Below the pieces are notes generated by a model. That model was not told where the DNA came from. It saw only the letters and a list, made by a program, of their open reading frames with translations, and made no database searches. The position numbers and the translations under genes are program-made. Shown here piece after piece: positions 1 to 64,000 of a stretch of 64,000 nt of DNA. The DNA lies in assembly GCA_964234715.1 (NCBI GenBank), contig OZ174276.1, one strand, 5' to 3'. Each line of letters begins with the position of its first letter. Position 1 is the first letter of the stretch. The stretch is from Podarcis melisellensis (Eukaryota).

Positions 1-2187
1 CTGCTGCAGAACCCTTGCGCGGAGCTCGTCGCTTGGTACGTAGAGGGCGCCTTTGCGAGTTAACAGCCCGTCGCGTAACTGGAACTCATCGTCTCTCTGT
101 GAACCCCTGCGCAGCTCCTCCATCTTGGATTGTGCAAACTGATCCATTTGCAACGCGCGTCGCACCGCGTCCAGGTCGACTGCGATGGCAGCGCACGCCC
201 ACGCCTGCGGTGCAAAAATGTGCTTGGCTGCTACTGGTGCCGCTTCCTCGAGATATTGCGGTTTCCTGGAGAGCGCATCGGCTATAACGTTGGAATCCCC
301 CGGGATGTATTCTATCCTGAAGTCGAAATCCGCGAAGAATTCCGCCCAGCGCATGTGCCTCTGGCTCTGGAGCTTCGCCGTGCGCCAATACTCTAAGTTT
401 TTGTGGTCCGTGCGGACCTGCACGGTGTGCTTGGCTCCTATGAGGAAGTGTCGCCACGCTTTGAAAGCTGCGTGAATGGCCAACAGCTCCCTGTCCCATA
501 TAGTGTAGTTTTGCTCCGTGTTGCTGAGCTTCCGGGAGTAAAAGGCACCGGGTCTCCAGTTCCCTTGCGGATCTTCTTGCAGAAGGACGGCTCCAACCGC
601 TCTGTCTGATGCGTCAGTCTCGACTCGCATGGGCCTGCCGGGATTCACGTGCAGCAGCTGCTCCTCGGAAGCGAAGAGGCTTTTAAGCTTCCGAAAAGAG
701 CGCTCTGCCTGTTCCGTCCAAGCGAACTTCTTCTTCTTGGAACTGAGAGTGTCCGTGATTGCTGCCGTCTCCTTTGCGAAACCTCTGATGAACTTGCGGT
801 AGAAATTGGCGAACCCGACGAATCTCTGGACTTCCTTCCGATTGCGTGGGCTCTTCCAGTCCAACACCGCGTGGACCTTGACGCTGTCCATGGCCAACCC
901 CTTGTCGGACAGCTTGTAGCCGAGGAAATCCACCTCCGTCACATCGAACTGGCACTTCTCCAACTTGGCGTAGAGCCTGTGTTCCCGTAGTCTTTGCAGG
1001 ACCTCCTTTACGTCTCTCTCATGAGCTTCCGGCGATTCCGAGAAGATCAGGATGTCGTCGAGAAAACACACACACTTCTTGTAGAGGAGTCCCGCCAGCA
1101 CGTGATGCATAAAGGCTTGGAAGACGTGAGAGCCATTTTGGAGACCAAACGGCATAACTCTGTATTCATACGTGCCCAGAGGCGTGAACATGGCCGTCTT
1201 CCACTCATCGCCCTCCCGGATACGTATGAGGTTGTACGCTCCACGCAGATCCAACTTGGTGAAGATCTTCCCCTTCCTCACGGTCGCTAGGAGGTCGTCA
1301 ATCTTGGGCATGGGAAAGGCCTTGGGCTTAGTCATCCTGTTTATGGCCCTATAGTCCACAATGAGCCTTTTCTGGGGCGTGTCCTTCTTCTTCACAAAAA
1401 ACACAGGACTGCCCCCCACTGCTTTGGATTCCCGGATGAATCCGCGCTTCAAATTATGCTCTATGAACTCTCTGAGTTCTTTTATCTCGTCTTCAGACAT
1501 GGAATACAGCTTTGCAGTCGGTAGCTGCGCCCCCGGCAACAGGTCGATCGCACAGTCGTAAGGCCTGTGGGGTGGCAACTGGTCAGCTTCCTTCTCGCAG
1601 AAAACCTCCAAGAATCCTTCATACTTGCGAGGTACTGCCTGCACCATGCCAAGTTGCAGCTGCTGCTCAGCCTCCTCCTCCTGGCTGGGCTGGATGCAAT
1701 GTTGAGCACAATACGATGAGCAGAAGGTGATCTGCCGTTGGTACCACGCTACAGCAGGACTATGCCTCTCCAGCCAACTCATGCCTAATGCTATAGGCGT
1801 GTCTGACAAGTGGGTGACATTGAAGCTAATGACTTCTCGATGATTTCCAATCCGCATCACCATGGGAGGCGTCTGTTGCACAACTTGCCCTCCTAGCAAT
1901 TTCCTGCCATCCACCGTAACTACGTTCAGAGGCGTTGTTGCGGGCAGAAGCGCTATGCGATGCTGCTTGACAAATTGCATCCCCACAAAATCCGCGTTGC
2001 TCCCAGAATCGATCGTGATGGGAACTTCCAGGGTGGTTCCATTCTGCAACTGAAGTGTTGCAGTGAGCTGCACCGCTGGCTTGGGTGGTAAAGGGTCTGT
2101 GCATTGCAAAAGCGCTGGGGACTGCTCTACAGATCCGCCTGGCTGAGCCCCAGCAGCTCTGCTTCCAGCCAGGCACTGTCGTTTCCC
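1..2187 (-). CDS. pol: Retrotransposon pol (aspartic protease, reverse transcriptase, RNase H, start of linker to integrase); partial, 729 codons with no stop
   Basis: Manual translation: ITIDSGSNADF (DSG at 2002-2010), LGMSWL, LPPHRPYDCAIDL, SPVFFVKKKD, RLIVDYRAIN, KLDLRGAYNLIRI, EWKTAMF, MPFGL, CFLDDILIFS (1054-1065), FLGY, FVGFANFYRKFI, ETDASDRAVGAVL, YSRKL, RELLAI, TDHKNL, ADALSR. Confidence 0.93.
2114..2187 (-). promoter_or_regulatory. -1 programmed ribosomal frameshift signal: G GGA AAC heptamer plus H-type pseudoknot
   Basis: Heptamer at 2187-2181 in gag frame, 6-nt spacer. Stem 1 GCCTGGCTG/CAGCCAGGC (2174-2166 with 2145-2137). Stem 2 GCTGGGG/CCCCAGC (2154-2148 with 2120-2114). pol is in the -1 frame. 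Confidence 0.85.
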
Positions 2188-3187
2188 TGAGGTTGCTCTT
2201 CTTGCATCACTTCTGCTGCCACTGTTGCCAAAGCTGCAGTGTGCTTCTGGAGCCTCTGGGGGCACTCTTTCGCCATATGCTGTGCACTGTCACAGATGTA
2301 ACATTTCCTGGTCCCTCTAGGAGGCTTCGCCTTTACTGCACCGGAAACAGGGGCTCTGGCTGGCGTTTGAGCCCTAGCACCACCAATTTCCATCGGCTCT
2401 TCTCCCTGCCTCCCCAAAAGCGAGGGATGTGCCTGGCCGAAGTCCCTGGGAATAAAAGGGGGGGTCCTTGCTGGTGCACGCGTCTGGCGTCCTTCATCAT
2501 CGTGCCAAGGGCGTCCCTCGTGTCTTACTCCTATCGCAAGAGCCCTCTGCACCACGTCTTCTAGGGTCTGGGGTCTGTCTCCCCTGGCAAGCTCATCTTT
2601 TATGGGGCCGCTGAGACCTTCCCAGAACAAATCTCTCACTGGTTTGCAGTCCTTTTCCCAGCCTAACACAGTCAATAATGCGAAGAATCTGGAATGATAC
2701 TGACGTACTGTGGCTTTGCCTTGCCGCAGTCCATGCATCTCCCTGCGCGCAATATCAAGATCCACAGTTGATTGGAAACAAGCATCCATCGCTTTAATAA
2801 ATTCATCAGAATCGCGGCGGGCAGGGCCATCTTCGCGCCACAAATTGCGCAACCATGCAAATGAGACACAATAAATCCCACCTTCTTTTCTTCATCTTTA
2901 AAGTCATTGCGAAGCAAATGCAGTGCATATAAGACGTCTGCTCTGAAACTAGGGTACTGCTTCAAGTTCCCATCGAAGTGGGTGACTAAATTGCCCCCCC
3001 GCCTTCCAAGTCCAAGTCCCTCCGATCTGGACCCTGGGAACCCTTCCCTGCTTGCACGCTCCCACCTTGTTTGCAGGTCCTGGCAGCGCTTCTCCAGTTC
3101 GTCATTCTTCTTCTGAGATGCAATGACTGCAGCGGTGAGTTCGGTAACCTGGTTCCCCAGCGCCATCAGCTGTTCCTCCGCACTCAT
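2127..3187 (-). pseudogene. gag: Retrotransposon gag, frameshifted near 2855-2860
   Basis: ATG at 3187 (MSAEEQLMALGNQVTELTAAV..., coiled-coil-like; FDGNLKQYPSF...KKVGFIVSHL). Continues in another frame (AWLRNLW...LRQGKATVRQYHSRF...FWEGLSGPIKDEL...EPMEIG) with zinc knuckle CYICDSAQHMAKEC. Stop TAG at 2127-2129. Confidence 0.85.
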
Positions 3188-3238
3188 GGCTGCTACCGTT
3201 TGTGAGCTTTGCAAAAAAAATTTTTTTTGCGTTCTTGG

Positions 3239-3248
3239 GAGGGTACTT
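3239..3248 (-). promoter_or_regulatory. Self-priming primer-binding site (AAGTACCCTC), complementary to the predicted transcript 5' end at 3397-3388
   Basis: Starts 2 nt after the LTR end. It is the exact 10-nt reverse complement of GAGGGTACTT inside the LTR, and there is no TGG tRNA-type PBS. Confidence 0.8.
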
Positions 3249-3250
3249 AC

Positions 3251-4034
3251 TGTCAGAGCCACCCGAGGTCCCAGCTCACGAGAGACCCAAGTCCAATCCG
3301 GTTTATATACAAAAGTCTTTATTGAAGAACATTGTTGGCTTTACATCCGAGACCTGTGGCTCTACGTCTGTTACGCTTAGACCGCTGAAGTACCCTCTGA
3401 ATCAGTACCGCCCCTGCACCAGTTTAAGAGGCTTGTGCTGGACCACCTCTTCCTCTCCTTCCTTTTCCGCAGGGTCTTTCTGCCCCCCTGGGTTCCCTCC
3501 CGCCGGGACTCCCCAGAGGCTGAATCCTCTGACGCCTGTTCCCCCCTCCTTCGCGCTTTGGGACCAGGCTCCTCCCCAGGGCTTCCCTCACTTCCGCGCG
3601 CCTCCACATTTGAACTTGGCGCGCGTACGTTGCTTCTGACCTTCCTCTCGACCGCTACACTGCTCCCGGTGCTACTCTCCGCCCCTTCCGGCAGGACGTC
3701 TTGCCCCGATCTCCTTCCCCTCTCTCCTTCCTGTTCTGCTCCCTCTGACACACTGGTAACTCCACCCCCTTCACTCCGTTCCGGCGGAGAAGCCGGCCCC
3801 GATCTCCAACTCCCACTGGGGGTTCTCCCTTCGCTCCCCTGCTCCTGACTGCTTCCCCCTTTGGCTCCCCTTGGCCTGACCAGGGGGGCTTCCTTTTGGG
3901 AATCCTCCGACTCACTGGACAGACTCATGGACGACCTTTGGTCATTGTCATCCTCTTCCTCGTCGTTCTGGGATTCTTCCCCCTCGCTCACTGTCTCCTC
4001 CCTCATCTGCTCTTCTCTCCCTGAACCCCTGACA
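3251..4034 (-). repeat. 5' LTR (784 bp) of the Gypsy element
   Basis: Inverted termini TGTCAG (3251-3256) and CTGACA (4029-4034). AATAAA on minus at 3318-3323, TATA-like CTTAAA on minus at 3423-3428. Lies directly upstream of the PBS and gag. The second LTR is outside the window. Confidence 0.85.
3377..4006 (-). other. 209-aa ORF within LTR U3 (acidic/Ser-rich N-terminus, basic NLS-like C-terminus); function unknown
   Basis: In the ORF track. The frame is open back to the LTR start. Contains EEESQNDEEEDDND and RKTLRKRKERKR. Confidence 0.35.
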
Positions 4035-4242
4035 CATACGCTTCAGGTTACAGACTCCACTAACCCAGAAATAGTGCTTCAGGTTAAGAACTTTGCTTCA
4101 GGGTGAGAACAGAAATTGTGCTCCGGCGGCGCGGCAGCAGCAGGAGGCCCCATTGGCTAAAGTGGTGCTTCAGGTTAAGAACAGTTTCAGGTTAAGAACG
4201 GACCTCCGGAACGAATTAAGTACTTAACCCGAGATACCACTG
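4035..4242. mobile_element. Right half of a Tc1/mariner (pogo/Tigger-like) MITE interrupted by the LTR element
   Basis: Ends in ...CTTAACCCGAGATACCACTG then TA. The TIR resembles the 5347-5577 element. Internal repeats of CTTCAGGTTAAGAAC. Confidence 0.75.
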
Positions 4243-4357
4243 TAATGTAATGCGGTTTCACCGCACATCTTGCTATATGCTGCCTTCAGGGAGGAAGGCT
4301 GGTATAAGGTTCATCAATGGAGACAGGTGTCTTATTAACGCAGGTTTGTCACCACAG

Positions 4358-4485
4358 GGTTCTGGATGGACATTGGGCAGCCCAAAGACTTTCTGACCGG
4401 CATGTGCATGTATCTGCAATATCTACGGCTGAAACATCCCGAGAGGCTGCACTCAGGACCAGGTTTCATGGGGAATGTATTAGTG
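4358..4485 (+). CDS. GMPPB: GMPPB (mannose-1-phosphate guanylyltransferase beta), third-last coding exon
   Basis: cacag|GG TTC..., [43 protein letters not shown], |gtaatt; 128 bp. Confidence 0.96.
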
Positions 4486-4742
4486 GTAATTCTATTCTTG
4501 TATTTCTTTAGAGCGAGGGTGGGCAGCACTTCATTAAAGGCTGATCTAAAACTGGTAGTATATTGAGCAAGGCAACAGCAGCTCTTGATATTACATCTAC
4601 CATCTTGTGGACTAGAGCTGTGAGGGAATGTTCTTCTCTCCCATCTAGTTTCCTCTGAGGAGGAGGAAGCTACTTCTCAGACCAGAGCTGTGGAAGCTGC
4701 TCAAGAAAAACCAATTTACTTTCTTCCCCCCTCCAACTTCAG

Positions 4743-4925
4743 GACCCAACTGCCAAGATTGGATTGAACTGCAGTATTGGTCCCAATGTCACCATTGGGG
4801 CAGGAGTGGTGATAGAGGACGGGGTTCGGATCAAACGTTGCACTGTGCTGAAGGGGTCGCGGATCCGGTCTCATTCGTGGCTGGAGTCCTGCATTGTTGG
4901 CTGGAGCTCCTCTGTAGGCCAGTGG
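4743..4925 (+). CDS. GMPPB: GMPPB penultimate coding exon (hexapeptide/left-handed beta-helix region)
   Basis: ttcag|[61 protein letters not shown]|gtgagt; 183 bp, phase 0 at both ends. Confidence 0.97.
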
Positions 4926-5346
4926 GTGAGTTATGTGACAGAGCAATCCTCATCAGTCAGATATACACTGGGGAAAGTGAAGCTGCAGCCCAGCTGCTGT
5001 AGGTTGAGGGAATGTAAACATTTTCTGCTCTTCTGTGGGGGAAATGTTACCTCTTTGGGCAGGACCAGTAAATGGAGAGAGCTGGAACGCAGGATAATTT
5101 TGTTTATTCCTTTTGGTGGCCCCAATGTGCCTGTTTGCTGGCCTTAACATGCCCCCTTTTTGCCTTGCACACTGGGATAGCTTGTGCCAGGAGAGCTTTA
5201 CTTCAGTCAGGTGAAGTCGCCAGCTTAAGGCCACCTGAGCCACAAGGGGGGGGACATCAGGTCATATCTTAACCTCTCCCAGCCAGTGTGTCTGGGACTT
5301 AAGAACTGCACTGTTGGTCAGAGCTGCATCTCAGCAAGACTAACTA

Positions 5347-5577
5347 CAGTGGTGCCTCGCAAGAAGAAATTAATTCGTTCTGCGAGTTTCTTCGTCTTGC
5401 GAAGCGCGGATTCCCTGGGTATTAACGGCTTTAAGGAAACAAACTCGCAAGACGTTTTTGTCTTGCGAAGCAAGCCCATAGGGAAAATCGTCTTGCGAAG
5501 CAACTCAAAAACCGAAAACCCCTTTTGTCTTGCGCGTTTTTCGTCTTACGAGGCATTCGTCTTGCGAGGTACCACTG
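5347..5577. mobile_element. Complete Tc1/mariner-type MITE (231 bp) in the last GMPPB intron
   Basis: TIRs CAGTGGTGCCTCGCAAGA / TCTTGCGAGGTACCACTG (17/18 match). TA target duplication at 5345-5346 and 5578-5579. Internal TCGTCTTGCGA repeats. Confidence 0.9.
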
Positions 5578-6109
5578 TAGTTCTTTTACTGATGAGTGAC
5601 CTGGAGTGCACAGTCCACACAAATGCTACTGTGTAGTTTCTTCACATGCCTGCATGTTTGTTCTCTCACTCATGATGGACTTGTAGCTTGGCAGTGGTTG
5701 TGTGTTCATACTCAATACCCTTATTATTATGAGAGCTGCACTCATAACAGGGAAACTGGCCCTATAAAGTCCCAATTTAATATCTTTCAGTGCTGCTTTG
5801 TGCCAGGTATCAAGCTGTCCTTTCCCTATGAGTTGAATTGGTACTAGATTTAGTGGCAATTTGAGTAAGATTTAGGGAAACTCTACAGGTATAATTATCA
5901 TGGCACCTCATTCTGGCTGCTCCTGCTTTTAATTAGCTGCCCAGAGCCAGAAAAGCAAGGGCAGAACCTGTTAGAAACTGACTCCTGAGTAGCCATAGGT
6001 TTGTACCATGCAGGCAAGTAACTGCCTTAGCCTAAGTCTATCTTGTAACATACTACTTCCCCTCAGCTCAGCATAGAGTTGTCTAACTGTATGTCACGCC
6101 CTTCCTCAG

Positions 6110-6241
6110 GTACGGATGGAGAATGTGTCAGTGCTGGGAGAGGATGTCATTGTGAACGATGAACTCTACCTCAATGGTGCCAACGTGCTGCCTCACAAAT
6201 CCATTGCGGAGTCTGTACCGGAGCCACGCATCATCATGTAG
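6110..6241 (+). CDS. GMPPB: GMPPB last coding exon
   Basis: cttcctcag|[43 protein letters not shown], the characteristic GMPPB C-terminus. Confidence 0.97.
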
Positions 6242-8341
6242 CGGTCCTGGGCCTTGAGTATTGGACCTGCTGAGAGGGCCTTCCCTGTCTTACCCTCTTA
6301 CAAGGGGAATCCCCATCCTGTGCCTTGGGAGCGGGGGCTCCTTGTTGACTTTTATGCTGAGAAAATACTAACCTTCTGCTGGAATCCTAGGAGTGTAGTG
6401 GGATAAGGAGGTTTGTAAGCTGGCTGGAGTGCTCCTCAGAATCACTGCTTAGCATAAGGCACAATGACCTGGGCCAGCTCCAGGGGTTGTCCAGTGCCAC
6501 AGGCCATTGAGCTACTACTGGAAAGCAACCCTAATGTGCAAAGAGGAAAATGCTTGCTTGTGTGGTTCTGCAGTAGGAGTTCAGCTGCTGCAAGAGAACA
6601 GTCCCAGGCAGGCCCGATGAGGAGAAAGAACAGCATGCTGTGCTTTTATTTCAGGATAAGATGTGCAGCTCATGTTGCACAAAGGGAAGACAGAATACAA
6701 TCCTCTTCTTTGGAACTCTACTGCCTTACAGAGACTGATCCCTCTCTCTTCCCTCAATATGGCCAAGAATCACTAACTATTACTATTCAAGAACTCTGGA
6801 CAGGGCTCTGTCAATTAATGGGGACGGGGAATGAAATTATATTGTCATGAAGAATGGGAGCTGTGGTGTGTCATATGTTTTCTTTAACTCCTCTTGGGGA
6901 ACAACAATGGCAGTTTTGTATGGCAGCTGACTTTTACCGCTGCCTTCCTTGCAGCCAATCCCATCTTGCACTGCTGCTGTGCCAGCCTTTAGGACAGTGC
7001 TCCATAAAATGGAGAGAAGAATACACATAGCTCACCGCCTTAAGGAATAATAATTTAATAATATTCCATTGTATGGAAGTTAACACCCCTTCCACTTTGG
7101 AGGGTGGTGGGAGAGAGAGACAATCATAGATGCACATAAGTTAAAATTCCTTGCTTCAAGCACAATGCTTGCTGCCCTCCCCGACACTTCTGGTTACAAG
7201 TCACACACAGTTAGTAAATTAAAAAACAGCAACCATCCTTGTCTGCTCCTGGATAGTACAGGCAGCCTGGTCACACAGTGAAGGGCTGGTGCCATGGGCA
7301 CCTTCTGCTGGTGGAAGAGAGCAGTGCAATCAGGTTCACCCCTGCAGTAGCCCATAAAGATCAACCCAGCTCGTACTTCTCCCAACCAGAATACAATGCA
7401 TGGGACGAACTCTGGCCCCTACTGTATCTGTTTTTCTTTTCTTGGAGAAGCTTGGGAGTCTATTCAGACTCATTCCTCTGGTAGTTGTGGGCTTCATCTC
7501 TGCACTTCTGTTAGTCATGGCATAGTGTGCCTGCTGTTGCATTCACTAAGCTCCCCAGACCAAAAACTGGGCCTTGTGTCTTTGCTATGCGTATCTAGCA
7601 GTCCCTACCTGCAAAGGAAAGGAGCTATATGCACAAAGAGCAGAGTCTAATGTTTAAGTGGACAGATGGTACAATCTTTCACTTACCAGCGCATCTGATT
7701 GCAGGTGGGAGAATGGCTTGTCAATATCTCCCTTCGTCACCAAAGCATATCAGGTGGCACAGCTGGGTAGGCTGCTGCACGATATGCCCACGTAAATATC
7801 TCAACCAACTCTGAGCAACACACACACTTGTCAAAACAGCTGCTAAGCGCTGCAGCAAAAAACACACTTGGCTAGTGGCCAGCTGGGCCCACAGGAGCGA
7901 TGTTGCCTGTGAGATCAGCTTTTACCCCATCGAGAAAAGCACCACACCAAAGGGGATGTGTCCCAGCTACAGTACGAGACAGGCTTCCTGGGGCAAATGC
8001 AGAAAAGGAGCTACAGATTCAGGCTGAGGTAGAAAACCTGAGCAAGTTCAGCCCCCTTGTACATGCCCCATGGGAAAAGCCCAGTGCCTGCTGGCTTGGA
8101 GTCAATGACAGCAACAGGAAGTGTACCTAAATTCAGGGGGGTTGAAGGATATGATGTGGCCAAGGGGATGCATATGGCAGTGCCTGGCCTGCAAGAAGTG
8201 TTATAAATTAAAAAAACACACAACTGAGCTCAGCTGTGCTGAACAGCAGCCGCCTTTGACAGAGGTGCTCTCGAAGCAAGGAGAGTCCATCTTGTGGAGA
8301 AGCTGCCGGGGCATGCGGCCCTGCCCTGCAGGGTCCAGGCA

Positions 8342-8441
8342 CTAGGAGGTGGCTGGCTTCATGTAATCATCCACACCCGTGATGGTGGCTTTGCAGAAGA
8401 AGCAGTCCTTGTTGTTCATCAGGTGCTGGTTGATGCAGGCT
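8342..8441 (-). CDS. RNF123: RNF123 (KPC1 E3 ligase) last coding exon, second half of RING
   Basis: tttctag|A GCC..., [32 protein letters not shown]. Confidence 0.95.
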
Positions 8442-9110
8442 CTAGAAAGACAAGAGCAGGAGGCCTTGGACATTTGTTCACAGCTACAGGCCAAGCTTTG
8501 GCCCAACAATACGTGTCTAGTACCTAAAAGCCCCTTGCTGGGTCTAAATGAGTGCAAGTGTCCTGTGCATGCAAGATAATGCCCACTTTCCTCTTAAAAT
8601 CAAATTCTACAGCTTCTCTATAAAACAAATTACACAAATTTGTTTTGGGGGCATGTGCTAAGCCATGGTAATGACTTAGAGGAATGGGAGACACTGAAGT
8701 CTTCCCCTGCCCCCAACCAGTTTGAATCCTGATCAGCCTTTCCCATGGCTTCTAAGATTTAAATACAAATGGCACACTTTATCAACCAAACTTCGCAGCC
8801 CAAAAGGTTAAAATGCTAGCTTTAAAAAAAAACCAAATCAGTTGAATCTAATCTGCATGCGCAGTGCAGTCACAGCCTTGCGTATGGGAGAGCTGGCCTA
8901 AGTAGATATTCAGAAGCATCGTGCTGCTGTGTCTTTCCATTAGGGCAACAAGTGAAAAGGAGATTTCAGTTAGGAAGCTTCAGAGAGTTCAAATGGCAAA
9001 ATTTGCTAATTAAATCTCCAGTTATGGTCTAGGGCACCTTCTAGGACCCCTTCCATCCAACCAGAAAGCAAAAATAGAGAAAAGCCCACATCCCCCAAGG
9101 GATTACTCAC

Positions 9111-9196
9111 TTGCAGGACTTGTGGGAGCATGGCTTGAATACGGCAGATATGGGATGCGCGTAGCAGATGGGGCACAGGTCCTCCTCACTGGTGGG
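9111..9196 (-). CDS. RNF123: RNF123 exon, first half of C3HC4 RING
   Basis: ttgcag|[29 protein letters not shown]|gtgagt; phase fits the next exon. Confidence 0.96.
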
Positions 9197-11582
9197 CTGC
9201 AAAGAAGCAACACACCACTCAGCTTATTGGCAGTTGCCAACACCCAGCCCACATCATGGGGCAAAGCAAGGCGTCTCACGGCAGAAGAACAGCAGCTCCT
9301 TAGCAGTTAATAACATGAAGGTTCTGCACTAGACGCTTGAAACTGAAATGGCTGGTTGGCTTCGTACACTTCATGCCAGGGCTTACTTAAGATACATGCT
9401 GCAAATCTTGGATCAGAACCACTTGTGTTGCTTTGATCCATGCGGCAACTCTCTAAGAGTGTTGCCAGTGAGGTAGGAGGGGAAATGGCTCCAGGAAGAT
9501 TCCACTATCAGCTATGAGGGCTCTACTCTCTCAGGAGGGCTAAATGAACTGGAGGGCTACCTCTACCTCCCTGGCCAAGGAAAGAGGAGAAAACAGGCAT
9601 TCTAGCCTCCTGTGTCCTGTTCTTCACAGGGCAGTGTCCTAACTTTGATTGCTCCTCCTCATGGCCTGATTAGGCCCCGGGTGTCTAAAGGGGAAGTGTG
9701 ATAGGTCTGTCTCGCTCTGGGTGCAAAATGTTATAGGAACATTAGCGGATGAACCTCTCTCCCACTGCCACTGCGCTGTGAAGCCCTGGCCTGTGGAGTG
9801 AAGCCCACGTTTCCTTGCCAACTATGCTCTGTAATCAGGGGAAGGGTGTTTTTATTTTATTTCCTCTTCTTTTAAATGTAACGTCTTTCACTGGGGAGTT
9901 CTATAAAAATGCTGATGACCGTAGGGACTGCACTCCTTTGGGTATTATGAGGACTCCTCCCGGATGATGTCATAATGGAAGGGAGGGCCTTGTCTGTCCA
10001 AGAGGAGAGGGAATCCCAGTGAGCAGACTGCTGCCACTAGGGGGAGAAAGTGAGATTTTTAAAAAGTTTTGAAAAGATAACAATATAAATGTATCTCTTA
10101 TGAATCTCCCCCTTGGAGCACGGACCATGAGCTCTGCCTCTAAAGAAGACTGTTAATTGCACCTATACATATCCTGCTATCTTTCGATATAATTTTGGGA
10201 GAGCTAATAATCTCAGCAGCGGAAGCAGCAGTAAAGAATATACGGGACTAGTCAACTTCTCTGCACTTGTCTCCCTGTGCAAAGAATGTACAGAGTTCAG
10301 CTTAGCTTGAGGTTCTTAATGAAGGTTTGTTTCCTGCCCTGGGGTTGGCCTAGGCTAAGAGCATGAGTTCCTACTGAACCCAGGGACAGTGTGTTCCCAT
10401 CCCATCAGCTCTCTCTCCCACCCCATCCCCACCCTGTCCTCCTGCAGCAGCCTTTATGCAGCTCCAAACTGCAGCTAGAAGATGAGCAGCCACATTAATA
10501 ATTCAGATCCTACCCCGGCAGAGATCAGGTTGCTTCCTGGATCACAGCTTCTCTCTGGAGGTCACCCAGACAGAGCAACACGCGGGGGCTGTTTCAGCAG
10601 CCAGAGTCCATCTGGGTAGCTTCTGTGGTGCTTAAGCTCCTCCTCCCTCCATGCCCATCCAGTCCAAATTTTTTTTCAACAAAGAAAGACAGTTCTGTGC
10701 CTTCAATTTCGCAAATTCATCTTGAACAGTTTATTCTGCTTCCAAGGTTCAGAATTTCAAAAGAAATTGGAATTGTTTGGGCAAAGATTTGGGTTGGGTG
10801 TGGGGGGGTAGGGGAGGGAGAATGGAGCTCTAAGGCCTCACTTCCCTGAAGACAGTGGAACTCCTTCCCACTGGGATATCTGCTTGGCTGCTGGGTGTTT
10901 GCAGATTACAGATGGTGGAGAACACACAGAACAAGCATATTTCAGTGGTCATAAGTAAGTGCTGTACTCGGTGACCTTGTAAAGTGAGCACAAATCAAAG
11001 GAGTTTTGACTCTCATATTCATTCTATGTTGTACTACTGCTGGGCTGGCTAAACCCTGGTTTAGGGGCCTGTTCTGACCCCTCAGTCAGTTTTTGTCTGA
11101 CTCCCCACCACCAATTTTGGCAGTGCCAGAAAAAGGGGGGAAATAGTGACATACACTCGGTATGAGGTAGGTGAGCTTCAGAGCCTTCAGTGTTCCCCCT
11201 TCCTAGTCATCAGGCTGATCATTTGATGGGGGATGATAATAACCCAATTTCCTCAGATGATCAGCATGGATCAGCTGCTGGTGGGGGGGCTGTGTGCCTC
11301 TTGAGTGTGTTATGTATGTGTGCATGAAAGTGGTATGGGTGGGCACCCCCACAACTGGCATGTAAACCTCAGAGTAGGGGCCAAGGATGAATGGACCCTC
11401 AGCCCAAAAAAAGAAGAGCCACCCCTGCTTAATCCTGCTTAAGTTGAGGATATTATTAGCTTAGGAAGTGTGCTTTAGCACCTGTGCATATGTATGCTAC
11501 GCATCTACCTGTGCCCATTCTCAGATCCTGCTTCCACAGGAAAACACACTGTCCTTACAGATGGCTCAGAACTAGCCCTAAA

Positions 11583-11692
11583 GCAGGGGTGGTTATGAGG
11601 GTGATGCCAATATATTGTTGGACTCCCAATGGTCAGCAGGGATGGGAGCTGGAGTCCAGCAGCAGCTGGAGGGCACCACATTGGCTATTGCT
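11583..11692. mobile_element. Degenerate palindromic hAT-type MITE
   Basis: Similar to the 45769-45886 and 58166-58306 copies (tgttggactcc...ctggagggcaccacattggcta). Confidence 0.45.
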
Positions 11693-12007
11693 GCCCTACA
11701 GCATTAGAGGTCAGCATCAACCTTTGCCATGGAACGTGGACACTTACCCCATATGGTTTTAACATGTCCAAGCCAAACCAGGTACCCAAGAAACAGAGCC
11801 ACCCAGTGTTGCCAAGCAAGGTCAGTATCTGCAGGGTATCTGCAGGACCCTGTGAATGCTGCGCCTTCACTTCCCTCAGGCAATGCAGCAAGGGCCGGTG
11901 CTTGATCTTTTGCCTCGGTTGAGGTCCTGCGAGGGGTGGTGCTATGGAGGGTGCCTTGGGCAAGTGGCCACACACATTAGGTGGAAGTTCATTAGGTGGA
12001 AGCTTAC

Positions 12008-12102
12008 CAAGGTGGAGGCTGCAGCCTGCTTGGACTCTTCGCTGAGGTGGCCCAGCATTTGCTCCACCTTGGCCAGCTCTTCCTGGCTGATGTAATCAGT
12101 GT
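12008..12102 (-). CDS. RNF123: RNF123 exon
   Basis: ctgcag|(Y)TDYISQEELAKVEQMLGHLSEESKQAAASTL|gtaagc; 95 bp. Confidence 0.94.
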
Positions 12103-15100
12103 CTGCAGAAAAACAGAGAGATTAATGATAAAGGAAGGGCAAGTGGCAGCAGAGTGGGGGGGGGGCACAGGTTCTACTATTACTATGCAGAGCAGGGGGT
12201 GTTGGGGGCCTTGCCCCGGATTTCTTTTTTTCAGCCCCATCCCACCAATGACTAGTTGGGAGGGATTAAAATGAAGCTGCAGTGGAGGTGTTTGGCCACA
12301 TGGTGGCAGAGCCCAGCATGAGCTGATCTGTTAACCAAGTGAGGCGCAAAGAGGTGAGGCACCTTGTTCTCAGTGTTATCACAGGACAGAGGAAAACGGC
12401 TTTGCGCAGTAGTGCTCTATGGGACAGGGACAAGGGTAGAGTTCTCAAAAGCCACCAGATGACAGCATGCATGGAAAGCATTATGCAGGTATAGCTTCCC
12501 TGGGCATATTGTGGCCACAACTCTTGCTTCAATTAGACAACCCAGAGATTTAGAGTGCTGATGAGAAATACTGGTCTATGTTTTAAAATATGCAAGCTTT
12601 GAGAGCCCCATAGACCATGTGATCAAAGATGACCAAGTCCTCAAGACGATGCCAAGGAAATGGAGGTTAAATATTGCATCCGGAGTGGCAAGCCATCCAT
12701 GAAAGGGGTGAAAACTCTTCAGTTGTCACAAGGCAATCAAAGCTTCCTATCTGAGCAACTCATGAGGGGGAACATAGGAGTGATCCTACAAAGGTTAAGC
12801 AACATTATTGTCAGTGCCATTAAGGGCTCCGGCTATAATATGGGAGAAAGATCTTCCGATGCATCCATGCTCCTGCATACACACACACCCACCCCTCCGC
12901 CTCTCTCTCCACCCCTCACATTTCTGATAAGCATGTGTTTGTTCTGGGGAAGCCTTCATAAGAAGAGCTCTGCCGGATCAGGCCGATGGCCCATGTAGTC
13001 CACCCACAGTGAACTACCAGATGTGAGAAACCCACAAACAGGATCTGAACACAGGAGCACCTCCCCCTCCTGCAGTTTCCAGCAACTGGTATTCAGAAGC
13101 ATTACTGCCTCTGACCTCTGCCTCTTTGGATTGCTTAGGCCTCTGGGATTTGACACAGCAAAGCGCCTGCGAGAACTAGCATAGTTTTCCTTACTGGGTA
13201 GAGCAGGAAAAAATGGTTGGCAAAGAAGGCACAGGGCAACTCTGGCCATGCCCATACACCCGAGTCTATGAAGCAACCTTCAGAAGCGGATCTAATACGT
13301 ATTTGCAAAGACTGCCTATGGCAGAGAATATCAGCCGCTGGGCCAGCTCAGTATCAGCATAGGTGCTGCTGCTGGCAGATACACAAGTACATGCATTTTT
13401 GGAATCAGGCTTTTAGACAAACACTCTCTTGACGGGTGGGGCGAGAACATTCCCTCCATAGCCCAGAAATAGGATGGGAACACAAGCACTTTGCTGTAGG
13501 GTAAGGGAATTCAGAGCGAGGCAAGAGGGTGCAACAGTAGGTAATGCTGCAAACAGGGGAGGGGCAGGGGACTCAGCATGCTCCATTCTGGGAAACAATT
13601 AACAGTGCCTCTTTAAGATATAATGCACAGTGCATTGCGGAAAACAAAAGAGAATCTGCCTGTGGTGTCCTCTGCAGGCTACTGCCTTCCCTCTAGCACA
13701 CGTTTTCACACTATCAGCAGGAAAAGGGAACCTGCAGTTGGCAGGCAGGGAAGTCCCACTTAATAATGACATTAGCGGGAAGGAAAGGACAGTGGTTATA
13801 ATCCCTGTAGACTCGAATACAGCAGCAACCACCCCAAGGCACAGCCTTGTTCCATGTGAGGCATCCCCCGAGCTTTAGGATTCCCAGTTAACAGTAAACC
13901 CAGAGCACTTTCTAATATTACTTTCCTTTTTTCTTTCCAGCAGAGGATCATCATCAACCTGCCATAGTACTGCTTCAAATTTTTTCCAAGCACTCAACAG
14001 TGAGCATATTTGGACATGGTAGAGTAATTGTCATTACCCCCTTCCATTTCTCTTGGATGTAGCTTTCCTGGGCTCAGCAGAGATTCACAAGGGAAAATAC
14101 CAGAGATCATACTTGAGCTAAGATGTGGTTTATCATATTGGCTAAATGGCCTCTCTAAGATGCCTCAGTTCTGTAAAAACCTGGAAGTGTATTGCTTTTT
14201 ATCAAGGCTGGACTAAGACGTTTTGTTGCCTGAGATCTGATGAACAAGATGACACCCTCCTTCCCATGCCATGTATAAAATCCAACCAGACTGGCAACTG
14301 AATCTTACTTCAACAGTAACAATGGGGTCCTCCACTGCACCCAAGGACAGCAGCCTAGCACAGTGGGCGTAGGGCAGATTGCACAGCAATCACACAGGGC
14401 CAGTCCTACTATTAGGCAGAGCGCAACAGCCGCCTTAGGCAGCAGATGCTGGAGAAGCAACATCCGCTGGCCAGTCCTCCAGTGTCCTTTTGGCAGCTCC
14501 CCACCTTGGGAGGACAGAGCTGTGTGTGCCATGTGGCCTGTCTTGCACCTTCCTAAGTTAGCTTGCTGCCTTCAGGTGCTGAAATATGCTATCCCATCAC
14601 AACTGCTGATGCAGCTTTCACTCCAGTCAACTTCTGTGCATGGAATGGTGAGGGAGGGGAGAGGCTATCATCTAGTCCTTTGACTCAGGCAGCAAATTAT
14701 CTTGAGTGGGCCCTGCACACAACGGCTCTCCCCTTTAGCACTTTGCTGTTGCTCCCTATCCCACAGTATCTGCCTCACTCTGCCTAATGGTAGGGCTGGC
14801 CCTGGTTTGCATGCATTCGCAGCTGGAGAACAAAAACTAGAACCCCCCCCCCTGCAAGCCTGAGGCAAGGAGGCCTTCAGCCAGCCTTTCATAGGGAGAG
14901 TGAGATAAATCATAATGGCCACAATTCAGCAGAGGTTAAAAGAAAGAGAAAGATTTGCTGCCTGCTGCAGTAATCTTCCACAGTTCTCAATCACTTCAGC
15001 AGCTCTGCACCACTACCCCAATCACATAATGCCTTATTTCGTCATCAGCTCAAGATCTCCATGGAACTAGAGGTTGTGTAAATAAAGCCTGCACTATTCC

Positions 15101-15555
15101 TTAGGGATCACGGTTTCCTCCATCTCAGCGCTCCAATTGCTTTCCTCTATCTCAGCAAACTTCAAGGGCATGGGCAGAGCCAAGGACAGGAGCCTGGTTC
15201 TCTCTCTCTCTCGCTGGACACACATTTCTTTTAAGAGATGGCATGTGGCAGTTTGGTATGCAAATGCATACATAACAGTACATATTTTTTCACTATAGAA
15301 ATTTTTTTTGCTGCCATCCTACCCAGCGAATAGGAATGGATCCTTAAAATGGGCTGTGGGGCAAAGTTAAGTGAAAATAAAATTAGAAAAGATGCAAACA
15401 ACTTCTTCTCTGAAAACACACACACACAGTGGGGACTCCACGACTGGTCCCTCCGGGGAAGCGTAAGCAGCGCCATGTGCTGCTCTGCTGTGCCACAGGA
15501 CAGTAGGCCTGAGCAGCTGAAGAATAAGCTGCCTCTGTTGCTGGCATTGCTGATG

Positions 15556-15756
15556 CAGGAATCTGCCTTCTATTGAGGCAGGCCCTTGAGTCAATCCAGC
15601 CTCGTATAGTTTACTGTTCTAACTGGCAGCAGCTCTAGGGGGTCTTGGGCAAAACTATTTCACATCCCTTTTTACCTGATCCTTTTACCTGGAAATGTAA
15701 GAAGGCTGAACCCGGAACCTCCTTGCATGCAAATCCTGTGCCCTACCACTGGGCAT
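15556..15756 (-). mobile_element. Degenerate tRNA-derived short SINE (Squam3-like)
   Basis: Reverse-strand A/B-box-like head (tgaacccggaacctccttgcatgcaaa...ccactg on plus); similar to 48398-48602. Confidence 0.5.
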
Positions 15757-15967
15757 CCCACAAGTCCACATTGCTCTGCTAAACCCCCTCAAGGATACCC
15801 TGCACCTGCTCTATGCATCGAGCTACAGTCAGCTCACACCACCCAATTTGTGACTTATCTTGTTTTATTGTGTTGTGTTGTGTCTTATCTTGTTTTATTG
15901 TGTTGTTATTTTACAGCAGATGCATTTTAAAGTGTGCTTTTATTTTTCCATGTAGCTTTATGGAAAA

Positions 15968-16329
15968 GGGACACAGGTGGCGCTGTGGGTTAAAGCCTCA
16001 GAGCCTAGGACTTGCCGATCGAAAGGTCGGCGGTTCGAATCCCTGCGGCGGGGTGCGCTCCCGCTGCTCGGTCCCAGCGCCTGCCGACCTAGCAGTTCGA
16101 AAGCACCTCCGGGTGCAAGTAGATAAATAGGGACCGCTTTCTAGCGGGAAGGTAAACGGCGTTTCCGTGTGCAGCTCTGGCTCGCCAGAGCAGCGATGTC
16201 ACGCTGGCCACGTGACCCGGAAGTGTCTCCGGACAGCGCTGGCCCCTGGCCTCTTGAGTGAGATGGGCGCACAACCCCAGAGTCTGTCAAGACTGGCCCT
16301 TACGGGCAGGGGTACCTTTACCTTTACCT
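15968..16329 (+). mobile_element. Full-length Sauria-type SINE (tRNA-derived)
   Basis: A box GGTGGCGCTGTGG, B box GGTTCGAATCC (16032-16042), (ACCTTT)n tail. Flanked by direct repeat TTTATGGAAAA (15957-15967 and 16330-16340). Confidence 0.9.
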
Positions 16330-16870
16330 TTTATGGAAAAGCAGCTTTAAATATTTCTTAGGCTAATGAGCTTACATATATGTATATACACTTCCCCCCC
16401 CCCTTTTTAAACCTATTCTTTTGTCTGAATTCTTAGCTGATCCTTCTTAGGAAACGCAAGAAGGGCCGTGCTGGATCAGGCCCATGGGCTCATCTAGTTC
16501 AGCATCCAATTCTTAGAGTAGGCAACCATACGCCTGTGGAAACAGGATGGAAAAGTTGTTGCTGTTGCTGTTGGAGAGCAGAGGCACAGCAAGAGGAAAA
16601 CAGGGAGTTATTCCCATGTTGTTGCCACAGGGCAAATATATTTGGTGGCCTCAAATACACAAAGCATCTGTGAAGAGCAGGGACAGGCAAGGAGGGAGGA
16701 GACACAAGACAGCTGTTTACAAGCTCTGTAGCGGAGATCTCAGTGATACCCTTTCTACAAAAGGCACCTAGGAGTTACCCAAATGGCAAAGTGGCAGGCA
16801 ACAAGGAGCCATGCAGGAACAAGCGACTCATGGCGTATGTTAAGCACAGCAAATCAGAGGAGATACTTAC

Positions 16871-17013
16871 AGCTCTGTAGGGAGAAATGTTTCTTGTCAG
16901 CAGAAGCTGATGCCATCCCCAGGACTAGAGGCTCCGTGTTCCCCAACAAGTACTGAATAGAACGGAGCTGGAAACAGGGATCTGCCAGCAGCACAGCTGT
17001 TGCCCGCTCAGCA
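16871..17013 (-). CDS. RNF123: RNF123 exon
   Basis: tttccag|[49 protein letters not shown]|gtaagt; 143 bp. Confidence 0.95.
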
Positions 17014-20000
17014 CTGGAAAGACAGACAGAAAGACATGCTTTATGAAGGCCTTGTCTTGGAATGACAGCACATCTCGTTCCTCTCAGCAATCCCTGTGTG
17101 ACATGTTTGTGTTCATGAGAACTGGCATCTTTAGGAGTAAAGGACACACTCTCTAGTCTTTAGAGCAATATTGCTTCATTAATATTGTTGTCAGACCTCC
17201 TGCCCTATGGCCATCACAAGCTGCTCCCGTTGCTCACTGGTGGCCTAGCACAGCAATGGATGGTACAGACCCAACGGCAATGGGAGAGGAAAAGGCAGGA
17301 AGTCAGAGAATGGGCCCGTATGATGCCTCCTAAGAAACAGGGTCTTAGGGTCAGGCTGCTTTATAAAGACATCTGGAACTTCCTCTTGGCCACAGTTGGT
17401 GGTCTCAAAGTGTAGGACATCTTGACAGGTCCACCTGACTTAACATCGTATGAGGTATTTTCTAGGTTGATGAGGCTTCATTAAATGGGGACTGTTTAAT
17501 TCCAGAGGCTGGTCCCTCAGAAGCCAACGGCTTTTGTACAGACACACAGCACAGCTTAATGGGCACCAAATTTTCCAGCCACCTTGGTGTACAAGTTGCA
17601 CACAGTCAGAGGGCAAATGTCTCCAAAAAGCAACAACATCCTGGTAAATTAAATAGGTCTTGAACAGCAGAAATTGCATTCTTCATTTGATTGATATTCA
17701 ACTCAAGAGCAAGAGGCAGCTGTTTAGCAGCTAGATTGACTGACATACTGCATTTGCTATATGCTGCAGCCTGGAAGAACAAGAATGGGTGCAGGCGGGG
17801 GGAGGAAATGTCACCATGAATTGTCTTGACTAGGAAGCAGAACCTCCATACATTTTAAGCACCTCTTTCAGCCATTTGTTATATAACAAACAGGTCCTAC
17901 TAGTGGAAGCCTGAGCAAAGGCTGGTTCTCTTCCCAGCATGCACCCCCAAATTGCCTTGAGGGGGGGGTCAGAAGAACCCCCATAACAGGGGGTGGAGGG
18001 GAGATTGTTCTACCAGAAAAGCAGAAATGCTTGCACTGATGGAATGATCTCCTTATCACCATGTTGAATTCGTCCCACTATCTCTGTTATGAGGGAGATG
18101 ATTAGGACTACCAGTAAATACCAAATTATGCATATTTATTTTCATGCTGACGCCAGGTTGTCTGTTTATAAACAAGCACATGTGAGAGGAGAGAAAGCGG
18201 CTGTCCTGAAGGAGCAAAATAATTAAAAACGAATTCTCAGGCATTTAAAGTTATACTTATGAATTCCACCATTTAAAAAAACCAACCCTCAGTCTGAAAA
18301 AGGATTTTTATTTATTTATTTAATTCATACACCACCCTTCATCATAGGATCACAGGATGCTTTGCTGCATAAAAACACACATTTAAAAAAACAAACAAAT
18401 GAAAGAATAACCCCCCTCACCACATTTGTTATCATCTTGTTGCCATTAACACCTGATCATGTTGAGAGTCCAGCTGCTGTAATGATTCAAGAGAGCTCTT
18501 ATCTGCACTGACTACTAATTATGAATTTAAAGTAATGACTATAACACCTTACTTACACTGGATCAGCTGTGATGTATTATTTCTCACTAATTAGTTGGGG
18601 TTTCTGCTACATTCTTGCAGCCATTTTGACTTACCAAATACATGTAGAATTGCAGCTTAATAATATAATCTTTTATCAAAATGACCATTCACAACTTTTA
18701 ATTACTTCCTCCTACTCTTTCCATTCAAAGAAGATTAAATATGGTAAGAACGGCCTTAACAGGTGAACACAATAGTTGGATTAAGAAGTCTTACAGACTA
18801 CTTAAACCCTCAGATTTCATGATGGTACACGAAATGATATGTTCATGATGGAACATATCATTTGCAACAGGAGTTATGTTTCTGCCAGTTTTTTACATAA
18901 ACACACACACACTCACAAAGATTAAGTTCTTGTAATTAGCTTTTTTGTTCTTTGTTGGTCTTCTTGTTATTATAGATTTGTATTAATACAATAAGAATTT
19001 AATAAAAATTACTTGTTAAAAAGCTCAATTTTTCATGTTCCCTAACTGAAAGCCAACCTTTGTTCATCACAAAGCATTAGAAGATATGTCTCATTACTTG
19101 TAGCTCCCACAATCAGCAAATGAAGCAGTCACAACAAGACAAGCAGGCTAATAGTACAAAGAACTGGAGAGATGAAATTTATGGGAAGTATTATGCAGCC
19201 CTGCACAGAACTATTACAACAGCTACCAACGTCATAAGAGTGAAATGTGAGAACATAAGTGGAATCTCAAAAGATTAAAATCAGAAGGCACAATTGCCCT
19301 CCTCACGTGTACCTCCATGCATACACATTAAGGGAAACGATGCTGTGTTCTCCTAGCGCTGCCCCTGATGTTGCTATACCTCTGACACTTGCACATTGAG
19401 TGGGATTCTGCAAAGGCACAGCTATGCATGTACATAGAAAGGCATTTTATGTGAGGACACCTCAACCTTGCAGGGATCCTTGTCATCTCAATTGTCTACT
19501 TGCATACAATTGTACAATACCCTTTTCTGGTGTTCCACTCAATGCCCATATTTCAGATATGCAGCAAAAGTCCTGGCCCTGCCTTTCTCCTGCCCTCCAT
19601 TTTTAGTGAATGTGTACGGTTCAGTGCTAAGCCCATGGCAGCCAGAAGCAGAATGGGCAGCATTTCCTGGTAATCAAGTATAAACTCTTGGAGGTATTGT
19701 GATAATCTGAAAGCATGAACTGTGCTAGCACTGTACAGAGAAACACACTGGGCCCTTCCTACCCTCAACATACCAAATAGCAGAATTAAAGTCACATCAT
19801 TTCCTGAAGACCACTGATTTGAAATTGGGGTTTACGGGACACTGCGCTGAGGTACATTTGGAGTGGTTCACACTCTTATCTCTCTAACTGCTACTCCCTT
19901 GTCTCGATTTCTCTTTATCCACATCTCCCTCTTCCCCCATTTTCCTCCCTCCTTGACCTATGTGGACCTGGGGCTGCTGGTTGCCCAGCCTGCTCTGTGG

Positions 20001-21946
20001 GTCACTGTTGGACCACATCAGAATACAGGGATTGGTTACAGATACAAAGCAGCACTTTCCGTCCTTGTAAGAGGAAGTGAGCCTGCTTCCTGGGATGCAG
20101 CCAATGCATTTCCAAGGAACATGCATTTGTTTCTACTGTACACTTAACTTTATGGCTGTGCAAAGCTGCCAGTGGGGACTACTGCTGTCTGGCACCCCTT
20201 TCCTCCAAGGAAGACTAAGTCAACATTCAGAAAGGGCCTTTGTGAGTGGTTTGTCAAGGGCCGAATGATCCAGACTGCTCAGCAATGCAGCACTTGGGTG
20301 TAGAGAAGCAGGGGACCGAATTGCTTTAGAGCACTATTAGCTTTCCTACTCATAAAGTGAGGAAGGCCGTTCCCTTGCCGAGAAAGGAATTAACACACAG
20401 TCAGGGTGCTGCCAAAACACCACTCATTTGAGGACATATCCAAGTCTCTTACCAATACCAGGGAGAGCAGCCAGAGCACTTTGAACTGAACTGTTTCAAG
20501 AGACAGGCCTCCTGCTTCATTCAACCTGTAGGGCACACAATGGTGCCATAACTGTCCCGAGGACTCTGCAGTGAGATGGGGAGACTGCTCACCTAGAAAG
20601 GAGGCGGCACATGCCGTGGAGAAAGGGGCTTCAGGTGACCTTCTCTAGGAGAGTGTTCAGGACTTGTGTTTGTTATAGGGAAATCAACAAAAATAAAGTG
20701 GTCCTGTAAAAGACTGTATGTGGCATGTCTACTGCCACATACATGTATGATACAATACCAAAGTGCAAATCCAGACATAGGCAATTGCAAAGACCTCAAA
20801 GAAATGGATGGTTGAGCTAACCCAATGTTTTGTGTTGAATTTTGACTATTTCTACTGAGGAATCTTATATCGTTCCAGAAAACGTCTGATGCTTTAATGG
20901 TCATGTTGTATTTTGCTAATGGGTTTTGTGTTGTCTTCTCCAGCTGCTGAGACTGAAAAGCTTTGCATAGCTTGAAAAAAATTGTGAGAGGAAAGTCCCA
21001 TTTAAGCATGTTAGGCCTAATGGAATTACAACCCACAGATCACTTCCTGATGGCTAAAACTAATTTGATATTAATTGAATTACTCTTCCTGCTCAGCCTG
21101 CCACATAGCAGTGACCTAGCTCTCACTGAAGTGGTAAACATGTGTCTCACTTGGACCAGTTCACAGTGCATTTGGAGGCTCACATGGTGGGATGCTCCCC
21201 TACACATAGAAAATGAGCATGCCAGAGAGAAGACCAGACCAGAGGCCTTCTTCCTGACATGCTATTTTCCTAGGTGAAGGGATTTTTTTTTCATGAACAA
21301 AGGAAAATTCAATCACATGGATCCCCACTTGCTCTCAGAGAGAACTGGATATTTTTGTTCAATTTCTTTAATAAAATAAATGCTTAAATCTGCATCATCT
21401 CAGATGACGATTTTAGCTCAATGACCTCAACATTCAAGCCTACTTCATCAACTATATGGAGAATGTAAAGTTCATGGGCCTAACCAGGTCTGACTTCACA
21501 TACTGTTGGATATATAGATAAAGGATTAGGAACAGCTCAGTTCTTGTAAAAGTTTTGCTGCTTTGCATCATCCATTTTGTGGAGAAGTATGTTTGACACT
21601 GGATCTCAACAACGCTTTCACTTCCCTTCCCTGGAAAACACACCACTTCAAGATCAGAAAGGAGAAATCAATTCATTTACAGCTCACTTCAGGGCATATG
21701 CACACACTCTGGAATCACAATTCAAGAAAGACATGGACATAGGAAAAACAGAACACTTAATATTTGCTTAGAGGAAAAAGATTGCAAGTGGGGGCAGAGA
21801 TTAATTTTACATATATTTACAAGGTTTTCAGGAAGAAAAACACAGTATCACCAGAGGACTATTTAAATTACAGAAAGGCTGTGTTGTTGTTGTTTTTAAA
21901 TTAAATATTAGGAAATTTGAGCTAACCCTGTCTATGGAAGTTACGT

Positions 21947-22119
21947 TAGGATTGCCATATTTCAAAAAGTAAAAACCAGGACACACTGAAAGTTAATGAG
22001 TTGTTTTTTGTTTCAATTGACATGCCTAAGATCCAGGACAAAGCACCTCCTTTCAGACATCAATTCCACCTTTGAAATCCCAGTAATGTCTGGGAAAATC
22101 CAGATGTATGGCAGCCCTA
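21947..22119. mobile_element. hAT-type MITE with TAGGGTTGCCA-like TIRs
   Basis: TAGGATTGCCATA ... TATGGCAGCCCTA. Flanks agttacgt / agttaccgt resemble an 8-bp TSD. Confidence 0.7.
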
Positions 22120-22344
22120 AGTTACCGTATTACTCTCTTTTATGCAACATTTTCATGAAAAGTGCCATCTGTCCAGAGTAGCCTTTCCTTTTTCAGATCC
22201 AGGAAAGGCCTTTCATTTCAACCTGAAGAATGGGGAACCCCCTTTTAAAATCCATTTGCAGCCTGTCTCTTAGTTACCATTGGCGTGATCCACCTTCTAT
22301 CAGACCCAGTTGTGGCCCATGAGTTGAAGACCAATGGCATAGCA

Positions 22345-22678
22345 CAGAGGCAGGGAATCTCAGGTCTAAGGGTCAAGCACAGCCCTAGTCTAGGCTGCTC
22401 TCTCTGTCCCCAATAATTCCTCCCAGGCTACCCCCTCACTCAGAGTGTTTTTGCCTGGCTGGAATGTGTCCTTGTACTCTGATAATGCCTCTTAACTTGA
22501 TGGAGGACACAGAGGGTTTTGTGTGTCTGTAGAAAGTAGCCTACTGTAAAAAGGACACAAACGCATTCATTGCTCTGTCCATTTTTGCCCTGATCCTACC
22601 CATCGCTGGCATGTGGCCTTCAGAAGGTTTTCCAGAAAGGAATGTAGTCCTCAGGCTGAAAAAGATTCCTCACTTCTG
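22345..22678. mobile_element. Old non-autonomous hAT (Charlie-like) element
   Basis: Imperfect TIRs CAGAGGCAGGGAATCT / AGATTCCTCACTTCTG. Confidence 0.5.
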
Positions 22679-23956
22679 GAATAAGAGTACACTGCCTTAA
22701 TATACTGCTTGAGTCATATGATCAATGGGATCAGGCACAACTCTGAAGTTAAGAGGGAAAAGGGAGTCTTGTAGAAGTGACAGAGTGCCAGCCTAATTTC
22801 TATTGGATGGGATTGCAGAAATGACTAAGAAGCCTGCACCATTAACTCCTAAGACACCATGTCTCTTGGCTGCAAAGTTCACTTCCTTTCCCTTTTCAGA
22901 TCTTGTCCTTCAAGAAAACTTGTCACCTTTAAGAGATGTGTCAGTACAGTCCTTTTGTTCCAATGGCAAAGATGAGCAAGACAGCTCAAGGTCATTACAT
23001 TTTGGGTTGCAAAACAAAAGCTAAAGTAACATAGTTCTTACAGATTTCAAATGCAGACTACATCAGGCCTAAATCAGAGCCCTGAGAAACCCTGTCGTTC
23101 AGTAATTTGTCAGGAGCACAGCTCAAGGCATGTCTAGCAGCCAATAGTAATGTCACCATGGAAAGTTACCGAGAAAATATCTCCTTTTTTAACAATGAAA
23201 AGGCAATTATCTCACACACCCTGAACTTATAAAAATGCAGCAGTCGCTACTGAATCTTGCTGAGAGTGGAAAAACACTGGCCATTAAATGGCAGCCCCAT
23301 ATACAAGCTAGAGTAGTGCACTCAAAGGTCTTTGATTAACCCAACATCTTTGCATTAGAAGCATTCAACTCATTTGGCAATTCGGAATAAGTTTAGGGCA
23401 CTTGCTTGGATGCAGTCAATTTACCATGCACTTGCCACACCAGCTTTATGTAGATCACTTAAAATTGATGTATATCACTTAAAAGCAGAGTGTGTTGGTT
23501 CCCAACCACATGCATTTAGAACTATTTAGACCTTTAAAATATGGTCCCTTTAGCATATGTAGTGGTTGTGAATGAATGCACTGTTTCCTCAGGGTTCTTA
23601 CTTCACATGAATTAGATGCTACACCTTTCATTTTTTGGCTCACACACATAAATTTTTGTTAGTTTTCTGTTGGGGGGAGGAAGGTATGTTATTTTTCCAT
23701 CAGTTTAAATGTAGGACACATTTTAATTGTACTACTGTTACAGAGAAAATGAATACGTCAAAGTGCATCCCTATATATGAAAATGAATTTAAAGTATTTT
23801 TTTTTTAAAAAATTGGTCCCAGCTTCACCAAAAGAAAGCCAATCTTGCATTACAAGTAAGAGGCAGGTTTCAAAAGATTAATGTTTCAAAGAAAAAGACT
23901 TGCATAGAAATCACATGTACTAATTTATATGTATAGCTGCAACATATACATACATA

Positions 23957-23957
<1 letters not shown>

Positions 23958-24002
<45 letters not shown>
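23958..24002. repeat. (TAT)n microsatellite
   Basis: About 15 TAT units. Confidence 0.95.
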
Positions 24003-24005
<3 letters not shown>

Positions 24006-25828
24006 ATCAGAAATAGTTACTAAAATTTAAACAGACACACAGAGCTTCCTATTTATGCAGGGGTTATATCCCAGGCCCCTGCACCCGTAAGTGAAATTGT
24101 GTAAAGAGGGAAGCACCCTCTAAAAATCCTTTAAATGCTTTCTCTTTAATTCATACCAAAAATACTGCACGTATTCCAAAGAACTGAAGCTCTGGGGCTG
24201 GCAGGAGGCTAGAGGATGCATGCGAAAGCTGCTGCTGCTGCTGCTGCACTACCCCACACACCAGCTGTTAAGTGGGGAAGCTGAGCCCTGCTGTGCCTCT
24301 GGTCTCTTTGGGGCTTCCTCACGAGCCGAGAGGGCTCTCCAGCTCTCTCCTGCCACTTCTGGGTATGAATTGAATGACTTAATTACTTTCTTGTGCTGCA
24401 CATATACACAGTCACACACAAGTAGAACACACGTGTGTTGGGGGATGCCAGTATAATACACCTAATCTCACCATAATGGAGAGGAGAAGGACTTGTGTGC
24501 CTGCTCAGTCTGCTGTCCAGGTGCTAACTGCTGGTGGGCAACATCAAGGCCTCTCTTGCTCTCCTCTTTCATGGTTCTTTATCTTTAAATTGGACTTTGA
24601 ATTGAGAGCCCTTTAAATGGAGGATGACTTCAAATAGAGGCTGGCCCTCTGTAAACAGAACACATGGCCACTCTGATTCAGGAGTATTTCACCTCTGGAA
24701 GAGACAGAGGAATAAGCTAGGAGGAGGGGAGACAGGGCCACTCAGCAATAAGGGGTCACTTAAGATATGCAGCAGGGATCTCTGATTGCACATTTAAAAG
24801 CAGCTGCACAAAAACATGCAAGCAACTTTACATAGGGAAGCATCTGGCAAATATTTTCCCCAAAACATCTCCCTTGCAACTTGTAAAAATAGAGGATTAA
24901 GCACCCACTACGTCCTGCAGCTGCTGCAGCCAAATTAGTCATTTGCTGTACTAATGGAAACCAATTATTCTGCTTTGATTTTCACTTTCTCAAATAAAGC
25001 AGCCTGGATCTCCCAGGAAATTGCCCTCTAGCTGCTGCTCTCTCTGCCCCAGCAATTACTCTACAGACATGCCTGGTCAACTTTGAGCATCTGTTCAGGG
25101 GCAAAGGGTAAGTCAATGGCATGCAGTCGCTCTCTTGCCCTCTGTCCATTGAGGAGAGCAAACTGTGTTTCTACAGAGTTGGAATTACTGGACAAATCTC
25201 AGTCACCTCTGCCTCTGCTTTGATCAGAGATCACTTATTGCAGTTGGACCTCTCTCCAGCCCAACAGTCTCACCTGATGGCACCAAAGCAGCCTCCAGTT
25301 CAAAGGATGCAAGTTGAGGTCACACTATTGGTTCAGCCACAGGTGAGTGAAGTGATGAAAATCCAAGATGGCCAAGTAAATCAATACTAAAAGTATAAAA
25401 GCCTCAACGTATGTCAAATATGTAAATGGGGATGAAGGGAGGTAAATCAATAACCTGTGCCTCACCAATTATGTAGATACTGACATACAGCACAGACTAA
25501 AAAAAGACAATGGTTGTAGGGAGTTTGATTTGGCTTCTGAAATCTATGCATCTGCCCTTGAGAATTCTCTCATTCTCCCTCTTCTTCCCTCCCTCCCTCT
25601 CTCACACACATTTGCTTCCTCCACAGGAACAACACTACAGCTAACACCTTAGCAAGATCATCCACACAATAAACAGCCAATAATAATTGCATCAGCACAC
25701 ACAGAAAATGAAAAAGAAGAGAAGGGGTAAAATCTGAATGGAGAGTCAACTTTTTTTAAAAATGCTGGCATTTTGAATGTTGCTCAACTTTTGTGCCCGG
25801 ATTTTCACTTTTTGAAATATGGTAACCC

Positions 25829-25959
25829 TAGGTGTGAGGAATCTTTGGCCCTCCAGATATTGCTGAACTACAATTCCCATCATCCTCAGCAAGCATGGCC
25901 AGGGATGATGCGAGTTGTAGTTCAGCAACATCTGGAGGGCCAAAGGTTCTGCACATCTG
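25829..25959. mobile_element. Palindromic hAT-type MITE
   Basis: Arms CTTTGGCCCTCCAGATATTGCTGAACTACAA / TTGTAGTTCAGCAACATCTGGAGGGCCAAAG. Confidence 0.8.
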
Positions 25960-25974
25960 CTCAAGGACAATGAT

Positions 25975-26136
25975 TTGCTGTATAGCTTAAGTTGGTTAGA
26001 GCACAGTGTTGATAACACCAGGCTTGTAGGTTTGATTCCCCTACAGTACAGTTGCACAGTCCTGCATTGCGGGGGGGGTGTGTGTGGACTAGATCATCCT
26101 TCCTCAGGGGTCCCTTCCAACTCTATGATTCTATGA
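25975..26136 (+). mobile_element. tRNA-derived SINE with CR1-like 3' tail
   Basis: tRNA-like head TAGCTTAAGTTGGTTAGAGC...GGTTTGATTCCC. Tail GGTCCCTTCCAACTCTATGATTCTATGAT matches the CR1 end near 40234-40263. Confidence 0.75.
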
Positions 26137-27470
26137 TCAGTTTCCTTATGCAGAAAAACTGAAAAATGAGATAAACTGAAAAGCTGGATAACCAAAAGGA
26201 CCTGTGATGGCATGGAACAGCCAAGCAAATTATAATGCATGACTTCACCCCAAAGTGTAAAGATAGCACTGATCGAATTCAAAGCTGAACACTCTACTGC
26301 TATCAGGGATTTGGCAGTGACAGAAAGTGTGGTTGTATACCACTACAGAAGCATACTGCAAGGATAATGAGGCTGTACACTGCTTGTACGAATTCACTAA
26401 AGCCAAGGTAACAACAAAGGATGAAGGTTGGAGAAACAGAGCGAGCTGATAATCTGGCATAGCAATAGAAAGGATGTCACTGCCTCCAGCCATAAGCCTT
26501 CCCTGAGGACACCATATCCTGGGCAGGACCACAGTGAGGAAAATTTCAGAATTGTGCCAGGGGAGTCACTTGTTAACTTCAAAAGGCTGAAAGACTCAAA
26601 CACACCAGTCGCAATGAAAACAGAAGCCTCAAGCTCAATTAGCTTTCACAGAATGAAGGAGTTGGAAGCTGAAGTGGCTGGCAGGGTGGACACAGCCTAT
26701 CCAGTCTCTGCTTAGTTACCTCCACCTTCGTTAGTCTGTTCCATTGCTGAATGGCTATTACCATTTAGAAGGTTCTCCTGAGTTTCAGCCAAAATCTACA
26801 TTCTAGTATGAATGTGTATTTATACATTATGCTGTGCTTTGGGTATTAAAATACAAGCTTTCAGGTGTGCATGCACTGAAAGTCTGTGATGCTGACATAA
26901 GGTTTTTTTTAAAACTATATTTTTAGTTAAGAGGCCTAATCACAGAAGTTGTCATGAAGGTCACAAAGAAACTACAATCACATGTATCACAAATATAATG
27001 TGTGAAGTTCTAGACAGACAAAAATGACTAACTCTTGGAGGGCAAACTATCCAGAACAATAGGGTCACAATCTTGGTTGTGGTCCTTTAGTGCTACGGTA
27101 TGATCTATTCTTCCACGCCTACCCCTAAAAAATAATAATAATTCAATGAAGATCCAAAGATTACAAAATTGCAAAGACTTACATAGATGCCCTGAGAAAC
27201 TGTAAACAGCAGAGGAGCTTGGGCTGCTTCGCAAGACCCACCCCCTCCTTTTACTAAGCCTGCTTCTTTATCTCCCCTTGTAATATTGCTGCTGGCGCAA
27301 ATTGCTGCAGCTCTCATGTGACACACTGATGCCCAGTCCAAGGATAGCTGTGCAGGATTTTTCTGCCCCCACATGGCACAACAAAGAAACTACATGCCAT
27401 TCAGGAAAAAAACCCCTTCACTACTGTCCTCCCCTTCCCCTCTCTTCTTATCACCACTCCCTCTTACACA

Positions 27471-27647
27471 AGCCAATAGGATTTCTTCTTGGTCCACAAA
27501 GCTTACCCTTCAGTGTTCACAGGCAGCTTGTAAATAGGAGCAGAAGAGGGTGAAAGTGTTTGCATACAGTGCTGTCGGCTGGAAGATGAAACAACCGACA
27601 GGAAAGAGTGATGCTGCTCAATATAACCCAGAAAGGAAGATATCCGG
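27471..27647 (+). promoter_or_regulatory. Candidate AMIGO3 promoter and first exon of the 5' leader
   Basis: CCAAT 27473-27477, TAAATAG 27531-27537, donor CGG|GTAAGA after 27647, matching acceptor at 28228-28229. Inference only. Confidence 0.4.
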
Positions 27648-28283
27648 GTAAGAGCTGCTTTCTTTGGCGTTTCTATATGAGATTACAGAGGAGAAGAAAT
27701 GGGCTCGTATTGGCCCTTTTATGATGAATCTGTACTGGAGTTGCTTAGCCTCAAGATAAGGATCCACTAATGGAAACTTTGGGATCTAAGGACATTTGAC
27801 TTGGCAAAGCAAAAAATAAAAATAAAAAAAATAAAAAAATGGATCCAGCTTCTCCCTGGACCAATGTTACTGAAGGAGCAGCCTCAAATAGATGCAAGGT
27901 TGGGTTATTCGGAGAGGGACACTTTAGAGGCAAATCCTGTAAACATGCTCAAGGCTTTTGAATCAGAGCTCAAGATGATCTATATAGACATACCTTGTTT
28001 TTGAAATTATTTGAGGCAATACCTGCACACAGACTCCTGCCAGTTTCTACAACTACCAAGAGAGGCATGCAGAACAGCAGTTACATGCTGGCCTTTGATT
28101 ACAGCATATTTCTTAAATGCCTGTTTATTCTGAGTGAGACAACCCAATATTTTAAGGAGCATAATTCAGAGTCTTTAGGCACCATCTGATTTTACTGATT
28201 CATTCTACTGTTGCCCTTTCACACATCAGTGTCTTGCAAGAGGATTATACTCAGTGTGAGTTTGACTTTGAGAACTTATTTCC

Positions 28284-29867
28284 ATGCTAGTGACAAACCA
28301 GGGTGAGCTCCACTGTTACATGATGAATGTACTGACCTTGGCTTTATTTATTTGGAAACTGCTTGGAAAGCTGTTAGTTTTCTTTGTCCTGTGCATTCAA
28401 GTCAGCACCTTAAACAACTGCACTCTCAGAAGATGTCCTGAAGTTTGCATTTGTACTGCTGATCTCATGAGTTGTGCCAAGAAGGATCTTGAACAGGTCC
28501 CCAGCACCCTGCTTCCCACAGCCACTACCTTGGACCTCAGCTACAATAACATCACTCAGCTTAATGACTACTGGCTGGCTGCCTTACCACGTCTCCAGAC
28601 CCTCAGGATCAGCCACAACAAGATCCACAATATCACCCGGCAAGTGTTCCACAATGCCACTTACATTGTACACCTGGACATGTCTTCCAACTACCTGAGC
28701 ACTGTGGAGAAGTACTACTTTGATGGCCTTGTGAAGTTGGAGGAGCTCTTGCTATACAACAACAAGATTGTACAAGTCGATCAAAATGCTTTTGTCAAGT
28801 TAATCAGATTGCAAAAAGTCTACCTGAGTTGGAACAGGCTAACAAAATTTCCATTTGAGTCCATTCAAAGACTTGAACACCCATACCTGAGAACCCTGGA
28901 TCTGTCTGCTAACAACCTAAGCAGCATTCCAGTTCAAGTAATAGCAACTTTGCCTGGGTACATAAAAAATGGCTTGTACCTTCACAACAACCCTGTGATA
29001 TGTGACTGCTCTCTTCATCTGATGCTCCAGGAATGGAAGCACCGCGGTTTCAGTTCTGCGGAGGATTTTGTAGAGGAGCACACCTGCAAAGCTTTCCCCA
29101 ATGTGCCACGTTCCTTAGTCAACACCTTCAATTACAACAAGTATATTGGAGATTGCTCCTGGAACCAATTTGACATTCCCCAAATCCTCTGCCAAGTGGG
29201 AGAATCCTTGGTAATAGACTGCAACACGAGCCTCCATAATGACAATACCACAAATTACAGATGGATCTCTCCTAGACATGAATTATTCATGTACCCTGAG
29301 CACAGTAATCAGGAACATCAACCTTTCAGAAATGGAAGCCTATTGATCAGAAAGGGTAACCGTTCCCATTCCGGCGTTTATGTGTGCATAGCCATCAACG
29401 AGCTCCAACAGATCAACCAGACGTTTGAAGTCAACATCACATTTCAATACCCCAAACCACCCGAGTCTTTCAATACCGGCCTCACAACCCTCTTAGGGTG
29501 TGTTGTAACTCTGGTACTTGTCCTCATGTACTTGTACCTCACACCATGTCGCTGCTCCAAGTGCTTCAAGAAGCCCGCCAGCCCCCCTCCAGACTGCAGC
29601 GCCCAATCGTCCATCCTTAGTACCACCCCGCCAGCCACAGATGGGCCAAATCGCAAGATCAGCGCAAACAAGCATGTTGTTTTCCTAGAGCCCATCAAGG
29701 AAGCCCAGAATGGCAAGGTCAGGTTGGCCGTCAGCGAGGACTTTCCAGAAGCTAAAAGCCCCAGACTCTTACAGCTCAAACTGGACAGTGAATCAATCAG
29801 CTCAGTCTTTTCAGATCCTCTCATCATGTCCTATGAGGAACGAGAACAGACACCGGCAGATGGATAG
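28284..29867 (+). CDS. AMIGO3: AMIGO3 (amphoterin-induced LRR-Ig type I membrane adhesion protein); true start may be ATG 28320 or 28323
   Basis: Signal peptide, LRRNT CPEVCIC, about 6 LRRs, LRRCT LHNNPVICDC, Ig domain (C...W...SGVYVC), TM TLLGCVVTLVLVLMYLYL, TPCRC, and AMIGO tail SAQSSILSTTP...KHVVFLEP...QNGKV. Paralog assigned from its position inside RNF123 next to GMPPB. Confidence 0.93.
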   Translation: MLVTNQGELHCYMMNVLTLALFIWKLLGKLLVFFVLCIQVSTLNNCTLRRCPEVCICTADLMSCAKKDLEQVPSTLLPTATTLDLSYNNITQLNDYWLAALPRLQTLRISHNKIHNITRQVFHNATYIVHLDMSSNYLSTVEKYYFDGLVKLEELLLYNNKIVQVDQNAFVKLIRLQKVYLSWNRLTKFPFESIQRLEHPYLRTLDLSANNLSSIPVQVIATLPGYIKNGLYLHNNPVICDCSLHLMLQEWKHRGFSSAEDFVEEHTCKAFPNVPRSLVNTFNYNKYIGDCSWNQFDIPQILCQVGESLVIDCNTSLHNDNTTNYRWISPRHELFMYPEHSNQEHQPFRNGSLLIRKGNRSHSGVYVCIAINELQQINQTFEVNITFQYPKPPESFNTGLTTLLGCVVTLVLVLMYLYLTPCRCSKCFKKPASPPPDCSAQSSILSTTPPATDGPNRKISANKHVVFLEPIKEAQNGKVRLAVSEDFPEAKSPRLLQLKLDSESISSVFSDPLIMSYEEREQTPADG

Positions 29868-30737
29868 GAAGCAATCCACAGGAAGGATGCAGCCAAGGTG
29901 GAGAGTGGGGAAGGAGTGGGGTCAAGCCCCATATCCATTGTGGGAGGGAGAGGGAAGACAATATATATTTACAAAGCATCTCCTCACTGAAAAGCACAGA
30001 GGAATTCTCTTCATCTCCCTTGCATGGACTACTGTGGTTTATTCTTAATTTCCTTCATCTCCCCTAGAAATTATGGAGGCCTTTTCTTCTAACAATTCTA
30101 GTCTGACTGTCCCAGAATCCATTTATTATGCACAACAGAAGCAACCATCTTTTGACAAAAAAGAATCGAGTGCTCTTTACACATCCCAGATGACTACAGC
30201 CTGCTCAGTAACTTGTAGCAGAGAGTACCATCCCCCTTTAGAAAACTGCTGTGGAATACAAGATTGTGTAATGGCTTTGATTTTCAGAGAATAAACATTT
30301 GCTATATAAGCAAGCCTGTTTTTATTTCTGGAGAAGAAAGAGTGCCCTTGCTGGACCAAAGAGGGGGGCATTTCTTACTTTTTAACTGCTTTAGTCAGCT
30401 ACTGCTTCTAATATTAATTTGGAAAGTAGGTTCCCGAGCCCATACTTTTCAACTTACTTCTAGGCTTCTTGGAACAAGTCATAGCATGGCTAAAAACTGA
30501 AGCAATGCTCCCTTTACAGAGGTCACAAGCCCTGCTCCAGATGACCACCTCGCCCTTTGGGATATGTGCAGTCAGCCACGTAAGTGTCAGAAACTGTAAG
30601 AGTCAGTCTTCTGCTTGAATCAGCTTAACAAAACTGCTTGGTATTACTAGACACACTGCCTGCCCCTTAAAAGCACCTTGTTCTGGGTTTGCTTTTAATG
30701 AGGAACCTTTTCCCCAGGTTGAATTCTTCGTATCTAC

Positions 30738-30743
30738 AATAAA
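30738..30743 (+). terminator. Candidate AMIGO3 polyadenylation signal (alternative AATAAA at 30290-30295)
   Basis: AATAAA followed about 25 nt later by TGTGCTTTT. Confidence 0.4.
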
Positions 30744-33700
30744 ATTCTAATAGCTCGGGCATCCTGTGCTTTTGGATCACTGTGACAGAAAGCAAAAATC
30801 GGTGCCAGAAAATTATCCTTGGGTTAGACTTGAGAAGGGCAAATTATTTATTTTGCTGTCATCACAGCAGAGGGGAGTTCGATCCCAGACAGGGTTAAAA
30901 AGGATGCTATTCTAGACACAGTGCTGATGTTGTGTTATGTTTTGTAAATGCACAATTAACCTATGGCTGGCCAATTCAGATAACTGGATTAGATAGACAA
31001 GAGCACTGCTGTGGTTAGTGTACCTTTTTATATAACTTAATATAGCCATTAAAAGTTAACTTTGTTTCTCCCCACCCACCCCTGCCCCAAAAGCTGCTGT
31101 AAATAATCAAATTCAGGAATGCATTAGATTATTCATGCACCTAGTGTAATTACAACAAGCCAGCTCCGCTCCGCTCCGCTCCGCTCTGCGCTTAAATGAA
31201 CCATCTCCCTGCCTTTTTTCTCCTTGAGAAGGGCAGATGTGCTTGGGAGAACGAAGCATCTAGCTATTTTGGTAGTACTTTAATCCATGTAATGATAATA
31301 ATTGTAACCTGGGGGGAGATTTCCTCTCGGGTTACATTTAAATAAAAACGCCCTTTTATTTTAAAATGGTTGTTGTCTGCATCTGAAATTGTCTTTGCCC
31401 TGCAACGGTGTGAGACAGTGCAGGCTTCTTCTCCCTTGCCTGTGGCCAGGTAAAGCTCCATATACAAAGTTCTAGTTCTTTTAACACAAAAGGAGCTCAA
31501 ATACCAGTCTAAACCCAGGTACTCTAAATATTACAGATGTCTCTGATATTAAAACCAAATTACAACACAGTTTAATTTTGGCACAGTAAATGAGGCTGGA
31601 AGGTGCAAAGAAAGAAATGCAGCACACAATTCTAAGTCTGTGGGCAAGAACTTGACACATTATACCCAAACAAATATTTACATGTATGTGTATGTGTGTG
31701 GGGGGTCAAGACTGAGGAAGGAAGAAAACATATGAAATTCCATTAAAACTAATTTCTGCAAGGCTTGGTGCAAAAAAACACACAAGGATCCCCCCCCCCA
31801 ATGGGCCATCTCTTTGGAGCAAAAGAAGATAGAATAGAGTGGTTTCTCCCTTCTAATACTTTGGCTTGCTTACTTTGCACACATTCAGACACTGTTTTAC
31901 CTTGCAAAAATACTCTTCCAGGAGCCATAATATCAAACTTCATTTGGCCTTAATCCCTTCTCCCGATGGCTAGTAGTTACTATACTACATTATTTCATTA
32001 CAGGCTAGCTATACTGCAGCCCAAAGTACAGCTTGAAGACTGAACAGAAAACTGGGCTAGATAAGTTGGCACACACCAACATGAACATTACAGAGCAAAC
32101 TATGCACTGCCAGAGGTTCTCACAAACTTGTATTCTGGACAGCCACAAATGTTGTTGACGTGAGGCTAGAAAAATCCAGGGAAGATATTAATATCTTCCA
32201 AGATCATCTGGGTCGGGGTGTTTCTAAACCAGAAGCTAAGAAAAATAACCAAGATTGTTTATTCTATTAACATTTCTTGCTTGCATCTTGCGAAGCATAC
32301 ATAGCCACTGACAATCCTGAATCAGGATTCCTGATACTCAAAACATAGAGAGATGTGGATCTTTAGTTTGGCCATATTTTTATGCTGTGGTTCTGCACGC
32401 CAGGGTCAAAGCAGAATATGGGGAAAGCAGCAGGAGATGTCAAGCCATGATTTCCAGAACTTGAGATGTTCTATGCTGTTGAGATGCTCCTACTATGCTG
32501 TCAGTGGACAGAGTCAACCTGAGCCTGGGAAGAGTAGCACACCAAGCAACTGTCAGAGACAGCAGCATTCTGTATCACAGCCCTACTCCCCCCAGTTCTT
32601 TGCCAGGAAAAAGCTAGTAAGTCACTCGACACAAATCAAAACTGAATTAAGCAACATTTGCTTCTTTTCATATGTGCACATGCCAAAGAATATTTAGCTC
32701 CTTAAAAAATCCATATTTAAAAATCAACTTGTAAATGGATAGGCATTGAGGTAGTTAAGATACAAAAACAAGTAACAAGAGATCAAAGCAGCAGCATTTT
32801 TAAAAATCCTATTTATCCAATTTTGGAGGCTAAGAAATGTGTGGTTGGGAGTTTTTATTTGTTCTAATCTGTTCATAAATCATAAAATTACTGCTAATAA
32901 CCCAAACCTTGGGATGAAATGGGGTAGACTACCAAAAAACAACAATTTTTACAATTTATCTTTTATCCAGCAGGAAAGGATGTAGGAATGCATTTGCTGC
33001 TGCTGACTAACAAATCACAACAGACATACTGAGCTTCAGGGCAGAAATCTTAAAGTGCAACCTAGTTCAGTACTACTCACTCCCAGGTAAGTCTACATAG
33101 GATTGCAGCCTTAGCTACTGAGAAGCTAATCCCACAAGAAAAAAGGCAGAGGAGGAGTGGTGCTCATATTACTTACTCCCATGGCTGCTCTCATAGATAT
33201 CTCAAATTGAGAATAAAAAAGGCTACAGTTTTTGTCCACTGAAGTGCTCCTTAGCAAAGAAAGAAAGAGGGGGGAAGTCATCGTGATACATGCAATAAAA
33301 TGGAAATTAGTTATTCTGTCTGTCTGTCTATATCTAGCTAGCTAGCTATCATTACTTCTAGTCAAAGGAAATAAACTGTGCAGATACTACAATAAAGTGC
33401 ATAAAATTCTTCAATAACTTTCATGTTATTCTACAGTATTCCTCACTGCTCTACAGTAGACCAGGGGATCAGTTAAATTTCAGAACCTCTTAATGAGTAC
33501 AGTCATGAATTTCCAATTACCAGCACTTTACAAAAAAATCAGTCTGCTCTCTGGGACTGCCCCTTCTCCTAACTACAGACAGAATTCTCCTTCAATCACA
33601 TCATCCTGCATTAAAATCTGCCTGTGAATTATGGCCAATGTTCTCAGGCCCTGCTCACATTCCATCAGCAAGAGAGATGATTGGTAGAGGCACAAGACTG

Positions 33701-34134
33701 TGTCTTTTCAGTAATGGAACCCCCATTGTTGAACTCATTCCTAAGGAAGTTAGACTTCTTTGATGTCTTTTGCACGAACCGTTAAGATTCTATTCTGTCA
33801 GACTTTTAGTGCATTTTAATTCATAGCAGCTGTAGATCTAGCTTCTAGCTTTTGAACGTCCACTGGTTGTGATGGGATTTGAATGGTTCAAAGCTGCCTT
33901 GGATTGGATTGGAAGGCACTATATAAAAATGTTTCAATATACAGTATAAGTACACCTTTCTCCCAGGCCCAGATTGTGCCTGACCCCAAAGACCTTCACC
34001 ACAATGCAATATAATAACTGAAGACACAACTAAGCATAGAGAAGATGAGTAAAAGGACGTGGTAGAGATATAGACATCCCATGGTGTTCCTGTATTATCC
34101 AACCACCTAATTTAGACAGAGAGCAACAAGTGAA

Positions 34135-34290
34135 GGGCCTCACTCAGCTCAGAGGTGGAACACATGTTGTGCATGCCAAAGGGCTCAAGTTCAACCCTTG
34201 GCATTTCCAGTGAGGGCCGGGAAAGACTCCTGCATGCCTTGATGGAGAGATGCATGTCAGTCTGTGTAGACCAAGGGTCATGACCTTTTC
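34135..34290 (+). mobile_element. Degenerate tRNA-derived short SINE (Squam3-like)
   Basis: CAGCTCAGAGGTGGAACAC...AGTTCAACCCTTGGCATTTCCAG head; reverse-complement similarity to 48398-48602. Confidence 0.55.
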
Positions 34291-35400
34291 TGAGCCCAAG
34301 GACCACATTCCGTCATGGACAACCTTATGGGTGCCTAATGCCATTGGTGGGTGTGCCAAAGGCAAAAGTGGGGTGAGCAACAGGCGTGAGCCCTACGAAC
34401 ACGTCTCCCCATCCAGGCATCCAAAAGGCACTACGTCAGTTCAGGAACAAGCAAAAGCACATGGGGAGGTGTGGAGCAGGGCTGATGTGATGTGTGACCT
34501 GTGAAAGGGGTTTGTGCTGGGTAGAGTCTCAAAGCCTCATTAGAAAGGTCTGGAGAGTGAATATTTGGCCTCTGAATCGGAAGTTCCATAGCCCTGGTGC
34601 ACACAATACTACATGGAATATTCTGAAGCGGCACAAGGCACCTTCTCGCATTCCTACAGAATGAAGAAGGTAGGACAGACTATCTTATGTCCACTAGGAA
34701 GAACCGGACATCTGCAAACAAGTCAAAACCCCTGTTTCTCCACAAAGTGGCCTTCGAGCCACATACCTACTGGGAAGTAGAAGAGCGGTTCCATTCTAAG
34801 TGACTGTGCCCACTCTACACCCATTAAAAAAGGATGAGAAAGCATGAAATACTATCCACATGCTCACTTCTACACATTTCTTCAATGGGAAAACAATCTC
34901 ATATCTAAGGAGATAGCCAATTACTCAGAGGCAAAGTTCAGAGATCATGCTAGAACCCAGTTTAGCACCATGTGGATGAGCCTTAGTAAGGGCATGTAAC
35001 CCCCTGCCCCAGCAAAGAGTGGTTTCTGTTTTTGTTAATGACTGGTTATTTATTGCTTTCCAGAGCAGTTTCCCTCATCATTAAAAGCAACCCAATGTTT
35101 CTGAAAGCACATGCTTCATTCCCATCTGAATTAATCTTTAATTTAAGACACCTAGCAATGAGGTTTGTTTTCAATCTAAAAAGGCAAATGAAAGCATAAG
35201 TGCATCTATGAGTGCATTCCGCCACCTGTGCATTGCCTAAAGACACCCAATCTCAACGCCTTTGATGCCTTCTGACCAGAAAAGGGTGCTGCTAAACCTT
35301 CCCAGCTTTGACCTGCTAACAACATAAAAATAAGGACATCCCTGCTGGATCAGGCTAGGCCTATCTAGACCAGCATCCTCTCCTTACTCTTGATAGCAAT

Positions 35401-35482
35401 CCCTAGCTAGCAGGACCAGTGGTCAGGGATGATGGGAAATGTAGTCCAAAAACAACTGGAGACCCAAGTTTGGGAAACCCTG
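35401..35482. mobile_element. Truncated inverted copy of the 41811-41946 hAT MITE
   Basis: Reverse complement of that element's left part, ending AAGTTTGGGAAACCCTG. Confidence 0.75.
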
Positions 35483-35619
35483 CTCTAGATCATCCATGAA
35501 CAAGTTAAACTAGCACATCCCAAAACCATTTCTTGGGGGACTCTACTTTCTACTACCTTCCATTGGTAGAACTTTACACTTATTCCTACTCTCTGCTTCC
35601 TTTTTCTTAACCTCATCCA

Positions 35620-35905
35620 CAAAAGAACCTCTCCTCTTATTCCATGACTTCTAAGATTACTCAGAAGTCTTTAGTGAGATACTTTGTCAAAAGCTTTTTG
35701 AAAGCCCAAATACATAATGTCAAATGGATCACTTCTATCTAAGTGCTTGTTGATACTCTCAAAAAACTCTAATAGGCAAATGAGAGAAAACTTACACTTG
35801 CAGAAACCACACCGGTTCTGCTTCAGCAAGACTTACTTCTGGTATATGCTTGATTACTCTGTCTAACAATGCTTTCCTTTTTTTCTGGAACAGATGTTAA
35901 GCTAA
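35620..35905 (-). mobile_element. Old CR1 LINE reverse-transcriptase fragment
   Basis: Minus strand reads DPFDIMYLGFQKAFDKVSH, a variant of the CR1 RT motif D(F)xKAFD. Confidence 0.7.
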
Positions 35906-35994
35906 CCTCACATTTTAAGAGGAGAGCCCCAATGCTGCCTCATTTGGTCCATGGAGAGCAGTAGCAGACATTTACAACAATGAGTACCTAGGTG

Positions 35995-36168
35995 GCACTC
36001 GTCATGATGTCCCGTTGTGCCAGAAGCAGTTTAGTCATGTTGGCCGCATGACCCGGAAAGCTGTCTGTGGACAAACATCAGCCATCTCGACCTGAAGCGA
36101 GATGAGTGCCGCACCCCATAGTTGCCTTTCACTGGACTTAACCGTCCAGGGGTCCTTTACCTTTTACC
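35995..36168 (+). mobile_element. 5'-truncated Sauria-type SINE
   Basis: TGACCCGGAAAGCTGTC...GAGATGAG...CAGGGGTCCTTTACCTTTTACC, homologous to the 3' half of 15968-16329. Confidence 0.75.
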
Positions 36169-37173
36169 ATCCCTAATAGTCCAAAATTAACTTACATATT
36201 CATTACGCACCATTCTTCTTAAGGTGTGTATAAAAGCGCCCCCATGTGGTAAAATCACCATTTTTTAGTCCTGAAACCCCTGGTTTATACCCTTCTTTCA
36301 CCACAGGAGGGCACCTTTGTCTTATCATTAACCACAGTGCCAAATGTGTGAACTCACCCTGTGACAATACAAAATTAAGCATATACCATCACCTGCTCTA
36401 AGCCCTTCGGATAAAACTGCACAGTACACAAATGTCTGCCACCAAGCTCTCCACAGTTTAGTTTAAATTTTCCCTTTAAGCTGCTGTTCTTACAGTGGCC
36501 AAAATTATGCCAGGGGGAAGCCTGCAAGGAGCAGAAGAAAGCAATATAAGGGCATCCAAAGAAAACCACATAACATGGAGTGAAATAGCCAAGCTTGGCA
36601 GATTGAAAGAAACCTTTTGCATCAATAAAATCAGCTGTTTTGCTACAACCACCTAGGTAGCCTCGTTAACAGCAGCTGCACTTAAGAGACAATTTTTCAG
36701 AGTTCAAGAGGCTTAAATAGACAGAAATCCATCATTAAAAATTGGGGTTGCCTTAGTAAAAATCCAGCTTCTCTGACAAAAAGGACTTTGAAAGCTTAAT
36801 GAATGTCCCTTGGGAATGGACTCCGCCGTCTCTTAGCAAACACAACAGCAATCGAGAACTCACACTGCTGCCAAGTTTGGTGTTTCTAAACTGCCTATAC
36901 ATCAAGCTAATGGGTCAGCATAAAACATTTACGTTTTACCAAGAGAAAGCAAGAAGTTGTTGAGTCATTCTGCCCCGGCCCCACCTCTACTCAGCACAAA
37001 AGTGGTTGTTTTGTAGAGAGATTATTCCTAAAGAATGAGAGCTGATGGTTCCATTTTCTACTAATGCTCCATATTTAGTAAGCCACAACAGAAGAGGAAA
37101 TAACTCTACTTCAGCTAAGGACATGAATCAGACTATGGAAATTGGACAGTGACATCATGGACCAGAAACAACC

Positions 37174-37176
<3 letters not shown>

Positions 37177-37217
<41 letters not shown>
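37177..37217. repeat. (CAT)n microsatellite
   Basis: About 13 CAT units; source of the poly-Asp in ORF 37155-37433. Confidence 0.95.
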
Positions 37218-37218
<1 letters not shown>

Positions 37219-37792
37219 ATGTTACAACAATTAAAACACAATATTAAACAACTAGTTGCTCTAGCAGGTACTAGCACAACGAGTACTGCTAGAGCAATGG
37301 GGACTGCCCCACTCTCCTCCACCCATGCCCCCCATAAATTGGCTTGGTAGGGCAGTTGGGAGACACCCAGAACAGGGCACAGAAGGAGAAGAGCGGGAGA
37401 TCCGTTACACCAGGGAAGCTGAAATGCTTGCACTAATGGAGCAATCGCTTCAGCACTACTTTGAATACCACCCTATGACTTTGACCAAGAGTCACTCTTG
37501 CAATTCCTGCATTTCTATCAAACTAATGGGGAAAGACAAAACCTGCCAGCTGAATGGCAGCACAATCTGCACTCCAGTCAGATAGCCAGTCTCTCTCATG
37601 CCAAGGATGTACAGTTAGAAAAGGCAAGTTCTGAACCAGCTCTTCTGTTAATACCTTATAAGCAAAAGACGTCTGGCAGCACCAAACCCAATTATAATCA
37701 GTGGCTGGTATGTCAATTTAGCAGTACAGGGCAATTTACACTGCAGCTCCTCATACAGACCCAGTAGCGGACAGTGGGGTAGCAGCACTTAC

Positions 37793-37825
37793 CTGACCTC
37801 CATTTGGTTGTGTCATGACTGCTTA
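37793..37825 (-). other. Candidate 33-nt poison cassette exon of RNF123
   Basis: Pyrimidine tract ctacctcactgtcacctcacccctccatctcccag| and donor CAG|GTAAGT; in-frame TGA after splicing to the 46187 exon end. Confidence 0.45.
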
Positions 37826-38774
37826 CTGGGAGATGGAGGGGTGAGGTGACAGTGAGGTAGGCACAGTGCAAATGCACCAGGCAGGAGCACCAGATAACTC
37901 TGAGTTTGAACCGTGCCAACCTTGCCACTACCTTCTCCTTCCCCTCTACCTCTTAGTAAGGAACAGCGACACAAACAAGGTTAGGTGAGCACCACCATGT
38001 CATCTGCTACTGTATAGACCCCTGTCAGTGATACTCTATTGATTAGCAATCGCATGCGGCACCAGAGTTAAGTGATGGCTGACCCACATTAACAGCACTT
38101 AGTCGCCAAGACAGACAAATCCATATAACGGATCAGTCCTGCTCTACCAGGTTGTTCTTTGACTGAATTGTACATCTGACATGTCTAGAAAGGGAGTTAT
38201 TAATTTCACCAGGTGTGAGGCAAAGGAGAACTACCAAATGCCAGATTAATGCAATGAGATTGTAATTAATTAGTGTTCTGAACACTTTGAATCTTCAAAG
38301 GTTTTAGCAAACATTTGTTAATCCCCAGCACCAGGAGAGAAACAAAGCTTCTGTGATCACAGGATCACCCCAGGACAAAAAGGGCAGCCTCGTCCTTATC
38401 AGGAGGAACAGCCCATGCACAGAGAATATATGCTACAATGCTGGAAGCAGACTAGCTTTAAAAGCCTAATTATAAGGGTAGAAAGCGGCTGAAGGTCGCC
38501 AACTACCAACATTTACATTGATATATTCTGCTTTTCCTGATTTCCCCTGAAACTGGAATTTCCCATTTCTCAAAGTTCTATAAGCTTCACCCCCCAATCC
38601 AGCATGTTGAGCAAGTTAAAACAAGCTCTTCATTTGACATTTATGTACTAAATGAAACCCTGCCCCATCCTGCTCCCTGAGTAGACCTCGCTATCCAGTA
38701 ACTCTAGAGCACCTCAGTCCCTTTTAGAACCAATTAACCCTGAGCACTCGGTTAAAGATCTACTCTCAAGGCTG

Positions 38775-39130
38775 TAGAGATGCAGAACTGGTGTCTGTAC
38801 CTAGTAATGGCTTGGATGGGGGCCAATAAACTGAAGCCAAATCTTGACCAGATGACAGAACTATGGATATCCGTTCCTGGGTCCAGGAAATTTGGTGTAT
38901 TACCTGCTCCAGGTGAGGTTACACTCCCTCTAAAGGAGCAAGTATATAGCCTAGCAGTTTTCCTTGATCCAACATTGCCAATAAGGGCAAATGTGGCCCA
39001 GAACACCTTTTAGCAGTTTAATTTGGTGCATCAGTTGTGGCATTTCCCAGGTTACAGATAGTCAGGCCACATTGATATATGTGCTGGTCACCTCCAAACT
39101 GGATTAATGTCATGTGAGTCTGCCTTTGGC
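38775..39130 (+). mobile_element. L2-type LINE RT fragment
   Basis: WMGANKLKPNLDQMTE...LPLKEQVYSLAVFLDPTL resembles the L2 ORF2 motif WMxxNxLKLNPxKTE. Confidence 0.7.
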
Positions 39131-39200
39131 ACTGAGGAGTCAATGCTTCTCACAAACTGTAATCCTTGTATGTATCTATTACCACACAATAATCATAACA

Positions 39201-39201
<1 letters not shown>

Positions 39202-39237
<36 letters not shown>
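39202..39237. repeat. (TTA)n microsatellite, probably the tail of a reverse-oriented LINE 3' end extending to about 39385
   Basis: About 11 units, followed by sequence similar to 18306-18420. Confidence 0.8.
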
Positions 39238-39884
39238 TCTATACCTTCATCTGAATATCACAGGGAGGTTTACAATATAATAACACAAACATACATACCA
39301 CAAAACCATAACAACAAACAAAAACAATAACCCCACATAGTTTAAAAGGCCATAAATTGCTTAATTAGCCAAAGGCCCAGGAAAATGTACTCTTTGTCAA
39401 TAAATGTTAATATACACTGAAGATATGCAGTGGATGGAATTTCTGGACTCCTCAAGCTAGTGACGGAGCAGAGAACGTCTAAGCATTGATTCAGAACACC
39501 ATATTGATATTTTTTATGAATAGCATAAAGCAAATATTTTTATAAATAATATAGTCAGATATTATAAGGGCTAAATGGTCTCCTATGCACAAACTTAGGA
39601 AGAAAAAAACTAAACAGATTACCAGTTTAGAACTAATCACACTGTGCACAAATGTGAGCTTTGCAGTTGAGCCATTTTCCTCCATATTTTTAGCCATAGG
39701 CTAAAGTGTCTGATGTTCTCTGAAAGGTACAGCTTATGAATACATATTTATTCAGAGAACATTTCAGATGTTTTCAGAGTAATAACTATGAATGGCACAC
39801 AAAGTCAAAACATGAAGATTATTTTCCTCTGTTCTTCAAAATATGAGAGCTCATCATAGGTGCTTCATTTGGCAGAATTACGAT

Positions 39885-40263
39885 TAGCTGGGAATGTTTA
39901 GTCTGGGGAAAAAGGACACTGAGAGGAGATATGAGAACCATCTTCAAATATCTGAGGGGCTGTCACAGGGAAGATGGAGCAAGCTTATTTTCTCCTGCTC
40001 TGAAAGGTAGGACTCGAACCAATGGCTTCAAGTTACATGAAAGGAGATTCCGACTAAACATCAGGAAGAACTTTCTGACAGTAAGAGATGTTCGACATTG
40101 GAATGGTCTCCCTCATAAGGCTGTGGACTCTCCTTCATTGGAGGCTTTAAAGCAGAGATTGGATGGCCATCTGTCATGGATGCTTTATCTGAGATTCCTG
40201 CATTGCAGGGGGTTGGACTAGATGACCCTTCAGGTCCCTTCCAACTCTACAGTTCTATGATTC
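39885..40263 (+). mobile_element. CR1 LINE 3' end (5'-truncated)
   Basis: ORF2 C-terminus (IFKYLRG...RTRTNGFKL...RFRLNIRKNFLTVR...WNGLP...VDSPSLE) and 3' UTR GGTCCCTTCCAAC...TTCTATGATTC. Confidence 0.92.
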
Positions 40264-40875
40264 CTTGCCCTTCTGACTGCATAAAGCAGCTCACACCCTA
40301 CTCCTTCCCATAACAAAGCTCTTCTCCTTGTATAATTTACAATTCTCACCCACTGCTGAGCATTCCTATTTAAATTGGGGAAGTCTAATGATTATTGCCA
40401 TCTGTCCAACAGCAACACTTTCCCCCAACTTTAGATATTTGAACTGAAATGGGAGCCATGTGATGCCCATCTCAAGATGCATTACATTGCTCCTGCAGCT
40501 TTGTAATCACACTGGGGTATGTGCTGACAACAGCACGGGCCAGTTAAGACAAGAACTCAATAGCTGGTGACTGATCACAGCCATGGCAACCAGCAAATCG
40601 GTAGGATGCACACTCACATCCCTGCCTGAGACTATCATGCTGACATATTAGCTGTGTGTTTTTTCCAAGAGGACAATCTGCCAGTGGGACAGAACATCTG
40701 TCAAGTGCAACTCAAGATGCAGAGAATGAGGCATGTGGAGGGTGCCAGTTTCCATTGCCCTTATCCAAGGCGCAACTGAAGACCCATGGGACTCTCTTCA
40801 ATGTTAGCACAAGCAGATCAAAAGAAACTGATTCTCCAAGCAAAGGCTATGCTTTGTATTGTGGTCTATTGCCTA

Positions 40876-40928
40876 GTGGAGGTGGAGGTTAGGGTTAGGG
40901 TTAGGGTTAGGGTGGAGGTTAGGGTGGA
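40876..40928 (+). repeat. Short interstitial telomere-like array, (TTAGGG)4 with TGGAGG variants
   Basis: TTAGGG x4 at 40889-40912 and another at 40919-40924, in hexamer register with GTGGAG units. Confidence 0.85.
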
Positions 40929-41810
40929 ATCAAAACTCCTATTAGGCATGCATGGCTCAGGCCTTAGGGCATGCCTAAAGCAGCTCTTTGAATCCCAGGT
41001 CATTATGTATTTCTAACCAGGGTTCTATAAGTCCACTCACGAGAGGACATGCTCCCTTGCCCTATACTACATGCCCAGAACAAAGATCCTATTCCTGCTG
41101 GGTTTTTGCAGGAGGTAGCAGTAGTGAGGTGCTACTGGTGCTTCCTGCAAAAGCCCAGCATGAGAGAAGCAGCACCCTTCCTTCTTCCAAGGACAACTCA
41201 AGGGAAGAAAGTTGGAGCAGCTTCTCTCCCTTCTTGCTAGGCTTCTGAAGGAGGGTGGCAAGTGAGGAGAAGCACCCTGAAGCGAATGATCCCCTTTGCA
41301 AACCCCTACATGGGAGATCCCCACTTCTCAATTCTGTATGCCTGCTTTAGACATTATTAAGGCCTTTCAGTATAGTTGTCATGGTCTGGAAATCATAGGA
41401 ATTTATAGTAATATAACTGAGCTCATTGAAAGGGATGGCATGTAATTGTCACCAGCCCAGTTTTCCAGCCAGCCCCAGTTAAACAAACATTCTGATAAGT
41501 TTAAATGCCTCCCAAGCCAGAAAGAGTTTGGTGAGCCACTGATTGCTCACACCCCTGGCCCAAGGTCTCTCCCAGTGTGCCTTCTTGTTCTCCATATACC
41601 AATCTTGAAAAAGTGATGTCTAGAAGTGGTTAACACACTTGTATAGAAACAAGATCATTCGGAATACCACATCTCATTCTGGCACACATACCTCCAGAAT
41701 AGATTCCAAAATAATTATCAAATAAACAGCAATTATCAGACTTCACTGGAAGGAAATCAGTACCATGACAGTTAAACTGGCTTAAAGCAGTTTCACTTTG
41801 TAGTGTAGAT

Positions 41811-41946
41811 CAGGGTTTCCCAAACTTGGGTCTCCAGCTGTTTTTGGACTACAATTCCTATCATCCCCAACCACTGGTTCTGCTAGCTAGGGATGATGTG
41901 AGTTGTAGTCCAAAAACAGCTGGAGACCAAAGTTTGGTAAACCCTG
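41811..41946. mobile_element. Complete palindromic hAT MITE (136 bp)
   Basis: Long TIRs CAGGGTTTCCCAAACTT...AAGTTTGGTAAACCCTG; 8-bp TSD gtgtagat/gtgtagaa (7/8 match). Confidence 0.88.
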
Positions 41947-44900
41947 GTGTAGAAGAACCTTTAACAATCTTTAGTGTAAGTTTGTTAAAGAGCACAGTGT
42001 ATGCTGCAGTTCAGCCTAATACTCGGGGCTGCTTAAATGATATCCATTTAGCGACTAAATGTTCACAGTGCCCCCTTCTGGTATGACAGTAAGTCAGCAA
42101 CTGGAGTTCTTAAAGGCACCCAGACCTTTTCCATCTAAACCAAAGCAGCTCAGCCTTCCATAGGAAAGTAACTAGTTGGCACTATGCCTGGCATTGCAGA
42201 GGAATGGCTGCCATTTTATAGGTAAGCATCAATGGGACTTCTAACCAAATGTACCATTAGTGCACGGCAGGTACAGGTCTGCTATGAGGATTTCTACCAG
42301 GGAGATCTACAGCAAGTAAACTGAAGAAAAAGTAATGTAAGTAATCAATTGGTGTGATGCAAGTCTCCCCTCTTCAGATGATCTTTGCAAATCAGCTGAG
42401 GGAGGGATAATTTGCATCAACAGGAGGCTGCTAAACTGGAAGAAGAGGTTTAAAGCCTAGCATCATGCTTTTTTCTTTCTTTTTCCTGTCACTGCTAAAA
42501 TTGTTGGGGGCTTGGGGGGTCAGAAAAAATTGCAGCCATCCCTGTTATAGACTCTGTTAATTGCCCTAGCCCTTGAAAACTCTTGATTCACCCATGCATT
42601 TCTGCAAAAGCATCTCCATTATGATTTCATAGCAATTACAGCTATGAAAATACTATTGTTCAAGTCACGGAGTTAAGAGATAAAGACCCTTGATTCACGC
42701 TCCCTCCATAGTCTTCCAACAGAACAAAACCCGATCCCTCTTCAATGAAAGCCAGCAGCAAGAAGCTACAGATCACAGAGACGGTAATTAGCCCCATTCC
42801 CATCCACTGTTCATGCCTCAGAAACAATTTAGAAGTTATATGATACAACAAAAGTCCAAGGGAGGCCTCTATAATGAGCTGCAATCACTGCTGCGAAAAG
42901 GACCATATTTCACTACAATTAACAAACAAATATCTGTTGGAGATTATTAAGCAATGTTCTGTTTTCACTTGGAAAATGCAGCCTACTCTGTCCTCAGGCT
43001 GTTGATTTACTCCTGTTAAATTGAAATTTGTCCAGGAATTTGCTGTAGATCTCATATGCCACGTTAAAAATGCTTAATAGTAATATATCATCATTAGTCT
43101 GTTCCTATCAATGAAAGTGCAATACGACCTTTCCTCAAAAAGCAATGTGTTATTGAGGGCACTATAGATGAGGACAACATGGGCAAAAGAAAAGAAACAG
43201 CTAGTCTGCCCCACAGAACAGGAAGCAAATGGGCTGTGGAAACAGGGACAGAGAGGGTTACTGGCTGTCAGCATATCAGCTGGGCTGTAAAGGAACTAGT
43301 GTAGAAGCTAGATAGTGTACAGGATCAATGATGAAAGGAGATCAGTCTGGCAAGAAGGGAAACGAGATGCTGTGGTAGATCCAGAATCCCTGCTGAGGCT
43401 GCTGTGGCTGATATACAGGTAAGGGACGGAGGGAGCTTGTTACCCCAATTTGGGTGGGATGGGATTGGCCTCTATAGGGTTTCCCACAACCAGATTAAAA
43501 AAAATAAAAATTCACTTTAATATGGTGTGCTTGGCACATTTATATTTAGGGCTATGTGGCTTTGACCACAGGAGGGAGGATATAATTAGGTTGATTTGTG
43601 TCTATCTGGAAGGCCTTGGTGGGGGGTGGAGAGAATCAGAAATAGCCTGCTTATAGAACTAAAATGCCTAGCCACATGGAGCTCAGCTGTCTGCAAAACA
43701 AGGACAACATTTTGAAAAAATAAGACATGCCAAATGAGAAATTGAAACGTGACACAACAGTTTCATATGGACTGCATTTCGGTGAGAAGGATTAAACTAG
43801 GACATCAGGCAAGATAAAAGCAATCTGAATAGAGTTGCCACACTGGATGGCTGGTTACCTATTTAATTTTTTGAATCTAAAAGATTGTCAAATATTCCAA
43901 GTAGCCGTGATACTGGTGCTGCTACTTGAAGAACTAACCTGCTAATCTAGCATGTGCCTTTAAAACTGCCATTTGTTATTAAATAGTTGTTACTTTGCTT
44001 TACTTTTGCTTTATTTCCTTTATAACAAAAAATGCAACTGCAGACTGGCCCTGCTGTTCCAGGATAAAAGCCAATGAGGAGAACTGCTCAGTAAATCATT
44101 CACTTTTATAGAAACCTTATGTAACAATGTTAAAAGCTTTAATTCAAAGCAATGCTTTAAAAAAGGTAATTTCATTCTTTCACAGTTAACAGTTATCTAA
44201 CTTGTTTTTGCAGTTAACGTAAGTATCAACTCACTTGAGAATATCTGTTTTCCTTATACAGTCTTGACTGATCAAATGGGCCAAATCTTTTTGACCTGTC
44301 AAATGCCTATCCCTAGACCTGAATGCAATTAAGGCTCATTTTAGAAGGAGGCTATGCACATATTTCTCGATGATCATCATGGGTATTTGCACGTGTTTCA
44401 CAGGGGAGTGAATGCACCCTTCTTTTTAAAACACCCCTCTGGACCTTTTTCAGGAGCTTGATGTTCCCATTTTCCTCCTGAAGTTGGAAACGTCAGGAAG
44501 TAAAATATGTCCTTTCCCCAGTGAGGCAGAGGGGTGAGAGGAAGTGCTGAAAGCTGTTTTTAATGCTACTTTAAGATCCACAGTAGACATCAAAAAGAGT
44601 GGAATTAAATGCAAAAAGTATTTATTGACTGCCTGCATTTGAGAAGTTGTTTACCTCATTCAGATGATTGTATCAAAACTTAATCAGCCGAGATATGAAC
44701 AAACCTTATGCCAGCCAAACCACTTCTTCCTGTCTTAGCATGTTGCAATTAACCCCAGAGGTCTTCAATTCCACATAATTTCCTGCTATGTCTGAACCAT
44801 GAAACTATGACAATCAGGATCAGAACAACCAGGTTCTTAAACCACCTTCCAACTATGGTTTAATATCCTGGCCTGCCCCCCCCCCCGTCCTGGTAACCAC

Positions 44901-45768
44901 AGGGCAGGGTTCAACTAATGTACCCTGCTTGTTAGGAGACATGATTTTTTTCTAGGCTGGAAATCAGAAGAGTAGCTACTATCAGTACCTAATTCATAAT
45001 GGAAAGGCTAGTTTTGTTTTTTTTCAAAAAACACAACAGGATGGAAGAAGAGATTATCAGATGACAAGCGAGTGTCAACCCACTGTCTCTAAAAGTCCTG
45101 AGTGCTGTGGAAGGGACTTGTCCATCACGTCTGTCTGAGTACCATAACAAGGGCAATGAAGGCAAAGCAAGAATGCCATCAGCCACACTGAAGTAGATCT
45201 GGAGGGGCATGTCAGCAGCCACCTTTCCTTGGGACTTGGCTTATTTTCCACTGTCATACACTACTGCAGCTAGACATATTCACTGTTTAACACAACCAAA
45301 CACAGCATGTCTTTACAGTTTTATCTGTCTAAACGATCTGCTGCTCAGTTTAGGAAGGTAACTGCATATGTAGAAAGAGTATTCTTTTGCTACAGCATGA
45401 TGTGAGTGGTGCCTATGCATAAGGGTAAAAGAAATGGCCTGCTTTCCTATGGACAGGACCATTCCCAGATCTAAATCCCAAAGCTTGTTCTTTTTAGAAA
45501 AAGAAGAACAAGAAGATGAAGAGAAACATACAGACATAGGACAGATCTCCCTTTAAAGTTACTGTAAGAATAGAGTAGAACTAAAGATCATCTTGTCCAA
45601 CTGTCCACCCCCTAAGCAGAATCTGCCGTCAACCCACACCACACAACAACCAAGGAACAGAATATAGTGTAGCTTGCATGAACTACATAGCCGTGTAAGC
45701 AGAGAACAGAAGCAAGCAGAGAACAAAAGCAGACAAAGTATCCCACACCAGAATATTTACACCAGAGA

Positions 45769-45886
45769 GTGGCTAATACTCTAGATGTTGTTGGACTCCA
45801 ACTCCCATCAGCCTCAGCCAACAAGGCTCAGGGATGATGCAAGTTGTAGTCCAACAACATCTGGAGGGCACCACATTGGCTACCTC
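45769..45886. mobile_element. Palindromic hAT-type MITE
   Basis: Inverted arms AGATGTTGTTGGACT ... AGTCCAACAACATCT. Confidence 0.7.
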
Positions 45887-46186
45887 TTTAAATAATTCAA
45901 TGGAAGGTTTAAATTGACAGGATGTCTCCCCCTTTTTTCTTTTAAATAGCTCTCAAGTACACTATAGTCGCAGCACAAAGCACCCAGAGACCAACGTACA
46001 GGACAGAATTATTTGGGGATTTAATATCCTGCAACCAGACTGAGCACATGAAAAGAGGGAGCAAAGACAAAGACTGTATCATTACCCTAATACACAATGC
46101 TGCCAGGCTGCTCATTTCAGAACAGTAAACTAGAACATAAGCAATGAAATCTTCACCCCCATGTAGTGGAATTAAGCAGCACTTAC

Positions 46187-46271
46187 CCTTGGAAGTCAGT
46201 ATCAACAAGCAGCCGGACCAGAATTCCTGTCACAGCCACAAGGATTGGGTAGTGATCTACGCTCTCCAGTC
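46187..46271 (-). CDS. RNF123: RNF123 exon preceding the AMIGO3-containing intron
   Basis: ccctag|(G)[29 protein letters not shown]|gtaagt; 85 bp, phase fits the exon starting at 17013. Confidence 0.94.
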
Positions 46272-48179
46272 CTAGGGAAGAAAGCAGGTATTTCAAATTA
46301 CAATCAGTTCTATGAAAAGTCAGCTTGTTGACTTCCCCTGAGCACCCCTTTTTTCTTCTTAACTATAGCAGAGGACAAATTAGCATAGCACTGCACTGAG
46401 GAACACCACCAGCCTAAGTTTTCAAGAGACCAGGACATAAATGTTTGTATTCATTCACTTAAATATTTGTACTACTACATCCAGCAGCTTCCTCAGGTCT
46501 TTGCTAGAGCACCATAAGATCAAATGATTCCTCCTCCACCACCACTCCCAGTATGGACAACCCTGGACAAAACAGAATGAACCTTCTTGGCAAACAGGAA
46601 ATCTTAGAGGTAAGTGACAAACACTAGAGAAAGCACTTGCTCATCTCTGCTAATGCCACTGTCTGGTTTTCTATTAGAAGGGCACTTAAAAGGATTGTGC
46701 AAAAAAATTGGAATGGTGCTAAGCCCTTCAGTAGTGGCCCAGCATTCCTCCACCTTCCTGTCAGCATACAATCCGAGTCACCCAAACACAGAGTGTTTCT
46801 CAAGCACATAACCTTGAAAACGGCACTTGAAGACAGGTCTGAAGAAGTGCTGAGTGATTATTCCAATTTTCTCCTGCTTATAGGTGAGCATGAAAGTAGC
46901 CAATGCTTTGAAATGTGGAAGACTTGGTGGTGGTGGTCACACATGCCAATATGCCCCATGTTTCCAACAGGGCAGAGGTGCTCGAGCTGGGATAATGGGG
47001 GCATGACTAAAGAAATGCTCAAAATTTTAAGGGAAGCAGAGGGAGGTAAAACAAGCTTGTCCAAATTTAAAATTAGGCACACTTCAGAGACAACTTTCTT
47101 CAGGATGACAGCTATTCATATGGTCCTTTACTCCACATGCTTACGACCATAGCTATTCCAGAATGCTCTTTCTATCACACTACTTACGTCACACAGATGC
47201 CAAATAAATAAATCCATCAAAGAACAGGAAAGTGTAAAAATGTGTGGCAGTGTGTGGATCTTTTTAAGCTGTCTTCATTCACAATCTCAGTTTTCAATGA
47301 GGGTTGAGCCCTTGTTCCCCAAGAAGGAACACAAGGGCACACTGACTCAGCAATATTGTTTACTTCCTAATACTGATCAGTATGACATAGATCTGCAGCA
47401 GTGTGTGCCACAGCAGTTATTTAACAATGCTGTGTGAAGGAAAAGGGTCCATGCTCTGCGGGAGGGTGGGAGGACAGGCAGAGAGTGCACACACTGCTAA
47501 CACATGCTGTCCTTTTCTCATCATAAGACACCAGAATAAACAGCCAAAATGAAGTGCTAAAGATAATGGAGCTATAGCGTAAGTGGAATCTAGTCAGCAC
47601 TTTTGCAGTTAAATGCAGCTCCCGCTCATTCACCGGTATCACTCTCTGACAGCTTTTAGTGCGGAAGCAGGACGTCTTGCCTCCCTAAAGATTACTTTGC
47701 AATTTAACAAGCTCTGTACAAGAATGGATTCCTTCACCCTGAGTAGGTGGGCACACAGCCATCACTTAATGACTGCTTACTGTTTAGAGCCAAAAGATCC
47801 CATTTCCCATCATTGCAAGTTTTATGCATTTCTGTAAGCAGCGAATGCCTAGACCACATGGGGCTTCCTTTTGGGATTGGATGCCATCTTTCATTCTCAC
47901 GTGTGCTCTGCTGGGCTCCTACCTACCTGAAGAGCGGATGGGAGGGAGCAGTGGCATCAATGGAAGTTGCACTGACACCATAATCAGAGATAAAAGGTCA
48001 GCACAGAATTCTCCCCACAGACATTTCCTTTTTTCCCCTTTTTAATATTTTAAATTTTATTAATTTTATTGAGTACAAATTATCTTGTTGTTCAAAGGAC
48101 TGGAAGTGGGTGAAGCCCCTGTGCAGACACAATGAATGTCCACAACCATTGGAAACATTCATGTGAGTTTGTAGAAAGA

Positions 48180-48348
48180 CAGTGGCGTAGCGGGGGGGGG
48201 GTGCGGGGGGGCGGCCGCACCGGGCGCAGCATCTGGGGGTTAGGGTTAGGGGGCGCAAATCCACGGGTTAGGGGGCGCAAATCCACGGGTTAGGGGGCAC
48301 AAATTACTTGCCTTGCCCCGGGTGCTGACAACCCACGCTACACCACTG
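48180..48348. mobile_element. GC-rich MITE with 13-bp TIRs and an internal 22-bp TTAGGG-containing tandem repeat
   Basis: CAGTGGCGTAGCG ... CGCTACACCACTG (12/13 match); unit TTAGGGGGCGCAAATCCACGGG x about 2.7. Confidence 0.8.
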
Positions 48349-48397
48349 GAAGGAGAGAGCACTATTTCCCAGGAATGACGGGAGAATTTAGATCACG

Positions 48398-48602
48398 TAA
48401 GAATGTAGGAAGCTGCCTCACACCAGGTCAGAGTTTTTGTCTTTCTTACCTAGCTTTGCCTACTCTTTAGTGGTAGTGGCTCTGCAAGGTCTCAGACAGC
48501 TTTCCCATCACCTTTGAGCTCCTTTGAATTAGAGCTGCCAGGGATTGAACCTGGAACCTTCTGCATGCAAAGCACATCCTCTACCACTGAGCTATGGTCC
48601 CT
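48398..48602 (-). mobile_element. tRNA-derived short SINE (Squam3-like)
   Basis: Minus strand head AGGGACCATAGCTCAGTGGTAGAG (A box) ... GGTTCAATCCC (B box). Confidence 0.75.
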
Positions 48603-48648
48603 CTCCCAAAGCAGGACTGACTGCAAGGTGGCTGGGAAGGAAGCTCAC

Positions 48649-48724
48649 CTGGCAGACGAAGATTGACCACTCTGTCAAACAAGTTCCGCTCAGCTGTCAC
48701 CCGATTCAGCACCTGATTTAGCAG
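48649..48724 (-). CDS. RNF123: RNF123 exon
   Basis: ccacag|[26 protein letters not shown]|gtgagc; 76 bp. Confidence 0.95.
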
Positions 48725-50789
48725 CTGTGGAGAAGGAAGAAGAGATGGCAGAATGATTAAAGCAGAAGATACAAGTTCTCTCTCTGCACACTTGAAGAGA
48801 TGCACATATGCTACTCCTGATACTTTCCAGTCTGATCATCAGGGTTTAGACAACTCCATTCCCTTGGATTCAGAAATCTCTCTACAACAGCAGGCACAAC
48901 ATTGGGCACTGCATAGTAATAAGGTGTACTGGGTTACAGAAAAGGGCCTTGAGAGTAGTTCCTTCCTTTATGCCTTGGAATTATCTGCCTTTCAGACCCA
49001 CAATAGCAGAGGACGGTCTTCCAAGAACATATATTTTACATTACTAGATGGATGCATGATAACGCTCTGTGTGGCCTTAGATTTCATGGCATGGAGGATA
49101 CCCATCAGCAGTGCTGCTCAGAAAAGAAATATGACAGGCCTCTCTGTGAACCATGAGAATGACAGCAGGCCTGAGCCTTCAGCAATAACAGACTGAAAAT
49201 GTGGCTCGGGTTACATCAGTTCACATCTCAGGCTGTGGACACTTTCAATGAAAAAACTCTTAGAAGGCAAAACAGCTCTTAATTCCATGGATGGATGGGG
49301 TCTCTTTCTAATAAGACAAATTTCCACATGCATACAGTGAAACCTTAGCACAAAGGTACATGCAAGGCTGTGCAGAGAGGTATTTGATTTAAAGAAGTTG
49401 GGCAAAATGAGGAAATAGCCAGCAGTGAGTCATCATTCCAGAGAGCAAGCTGATGCTTCAACTAGAATGTGGCAGAATTCTGAAAATGGCACCCAAAGAA
49501 CATTTGGCACGCTGTTTTCCCCTCCAGGGATAAGTACTGCACTGCTTTAAGAAACAATTTATAAAAGCCTTTCAAAGAGTTCATTTCAAAATTAAAACCT
49601 GACATTTTTGGTCAACCTATTTTCAAACACTGCACTGTAGTTCATTGTGTGAACAGATGTGCTCAGAACAAATATGAGTGGTTTGGTCACTTCATCTGCA
49701 TGTAACTTATAGGTGGTTCTGTTGTGCCACAAGCCTCTTTGCATGGCCAGTCATCACATGACAACTCAAACTAGGTTTCCAGATGGATCTGCTACAGTGA
49801 CCCATGCAAGCAAGTCCCAAGTGACATGCACACCTTGCCCTCCCCATCTTTAAGCATCAGTGTCTGCATCTATAAGTTTCATGTTCTCCATTGTTACCCA
49901 ATGGCTAATGGCTGTACGATTTAGCAGCTTCACTCAAGTGGCCATGTAATCTTGCCAGGACACCTGCACATCAACTGTCTGGTCATATGGTGGCCAGGTT
50001 GACCAGGGACAATGGAAATGGAACATGCAAGGCTACCTGTCTGGGCCTTTGGAACCTGATATTGTTGAGGCTGGTTGGTGTTTCGGCTTTGTGTTGCTAT
50101 TTTTCCTTAATGAACTTATGATTTTATTCTGTTTTATTTTATATTTATATTACATTGTAAGCTGTGCTGACAGCCCCTTGTGCTCCAACCTGGAGCAAAC
50201 AGGTGGAGGGATATGAAAACATTGAAATAAATGAATGGATGAATTATTCTGTCTGTACTGAATGGGTCTGATGCATGGATAATGAAAACATGTGAGTATG
50301 AATTGATGCTTGACAGAAAAGGTGATTTACTGATACATCATGCTTTAAAAGGGGCCATTAAGGCATTTGAAAAAGAAAGCAAGGGCTGAAGCTCAGAGAA
50401 GGAGATTCTTAGGAATATCATCGGGAAGGGGTACAGATTGGCTTATCCTTCCACTTCCTTGAAATGTATGGTCGTCTTTACTCTGGAGTTGTTTTCCAGG
50501 AAGAAATTAAGGCTTACCAAAGAAGAAAAAGGGCAGTGAACTGGAGACCTTTATCTTGCTGCACACATACAATCTCTGAATAATCACTAATAGAGTAAGA
50601 CAGTAGTGGGGGGGGGCCAGCCTGCAGTTTGTTAGCCCCTAAACTTGCTGGTGACACATTCTTTTAGAACAATATAGTTCACACTGGTAACTGTGACTGT
50701 GCCAAATGACAGCACCCACATCCTCAGCTAAAAACCTTTGCCCCTTGCCATGTACCCAACCTAATGTTTTCCTGCGGAGAAGTGAGTAC

Positions 50790-50978
50790 CTGTGCAAGTC
50801 TCCTGAGTAATAACTCTGATGAGGGGCGACTCCAGTCCAGGAAGATCTCAGGAGCCAGTGTGACCGTCATTTCCAAGACCCTGAGCAGGCTCACTGACAG
50901 GTCAAAGCACGTTGCACACACCTTCAACTGGCGACTGTCTACAAAGTTTCTTTCCAGGCGCTCTGCAGCTTGCTGGAT
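50790..50978 (-). CDS. RNF123: RNF123 exon
   Basis: gcag|[63 protein letters not shown]|gtactc; 189 bp. Confidence 0.95.
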
Positions 50979-51232
50979 CTGCCCAGGCAAAACAGATGCA
51001 GCTTAATGTAAGAACTGGAAGGGGGGGGCAGCTGTTCTCTTCACGCCTGCCCCTAACCCTCCCCCCTTTTCCAGTTCATGCAGAAGTCAGCTCAATCCCA
51101 GCATCCCACAAGAAGTGCGCTGCAAACTGCTACTGGCACCTAGTAAGGAAAGGACTTTTGTTTTTATCCTCCAGGATGACAGGCAGAGGCTTACTCCTTC
51201 AATCAGATTTATTCCGGATCCAAAACTCTCAC

Positions 51233-51372
51233 CTCCTGAATCATGCCAATGAACTCTGAGAAGGCCCAGTTCAGCTGGTTAAGCACACTGTTGAGGAAAC
51301 TAGGTGCCATTTCACGGTCACTCCGCAGCAGGTCCGCCATGTGTCGCTGCAGCAGGGTGGAGGGACAAGGCT
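51233..51372 (-). CDS. RNF123: RNF123 exon
   Basis: ttccag|(K)[46 protein letters not shown]|gtgaga; 140 bp. Confidence 0.95.
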
Positions 51373-52044
51373 CTGGAATGAAACAACAGCGGCTTCTTAA
51401 GAGGCCACACTACTGGAAGGTGCTGGGCAGCTGCTGCCCAAGCCCAGCCTGTTTCACTGCCAGCGTGTGGAAATGGGGAACAGTTTATAAGTTTACAAGT
51501 ATGTGCCCCTTTCACTGCATCCAGCTTCATTTTGTCTCTCAAAAATCACAAGGAATTCTTGGAGCCTCCTCCTAGCAGAGGCCCTCTTTACAATAAGTAG
51601 AGGCGGCAGCTGCCCTCCAAGGCCAGCTCTCACACATGGACTATTCTGAGCCTGTCCCGTCTCCAAGGCCCGGAGCTCTTTGCCATAATGCCGGTCTGAA
51701 TTAGCTGGGATGTGGTCATGCACATTTGCTGTCTCTCTGCAAGTAAGAAGCTGTGCCCTGCAGCTGAGCTCAAGCCAAGCATCCCTCCTGCTCATCCCCA
51801 CAATGCCCTAGGTCAGCTCAGCACTAATCTCTCCTGAAAGCAGCATCACAGTAGCTCCCTAGCAGGGAATCAGCACCCAAGACAGACAGTCCCACTCCTC
51901 TCTGCCAGCATGGCACATGTTCACACTTGTTTGCCCATTTCCGATCAGGACGAGAAATCTAAAGGGGAGGGGGAATTAAACCCAACTCTTCCAGCCTGCC
52001 CATGGAACCCAAAAGCAAGCCTGAAACAGGGACGCATTTTAAAT

Positions 52045-52045
<1 letters not shown>

Positions 52046-52112
<67 letters not shown>

Positions 52113-52116
52113 TGTG
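52046..52116. repeat. Compound (TC)n(TG)n microsatellite
   Basis: Direct reading. Confidence 0.95.
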
Positions 52117-54901
52117 TTAGCTACAGGAACTTTGCTAGCTCTTATTAATAAGTCCTCCTCATCAGAGTCTTAAAGCAGGGCCATTTGTTTCCTCACTTCC
52201 CTTAGACACAGGGAATAAGGTAAAATTTTTCACAATGGAACTATAACCCAGCAGCAGATACTACTGACATCACTAGGACTGCAGCAGTGGAAAAAGAAAT
52301 CTGAGATATACACTGATGGCACCCCATCCCAGGAGCACACCTTACATCACTTTTCCCTCCTTTGGAACATGCTAGAGATCAGATGTAAACCAGGAGGAAG
52401 TTGTCAGGCAGAGCCGGATTATCGAAGCTTCAGTTTTGCACTGAAATGAAATCCCTGCCAAATGAGAGTCCCAAAGTGACACACATGTGAGAGCACTGCT
52501 TGCTTTCAAGAGAATGCAGCTGAAAGGCTCACAACTGTGAGAATAAGCTTTAAGAGCTCTTCTAGCCAACCTCTTAACAGCAGGACCTATAACTCAAGGC
52601 TGGAAAAACTAGCCAGTAGAGGACTAAGCTAGAAGGATGTATGTGCATGTTCTCCTCTCTTAGGAGCCAGCCAGTCCCATCATCACTTTAGTTACTAAAG
52701 GGAGTCCTAGACAGGAAATGAGCATGAGTTGTCCCTTAATAAACTGAGGCTGCAGAGCAGATGACGACTAATCACTGGTGTGCCCCTAAATTGCCCATCA
52801 ACATTAGGCAAGCATAGCAGTAACTCAGGCACAAAAGGCGAGGGATTTAACAGGACAGGCAGAGAGGTGAGCTGACTTTCACATTCAGATATTCCATCCC
52901 AAGTAATGGCCAGAGCACACCTGATATGTCTTCCATTGTCTGTGCTCCAATCGCTCCCTGCAGCATCACAAAGACCTGCGAGAGGGGGGTGGACTCAGCC
53001 CCTCTAGGGCAGTGTCCCAAGGACAGCTGGTAAATAGGCTCCTTTCAATTAACTTGGTATTAATTATTCATTCAAGTACACCTCAAAATAGCAGAAAGCA
53101 GGATCACTAGCCAAAGGATCCTGTGCCCTGTCTTAGACCTTTCGGAGCCACATGGAGGAAATCACTGGCAGACAGTGATGACCTTGCCGACACCTAGAAA
53201 AGTGAACCCAATTGCATAGGTGTCCCAAAGTCATTCAATGACCGCACCCCCAGGGATGGAGTTTCATGACAGCCTCAGCAAAAACAGCCAGCTTATTAGC
53301 CTGCAAAACTGGGCCAGAACTGGAGCTAGCAGTTTCAGGGAAGCTGTATCTGCTCAACCTTTCTGTTCCCTGTTGTGTCTATCTTTTCAGAAGGAGAGGT
53401 GTAAAAAAAAAAAAAGGTGGAATGGAGAAGAATAAAGAGGAAAAGGACAATTGACACCACAGCCACAAGGGGAAACTGCTATGGAGAGCACATTAACAGC
53501 ACCTACACATATTTGCTGCGGACTCGTAATATTCCCTCCACACTAAAGGGAGAGGCATACTTAACCACCCACCTTGAGGCACATTTGACAGGTCACCATG
53601 ACAAACATTTGGATGGCTCTTAGGACCATCACTTGGTGCAGCCAGACTCATCCCGCTTTATCTTTCTACCCCATCGTTTCCAAAGGACCGGCTTGTGCAC
53701 CAAGGGTGGGAGGGGAAAAGGCTCTACTAGAGGACTATAAAACTATGTCACCACCATACAAAGGGAAGACAACAGGAAACTTACTCTGGAAACTAGCAAC
53801 AGAGAGATCTCCTGGGCCCCCAAAAAAGCAGAAAAGAAAAAAACAAAACAAAACAAAGAGAGAAATATTATAGATGCAAGTTTTCTTAGAAGGGTCAAGC
53901 AGGTGTTACTACTGCCACCTTCTGCTGGGCTGTGAGGTTAGTCATTCTGTCCCGGCATTATATGCTCTCTCAGAGAAAGAGTGCAGGACCAACTCATAAC
54001 TTGCCATCCACTCAGCAACACAGATGCCATCATTCTCTTCACTAGATCAATAACTACAGAGGAGAAGCCAAAGCTCCCCCTACAGCTTGTAACTGGAGTC
54101 TCTCAGAGATCCTTGCCATGCTGGAAACAAAGCCATTCTGAGTACTGTGGTAACACTGGAAGACCAGCCTGATTACTAAACTATGACTGCCATAAGTGAG
54201 TGGCAGATGCCTCAGAACAAAGTAGGACTAACATTCACAGAAGAGGACCAGCCCAGAGCTGCAAGAGAAGCAGTGCCTGCTGGATCCAATGTACCACCAA
54301 TGCCGATCAACATGATTTCCTTAGAAAAATCAATTTTTCTCCTTAAAACTATAACCTGGTGTGCCTTTGGGGATGCTTTCACACTTTGTCAACTCATGTC
54401 TGCTCTGGCCATATGCTGCTAAAATGTTTTGTCTCCTATAAATATACACCAGAGCTTTTTTGGTCATCACCTAGTGAACCAGTGAAAACAACCAGGGTGA
54501 TCACAATTATATGGAGGTGTTTTTTTGTTTTGTTTTTTAAGGTTTTGCACTCAAAAATAAAAGAGTGCTGGATCAGGAAGTTAATAAGAAACTTTTCACC
54601 CTGAGTTTGCCACACACATTTAAGTTAGGGACAGAGACAACTTATTTATATTACATGGCATCAGAGGCCCTCTAGCTCCCAGACATGCTGGGTCCCAGCA
54701 GTTACACAGACAGGATCCACTGGTGCCGATTATTGTGCCAACAGACAGCGGCAGTGTGGGGGCACCACACAACAGGATCCTGCCCTTCTGGTGCCAGAGT
54801 CAACAGCTAACCAGATTAGGATAATCTCAGTTACAGGACTGCATTTACCCACAAGCCGTAATGGCAAAGCAACACATCTCCACTCCCTATCCCCCACTCA
54901 C

Positions 54902-54986
54902 TCTGCAAGCTGGGGAGATTGGCATCTTCTGGCTTGGTTTTCAGGAGATGAGGAAGCCGTGTGTACCTGTATCCAAATCCACAGCC
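54902..54986 (-). CDS. RNF123: RNF123 exon
   Basis: ctgtag|[29 protein letters not shown]|gtgagt; 85 bp. Confidence 0.95.
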
Positions 54987-55197
54987 CTACAGGAGAGGGG
55001 GGGAAGGGAGAAATGTCTGCTTAGAAGACCTCGCGTTATCTCCCAACAAGGAACATGGAGACCCTCTCGCCAGAAGCAGGTAACAAAGTTCAAACTAGAA
55101 GTTAAGGGAAAGTTCAAACAGAGGGGAAACCACTGGTTTTAAAACTACAAGCTGGGAATCCTGAACAAATGTGGAAGCAGAGGGTATCTGTTCTTAC

Positions 55198-55285
55198 TCG
55201 CCACAGTCGTACAAGGATCCAGTTGGTCTGGGCCCAGGGTCTTTGCTCGTAGGGGGCCAGCAGGTTCTTCATCATGGATATTCGC
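55198..55285 (-). CDS. RNF123: RNF123 exon
   Basis: ggcag|[30 protein letters not shown]|gtaaga; 88 bp. Confidence 0.95.
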
Positions 55286-55556
55286 CTGCCAGAGTAAAAC
55301 AAACAAGTCAGCCAACCACCATGAAAACAGCACCAAGGTTAAAAAGTGGGGGTTTGGGAAGGATTCAAGGCAAGACGTTTAGTTTACTTGAGAGGGGAGA
55401 ATCAGAAGTGCAATGTGAGGAAACAAGGGGAGCAGCAGCTTCCACACAAAAGGGATTATAAGTATAGGAATCGTGCCTGGTTCAGAGAAGAAGAGAGAAA
55501 TAATCCTCTTCCAGGACATATAATATTTTTCAGGAATGGTGAAACCAAGAACTTAC

Positions 55557-55644
55557 TGTAGTTCTGGAATCCTCTCTACAGCACGGAGTGAGTGTGGGTA
55601 GCAAACATAGCTGGCCAATGCCTGCATTAGGGAGTCTCTGATGT
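55557..55644 (-). CDS. RNF123: RNF123 exon
   Basis: attcag|(D)[30 protein letters not shown]|gtaagt; 88 bp. Confidence 0.95.
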
Positions 55645-55742
55645 CTGAATGTGGAAACAAGACAGAATGTCAGTGGAGTAGGGATAATAGGGACATAGAT
55701 TGCCAGAAAAATACTTCAGATATTGTGGTGCAATTGCATACT

Positions 55743-55857
55743 TAGGGTTGCCATACGTCTGGGATTTCCTGGACATATTCAAAATACTGCAGTGGGCAGT
55801 AGTGTCTGGGCAGAAATCGGAAAAATGTGCAGTAAAATTTGGACGTATGGCAACCCA
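55743..55857. mobile_element. hAT-type MITE
   Basis: TIRs TAGGGTTGCCATACGTC / GACGTATGGCAACCCA. Confidence 0.75.
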
Positions 55858-56237
55858 TGTCAGTAGTGCCATTGTAGCTGATTTTTCATAAATATAGCAC
55901 AAAAACAGAAACTTTTCTGTCCAGATCAGATTTTCACTGTGTGAAATATTGCAAGCATAGTTTACTACAGTTACAGGACTAGTAAGCAGGACAGGATATA
56001 AAGACAAATGTCAAACCCAAAAATAATAATTGAATTCTGCAATGATCTGAGGTGTTAAAAACATAAGAAACAGACACCCTTACTATTCAAGAAGTATCAA
56101 GTAGAAATAAAATTTAAAAAAACAGCAAGCATGAGCTTAATCCCCCCCCCCTCCAATCACATATGCATGTGCGCACGCATGCACACACATAACACCTACA
56201 GCCCAGCATGACCTTTGGAAAACAGGAGCTGCCTTAC

Positions 56238-56312
56238 CAGTTCCCACAATCCTTGAGTCAGCAAAGTGCTTGGCTAAAATGGCAGCGAGGTGAGTCAAAG
56301 TCTCTTCGTAGC
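56238..56312 (-). CDS. RNF123: RNF123 exon
   Basis: tttcag|(G)[25 protein letters not shown]|gtaagg; 75 bp. Confidence 0.95.
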
Positions 56313-57924
56313 CTGAAAAGAAAAAGTTCAGAATATCAGGATGCAGGAAAAACCCCCCACAGCTATAGGATATAGCAGCTGCAGCAGAATGAATTTCTAG
56401 AATGAGCTTTCAGATTTACAGAGAGAAAACACGGTCCAAGTATGGCTACCACTTGTCTGAGTCTCTAGCAGGCAAGTCAGGAATCAAGCTTAAAGTTGAA
56501 GAGAATGATGGCAGGAAGTCTGCACAGCAGCATTTGGTGTTGCCAACTTTACCTTACCACTTAACCAGAAGCATCAGAAGTAAGTGGGAATGTCCATAGA
56601 AGTTCTTTTACACACCTGGTTAGAAAGCAGCCATGCAGGCTGTGGACTAGGCTCATCTCTTTGACTAGTATAGGCTTTCTGAGACATGCAGATAATCAAT
56701 ACAGGAGTAGCAGTTGTTGAATCTGATAAAATTAGCCTGGACACTTCCCTACAGTTAAGCAAATTCTTAGCAATAATATACAGTAGTCCCTTTGTATAGG
56801 ACTAATACCCGCATAACACAGCTAAAATAGGAATACTGAACTGTGTTATGGAGCAGGAGTTTGGAATAACTATGAAATAAGAAAATAGATCTTCCAAACC
56901 AGTTTTCATAATTACATCTCCAGGGCCAGACTGCACAACACCTGCTCTGACACAAGTACTTCAAAAAGGAGGAAATGTATTTTGCATATATTTCCAAAAC
57001 AACGTAACTGCAGGCTGAGGGAAGAAAACACAACACAATCCAAAATCAGGGACAGAAAACAAGCATAACCACTGGAATTTGAGGAGGCAAAAAACGATGT
57101 AAGCAAGAAGGCTTGATTTGTATGCTTTGCTTGAGCAGTTCTTGATAGTCAATATGATGCAGTTATTTAACCTAATTACGCCATGAAGTTGCATAGTAAG
57201 AATGGCTATTTTCTACATGTTTTGCTACTCTTGTCCTGCAAAATTGCTAAATGACTTTTATTGAAATTCTAAAAACTGTACACAAAGGTCATTTGTGACC
57301 GCAACTCTTCAAAAAGGGGATCAGTATAATTACCAGGAGCTGCAGTGTTTCAGGGTAACATCACTCAGATAATGTATAAATACTAAAAAGTTATTAGGCA
57401 TAAGGGTAGGCAGTCAGGCTTAATAGCATTTAATCAACTTCAGGATGCAGGGGCAAACAATGCTTGTTATAGCTTGCACTAGGCATTATCAAGATGAGAA
57501 ACCCGGGGACCCAGACTGAAGTTTTGTGTGTGTGGCGGGCAGGACAATTGTGTGAGCAAGTTAAACAGCACCTAATGTGATTAGAAAGTTGAGTACCACT
57601 CAAGCGTATCACCAACTTTTACTCAACAGTAGACCTACTGAATTAATGAGCATGACTAAGTTAGGTCTATAATTTCAATAAGTCTACTCTGAGTAAAGCT
57701 TGGTTGAATACTACCCCACAACACAGCCAGCATATTTTCAAAACACATTTTTACAACCACTAGGGCACGTTAAGCTAAGGTTCTTTGCAACCCAAATTCT
57801 GTGCAGCATGCAATATTCTGTGTGGAGTTCTTATCCCGTTTTTCTTGCACATTGAATTCTATACACAAAATTACAGATGGTCCTGCTCAGAGGCCCTCTC
57901 CGGTTCCCTCCTTCTCCTCCTCAC

Positions 57925-58102
57925 CTGGAAGCTCTTCCATGCTGTTGACAGGACTGAAGTAGTTCTTGAGAGCACTGTAGCTATTCATAGCCACACTCAG
58001 ATAAAATTCTGGCATAAAAGCAAAGAGCGAACCAATCCTGTCTCCATGCTCAATAGTGCGGATGCATACCCGTAGCAGCCAGTATATATCTTGCATCTTC
58101 TC
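57925..58102 (-). CDS. RNF123: RNF123 exon
   Basis: tttcag|[60 protein letters not shown]|gtgagg; 178 bp. Confidence 0.95.
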
Positions 58103-58165
58103 CTGAAAAGGAGCAATTCCTAGTCAGTTTGTATCTCAATTGGCATGAAATAATATATCTAAGTG

Positions 58166-58306
58166 CAGGGGCAGGGAAGCTGTGGTCCAGCAGATGTTGT
58201 TGGACTCCAATGCCCATCAGCCTCAGGCAGCATGGCTAACCATCAGGGATGAGGCAAGTTGTAGGTCAGCAACATTCTTGGGGGGCCACAGGTTCCCCAC
58301 GCCCAG
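58166..58306. mobile_element. Palindromic hAT-type MITE
   Basis: CAGGGGCAGGGAAGCTGTGG ... CCACAGGTTCCCCACGCCCAG; core shared with the 45769 copy. Confidence 0.65.
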
Positions 58307-58580
58307 ATCGGAGTAAATACTACTGAGGAAATAAAAGAAAAGGAGGTCAACAATTTTGTGCAAAAGCAGGAAAAATGAATATGAATTTACTGCTAAAACG
58401 CAAGGTTTTTCTTTAATAAAAATGAACTTTAGCAGGATATATTAACAGAAGTACAACATACAAGACTTTGGAAGAAATGGTACAGCTCCATTCAGCATTC
58501 GCCAGGCCACAATTGGAATTTATGGCCCAAGCTTAAGTGAGGCACCTCACTGATATTATGTGTACTACTTTCCTTCTCAC

Positions 58581-58688
58581 CTTTGAATAAATGGTAACGT
58601 TGATCCAAGCAAGTCGGCGACTCAGGTGATTAAGTTTCTCTGAGAAAACCTTCTGACTTTTCACCAGTTCATCATGGATGTCTCTTCT
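58581..58688 (-). CDS. RNF123: RNF123 exon
   Basis: attcag|[36 protein letters not shown]|gtgaga; 108 bp. Confidence 0.95.
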
Positions 58689-59378
58689 CTGAATTGGACA
58701 CAGAGGGGGGAGGGATGAAGAGCAATGGTGCATATGTTTTCCTGCTTTCAGAAGCATGTACACAGCAAGTCCAGTACTTCACAAAAGCCTTACCACAATC
58801 ATAGGATGTTCTTTTAATGTTGAGGAAAAGCATGAGCTGCCATGGTCTTTGGCTAGCTACAGTACACACAACTTTTACACCTAACAATATCCAAGGAATC
58901 TTAACAGGAGTCTTGACACCAATTCCACATTAGGCACACCACCACGGAAGTTGAGAATCTATTCCAGTGGTACCTTGGGAAACCAACTTCATTTAATAAC
59001 TGCTCACACATGAACAGTGTAACACAGGACACAAGAACTGATGCAAATTCATGACTCCCCTTCCACAAAGATAAAAACCATGTTTTGATGGAAAGGGAGC
59101 CATGATCTTGCAGGAGTGTGTGGCTCCGAAGTTTACTTTAACACTCAAGGCGTTGTTGTTGTTTTAATCATTAATCATTAACCAGAAAAAACAACCATCC
59201 TATTTTAGCTAAATGGAGAATTAGCCACCATTACTTCTCAGTCTGCCTGCAGAAAATCAGTGAGAGCAACAGAGTGCTGCTCAGCACCTGAATGATTCTC
59301 AAGAAAGAGAACAGCTTGCAGGCAATATAGGCCTATTTTAAGGGAAAGTGAATATAACTATCCCCGTGTTATTCTTAC

Positions 59379-59462
59379 CCTCTTTGGGCATCGGCTAATC
59401 TTTTCTTCAGTGTCTTTCAGTGCCATAGCATACTCATTCACATCATCGGAAACACCTACCAT
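59379..59462 (-). CDS. RNF123: RNF123 exon
   Basis: ttttag|[28 protein letters not shown]|gtaaga; 84 bp. Confidence 0.95.
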
Positions 59463-60188
59463 CTAAAACACAAATAAGGGTCAGTAGTACCAGCTAGAGC
59501 TTTTCTGTACAGGTTATAGCACATACTGGATTATTTTCCAAACACTTAACTTGTGGCAGCATCAATACATTGCAGGGCCCAACCCCACAATGAGGCCCTC
59601 CCACAAGTCGCTTTCCTGGAGACAGATTTTCAGCTGGCAGCCTATAGCAGAACTACGTAAGATGGCAGCAGACAGACCCACACTTCTGATAGTGGGAGAC
59701 TGCCAAACGGCAATAAAGCAGCAGGAGGCAGGGCAATTTCCAACAGAAAATTGGCAACTCTTGTTCTGTCGCTATCCCTGCTGAAGCTCTTCTCCCTCAA
59801 GCCTATTCCCTTGCAGCTAGCCTCACTGCCGATCACAGATCCCTGCTTTGGGATGGAGGAAAGAAGTGGCTGCAAGCAGGATACCAGTGCGGGGAATGGG
59901 GATCAGCATCCCTTCTCACACCTGTTACTCTCAGAAGGAAATACATGCACATCTATTGTGTTACTGCTGAGTGGTGGCCAACCATGTTCAGAAAGTGCTG
60001 GTCTGTCACCAAAGGGTGTAGTTCCACCCAAAAGCAGAGTGCAAGCATTGTGAGTTGGTATGGTGGCTGCAATCAAAAGCGCCCCACCCTCTCCCAGTGG
60101 GCCATGGTGTCTTTGTTAGTGCGAGTTCCAATCCCAGTTGTTCGAATGGGACAGGACTGAAAACTCCCCTGAAATGAATCCTGCTCAC

Positions 60189-60334
60189 CTTACCAAGCTG
60201 CTGGTGCACGCTGAGGTTGTACATCATGACTATTCCATCCAAGATTTCCAAAAGAGAATTCTCAGTGATTGGTTGTTCTGGCTCTTCGGCAGGTCTCCCC
60301 AATAAAAGACCCTCATTTCCATGGCTGCCTTCAA
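60189..60334 (-). CDS. RNF123: RNF123 exon
   Basis: tggcag|(I)[48 protein letters not shown]|gtgagc; 146 bp. Confidence 0.94.
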
Positions 60335-61339
60335 CTGCCATAAAAACAATGAAACATGCATCAGTGTGAAGAAAATGGAACTAAGGCTGGTCTGGTATTC
60401 TCTCTTTTTTAACCATAAAGTTTTGTTAGCCTTTCTGTTCTGAAGGAAAACTTGAACAAACAGCTACCTCAAGTCACCAGACACCTTAGTTTAGCTGGTT
60501 CTGTTTCGAGGCATATGGACTCTGCCTTTGAACCTACATTTATCCTTCAGAGCCTCATCATCCTGCAGTTTTGTTTACTAAAATAATTAAATATAACCTA
60601 TTTAACACTGTTTACTCCCAGATCATTTGCACTGGCTACACAGTTCTGTTGCTTAGAAAGCACATAGCTTGAATTACAATCGTAGTCCTTTACAACAAAT
60701 CCAGGCTATGGGCTAGCATGCAGGTAGAAATCCTTCCCCTCAGTTAGAAGGCATAACTTCAGGCTGAAATTATCTACCTACCTATAATTATTAGAGGATC
60801 ACAGAGTGATTTACAGCATAAAAATACAAAAATGTCTAATAACAAAGAAAACAATAACCACTATGACCCCACATTTGTTATCATTTTGTAAACACCTGAT
60901 CATGTTGAAAGTCCAGTTGCTATAATGATCCAAGCACTGTAAATGATTCAAGAGAGCTCTTATCTACGGCACCAATTATGAATTTAGGATGGCTGAGATC
61001 TGGACAATTGTTTAAACAGAAAATGTTAACAAAATTTACCCAAACCCTACACAACCTGAAAATGAAGGACAATTTAGGAAAGTGTTACATCTGTTTACTG
61101 AATACATTAAAATTAAGGAACATGATTGGCAGCCACTCTCTTCTCATGGATTTATTTGGAAAAACATTATTGCATAATATGTTTATAAAGAGCAACTGTC
61201 TGGAATTATAATGCTATTTCTGGAATACTACCGCTCCCTCCTCTCACCTTGTATCCTTCTCCCCCCTCCCTTTCTTGCTTTGATCTCTTCTCTCTTTTCT
61301 TGTTATTATTATTATTGCTTTTTGTGTATTAGAAAGGAT

Positions 61340-61365
<26 letters not shown>
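61340..61365. repeat. (TA)n microsatellite
   Basis: Direct reading; lies just inside the intron after an RNF123 donor. Confidence 0.9.
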
Positions 61366-61370
<5 letters not shown>

Positions 61371-61377
61371 TACTCAC

Positions 61378-61570
61378 TGTCCTCCTCTGTCCGTTGTTCC
61401 ATGTTCAACGTACGAACTTTAACTTTCTCCAAGGCACCTGGTGACCGCCTTGGAGTCATAAGGCTAACAGCTGCAGTGCTGAGAAAACGGTTAGCCCGCC
61501 CCAGGGTGGGTGAACTAAGCCAGCTTGGTCTGGCCAAGGCACCTCCAATTGCCAGTGCCGCAGCTGGACG
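61378..61570 (-). CDS. RNF123: RNF123 exon (most 5' exon found in the window)
   Basis: tctcag|[65 protein letters not shown]|gtgagt; 193 bp. Confidence 0.94.
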
Positions 61571-63504
61571 CTGAGAAAGAGAGAGATTGAGAGATATGAA
61601 GTAATATTTGTTCAGCTCTTTCTCTAACGGGAAGAATCAAGCTGGTTTGAACCATGCACAAATCTCCTTTGTTTTAGTTAGGCTCATTTGTAGGACAAGT
61701 AGCTGAAATATTTCCTTCTCACTCATTGTAACCTAGAAGAAGAACCAGGGTCCTGTCCTGAAGAATACAGGCAAGCATAGCACAGGCAGACATTCAGGAC
61801 AGGAAAACTTTTACTAGAAAGCACAATTTGTATCCTTATCAGTTATTTCAATAGGGTGGTTTTGAACTGACACACAACCCAGTTTACACAATCCACACTG
61901 CAAAATGCATCAGCTTAATTATGCATCAGCTGATGACTGGAATCAATCTTTTAAGGGTCCAAACAGCAATCAGAGTGAAAGAATCAGCACTGGGCCAGAC
62001 GTAATGGCAATATTGGGCTATCCTGTGCTGTATAGTTCCAAATTCAAGGAACACAATATTCTTCACAACATGGTCTTATCAGAGAGTGCAGTCACAGATG
62101 GCGAAATTGTGCTCACATTGACATCCCTGTGAACTAGCAGAGAAGTATCAACCATTCAAATTTCCTGGGCCCAGCATGGGGTATCCTTCCATATTTTTAG
62201 GAGTGGGAAATCCTGACCACTTATAATCTTGCCCTTGAGAATCCCAAGGAGATAGAACTTTAGCCTGCAGTTTCTAAAGAGGAACACAAGACAAGCTGCA
62301 AGGCAACGTTTGCCCATGACGTGAAGACAAAAAATGCAATTGAAGCCAAGCAACACAAAAGAACTTTTTTTTCTTTGCACAGAGTACTTTCTTTAACAAA
62401 CTGAATCCTTGAATTCCTCATCTTATCAGGCCTTGCATCACATTGTGTCAACAGTTCTCAAAGTTCTCAGAGTAGTAGCTGGTCTTGAGCTTCCACTTAA
62501 CTTTTCCTGGGGTATATATAGAAGAAGCCTGAAGCCTTAAAAAGCACCCCATGCCCAAGCTTTTCCCACACTTTACTGTGCTCTACAGATTTAGTCACCA
62601 AGTCACTATGGTGGCTGCCCCTGCCAACCTTTGGGAACCATCCTTCCCCCTAACATAAATATCTGTTTTCCTGAGTTTTCTGCAAATTATAGATAATTTA
62701 GAAAGGGGAATCTTTCGCTTCGTAGCAGGCTTTTTCATTAAGCAGAAGATGGAAGTAGAGGCTGACACTGCTTCTCATGTGAAGTGAGATAAAACCCACC
62801 CTCTGCTAGCAAGGGCAAGTGAAGTCTTGGGACAGGCCTTTTCTGTCATTTTACATCATGCTTTAGAAAAGGCAAGAAGTGACGGGATCCCCCTTCATTG
62901 CTTTCCCCTTCTATATGAGTTTGTGTTAAGCGATCCCCTCTTGTTCCACATCAGCCATTGGGGAAGGAGAAAGAAACAAGGGGGCCTCCACCCTGCTTCT
63001 TTCATTTCCAAAGTCTTACATGCTTCATGCAGGATTTTTGTAGAAGGCACTCACTACTTCTGCAAATCCTGCCATTTCCCCAAGTTCTCTGTGTATGCCA
63101 GGAGATTCAGGACAGAGGGCAGGGAAGAGGAGATTGGTGGAAACCATAAACAACAGGTGACAACTGTGTCAAATCAACACATGGGGCCTTCTATATAAAA
63201 TCATGTTGCAGTTTCCCTTATATTGGTTTCTGATATTAGAACTTCCCGACTCAAACTGCAGAGTCATCACTACAATCTTTGGCAAGCCCAGATCCTGACT
63301 CAGAAGTCTGTGTTAGGACCAACAGCAACTAGCGTTCAATCAGCATTCTTGGCATTCTCAGGTTGAGAGTGTAACGCTGCTGACTAATGAGAAATGCAGA
63401 GCTGTTGGAGCTTTAAGTGACCATCAGATCTTGCTAAACAGAGAACTCTCCGTTAGCCTGCAAAATTCTGGGCCAGCAGTAGAACCAGCAGGGTTAAAAT
63501 TAAT

Positions 63505-63650
63505 ATAAAAGACCTGAGAAAATAAAAAGGTCTTTGCTTGGCACTGAAGGACAACGAAGCAGGTGCCAGACCAACTGCTTTGAAGAGAGCATTCCATTAC
63601 TGGGGTCCAAACACTGAGAAGTCCCTCTCCCTGCTAGCCTCCCACCTCAG
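63505..63650 (-). mobile_element. Probable old L2 LINE 3' fragment
   Basis: gaaaataaaaaggtctttgcttggcac...gagagcattcca...ctgagaagtccctctc resembles reverse-oriented squamate L2 ends. Confidence 0.4.
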
Positions 63651-64000
63651 GTAACTTTGTTTACAGAACTGTCCCCTGACCTAAATATGTCTGATTATAG
63701 CCTCTGAGAGTCAGGATTTTGGGCTGGATGCCGATGTACACTTTGCTATGGCACCATTAGACTGCTGTACAATCAATACGTTCAACACAAAACTTAGAAA
63801 GGCGAATTTCTTGGGTACAAGGCATAAAAGTCTCTCTTTACTTGCTTCTCCCATCCATCCAAAACAGATTTCTGCTTCCAGGAGGCTCAGTGCTCCTCCT
63901 TCCTTCCTTATAGACTTCATTGACAGCTGGCTAAGTTAAAACTCATTGCACATGGCATTGTTAGGCTCACTTGTGCTGTTGACACTGCTGACTCTTCGTC

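Follow-up and report, generated by a model that had tools for sequence, protein, structure and literature searches.

An open reading frame that fills the U3 region of a Gypsy-type LTR in the lizard Podarcis melisellensis forms the last 218 codons of pol at the 3′ LTR. Comparisons among related copies indicate that this frame is under protein-level purifying selection, and it is probably translated from genomic RNA as a disordered integrase tail with likely roles in nuclear import and chromatin docking. The observed part of this explanation consists of continuity with pol, indels that keep the frame, dN/dS values well under neutral, and loss of the cage aromatics from the chromodomain.

The element and its pol gene

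The window, the whole stretch of DNA that was analysed, comprises 64,000 nt of contig OZ174276.1 (assembly GCA_964234715.1). The element lies on its minus strand, antisense within an intron of the host gene GMPPB. One GMPPB exon was located at 4737..4931 on the plus strand, and earlier exons on the far side of the element, named from their sequence, we take to belong to the same gene. The 5′ LTR (3251..4034, 784 bp, TG..CA) is adjoined by a 5-bp target-site duplication, GTATG (4035..4039). Its partner lies beyond the window, 5.7 kb downstream (G000:C2:68569520-68570303), and differs from it at 4 of 784 positions. Gag (2127..3187, minus strand), with coiled coil, capsid and zinc knuckle, is broken into two frames in this copy. 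Pol enters the window at 1..2289 on the same strand with protease, RT and RNase H, and continues beyond it with integrase, SH3/GPY, a degenerate chromodomain, an acidic linker, the PPT and U3, for a total of 1547 codons. Domain matches comprised the protease, RT and RNase H, the zinc finger and core of integrase, and an SH3 of the Tf2 type. The gag/pol overlap contains GGGAAAC (2181..2187, minus strand), a likely −1 frameshift site as in PEG10; this motif was present in all five subfamily A and B copies inspected.

By its organisation the element is a young Tf1/sushi-type chromovirus. It has gag followed by pol in the order protease, RT, RNase H, integrase, between TG..CA LTRs with a target-site duplication; its integrase ends in a chromodomain, though a degenerate one; and it is self-priming, with a PBS complementary to the transcript 5′ end, the start itself being predicted. 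In RT-RNase H, compared in a tree of 12 rows without named references or outgroup, it is 48-55% identical to elements of fish, frog and family F, and the nearest named proteins to Pol are from Podarcis lizards. The insertion site (4035-4245) is a short repeat with TAACCTGAAGC units that resumes beyond the element; the same repeat was seen beside the LTRs of L012 and L061. Elsewhere in the window, dispersed short repeats in a hairpin-like inverted arrangement (25830-25958, 35399-35487, 41806-41951 and 45783-45882) resemble a squamate SINE.

The U3/R frame (3377..4033, minus strand) is open from the second base of the LTR and ends in TAA at 3379-3377; counted from the ATG at 4006 it has 209 codons. 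The two remaining sense frames of the LTR contain 5 and 7 stops, and the TAA occupies +20..+22 relative to the predicted start at 3398. All of this agrees with the preliminary description, which had reported a single open minus-strand frame encoding 209 aa, two interrupted sense frames and a stop 20 nt past the predicted start. Its account of the product needs one correction: KARRR and RKTLRKRKERKR are present as claimed, but the acidic stretch reads GEESQNDEEEDDND and not EEESQ. Ser, Glu and Gly together make up 47% of the tail, which starts acidic and ends basic. Its acidic/Ser-rich part (3893..4000) counts 14 acidic residues in the first 31. KARRR (3545..3559) lies inside a conserved EPGPKA motif. 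All 8 aligned copies agree at several residues of a further basic cluster, RKTLRKRKERKRWS (3440..3481; all three on the minus strand): two arginines four apart, and R, R, W and S.

How this frame relates to pol at the 3′ LTR had been left as a question, and the answer is that the two share one frame. In the window's element a single ORF of 1547 codons runs from protease through the PPT into the U3 frame of the 3′ LTR and stops at the same TAA. Sixty of 140 matches to pre-LTR pol lay within frames of 1542-1548 codons, many of them amplified duplicates. At 3′ LTR loci, 11 of which share one flank (the C19 group), 8 of 15 kept the U3 frame open for 500 codons upstream, and in 7 of 15 pol and U3 were shifted relative to each other, mostly at G runs. 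Continuity through the PPT was also found in subfamily E (L132, 995 codons) and in subfamily C (frames of 838 and 914 aa), and a Podarcis muralis Pol in UniRef (1498 aa) ends in the same tail.

Two options had been offered for the product, an accessory protein or a C-terminal extension of integrase. The extension stands at the DNA level, as one ORF with pol at the 3′ LTR. A stand-alone gene is unsupported as the main reading, because the U3 frame is continuous with pol and the ATG at 4006 is not conserved; the first Met in U3 falls at codon 10, 14 or 36 according to subfamily. MMTV sag and HIV nef are coding sequences over U3 that are read from the 3′ LTR, as separate genes on spliced mRNAs. 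The lizard frame likewise overlaps U3 and is read from the 3′ LTR, but where a separate gene of this kind would have its own conserved start and no continuity with pol, the lizard frame is continuous with it. The copy of the frame in the 5′ LTR lies almost wholly upstream of the predicted start and would not be translated there; 5′ LTRs and solo LTRs would carry it merely as a by-product of LTR duplication. Pieces of the tail have been deposited as hypothetical Podarcis lilfordi proteins (P0002, P0004, P0005 and P0006), which are probably gene models on retrotransposon copies.

Retention of the U3 frame

Long open frames can arise by chance in an LTR as T-poor and purine-rich as this one, a caveat that the preliminary description had itself raised. 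In 5000 shuffles of the LTR, a stop-free run of at least 209 codons appeared in 0.08% of sequences when mononucleotide composition was kept, 1.1% for dinucleotides and 1.9% for trinucleotides, and an ATG-initiated ORF of 209 codons in 0.02-0.28%. Length alone is thus modestly significant and suggestive, and comparative tests have to decide. Di- and trinucleotide shuffles yield such a run in about 1-3% of cases, which leaves some room for chance. Against it stand the in-frame fusion to pol, indels in multiples of three and low dN/dS, and the retention of the frame in five subfamilies and in Podarcis proteins. Continuity with pol, dN/dS, the neutral probability of remaining stop-free and neutral simulation together refute a chance origin, to which we assign a negligible probability.

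The fetched loci contained 130 distinct LTRs in five main clusters. The frame was scored open in 50/55, 19/40, 25/27, 1/2 and 2/2 members of these clusters and in 0/4 singletons; these sets favour intact copies, because they consist of best hits and cluster C was collected by protein search. An alignment of the DNA of 8 natural copies contained six indel blocks inside the ORF, of 3, 6, 45, 66, 3/6 and 3 nt, each a net multiple of three, and past the stop the indels were of 1-2 nt. Protein identity of the tail among the five subfamilies is about 56-80%.

The dN/dS of the U3 frame was 0.18-0.36 in all 10 pairs compared between subfamilies (upper 95% limits 0.28-0.54; one poorly aligned block was excluded from comparisons of A with the other subfamilies). 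The other two sense frames gave 0.75-2.0. An antisense frame that shares third positions with the U3 frame also gave low values, but it contains stops. Within subfamilies, three pairs gave 0.32, 0.57 and 0.25, the middle value (B1/B2) having a confidence interval that spans 1. Neutral simulation with transition and CpG bias produced median ratios of 0.56-0.84 with 2.5% limits of 0.38-0.59, and the neutral probability of remaining stop-free was 0.4% at 0.3 substitutions per site. Private versus shared mutations in young copies were set aside, being too few and subject to transition bias.

By region, dN/dS was 0.07-0.11 in the integrase core (with the L121 rows dropped there, that copy being out of frame), 0.06-0.28 in the chromodomain-like part, 0.31-0.89 in the internal acidic linker and 0.27-0.44 in U3. 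U3 is similar to the acidic linker, and the regional values are those of a constrained but flexible tail. These ratios also bear on an alternative in which the tail is translated and binds nothing in particular: the frame would be kept as a spacer, or for the sake of a short 3′ UTR and RNA stability, and promoter motifs would explain the conserved residues. The much weaker constraint on the tail (0.2-0.4) than on the integrase core, the tolerance of large in-frame indels (45 and 66 nt) and the position of the stop close to the poly(A) signal are all compatible with such a spacer. A merely open frame, however, would be expected to give ratios near the neutral 0.56-0.84 and not 0.18-0.36; the low ratio is limited to the U3 frame and its antisense mirror; and the acidic-to-basic layout occurs again, without clear sequence similarity, in the separate family F described below. 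We regard the spacer explanation as improbable and favour a tail that is itself under selection.

Predicted promoter and self-primer, and putative splice sites

The most conserved C-terminal residues of the tail coincide with promoter and primer DNA. A TATA-like CTTAAA (3423..3428, minus strand), whose promoter role is presumptive, lies ~30 nt before the predicted start and doubles as the codons for L-N in LLNW. The predicted transcript 5′ end and self-primer (3388..3398, 11 nt, minus strand), placed by co-variation and folding, also encode E-G-T-S near the end of the tail. Downstream of the LTR, GT and a PBS complementary to this predicted transcript end occupy 3239..3250 on the same strand. 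The bases after CA|GT pair with 10-11 nt located about 140 nt upstream, 30 nt past CTTAAA. The A-E clade has four co-varying primer/PBS pairs and family F supplies a fifth; MFE folds of A, B and F contain the helix. Changes in the primer fall at the codons GAG/GAC/GAT, GGT/GGG/GGA/GAG and ACT/GCT.

Since the self-primer puts the start at about 3398, the stop lies in R, 54 nt before a poly(A) signal, AATAAA (3318..3323, minus strand), and the whole frame is carried on the 3′ end of genomic RNA. The last codons of the tail are accordingly predicted to serve three uses at once, as protein, core promoter and self-primer. At 3607-3625, GCGCGCCAAGTTCAAATGT is nearly invariant across subfamilies, third positions included, and may be a promoter element within the coding frame.

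The GTAAGT directly after the LTR had been put forward as a splice donor. It is now explained as GT plus a self-priming PBS that co-varies with the start of R, although an acceptor-like site does exist in 6 of 6 representatives. CA|GT also fits the usual end recognised by integrase. A spliced subgenomic mRNA, with GTAAG behind the 5′ LTR as donor and an acceptor just past the chromodomain, might nonetheless yield the tail a second time, as an accessory protein of its own. GTAAG is present in all PBS variants of subfamilies A-C; all six representatives have an acceptor-like pyrimidine tract with CAG in the corresponding position, 367-421 nt ahead of the 3′ LTR; and in the same six the PPT holds an in-frame ATG in strong context. 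But the self-primer pairing itself needs AAG, the T at position +6 of GTAAGT is not kept (other subfamilies have C), family F has GTTTG, and the Met at 4006 varies among subfamilies. The acceptor-like tract encodes a conserved F-T-P-T-x-S with purine-ended Thr codons, so that protein constraint can explain it. Contigs from 6 putative-RNA runs of related organisms (6 of the 17 listed) cover relatives of the element piecewise, and no junction from the LTR end to the acceptor-like site was among the joints listed for those contigs, which are of a kind that cannot show absence, strand or transcript starts. An additional spliced product is unlikely in our judgement, though less so than a bare spacer, and the integrase tail remains the preferred reading.

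Such self-priming is the arrangement described for Tf1/sushi elements (PMC4600332 and PMC6317226). With these elements (GyDB V-clade: sushi-ichi and Amn) the lizard element shares the Gypsy domain order, a Tf2-type SH3, the chromodomain, a self-complementary PBS and a 5-bp target-site duplication. It differs from them in having lost all three cage aromatics and in carrying, past the chromodomain, a linker of ~160 aa and an LTR-encoded tail of 218 aa; the available parts of PMC6317226 and PMC4600332 describe no such post-chromodomain tail.

Possible function and distribution of the tail

The chromodomain upstream of the PPT gave a Pfam Chromo match at E 0.007, which falls short of the curated cut-off, and its PDB matches were HP1/CBX in 12 of 12 cases (best E 0.02). 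A model shows three strands followed by a helix (pLDDT about 55). Chromodomains of type I, which read methyl-lysine, have Y, W and Y at the cage positions, but the lizard domain has N, R and T (W->R and Y->T against HP1; the N at the first position was read from flanking sequence). Judged from these residues, the domain probably no longer reads methyl-lysine; it is nonetheless strongly conserved. Between chromodomain and PPT, the linker (L031:1310-1720) is acidic and carries conserved tryptophan clusters, YWWD/E, WxRxW and GPW.

For the tail itself, no family was found in Pfam and no usable match in the ESM Atlas; a search of 1.84 billion 50%-representatives returned three hits, none to a named family, and profile searches returned closely related tails only. 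Its function is therefore proposed by analogy. The AlphaFold model, made from 6 sequences, was low-confidence throughout (mean pLDDT 37.5) and gave no confident tail structure, so disorder is suggested by composition as much as by the model. We propose the following course of events. Transcription would begin at R of the 5′ LTR and end at the poly(A) site of the 3′ LTR, Gag-Pol would be made by −1 frameshifting, and the protease would free an integrase with a disordered C-terminus of ~380 residues, ~160 from the linker and 218 encoded by the LTR. The basic clusters could then provide an NLS and arginine anchors for the acidic patch of the nucleosome, and the tail would complement the altered chromodomain.

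Precedents for parts of this scheme exist. Ty1 integrase has a large disordered C-terminus with a bipartite NLS and a targeting domain, and binds Pol III (PMC9673352); Ty1 belongs to the Copia superfamily, and the likeness to the lizard tail is a functional analogy only. RRSARL, the core of the RRSARLSA motif of HMGN and Dsup, binds the nucleosome acidic patch (PMC12487698). The family F tail contains RRSARL. The tail of the window's element, and of the A-E clade, lacks a literal RRSARL, but its two invariant arginines four apart have the spacing of the buried arginines reported in that source. Neither tail matches an HMGN family in Pfam.

A predicted complex of the last 45 tail residues with host H2A-H2B scored 0.46, against 0.01 for the best control, with partner pLDDT of at least 40 and at least 29% of contacts shared between runs. 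In calibration 51 of 78 solved pairs and 2 of 108 mismatched ones passed; passes at 0.60 or under came from only 5 of the 78 solved pairs and from all 4 passing mismatches among 180, and passes at such scores are more often wrong than right unless the complex is likely beforehand. The controls were not basic peptides, peptides lie outside the calibration, and the prediction may echo solved acidic-patch complexes; the prediction hints weakly at binding. At L250-L252 (G000:C2 near 106.11 Mb) lie three host H2A genes whose C-terminal tail is extended and rich in Ala, Lys and Pro (158 aa).

Family F was found by a search with a fish chromovirus C-terminus and is 55% identical to A in RT-RNase H. 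All three cage aromatics of its chromodomain are intact. Its pol enters U3 for 111-117 codons, stopping just before a TATA-like GATAAA, and this extension was found in 26 of 30 loci. Where both LTRs were in view (2 of 14 stretches yielded no LTR pair), it was found in 8 of 12, the other 4 being shifted at the PPT G run. The family F tail is acidic, then basic. Three pairs gave a tail dN/dS of 0.37-0.48 against 1.1-1.6 in the other frames, and a fourth, close pair gave 1.3 on 9 changes. A BLAST match between the A and F tails (26% over 107 aa, composition filters off) was rejected as evidence of homology, being compositional. Family F is young and dispersed (L235:2588-2921, the U3 of a 3′ LTR on the minus strand, G000:C6 near 85.556 Mb; relatives at L236-L247). 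Two frog gene models extend about 100-220 residues past the chromodomain, which may hint at a wider spread.

Loci within 1.5 Mb of a chromosome end were counted with C19 set aside, 3.9% being expected. Subfamily C LTRs lay there in 25 of 114 cases (150 rows merged to 142 loci, 28 of them on C19) and A pol in 15 of 66 (66 of 140 rows, after C19, unplaced and neighbouring rows were dropped), so that 22-23% of A and C loci are near chromosome ends and most are on arms. For B the counts were 20 of 23 internal regions (23 of 40 rows) and 8 of 20 LTRs (20 of 40 rows). The youngest A LTRs (2 of 12) showed no significant excess. Family F was near ends in 3 of 98 cases (98 of 150 rows; Fisher p 1.5e-4 vs A pol). 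Enrichment of the A-E clade, with age and retention uncontrolled, is a lead only, and family F has a U3 tail without it.

Targeting of a satellite by full-length copies on unplaced contigs was considered and rejected. Of 20 stretches fetched, 17 (15 separate places) had readable element ends with the same (TTAGGG)n-plus-spacer satellite junctions, two sharing another; shared junctions imply amplified copies of few insertions. These copies, at the end of C1 and on unplaced contigs (L165-L184), are embedded in the (TTAGGG)n satellite, whose spacer is 30 bp, and were co-amplified with it as one unit. C2 and C4 begin with that satellite as well, and other family members inserted into it independently. 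C19 (38.8 Mb) makes up 2.6% of chromosome length, but 28 of 142 C loci and 22 of 34 top A LTR loci lie on it, with single insertions present in many repeats; it may be a sex chromosome rich in repeats.

In plant CRM group A and in certain beet chromoviruses, pol is described as extending into the 3′ LTR, where it encodes a targeting domain (PMC3059260 and PMC3605345), and gain of the CR domain has been tied to loss of the classical chromodomain (PMC6317226). The lizard pol also runs into the 3′ LTR. It differs from CRM group A in belonging to a vertebrate, self-priming element that retains its degenerate yet conserved chromodomain upstream of the PPT, in a longer frame that spans all of U3 with the TATA-like box and self-primer, and in copies that lie mostly on chromosome arms. 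The element resembles CRM in its architecture without belonging to that group. For Gypsy elements of vertebrates, the literature search found no account of a Pol tail encoded by U3, with Repbase, GyDB and subscription papers outside its scope.

A broader and more speculative proposal, doubtful at present, is that vertebrate self-priming chromoviruses in at least two deeply split lineages have made the U3 promoter code for tails through which integrase docks on the acidic patch of nucleosomes. One lineage would do so by an HMGN-like RRSARL alongside an intact chromodomain, and the other by a long acidic/basic tail that replaces a cage-less chromodomain in targeting and biases insertion to chromosome-end heterochromatin. 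If true, U3-tail docking in two lineages would be an animal parallel to the plant centromeric CRM elements. Two peptides, one from the A-E clade and one from family F, would be cheap tests of how such integrases reach chromatin.

The element has an LTR whose entire predicted promoter region is protein-coding and evolves under codon constraint, its last codons shared with a TATA-like box and a self-primer. Standard annotation misses this module, because LTRs are treated as non-coding and databases label its pieces hypothetical proteins. Solo LTRs of these large families spread intact acidic/basic ORFs in lizard genomes, where they may mislead gene models or feed exonisation, and the tail is a candidate integration-targeting module for vertebrate chromoviruses.
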